Shown here piece after piece: positions 1 through 10,125 of a DNA stretch of 10,125 nt (positions are counted from its first letter, which is position 1; every line of letters starts with the position of its first letter). The notes below the pieces were generated by a model, which searched no databases, was not told the origin of the DNA, and worked only from the letters and a program-made list of their open reading frames with translations. The stretch lies in NCBI GenBank assembly GCA_964250875.1, contig CAXUIV010000117.1, positions 1-10,125 on the forward strand, in the 5' to 3' direction. This stretch comes from an uncultured bacterium (lineage in GTDB: Bacteria > Cyanobacteriota > Cyanobacteriia > Cyanobacteriales > Chroococcidiopsidaceae). The position numbers and the translations under genes were made by a program.

Positions 1-38
1 AATGGTCAGAAGTTATATTGCAGCTTGCGGGTATCTAG

Positions 39-137
39 ATGCGTCAGAGAAAGCTGTGGTGTGTTTGGCTCTCATTTTCTGTTGGCTTTCTAGTCTGTTT
101 GGGGTTGCACATCTCAATCACTCAACAAGCGATCGCT
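39..137 (+). other. predicted Sec signal peptide (or signal anchor) of the TPR-CHAT protein
   Basis: The first 33 residues are MRQRK (n-region), LWCVWLSFSVGFLVCLGL (h-region) and HISITQQAIA (c-region with an AxA motif). The c-region is somewhat long, so an uncleaved signal anchor is possible. Confidence 0.5.
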
Positions 138-2612
138 ATGGAGCAGCACCATGTCCAATCATCTCAGTTTTATAAAGAAGGAAGTGAGGAAACGGGAGAA
201 CAGGCGATCGCCCGTTACAGTGCTGGACAGTACCGGGAGGCGATCGCGCTTTGGACTGAAGCACTGACGCAAACGTTAGATAAAAAAGATATAGCAGCCC
301 TCCACACCGATTTAGGAGCCGCCTATCGTCAGATTGGTGATTTAGGACAGGCGATCGCCCAGTGGGAGCAAGGCGCTAAAATTTATCAATCGATGGCAGG
401 TGAAGAACCGCGTCGCTTGCAGGCACAGGTGCTGACCGAGGAGTCACAGGCTTACAGCGCTTTAGGACAGTTTCGAGTTGCAGTTCCACCGTTACAGAAG
501 GCAGTGGAACTGGCTCGGAGCGATCAAGATCAAAGTACTGAAGCAGCAGTTCAAGGGGCATTAGGCAATGCTTACGCGGCATCTGGGGACTTGGAGCAGG
601 CGATCGCAGCTTACGAGACAAGTTTGAAGCTGTCTGCAAGCCTGAAGGAACCTAGCTTGACAGCCACTTCCTCCAATAATCTGGGTAATGTCTTAAACCA
701 TCGCTATAAACGTTATTCTTCTCAAGCGAATTCAGCTAGGGCAGAAGGGGATGACAGGGAAGAAGATCGCCTATGGCATTTGGCACAGCAAGATGCTACA
801 GCAGCCCAAGCAGCCTACGAACAAAGCACGCGGGAAAGTAGAACACTAGGCGGGATACTGCAAGCCAAAGCATTATTGAACCTGGCTCACTTCTTGCAGC
901 GGTTACCCTCGCCTCAACAGGATGCAATCGATAATTACCGCTCCCAAGCAATGGCAATTCTTGAAAAAGCACCCAACTCTCGTGCCAAAGCCTACGCCCT
1001 CATTAACCTAGCCCTCAGTTACGAACTCCGAACTCCGAACTCCGAACTCCGCACTCCGAACTCCGCACTCACCGCTGCCATCTCCGTAACCCAAAACATT
1101 GGCGATCGCCGAGCTGAGTCTTTTGCGCTGGGAGTTTTAGGACGGTTTTACGAGCAGGCGGGAGAGCTAAGGAGAGCAATGGAGCTAACGCAGCAGGCTC
1201 AATTTGCTGCCCAGCAAGTCAATGCGGCAGACAGCCTCTATCGCTGGCAGTCACAGGCAGGCCGAATTTATAAAGCCATTGGGCAAACCGAGTCAGCGGT
1301 TTCATCGTACAGGCAGGCGATCGCCACACTCCAGAGCATCCGCAGCGATCTTGCCACAGCCAACAAAGATTTGCAGTTCGATCTGCGCGACTCTGTAGAA
1401 CCTGTCTACCGAGAATTGATGGCACTACTTCTAGATGAAAGTCAATCCAAAATCACGCCAGTTCGCTCAACGGGGGGAACCCCCGCACGCGACTGGCTCC
1501 AAAGCCCAAAACCCAAAATCGAACAGGCGCTTCAGGTTTCAGAACTGTTGCAGTTGAGCGAACTGCAAAACTTCTTCGGCGATGAGTGCGTACAGGTAGC
1601 ACGCAGTACAATTGACCCCATCGCTGAACTGGCAAACACCAACACAGCCGCGATCAATTCAATCGTTCTGAGCGATCGCACCTATATGAGCTTGCGCCTA
1701 CCGGATGGATCGCTCAATAGCTATCCAGTGGCGCTGTCGGCTCAGGAGATAGAAAAAGTCGTTGATCGCCTCCGGTTCACCCTGGAGGATATCTCCACAG
1801 ACGAGTATCTCGTTGAAGCCCAGAAGGTTTATGACCTGCTGATTCGACCAATGGCAGCAGATCTAATCAGAGCGAAGCCTAGTACGCTGGTCTTCATTAA
1901 CGACGGTGTGTTGAGAAATGTGCCAATGGCAGCTCTGCATGATGGCAAGCAGTTTCTGGTGGAAAAGTATGCCATTGCCTCGACACTAGGTCTCAACCTA
2001 ACTGCTAATAAGAAGCCAGTTCAACAAAACCCTAAAGCTCTAATTTTTGGCTTGAGCGTTGAAATTCCGCCCTTTGCTCCTCTGCCCAATGTGAAAGCAG
2101 AAGCCCAAGGTGTCCAGAAAATTGTAGGAGGAGAGCGCTTTTTAGACAGTGACTTTACGTTTGCAAACTTGCAAAAGCAAATTCATACGGTTGGCTACTC
2201 AATTGTTCACCTGGCAACGCATGGCAAATTTGGCACCGATCCAGTCAGTACATTCCTGCAAGTGTTTGATCGTCGAGTTTCGCTCAATGAACTAGAAGCT
2301 GTGTTACGTCAGAGTAAGCAACCCATCGAGCTACTAACGCTAAGTGCCTGCCAGACTGCCGCCGGAGATAACCGCTCTACGTTAGGTATTGCTGGAATGG
2401 CACTACGGGCTGGGGTACAAAGTACTCTGGCGAGTCTGTGGTTTGTGAATGATGCCGATACAGTTCCGCTGATTGAAAATTTTTATACCCAGCGGCAGGC
2501 TGGCCTGACGAAGGCTGAAGCTCTGCGGCAAGCACAGCTAAAGGTCATTGCTGATGCCAATGGTCACCCAGCTATTTGGTCGCCCTTTGTTCTGGTTGGG
2601 AACTGGCAGTAA
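39..2612 (+). CDS. TPR-repeat / CHAT-domain (caspase-like) protease with N-terminal signal peptide
   Basis: The 857-aa ORF has four supporting elements. (a) The N-terminus MRQRKLWCVWLSFSVGFLVCLGLHISITQQAIA|ME has a positive n-region, an 18-aa hydrophobic core and an AxA cleavage motif. (b) Residues ~50-470 carry multiple TPR-like helical repeats (AIARYSAGQYREAIALWTEAL, LGAAYRQIGDLGQAIAQWEQGAKIY, ALGNAYAASGDLEQAIAAYETSLKL, VLGRFYEQAGELRRAMELTQQA). (c) The C-terminal ~300 aa carry the CHAT catalytic dyad, VHLATHGKF (His, nt ~2220) and LLTLSACQTAAGD (Cys, nt ~2347), with the typical hydrophobic strand before each. (d) The stop is TAA at 2610-2612. The alternative start at ATG 138 would remove the signal peptide. 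Confidence 0.85.
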   Translation: MRQRKLWCVWLSFSVGFLVCLGLHISITQQAIAMEQHHVQSSQFYKEGSEETGEQAIARYSAGQYREAIALWTEALTQTLDKKDIAALHTDLGAAYRQIGDLGQAIAQWEQGAKIYQSMAGEEPRRLQAQVLTEESQAYSALGQFRVAVPPLQKAVELARSDQDQSTEAAVQGALGNAYAASGDLEQAIAAYETSLKLSASLKEPSLTATSSNNLGNVLNHRYKRYSSQANSARAEGDDREEDRLWHLAQQDATAAQAAYEQSTRESRTLGGILQAKALLNLAHFLQRLPSPQQDAIDNYRSQAMAILEKAPNSRAKAYALINLALSYELRTPNSELRTPNSALTAAISVTQNIGDRRAESFALGVLGRFYEQAGELRRAMELTQQAQFAAQQVNAADSLYRWQSQAGRIYKAIGQTESAVSSYRQAIATLQSIRSDLATANKDLQFDLRDSVEPVYRELMALLLDESQSKITPVRSTGGTPARDWLQSPKPKIEQALQVSELLQLSELQNFFGDECVQVARSTIDPIAELANTNTAAINSIVLSDRTYMSLRLPDGSLNSYPVALSAQEIEKVVDRLRFTLEDISTDEYLVEAQKVYDLLIRPMAADLIRAKPSTLVFINDGVLRNVPMAALHDGKQFLVEKYAIASTLGLNLTANKKPVQQNPKALIFGLSVEIPPFAPLPNVKAEAQGVQKIVGGERFLDSDFTFANLQKQIHTVGYSIVHLATHGKFGTDPVSTFLQVFDRRVSLNELEAVLRQSKQPIELLTLSACQTAAGDNRSTLGIAGMALRAGVQSTLASLWFVNDADTVPLIENFYTQRQAGLTKAEALRQAQLKVIADANGHPAIWSPFVLVGNWQ
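1024..1072 (+). repeat. STRR-like heptanucleotide tandem repeat (AACTCCG x4, CACTCCG, AACTCCG, CACTC..) inside the TPR-CHAT CDS
   Basis: Direct reading gives aactccg aactccg aactccg aactccg cactccg aactccg cactcac. Three units (21 nt) encode the in-frame peptide ELRTPNS, which occurs twice (ELRTPNSELRTPNSAL). The array lies between the TPR region and the CHAT domain. Confidence 0.9.
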
Positions 2613-2619
2613 TACTATC

Positions 2620-2647
2620 TTGGATTTTAGATTTTGGATTTTGGATT
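2620..2647 (+). repeat. STRR-like heptanucleotide tandem repeat (TTGGATT x4, one unit TTAGATT) in the 49-nt spacer between the CHAT and TpsA-like genes
   Basis: The sequence is ttggatt ttagatt ttggatt ttggatt (acggact). It starts 8 nt after the CHAT gene stop codon and ends about 15 nt before ATG 2662. Confidence 0.9.
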
Positions 2648-2661
2648 ACGGACTCAATATT

Positions 2662-5097
2662 ATGAAGATCTGCTGGCAATTTTACCTTCTAGGGTTAGTG
2701 AGCTTCGTTTTCAATACGCCAGCAAGTGCGCAGATCGTGCCAGATAGCAGTGTGGGGACTAGAGTGACGCCCAACGTCACGATCAATGGCGTGCCGAGCG
2801 ATCGCGTTGACGGCGGCACAGTTCGGGGTGCCAATCTGTTCCACAGCTTCTCTGACTTCAACATTGCGGCAGGACGGGGTGCCTACTTTACCAATCCAGC
2901 AGGAATTACCAACATCTTTACCAGAGTGACAGGCTTCAGTTCTTCAAACATCAACGGCATCTTGGGAGTCTTGGGTAATGCCAATCTGTTCTTGCTCAAC
3001 CCCACTGGCATCATCTTTGGTCCCAGTGCTAGGCTGGACCTCAACGGTTCATTTCTAGCCACGACTGCCAACAGTATCAACTTTGCTGATGGCACTCAGT
3101 TTAGTGCCAGCAATCCTCAAGCTGCGCCGCTGCTAACAGTGAGTGTGCCTGTAGGCTTAGGCTTGGGCAGCAATCCGGGGGCAATTCAACTGCAAGGCAC
3201 AGGCCATAATTTAACAGTAGGTCTATTTTCACCATATATAGGAGCGGGTGCTAGCTCAACTGGTTTGCGAGTACAACCGGGGAAGACCTTGGCTCTGGTT
3301 GGGGGAGATGTTGTCTTGGAAGGGGGCATTTTAACGGCACCGCAAGGAAGAATTGAGTTAGGCGGTGGAGCTGATGGCGTAGTCACCCTCAGTCCGACTG
3401 GTCAGGGCTGGACTCTAGGCTACAGCGGAGTGCAAACCTTTCGAGATATTCAGCTCTCGCAGCAGGCATTAGTAGACGCCAGTGGAGCGGGAGGGGGTGA
3501 TATTCAGCTTGTGGGCAAGCGGATCGCGCTAACCGATTATTCAGTTGCTTTGATTCAAAATCAGGGGTTGCAGCCAGCAGGAAACATTCGTGCAAATGCT
3601 TCAGAGTTGTTGCAGGCAAATTCTCTTAGCGGTTTGGACAACGAAACTGTAGGAGTTGGCAAGGGAGGAAATATTACAATTTCGACGCCTCGGTTGTCCC
3701 TAGATGATGGGGCTGTAATAGATACTAGAACATTCGGTGCTGGTTTAGGTGGCAATATAACAGTCGATGCCTTCGAATCTGCGCAGTTGAGTGGATTTCT
3801 TCCCAGTAGTGCCGCTAATCGCAGCACGATCGTTGCCGCAGCTTTCGGTTCTGGACGGGGAGGAGATCTCACAGTTTCAACCAAACAATTAACTATTCTT
3901 GATGGAGCGTACATCGCGGGTGCAACCTTAGGAACTGGGCCTGGAGGGAATGTGAAGGTAAACGCCGCCGATTCTGTAGAAGTCAGCGGAGTCGAGCCTA
4001 GCTTTTTGTCGTCAAGCGCTGTTAGTTCTGCAAGTTTCAGTGCTGGGAATGCTGGTACCGTAATAATCAATACTTCTAAGCTGGTGGTTCGGGATGGCGG
4101 CAGGGTTGATGCTTCTACTGGTGCCAGCGGAAATGCTGGAAGTGTGACTATCAATGCCTCCGATTCTGTCGAGGTGAACGGTATGGCGCTAGGTGGTAAT
4201 CCTAGCCTACTGAGTTCGGCTGCTAGCATTTTGGACCCAGCCTTCCGTCAGCTTTATAGATTGCCTCCAGTAGCGAGTGGCACCTCTGGAGATATAGCTA
4301 TTAATACAGAAGAATTAAGTGTAACTAATGGTGGTCTCGTCAACGTCCAGAATGATGGGACAGGCAATGGAGGAACGGTGTGGGTTAATGCCCCCTCGAT
4401 TACTTTAGACAACCACAGTGGCATTACCGCTGCCGCCGCCTCCGGTCAAGGCGGCAATATTGCTTTACAGACGCAGGACTTACAGTTGCGTCATGGCAGT
4501 AACATCACGGCGACCGCAGCGGGCGTGGGTAATGGCGGCAATATTAAGATTGATACCGAAACTTTAGTCGCCTTAGAAAACAGCAACATCACGGCCAATG
4601 CCTTCAAAGGCAGTGGCGGCAATATCCAAATTGTCACTCAAGGAATCTTTCTTTCTCCTGACAGTCATATCACTGCCTCCTCTCAACTCGGTGTGAGTGG
4701 TGCCGTCAATGTATCTGTGGTCAACCTCAACCAGCAGAATGCGCTCGCGATCGCCCCCAGTAACTTCGTCAGCGGGGAGCAGCTAGCGCTCGACAGTTGC
4801 CTAACTCGCAACAATGCTAGACAGGGAAAGTTTGTGGTGACAGGCAATGGTGGTTTGCCGGAAACGCCTGATGAAGCCTTGGTGGTGCCCTACGACTTGG
4901 CACAGGTGCGAGCAGTTGGCAGTCGGCAGTCGGCAGCTAGGAGTCGGGAATCGGCTCCAGTCTCATTCTCTCCTTGGAAGTTGGGAGACCCAATTGTCGA
5001 GGCAACAGAGTTTGCCGTCAATGCCAATGGACAAGTTGTGCTGACAGCTTCTGCCGCCAAGGCGATCGCCAACCCACAAGCGTTAACCTGCCAATAA
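2662..5097 (+). CDS. TpsA-like secreted exoprotein: filamentous-haemagglutinin N-terminal (TPS / haemagglutination-activity) domain plus beta-helix repeats
   Basis: ATG 2662 gives MKICWQFYLLGLVSFVFNTPASA|QIV, a clear signal peptide. The six-frame ORF begins at 2548, but that start overlaps the upstream gene and precedes the signal peptide, so 2662 is preferred. The TPS domain hallmarks are NGVPSDRVDGGTVRGANLFHSFSDFNI, NPAGITNIFTRVTG, ILGVLGNANLFLLNPTGIIFGPSARLDLNGSFLATTA and a Gly-rich region (GKTLALVGGDVVLEGGILTAPQGRIELGGG). About 10 imperfect 19-22-aa repeats of the form GxGGN(I/V)x(I/V) follow (GGNITIST, GGNITVDA, GGNVKVNA, GNAGTVIIN, GNAGSVTINA, GGTVWVNA, GGNIALQT, GGNIKIDT, GGNIQIVT), predicted to form a right-handed beta-helix. 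The last ~120 aa are non-repetitive. The stop is TAA at 5095-5097. Confidence 0.85.
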   Translation: MKICWQFYLLGLVSFVFNTPASAQIVPDSSVGTRVTPNVTINGVPSDRVDGGTVRGANLFHSFSDFNIAAGRGAYFTNPAGITNIFTRVTGFSSSNINGILGVLGNANLFLLNPTGIIFGPSARLDLNGSFLATTANSINFADGTQFSASNPQAAPLLTVSVPVGLGLGSNPGAIQLQGTGHNLTVGLFSPYIGAGASSTGLRVQPGKTLALVGGDVVLEGGILTAPQGRIELGGGADGVVTLSPTGQGWTLGYSGVQTFRDIQLSQQALVDASGAGGGDIQLVGKRIALTDYSVALIQNQGLQPAGNIRANASELLQANSLSGLDNETVGVGKGGNITISTPRLSLDDGAVIDTRTFGAGLGGNITVDAFESAQLSGFLPSSAANRSTIVAAAFGSGRGGDLTVSTKQLTILDGAYIAGATLGTGPGGNVKVNAADSVEVSGVEPSFLSSSAVSSASFSAGNAGTVIINTSKLVVRDGGRVDASTGASGNAGSVTINASDSVEVNGMALGGNPSLLSSAASILDPAFRQLYRLPPVASGTSGDIAINTEELSVTNGGLVNVQNDGTGNGGTVWVNAPSITLDNHSGITAAAASGQGGNIALQTQDLQLRHGSNITATAAGVGNGGNIKIDTETLVALENSNITANAFKGSGGNIQIVTQGIFLSPDSHITASSQLGVSGAVNVSVVNLNQQNALAIAPSNFVSGEQLALDSCLTRNNARQGKFVVTGNGGLPETPDEALVVPYDLAQVRAVGSRQSAARSRESAPVSFSPWKLGDPIVEATEFAVNANGQVVLTASAAKAIANPQALTCQ
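4918..4952 (+). repeat. degenerate heptanucleotide tandem repeat (GGCAGTC GGCAGTC GGCAGCT AGGAGTC GGGAATC) inside the 3' end of the TpsA-like CDS
   Basis: The period is 7 and reads ggcagtc ggcagtc ggcagct aggagtc gggaatc, encoding ..GSRQSAARSRESA.. in frame. It is more degenerate than the other arrays. Confidence 0.6.
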
Positions 5098-5187
5098 AGC
5101 GGATCGCTAGCCGTCAGTACAGGAGACCGACATCCGGTCAGACTTTCAACCACCGACAACCAACCAGGGACAACTGATGGTTGGGGC

Positions 5188-5208
5188 GAGAGGTCTTGCG
5201 ATCCTCTC
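5188..5208 (+). terminator. weak hairpin (GAGAGG-9 nt loop-CCTCTC) in the TpsA-flotillin intergenic region; possible attenuator or terminator
   Basis: The sequence gagagg tcttgcgat cctctc forms a 6-bp stem with a 9-nt loop. No U-tract follows, and the free energy was not computed. It lies in the 224-nt gap, the only sizeable intergenic space among the co-directional genes. Confidence 0.2.
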
Positions 5209-5321
5209 AATCTGGAATAGCTTAGCAACCCCTAAAGTCAAGTTTTGTAAACAATTCAGTAATTTCCTGGAGTCAGCCTGATAGCCATACAAATACAGCC
5301 TTGGCGAGAGGTTAATTACAA

Positions 5322-7304
5322 ATGGCTAAAATTACAACGTTTCTTAGAAAATTTGCGGCTTCAAATTTCTGTAGTAAGTTTTTGCCGTTTGCTGCCTCTT
5401 TATTGGTAGGAGCAGCGACAACTGGAACCGCCTCAGTAACTGCCCAAACAAGCCCTCCACCACAGCGAGCGCCAGAAGTTCAACTCGTGCAAATGGGAGT
5501 TTTCAGTTCGCCAATTTGGCTTTATCCGGTAGGTACCGTTGTGCTGATACTCATCTTCATTCCGCGCCTTGGCTGGATTATGGGGCTGATCGTCATTGGC
5601 GATCGGGAAGTTGGGATTGTCACCAAGAAATTTTCCAAGGCGAGTTTGCCGCCCGAAAGACTGATTGCGCTGAATGGCGAGGCCGGTTTACAGGCGGATA
5701 CGCTGCCTCCTGGCTGGCACTTTGGGTACTTTCCTTGGCAGTACAGCGTGCGTAAAGAATCAGTTAAAATTATTCCTCAAGGTGAAATTGGGTTAGTTGT
5801 AGCGAGTGACGGCAGAGCTATGCCATCGGACCGGATTTTAGGCAAGGTCGTCGCTTGCGAGGATTACCAAAATGCTCGACAATTTCTGCTCAACGGCGGA
5901 GAAAAGGGACGGCAGTTAGGCATTCTCACAGGCGGCACCTACCGCATTAATACAGCACTGTTCGAAGTTATCACTTCTGCCAATGCTGCCAAACACGAGA
6001 TCACTTCAGCGCAACTAAAGGTCCACGCGATTGAGGCAGACAAAGTAGGGATTGTCACCACACTAGACGGTAAACCGATTGAAGAGGGTGAGATCGCCGG
6101 ACCTGTTATTCCTAATCACGACAGCTTCCAAAAAGCCCAGGCTTTTATCGAGGGAGGTGGATGTAGAGGCTTGCAGGAACAGGTTGTGCTTTCCGGTTCG
6201 TGGAACCTCAATCCTTGGCTGGCAAACGTTGAACAAGTGCGAATGACTGAGGTGCCGATTGGTTATGTAGGCGTCGTGATTTCTTTTGTAGGAGAATCCC
6301 ATAAAGATATTAGTGGAGAATCATTTACTCACGGCAATTTGGTGCATAAAGGTGATAAAGGAGTTTGGGTTGAACCTCTGTATCCCGGCAAACACCCGCT
6401 CAACACCTACATCATGAAAGTGGAACCTGTTCCCACAACAAATATTGTATTGAATTTTACTTCGCGCTTTAGTGGAGAACACGGTTACGACTCCAAGCTC
6501 AATGCGCTGAAATTGCTTTCCTTTGATGGATTCACGTTTGAGCTAGAAATCTTTCAGATCATTCATGTGGGTGCCCTTGATGCGCCAAAGGTAATCTCTC
6601 GTCTAGGTTCAATGCAAAATCTGGTAGACCAAGTGCTGCGGCCAATTGTAGGTAACTATTTCCGCAACTCGGCTCAGGAATACACGGTTCTAGATTTCCT
6701 GATCGCCCGGAGTGAACGACAGGCAGAAGCTGCCGAACACGTTCGACAGGCACTCCGCGCTTACGATGTACAGGCAGTGGATACGTTAATCGGTTTGATT
6801 ACGCCGCCGCCAGAACTCATGCAGACGTTGACCGATCGCAAAATTGCCCAAGAACAGGAGAAAACCTACGAGATCCAGCGCACGGCACAGTCCCAACGGC
6901 AAGAACTGGTACGAGAGACAGCACTAGCGAACATTCAAGAGGAAATGGTCACGGCAGAACAAGGAGTCAAAATTGCCGAACTGCAAGCTACGGCGACGGT
7001 GAAACAGGCTAATGGGGAAGCAGAATCGATTCGAGTCACGGGCCAAGCCAAAGCTGATGCCTATCAAGCAGGCGTGAATTCCCTTGGCGCTCAAGCTTAC
7101 ACGGCGTTGCAGCTTATGCAAGTTATTGGCGATCGCCAGGTGCGAGTTGTTCCTGATGTTGCAGTTAGCGGCAGTGGTAATGGTGGAGGTTTAATTGATG
7201 GCTTGATGGGCATGATGCTGTGGAATCAGTCTAAGGGACAGGAGAATGACGGTCATAATGGCCAGCCTGCGCTGATGAATGGAGAAGTGAAGAGTGAGGA
7301 GTGA
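5322..7304 (+). CDS. flotillin / YqiK-like SPFH (band 7) domain membrane protein
   Basis: The ORF is 660 aa. A hydrophobic hairpin (SPIWLYPVGTVVLILIFIPRLGWIMGLIVIG) is followed by an SPFH-type region (EVGIVTKKF..., GEIGLVVASDG...). A long heptad-like Ala/Gln/Glu-rich coiled-coil segment runs from MQTLTDRKIAQEQEKTYEIQRTAQSQRQELVRETALANIQEEM to ATVKQANGEAESIRVTGQAKADAYQAG. The C-terminal flotillin-type motif is AYTALQLMQVIGDRQVRVVPDVAVSG...GLIDGLMGMM. A GAGAGG sits 13 nt upstream of ATG 5322. An alternative start at ATG 5493 (MGVFSSPIWLY...) would remove a 57-aa N-terminal extension. Confidence 0.8.
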   Translation: MAKITTFLRKFAASNFCSKFLPFAASLLVGAATTGTASVTAQTSPPPQRAPEVQLVQMGVFSSPIWLYPVGTVVLILIFIPRLGWIMGLIVIGDREVGIVTKKFSKASLPPERLIALNGEAGLQADTLPPGWHFGYFPWQYSVRKESVKIIPQGEIGLVVASDGRAMPSDRILGKVVACEDYQNARQFLLNGGEKGRQLGILTGGTYRINTALFEVITSANAAKHEITSAQLKVHAIEADKVGIVTTLDGKPIEEGEIAGPVIPNHDSFQKAQAFIEGGGCRGLQEQVVLSGSWNLNPWLANVEQVRMTEVPIGYVGVVISFVGESHKDISGESFTHGNLVHKGDKGVWVEPLYPGKHPLNTYIMKVEPVPTTNIVLNFTSRFSGEHGYDSKLNALKLLSFDGFTFELEIFQIIHVGALDAPKVISRLGSMQNLVDQVLRPIVGNYFRNSAQEYTVLDFLIARSERQAEAAEHVRQALRAYDVQAVDTLIGLITPPPELMQTLTDRKIAQEQEKTYEIQRTAQSQRQELVRETALANIQEEMVTAEQGVKIAELQATATVKQANGEAESIRVTGQAKADAYQAGVNSLGAQAYTALQLMQVIGDRQVRVVPDVAVSGSGNGGGLIDGLMGMMLWNQSKGQENDGHNGQPALMNGEVKSEE

Positions 7305-7311
7305 GGGATGA

Positions 7312-7869
7312 GTGGCTGCTTACTGTTTTAATCCCGGTTGTCTAGCGCCCGAAAATGCTAGTTCAGATACATCCTGCCGTAGTTGTGGCGATGGTTTGCA
7401 GTTACAGGGACGCTATCAAGCCATTCAACTGCTTAGACAGGGAGGATTTGGCAGAACTTTCCTCGCGATTGATTCTGCTCAAACGCCTCCCTCTCCCTGC
7501 GTGATCAAGCAATTCTGGAACCATGTCAACTTACATTCTGATCGGGCTGAAGCATTCTACCTAGAACAGCGATTAGGTGAGTTAGGGAGTCACTCGCAAA
7601 TTCCGACACTGTTAGACAGCTTTGAGGAGGGCCACTTTTACCTAGTGCAAGAATATATTGCCGGGGAGAACCTAGCAACGATCCTTGCCACCAGTGGCCG
7701 ATTCAGTACGGATGCGGTTTGGCAAATTCTAGAGTGCCTGTTGCCTGTGCTGCAATTCATTCATGAACGAGGAGTTATTCATCGCGATATTAAGCCAGAG
7801 AATATCGTTTGTCGCTTTCGCCTAACTCCATTGCCCAAACAAGGATTTCAACGATTTAGTCCTGGTTGA
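7312..7869 (+). CDS. N-terminal fragment of a Ser/Thr protein kinase (4-Cys zinc ribbon plus kinase N-lobe and catalytic loop), truncated by a frame change
   Basis: The GTG start at 7312 lies 8 nt after the flotillin stop, preceded by gaggga. The N-terminus CFNPGCLAPENASSDTSCRSCG has the C-x-NP-x-C...C-x2-CG zinc-ribbon pattern common at the N-terminus of cyanobacterial Hanks kinases. Kinase motifs present are RQGGFGRTFLA (Gly-rich loop), CVIKQF (VAIK Lys), FYLVQEYIAGENL and HRDIKPENIV (catalytic loop). The ORF then reads CRFRLTPLPKQGFQRFSPG and stops at TGA 7867. The DFG motif lies in the +1 frame. Confidence 0.75.
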   Translation: MAAYCFNPGCLAPENASSDTSCRSCGDGLQLQGRYQAIQLLRQGGFGRTFLAIDSAQTPPSPCVIKQFWNHVNLHSDRAEAFYLEQRLGELGSHSQIPTLLDSFEEGHFYLVQEYIAGENLATILATSGRFSTDAVWQILECLLPVLQFIHERGVIHRDIKPENIVCRFRLTPLPKQGFQRFSPG

Positions 7870-7888
7870 CTTCGGTGCGGCAAAACTG

Positions 7889-9166
7889 ATGACTCCGACG
7901 ACGTTGACGCAGTTGGGAACGACGATCGGTAGTCCCGAATATGCGGCCCCTGAACAAGTGAAAGGTAGAGCAGTTTTCGCTAGCGATCTTTACAGTTTAG
8001 GTGTGACTTGCATTCACCTCCTAACCGGAGTTCGTCCTTTTGACCTGTTTGATTCTGCCAATGACACTTGGGTATGGCAAGATTTCTGGCTTCCAGAAGC
8101 GGTCAACTCTAACGCAGAGCGCAGCAGCCAACTGGTTCAAGTTTTAGGTCGCTTGGTAGAACCTGCCCTGAAGCAACGATTTACCTCAGCTGAAGCGGCG
8201 ATCGCGTTTATTCAACCGAGAGGGAAGATCCGATCCATACCTGCTGCCCCAGCCTGGAAATGCGACGTTACCCTTAATAGTCATAGTGGACTATTCGCTA
8301 GCGTCAATGCGGTAGCGATCGCACCTGATAACAAGTTGCTTGCCAGTGCCAGTGATGATAAAACCATACGGATTCGGGATCTGCAAACCGGGGAAGAATT
8401 AGCATTACGGGGGCACACCAAATTTGTCAAAGCTGTTGCTTTCCATCCCCAGACGCAGATCCTAGCTAGTGGCAGCTGTGATCGCACAATCAAGCTCTGG
8501 GACCAGCAACTGCAAGAAATTCGGATTTTGAGTCATCAGCATAGTGTCAATGCTTTGGCGTTCAGTTCCAGTGGACAGGTTCTTGCGAGCGGCAGCTCGG
8601 ACAAAACGGTAAAATTATGGCATCCCGACGGTAAGCAAATCGGGACGCTGGTAGGACATACCCTCGCTGTCAACGCTGTTGCCTTCAGTCCGGTTGCGCC
8701 GATCTTAGCTAGTGGCAGCTCTGATGCAACTATAAAAATCTGGGACTCAAGCTTTGAGCTGATACAAACCCTCATCGGACACACGTCGGCGGTTCGTGCG
8801 ATCGCCTTTAGTCCTGATGGTCAACTCCTAGCCACGGGCGGCGAAGATCGCACAATTCGCCTATGGGATGTCGCATCCTGGAAGTGCGTTCGCATTCTAC
8901 CCGGACATTCTTGGGCAGTCTCTGCCCTGACGTTTTCACCCGATGGATCACTGCTCAGCGGCAGTTGGGACAAGACGGTCAAGTTGTGGCAGACAAACAC
9001 GAGTAGCGAAATCGCACTGCTGGCCGATCACACAGATTCCGTCAACTGTGTGGCGATGGCGTCGGATGGCAGCTTTATTGCAAGTGGCAGCAAAGATAAA
9101 ACCGTGAAATTATGGCGGCCCACAGGCGAAGGGGGAAAGGCGAAGGGCGAAGGGGGAACTTCCTGA
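7889..9166 (+). CDS. C-terminal part of the same Ser/Thr kinase (DFG/APE activation segment and C-lobe) fused to a 7-bladed WD40 beta-propeller
   Basis: This frame is open from 7826 and reads LHCPNKDFNDLVLVDFGAAKL-M(7889)-TPTTLTQLGTTIGSPEYAAPEQVKG...DLYSLGVTCIHLLTGVRPF, covering kinase subdomains VII-IX and onward. Seven WD repeats follow between ~8276 and 9120: LASASDDKTIRIRD, LASGSCDRTIKLWD, LASGSSDKTVKLWH, LASGSSDATIKIWD, LATGGEDRTIRLWD, LLSGSWDKTVKLWQ and IASGSKDKTVKLWR. The C-terminal tail GEGGKAKGEGGTS is encoded by a GGCGAAG heptamer array. The ATG at 7889 is only the first Met of the frame. The true unit is probably one gene spanning 7312-9166, carrying a 1-nt frame change. Confidence 0.75.
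   Translation: MTPTTLTQLGTTIGSPEYAAPEQVKGRAVFASDLYSLGVTCIHLLTGVRPFDLFDSANDTWVWQDFWLPEAVNSNAERSSQLVQVLGRLVEPALKQRFTSAEAAIAFIQPRGKIRSIPAAPAWKCDVTLNSHSGLFASVNAVAIAPDNKLLASASDDKTIRIRDLQTGEELALRGHTKFVKAVAFHPQTQILASGSCDRTIKLWDQQLQEIRILSHQHSVNALAFSSSGQVLASGSSDKTVKLWHPDGKQIGTLVGHTLAVNAVAFSPVAPILASGSSDATIKIWDSSFELIQTLIGHTSAVRAIAFSPDGQLLATGGEDRTIRLWDVASWKCVRILPGHSWAVSALTFSPDGSLLSGSWDKTVKLWQTNTSSEIALLADHTDSVNCVAMASDGSFIASGSKDKTVKLWRPTGEGGKAKGEGGTS
9125..9159 (+). repeat. STRR-like heptanucleotide tandem repeat (GGCGAAG GGGGAAA GGCGAAG GGCGAAG GGGGAAC) forming the last codons of the WD40 gene
   Basis: Direct reading shows period 7. The array ends 5 nt before the TGA stop at 9164-9166. Confidence 0.85.
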
Positions 9167-9285
9167 ATAAATTCATTCTTCTTGCGAAAGGACGTCTATC
9201 ACCTTATTCCCAGCAATCTCGGTCCAAGTTTTTCTGATTTTCTACAGATAACTCCACTCTTGTTGTACCCGTGTAGCACTTACAC

Positions 9286-9353
9286 CTCTTCCCCCTTCCC
9301 TTTCGTCCTTCGTCCTTCGTCCTTCGCCTTTCCCCTTTCCCCCTTCCCCTTCC
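9286..9353 (+). repeat. pyrimidine-rich heptamer array (TTCGTCC x3, TTCGCC, TTTCCCC, TTTCCCCC, TTCCCC), the inverted copy of the 9125-9159 array
   Basis: The reverse complement reads GGGGAAGGGGGAAAGGGGAAAGGCGAAGGACGAAGGACGAAGGACGAA, sharing GAAGGGGGAAAGG and GGCGAAGG blocks with 9125-9159. It directly abuts the stop codon (cta at 9353-9355, = TAG on the minus strand) of the convergent RNase gene. Together the two arrays form a long imperfect inverted repeat around a spacer of about 125 nt, a candidate bidirectional terminator. Confidence 0.8.
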
Positions 9354-10125
9354 TAATTCGCCGTTGGCTGAACTTGGGAGTAAGTTAATTCCTGAAACTG
9401 AATGATGTCCTGACGGGGATCGACGTGACTTACCTTGACTAACAACTGTTCGCCTAAAGCTGCGGAACGCTTAAAGGACATCGGCAACTGTAAACCCAAA
9501 TCCTCAAGCAGGATCAGTCCTAAGCGGCTGTCTTCTCGCAGCCACATCAGCAGCAAAGTCTCCCACACCCGTTCACCCTGACGACGCAGGTATTCTAAAC
9601 CCCAATAGCGGTTGGTTTGCCGTTCCACTAGTGTGACCTCTTGGGTCGCTGTGGTGACACTCAGCATGACTTCTTTAAGTTGCTCAGCTGAGAAAGGGGG
9701 AGCTTCACCGCGTAGATGCGCCTTCAGTTGAAAGTGGGTAAGCAGATCGGTGTAGCGCCGGATAGGAGAAGTTGCTTGGGTGTATGTGTTTAAACCTAAA
9801 CCAGAGTGACGGGCTGCCGTAATGCTCATTTCGCTCCGAGCCATACACCGACGCATTGCACAGTCTCGCACGGGACCCGCTGGCAGCTGGAGTAACTCCT
9901 CCTCTGAAGGCAGTTCAGGCTGAGGCTGAGTCCGAAACGGCATGGCAAGGTTGTGGGTTTGACCGTATTGAGCGGCAACTTCACCAGCTAAAATCATCAT
10001 TTCCGCTACCAGTTGCCGTGATGATGAGTCCTCTAAAAGTTCAATTGTGATCTCGTCATCATGAACTTTAATCATTGCCTCTGGTAGGTGGATACTGATT
10101 GCTCCTTGAGTGTGCCGCCAAGCTT
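9353..10125 (-). CDS. RNase II / RNase R family 3'-5' exoribonuclease (RNB catalytic domain C-terminal part plus S1-like domain), 5'-truncated by the window edge
   Basis: The minus-strand ORF contains the RNB signature HSGLGLNTYTQATSPIRRYTDLLTHFQLKA (compare HFGLGL..YTHFTSPIRRYPDL..H.QL in RNase II/R). A C-terminal S1-like region (GERVWETLLLMWL...GLQLPMSFKRSAALGEQLLVKVSHVDP) follows. The frame stays open through 10076-10125 (..HTQGAISIHLPEA-M-IKVHDDE..), so the gene continues beyond the window. The listed Met at 10075 is not the start. Confidence 0.8.
   Translation of the reverse strand, partial: AWRHTQGAISIHLPEAMIKVHDDEITIELLEDSSSRQLVAEMMILAGEVAAQYGQTHNLAMPFRTQPQPELPSEEELLQLPAGPVRDCAMRRCMARSEMSITAARHSGLGLNTYTQATSPIRRYTDLLTHFQLKAHLRGEAPPFSAEQLKEVMLSVTTATQEVTLVERQTNRYWGLEYLRRQGERVWETLLLMWLREDSRLGLILLEDLGLQLPMSFKRSAALGEQLLVKVSHVDPRQDIIQFQELTYSQVQPTAN

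Follow-up and report, generated by a model that had tools for sequence, protein, structure and literature searches.

A predicted exported TPR-CHAT caspase-like protease and a TpsA-like exoprotein as probable parts of a CHASE2-linked envelope module, next to a probably unrelated flotillin-kinase pair

The DNA analyzed here (a whole contig of 10125 nt, hereafter the window) very probably carries two separate modules, a pair of genes for a TPR-CHAT protease and a TpsA-like exoprotein (CHAT-TPS, positions 39-5097) and a flotillin-kinase pair (5322-9166). We assign the CHAT-TPS pair with high confidence to a gene neighbourhood of CHASE2 sensors and DUF928 proteins. Judged from sequence and gene order, the CHAT protease, predicted to be exported, and the TPS fibre make up one half of an envelope module that is widespread but so far unstudied and is linked to CHASE2 sensors. 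The flotillin and the kinase form a bystander pair, and the two pairs stand together only on this contig or in this lineage. Two modules, with CHAT-TPS as half of a larger CHASE2-linked envelope system, appear to be the best overall explanation, which we hold with moderate confidence.

Co-directional open reading frames are indeed present on the plus strand at 39-2612, 2662-5097, 5322-7304, 7312-7869 and 7889-9166. The initial annotation counted them as five genes with spacers of 49, 224, 8 and 20 nt. The first two distances are exact, the other two are in fact 7 nt (7305-7311) and 19 nt (7870-7888), and the genes number four, as 7312-7869 and 7889-9166 form a single frameshifted gene. The four genes, all on the plus strand, encode the TPR-CHAT protease (39-2612; 857 aa; identified by ORF, Pfam, AF2 and Foldseek), the TpsA-like exoprotein (2662-5097; 811 aa; ORF, Pfam, TIGR01901, AF2 and Foldseek; its ATG at 2662 sits within an ORF that opens at TTG 2548), a flotillin/YqiK-type SPFH protein (5322-7304; 660 aa; Band_7, homologues and hydropathy) and a Hanks Ser/Thr kinase-WD40 protein (7312-9166; Pkinase, WD40, 4Cys_prefix_kin and frame reading). 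On the minus strand, an RNase II/R gene (9353-10125; RNB, 2e-25) is represented by its 3' part, being cut by the contig end. The domain calls made initially all hold, with Pfam scores far above threshold for CHAT, TPR, TPS, Band_7, Pkinase and WD40. In bacteria, tight co-directional packing is ordinary and is no evidence of a system. A promoter and terminator scan returned fewer sites than shuffled sequence and is therefore uninformative on co-transcription. Neither an Rfam family nor a tRNA was detected in the window, and an antisense ORF inside the TPS gene (3561-4229) was treated as spurious. Since the window is the entire contig, an upstream extension is impossible, and no longer contig carrying the exact CHAT protein was found.

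With homologues of the window CHAT protein as anchors, gene neighbourhoods of 10 kb were compared at 79 genome loci, 40 of them with full flanks; neighbouring ORFs were clustered from crude ORF calls by single-linkage BLAST, and cluster identity was assigned by Pfam. At 53 of the 79 loci, a gene with a TPS domain is found no more than 10 kb from the TPR-CHAT gene, compared to one of 63 loci in a control anchored on flotillin, which supports the proposed functional link between CHAT and TPS. A CHASE2 cluster is present at 49 loci and DUF928 at 47; all three occur at 37 loci, any of them at 66 and none at 13. The respective numbers for the loci with full flanks are 31 (TPS), 30 (CHASE2), 29 (DUF928) and 25 (all three). 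DUF928 is the gene that most often directly adjoins CHAT (34 of 79 loci). The proteins of the CHASE2 cluster (46, of which 12 have no CHASE2 match at 1e-5) carry interchangeable cytoplasmic outputs, namely HATPase (22), cyclase (6), GGDEF/EAL (4), Pkinase (2) and a fused CHAT domain (3). The CHAT/TPS/DUF928/CHASE2 module can be found in Cyanobacteria, Nitrospira and Verrucomicrobiia. In the Nitrospira loci all genes are co-directional, in the order TPS>TpsB>CHAT>DUF928>ABC_sub_bind>CHASE2>RR. No description of CHASE2 linked with CHAT, TPS or DUF928 as a system was found in the literature searched, where DUF928 turned up in one paper out of 8 million.

The closest complete genome (L002) possesses a locus with the order CHASE2-kinase, DUF928, DUF928, then CHAT, TPS, TPS and RNase II. 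The DUF928 and CHASE2 genes lie divergently upstream of CHAT there, as they do in a second relative (L001). Positions 1-5094 of the window are ~79% identical to both loci at the nucleotide level, bases 1-38 aligning to their DUF928-CHAT intergenic region, and positions 9353-10125 are 93.7% identical to the RNase II gene of L002 (17861-18633), so that the RNase II/R gene is a conserved flank anchoring the synteny. Only 38 nt precede the CHAT gene on the contig; to judge from this alignment, genes for DUF928 and CHASE2 would be located before base 1 and would have been lost at the contig end. A TpsB gene had been predicted just upstream, but the six nearest relatives whose loci extend upstream (L001, L002, L007, L008, L009, L013) have DUF928 and a CHASE2 sensor at this place. 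The slot that flotillin and kinase hold in the window is filled in L002 by a second TPS paralogue. Gene order suggests that, in the interval from the TPS gene to RNase II, either the flotillin-kinase pair replaced this paralogue or the pair was elsewhere replaced by it. A chimeric assembly was rejected as the cause of the juxtaposition, as 1-5094 and 9353-10125 are co-linear with one L002 locus and a chimera would require two compensating breakpoints.

These comparisons bear on the initial proposal that the four proteins form one envelope caspase-like signalling or conflict system, in which CHAT acts on the TpsA-like protein and flotillin and kinase-WD40 scaffold and signal. Flotillin was found at none of the 79 CHAT loci, and the 63 flotillin loci contain CHAT once and TPS once; furthermore, the syntenic locus of L002 is devoid of flotillin and kinase. 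The four genes do lie side by side and run in one direction in the window, and one other contig (L003) has TPS and Peptidase_C14 genes no more than 6 kb from a flotillin with 94% identity. A kinase-WD40 cluster does occur within 10 kb of CHAT at four of the 79 loci, at varying positions. However, a gap of 224 nt separates the two pairs, and the kinase is frameshifted and has no membrane segment according to hydropathy; it is therefore cytoplasmic, whereas the CHAT and TPS proteins are predicted to be exported. We thus consider a single four-part system very improbable. Such an "apoptosis-like" module would have been striking, and is a juxtaposition on this contig only.

From its sequence and model, the product of 39-2612 is predicted to be an exported TPR-CHAT caspase-like cysteine protease. 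It consists of a hydrophobic leader (aa 5-28, by hydropathy), a TPR superhelix (about aa 50-470, with matches to TPR families) and a CHAT domain (aa 594-855; PF12770, 5e-56). The His/Cys dyad is intact, as initially stated: His728 (ATHGKFG; codon 2220-2222, plus strand) and Cys771 (LSACQTAAG; codon 2349-2351, plus strand) are invariant in an alignment of 27 homologues (alignment A1). The signal peptides claimed for both the CHAT and the TPS protein are backed by hydropathy as N-terminal hydrophobic leaders, and such leaders recur by the same measure in 108 of 120 CHAT and 100 of 120 TPS homologues. The AF2 model of the CHAT protein (pLDDT 77.5) had Csx29/craspase, separase and the periplasmic TPR-CHAT part of DdvA as its top Foldseek matches.

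The best of these matches is Csx29 (8eey_B, 2e-14). The likeness to Csx29 and separase consists in the TPR superhelix and the CHAT fold with its His/Cys dyad, at an aligned identity of 9-14%, and of 9-12% for Csx29/craspase by Foldseek; a phmmer search against the PDB gave TPR matches only, with none in the CHAT region. Both Csx29 and separase are cytoplasmic, Csx29 being bound to Cas7-11 and activated by RNA, whereas the window protein has an export leader. No cas domain was identified by Pfam in any ORF of the window, and of the top clusters annotated for the 79 CHAT loci, none was a recurrent cas cluster. The analogy to type III-E CRISPR drawn in the initial annotation is thus valid for the fold, but not for the sequence or for an association with cas genes. 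Note that the P1 specificity of CHAT-type proteases is not predictable: the residue before the cut is Arg for separase and Met or Leu for craspases (PMC11506125). TPR-CHAT proteases are known for allosteric switching by a bound partner, and DdvA, described as the only characterized periplasmic TPR-CHAT protein, was proposed to respond to a protein signal outside the cytoplasm and to pass it across the membrane by means of proteolysis (PMC11506125). The TPR-CHAT part of DdvA is joined to a transmembrane helix and a zinc anti-sigma domain, its active site is incomplete, and the protein controls an ECF sigma factor. In contrast, the window CHAT protein has no fused part other than its leader, is without a sigma or anti-sigma partner and is encoded with a TPS gene and, going by synteny, with DUF928 and CHASE2 genes.

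The TpsA-like protein has a TPS domain (Pfam TPS, 5e-64, profile positions 1-252; TIGR01901 (adhes_NPXG), 5.6e-23). Its N-terminus, MKICWQFYLLGLVSFVFNTPASA followed by Q, looks canonical for a Sec signal peptide by hydropathy, with a predicted signal peptide at aa 1-22 (cleavage between ASA and Q) and the TPS secretion domain at aa 23-283. The AF2 model (pLDDT 81) shows a confident beta-helix for residues 25-687 (mostly above 90), ending at about aa 687, and Foldseek matched the model to HxuA, EtpA, HMW1, HpmA and FHA (E 6e-10 to 1e-4). On sequence and model, the protein has the TPS domain and the right-handed beta-helix of type Vb substrates. The C-terminal tail (aa 688-811; 4723-5094, plus strand) is predicted to be disordered, with pLDDT below 50 over 688-770 and no globular domain in the AF2 model. 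This tail contains Cys713 (4798-4800), the motif F724-x-V-T-G-x-G-G-L-P-x-x-P736 (4831-4869) and Cys810 (5089-5091), all encoded on the plus strand. Invariance or a conservation of at least 90% was observed in alignment A2 for residues C713, C810, F724, G728, G730, G731, L732 and P736, both cysteines being at least 90% conserved, and the motif together with the terminal Cys is present in 43 of 55 TPS proteins adjoining CHAT genes. This Cys-bracketed tail is a candidate periplasmic retention or cleavage module. A cognate TpsB gene (POTRA_2/ShlB) is absent from the window and was not found within 10 kb in L001 and L002; TpsB is near CHAT at 20 of 79 loci (25%; e.g., L032 and the Nitrospira loci) and directly adjacent to it at 14.

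The full system would comprise the TpsA-like beta-helix protein, the exported TPR-CHAT protease, a secreted DUF928 protein and a CHASE2 transmembrane sensor, with TpsB and a response regulator as possible further members. As the CHAT and TPS proteins both carry export leaders, they would meet in the envelope. The TpsA-like fibre would be exported through a TpsB and held at the surface by its Cys-bracketed tail, as CdrA is in CdrB; outer-membrane export and anchoring are assumed here, as neither the window nor 75% of the loci contain a TpsB gene. Periplasmic TPR-CHAT would then cleave the fibre tail and/or DUF928, which would mature or release the fibre, much as LapG releases CdrA. This proteolytic event would be coupled to the periplasmic CHASE2 domain and through it to a cytoplasmic output (phosphorelay, cNMP or c-di-GMP). 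The position of the cut, the orientation of the TPS tail in the envelope and a contact with CHASE2 are all inferred, and the mechanism is put forward tentatively. It is possible, if on the whole rather unlikely, that CHAT, TpsA-like fibre and DUF928 represent the extracytoplasmic input pathway of CHASE2 receptors, with a caspase-like periplasmic cleavage, either of the Cys-bracketed fibre tail or of DUF928 at an invariant Arg-Gly, as the sensed event.

Such a release has a precedent. CdrA is a TpsA protein held on a C-terminal "cysteine hook" and released by a periplasmic cysteine protease (PMC4694147; PMC7616799 citing Cooley 2016), and an inner-membrane receptor ties tail cleavage to nucleotide signalling in the LapG/LapD-CdrA system (PMC4694147, PMC7616799). 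The module described here resembles that system in its C-terminal Cys pair, its exported Cys protease and its associated transmembrane sensor. However, LapG is transglutaminase-like (BTLCP), unlike the clan CD TPR-CHAT protease of this module; the receptor is LapD in one case and a CHASE2 sensor with variable outputs in the other. Both LapG and LapD are missing from the module, DUF928 has no counterpart in LapG/LapD-CdrA, and the tail motif here is FxVTGxGGLPxxP. The likeness is a functional analogy only. In Bordetella FhaB/FhaC, the C-terminal periplasmic part of FhaB is reported to be removed by dedicated or regulated proteolysis involving SphB1, DegP and CtpA (PMC8263021, PMC6070651). There, the prodomain has ~1200 aa and the proteases are serine proteases, whereas the window protein has a tail of ~125 aa and a caspase-like enzyme as candidate protease.

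The frequent direct contact of DUF928 and CHAT genes allows for a different sequence of events. DUF928 proteins share the consensus Y.PP....P....GGGSRGC, in which R is invariant and the Arg-Gly motif lies just after the leader. CHAT could cut DUF928 at this Arg-Gly, or CHASE2 itself, the product serving as ligand or activator of CHASE2, and the TpsA-like fibre could be an extracellular sensor or bait that switches CHAT on via the TPR part of the protease, without being a substrate. The existence of CHASE2-CHAT fusions would fit such a cascade, and so would the allosteric switching of TPR-CHAT proteases and the sensing of a periplasmic protein proposed for DdvA (PMC11506125). This alternative partly overlaps the explanation favoured above, but it leaves the conserved Cys-bracketed TPS tail unexplained, and we judge it to be improbable.

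Defence functions were considered as well. PADLOC revealed weak TPR and BovA matches for the CHAT protein, none for the TPS protein and nothing specific for the flotillin, and its matches for the kinase look generic; nothing specific thus supports the conflict or defence role suggested initially, and membership in a defence system was rejected. An envelope sensor of phages or of kin conflict, with the fibre as decoy or receptor, TPR-CHAT sensing an invader protein and CHASE2 as output, is very doubtful. The resemblance of the CHAT fold to DdvA and Csx29 would agree with such a sensor, as would the TPS gene being faster-evolving (~79% identity, compared to 93.7% for RNase II). The TPS family is multi-copy, with at least five paralogues in one genome; paralogue arrays can also be found far from any CHAT gene (L145), and one array adjoins cas and toxin-antitoxin genes. 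Nevertheless, the conserved neighbourhood contains no toxin domain, immunity gene, ECF sigma factor or anti-sigma factor, and the module is broad and vertical in its distribution, Nitrospira included. Delivery of a toxin by contact-dependent inhibition, with a CdiA-like TpsA and CHAT as the processing enzyme, is extremely improbable: the TPS domain and beta-helix would be expected of such a protein, but it has only 811 aa and ends in a conserved, disordered tail of 125 aa instead of a variable globular toxin, and no small immunity ORF follows its gene.

In at least three phyla, a caspase-like protease that is free-standing and predicted to be exported is genetically linked to a type Vb fibre, DUF928 proteins and CHASE2 sensors. 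To our knowledge, the signal of CHASE2 sensors has been listed as unknown since 2003, and no ligand is known. Histidine kinases, cyclases and c-di-GMP enzymes act downstream of these sensors. If the protease and the fibre were their input arm, this would explain CHASE2 sensing, with defined candidate substrates and cleavage motifs, and the pathway would represent a new bacterial cell-surface proteolytic signalling common to Cyanobacteria, Nitrospira and Verrucomicrobiia. It would also be, after DdvA, the second example of periplasmic CHAT signalling.

In the flotillin-kinase pair, the kinase-WD40 gene follows the flotillin gene in tight coupling. The flotillin (Band_7, PF01145, 7e-26) has a hydrophobic membrane segment at about aa 59-94 according to hydropathy, and its homologues, annotated at the source as flotillin or YqiK, are 70-94% identical across cyanobacteria. 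Flotillin/YqiK homologues are known from this group (e.g., Synechocystis Sll1021; PMC9950537). Like the products of bacterial flotillin operons (FloT/YuaG, YqiK; Sll1021), the window protein belongs to the SPFH proteins and has a membrane anchor near its N-terminus. FloT/YuaG operons have an NfeD partner, whereas the downstream partner here is a 4-Cys-prefix Hanks kinase-WD40 protein, and no NfeD domain was found in the window by Pfam.

The kinase shows Pkinase (2e-19 over profile positions 1-132), WD40 (5e-86) and 4Cys_prefix_kin matches. The 7312 frame encodes its N-lobe up to and including the HRDIKPEN catalytic loop, while the DFG motif (VLVDFGAAK, 7859-7885), the APE motif and seven WD40 repeats are read in the 7826/7889 frame; the frames therefore form one kinase-WD40 gene with a +1 frameshift. 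The DFG motif precedes the ATG of the 7889 ORF, and the apparent 19-nt spacer is therefore coding. All motifs are present, but the kinase domain as assembled is interrupted and not complete in a single frame. The frameshift was placed in 7826-~7850, a stretch that includes CCCAAA and TTT runs, and reflects either a pseudogene or an assembly indel. A programmed +1 frameshift at TGA 7867-7869 was rejected, as the conserved DLVLVDFG, which begins before this stop, already belongs to the second frame; the more likely causes are a mutation or an assembly indel. The PADLOC model PDLC04044 of PD-T4-6 matches the kinase at 3e-52, but so do ~20 PD-T4-6 models as well as mad6, PglW and MkoA, which points to generic kinase similarity. 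From PD-T4-6 the window kinase differs by its WD40 fusion and its linkage to flotillin.

Intact kinase-WD40 orthologues (607-685 aa; WD40 content by Pfam for L004 and L005 and by sequence reading for L086) are located downstream of flotillin elsewhere. No description of a flotillin paired with a 4-Cys-prefix kinase-WD40 was found in the literature. The pair is a smaller, separate lead on linking cyanobacterial flotillins to signalling. The link between the two genes, already suggested by the initial annotation, is in fact recurrent: a co-directional kinase starts at most 1.2 kb downstream in 15 of 31 cyanobacterial flotillin loci, mostly within 180 nt and with similar lengths, and most of the kinases read at this position share the 4-Cys prefix.

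The window carries four genes on the forward strand, not the five counted in the initial annotation, followed by a truncated RNase II gene on the reverse strand (9353-10075 and beyond; RNB, 2e-25). The first two encode a TPR-CHAT protein (39-2612; CHAT, 5e-56, plus TPR families) and a TPS protein (2662-5097; TPS, 5e-64; TIGR01901, 6e-23; its ATG lies inside an ORF starting with TTG at 2548). Then come a flotillin gene (5322-7304; Band_7, 7e-26) and a kinase-WD40 gene, which is broken by a frameshift into an N-terminal ORF (7312-7869; Pkinase, 2e-19, with a 4-Cys prefix) and a C-terminal ORF (7889-9166; WD40, 5e-86). The domain assignments made earlier all hold, with profile search E-values far beyond the threshold. 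The proposed spacers of 49 and 224 nt were borne out as well; the last two are 7 and 19 nt (instead of 8 and 20), and the 19-nt gap falls within the broken gene. The window makes up a complete contig of 10,125 nt, in which neither a tRNA nor an Rfam family was found. Best protein matches of the window ORFs are all cyanobacterial and HIP1-type GGCGATCGCC palindromes are present, which identifies the DNA as cyanobacterial; the lineage is probably filamentous and non-heterocystous. An antisense ORF inside the TPS gene (3561-4229, reverse strand, 222 aa) is probably an artefact of Gly/Ala/Ser-rich repeat coding.

In the frame starting at 7312, the kinase is read through HRDIKPENI, and a stop follows at 7867-7869. 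The DFG and APE motifs lie in the +1 frame, which reads ...DFNDLVLVDFGAAKLMTPTTLTQLGTTIGSPEYAAPE, part of this reading preceding the ATG at 7889. As the +1 frame is open from 7826 and the orthologue at locus L004 is intact (HRDIKPENII...LFLVDFGAAKL...GSPEYAAPE in one frame, 649-653 aa as annotated), the +1 frameshift is placed in 7826-~7850, a stretch with CCCAAA and TTT runs. The shift position is not at the stop codon, which rules out an RF2-like programmed frameshift; it may mark a pseudogene or stem from an assembly indel. At the end of the kinase-WD40 ORF, G/A-rich short repeats (GGCGAAGGGGGAAAGG..., 9124-9158) encode GEGGKAKGEGG and are 85-86% complementary to C/T-rich repeats located ~150 nt away, just before the RNase II stop (9289-9365). 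A long hairpin between these convergent genes is conceivable, as is an STRR-like simple repeat.

The CHAT, TpsA-like, flotillin and kinase-WD40 proteins had been proposed to form one four-part envelope signalling or conflict system. We anchored each gene pair separately, i.e., on CHAT and on flotillin. A scan with an alignment of 27 CHAT homologues as query and one genome per species gave 79 loci (flanks of up to 10 kb to either side), drawn from Cyanobacteria, Nitrospira, Verrucomicrobiia, one Burkholderiales MAG and one Desulfonema MAG. Their ORFs were clustered without prior labels, and the recurrent clusters, then named by Pfam, were TPS, CHASE2 plus HATPase_c, DUF928, POTRA_2/ShlB (TpsB) and response regulators. 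A TPS gene was found near CHAT in 53 of the 79 loci (31 of the 40 with full flanks), a member of the CHASE2 cluster in 49 (30 of 40), DUF928 in 47 (29 of 40), all three together in 37 (25 of 40), and at least one partner, TpsB counted, in 66 (37 of 40). The link between CHAT and TPS is supported. TpsB was present in 20/79 loci (10/40 with full flanks); the TpsB gene predicted upstream of the window is not supported. A kinase-WD40 gene occurred in four loci (two of the 40), in varying position and orientation, and flotillin in none of the 79 (0/40). In Nitrospira, the genes are all co-directional (TPS>TpsB>CHAT>DUF928>ABC_sub_bind>CHASE2>RR). Every Nitrospira version of the module (L065-L083) has the ABC_sub_bind (PF04392) periplasmic binding protein gene inserted after DUF928 and before CHASE2, which suggests a lineage-specific extra input component.

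Flotillin-anchored loci were searched by tblastn with the window proteins (59 metagenome loci and four looked-up ones, 63 in total); a CHAT gene was found near flotillin once (L006) and a TPS gene once (L003). These counts, together with the absence of flotillin from the 79 CHAT loci, speak against the four-part system. The flotillin-kinase link stands: among the 31 flotillin loci that share ≥65% identity and extend ≥1.5 kb downstream, 15 have a co-directional kinase start at most 1.2 kb downstream, in most cases after a gap of at most 180 nt. The 12 stop-to-stop ORFs downstream of flotillin are 607-685 aa long; in a thirteenth ORF (L100, 526 aa), the match is confined to the C-terminal half of the kinase domain. 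Eight of the 13 carry the same C-x-NP-x-C 4-Cys prefix. The kinase-WD40 assignment of these ORFs relies on Pfam for L004 and L005 and on direct reading for L086. Loci with the pair of flotillin and 4-Cys-prefix kinase-WD40 are L004, L005, L086-L092, L095, L100, L102, L105, L114, L133 and L136. In the window, the flotillin stop (7302-7304) and the kinase GTG (7312) are 7 nt apart and a GGAG-rich stretch spans the junction, an arrangement compatible with translational coupling. The 120 clusters of flotillin homologues listed are cyanobacterial, 70-94% identical, and named flotillin or YqiK by their sources; flotillins of this type are listed for ~350 cyanobacterial species, with undefined function (PMC9950537). 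No description of the flotillin-kinase-WD40 pair was found in the literature searched. At the locus with the closest flotillin (L003, 1-9992; 94% identity), no kinase follows; the genes upstream of this flotillin encode a 1010-aa TPS protein that shares the C-terminal motif of the window protein, a DUF1822 protein and a Peptidase_C14 protein (metacaspase). The kinase matches PADLOC PD-T4-6 models (3e-52), which we read as generic kinase similarity, because some twenty PD-T4-6 models match, as do models of other kinases. A conflict role is not supported.

Synteny points in the same direction as the neighbourhoods. The CHAT-TPS part (1-5094) is ~79% identical at the nucleotide level to loci L001 and L002, the latter being the syntenic locus in the closest complete genome (6.99 Mb), and the RNase II part (9353-10125) is 93.7% identical to L002. 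The slot of the flotillin and kinase genes is taken by a second TPS paralogue in L002, and by TpsB (L032) or unrelated genes (L030) in other close relatives. Both flanks are co-linear with one L002 locus; therefore, an assembly chimera is ruled out and the arrangement is a genuine replacement. Furthermore, the kinase has no hydrophobic segment and the flotillin has one (aa 59-94), and the CHAT and TPS proteins possess export leaders. From neighbourhoods, synteny and compartments, we conclude that the window very probably contains two independent modules juxtaposed in this lineage, and that the four-gene grouping is largely a coincidence of position. Compared with the RNase II flank, the envelope module evolves much faster.

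The AF2 model of the CHAT protein (pLDDT 77.5) consists of an N-terminal helix, a long TPR superhelix and the CHAT alpha/beta domain. H728 and C771 are invariant in the 27-sequence alignment, and 108 of 120 homologues have an N-terminal hydrophobic segment. Foldseek neighbours include Csx29/craspase (2e-14), separase and the Myxococcus xanthus anti-sigma factor DdvA. PDB relatives by sequence cover the TPR region only, so the earlier analogy to Csx29 is right for the fold and not for the family. The paper on DdvA describes its periplasmic TPR-CHAT as the sole one reported so far and proposes signal-induced CHAT proteolysis as a transmembrane signalling step (PMC11506125). Within the CHAT gene, heptanucleotides (CGAACTC/CGCACTC) are repeated in tandem with period 7, in 14-21-nt units (1022-1070), and encode ELRTPNSELRTPNSAL. 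The L002 alignment is interrupted exactly there (1026-1062), which suggests a repeat of variable length within the TPR part of the protein.

The TPS protein is modelled confidently as a beta-helix (aa 25-687) matching every solved TpsA protein (HxuA, EtpA, HMW1, HpmA and FHA). Except for one hairpin, residues 688-811 are predicted to be disordered. They are nevertheless conserved: C713, F724, G728, G730, G731, L732, P736 and C810 are either invariant or reach at least 90% conservation. No toxin-like domain was found in this protein. The motif Cys-x(5-25)-F-x-[IV]-x-G-x-G-G-L-P is present in 43 of 55 CHAT-neighbouring TPS proteins, 20-113 (mostly 55-113) residues before the protein end, and 40 of these 43 have a further Cys 2-19 residues before the C-terminal end. 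Many CHAT-neighbouring TPS proteins have only 2-5 cysteines in 800-2000 residues. The family is multi-copy, with at least five paralogues (73-75% identity) in the genome carrying L002. Three of the paralogues of this genome, the closest complete one, form a tandem array with no CHAT gene nearby (L145, 9001-16572), adjoining cas1/cas4/cas6, DUF433/DUF5615 and PIN toxin-antitoxin-like genes.

DUF928 proteins have a leader followed by the consensus Y.PP....P....GGGSRGC (Arg invariant, next Gly >90%). CHASE2 was found in 34 of the 46 proteins of its cluster, whose outputs are HATPase_c (22), cyclase (6), GGDEF/EAL (4), Pkinase (2) and fused CHAT (3). The interchangeable cytoplasmic outputs, the constant periplasmic neighbours and the CHASE2-CHAT fusions argue for a role of CHAT, DUF928 and TPS in the input to the CHASE2 receptor. 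Among known systems, CdrA/CdrB of Pseudomonas aeruginosa offers the best documented parallel. According to PMC4694147 and PMC7616799 (citing Cooley 2016), a C-terminal cysteine hook holds the TpsA protein CdrA in its TpsB pore CdrB, and the periplasmic cysteine protease LapG, itself under the control of the inner-membrane receptor LapD, cuts the C-terminal end of CdrA and thereby releases it. By analogy, the cyanobacterial fibre would be retained by its Cys-bracketed tail, the exported TPR-CHAT protein would cleave this tail and/or DUF928, and the cleavage would be coupled to cytoplasmic signalling through the CHASE2 sensor. We offer this mechanism as a whole tentatively, as a possibility somewhat short of even chances. 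A variant with DUF928 or CHASE2 as substrate and the fibre as sensor appears rather unlikely. The cleavage site is not predictable, because P1 varies among CHAT enzymes (Arg for separase, Met or Leu for craspases; PMC11506125).

Singly, the components are of known kinds (TPS substrate, clan CD protease, sensor kinase, regulated periplasmic proteolysis); their combination is not known. The full-text literature searched, which covers few subscription journals, holds no description of the CHASE2/CHAT/DUF928/TPS association; its sole mention of DUF928 merely records a CHASE2-DUF928-WD40 cluster in Nostoc, and the main TPS review contains neither CHAT nor CHASE2, and cyanobacteria in a reference title only. 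The window shows one half of an envelope module that is widespread and uncharacterised and that could render the CHASE2 input problem testable. Two members of the CHASE2 cluster are very long (L016, 4329-9731; L007, 16597-22538) and may be multi-domain fusions.
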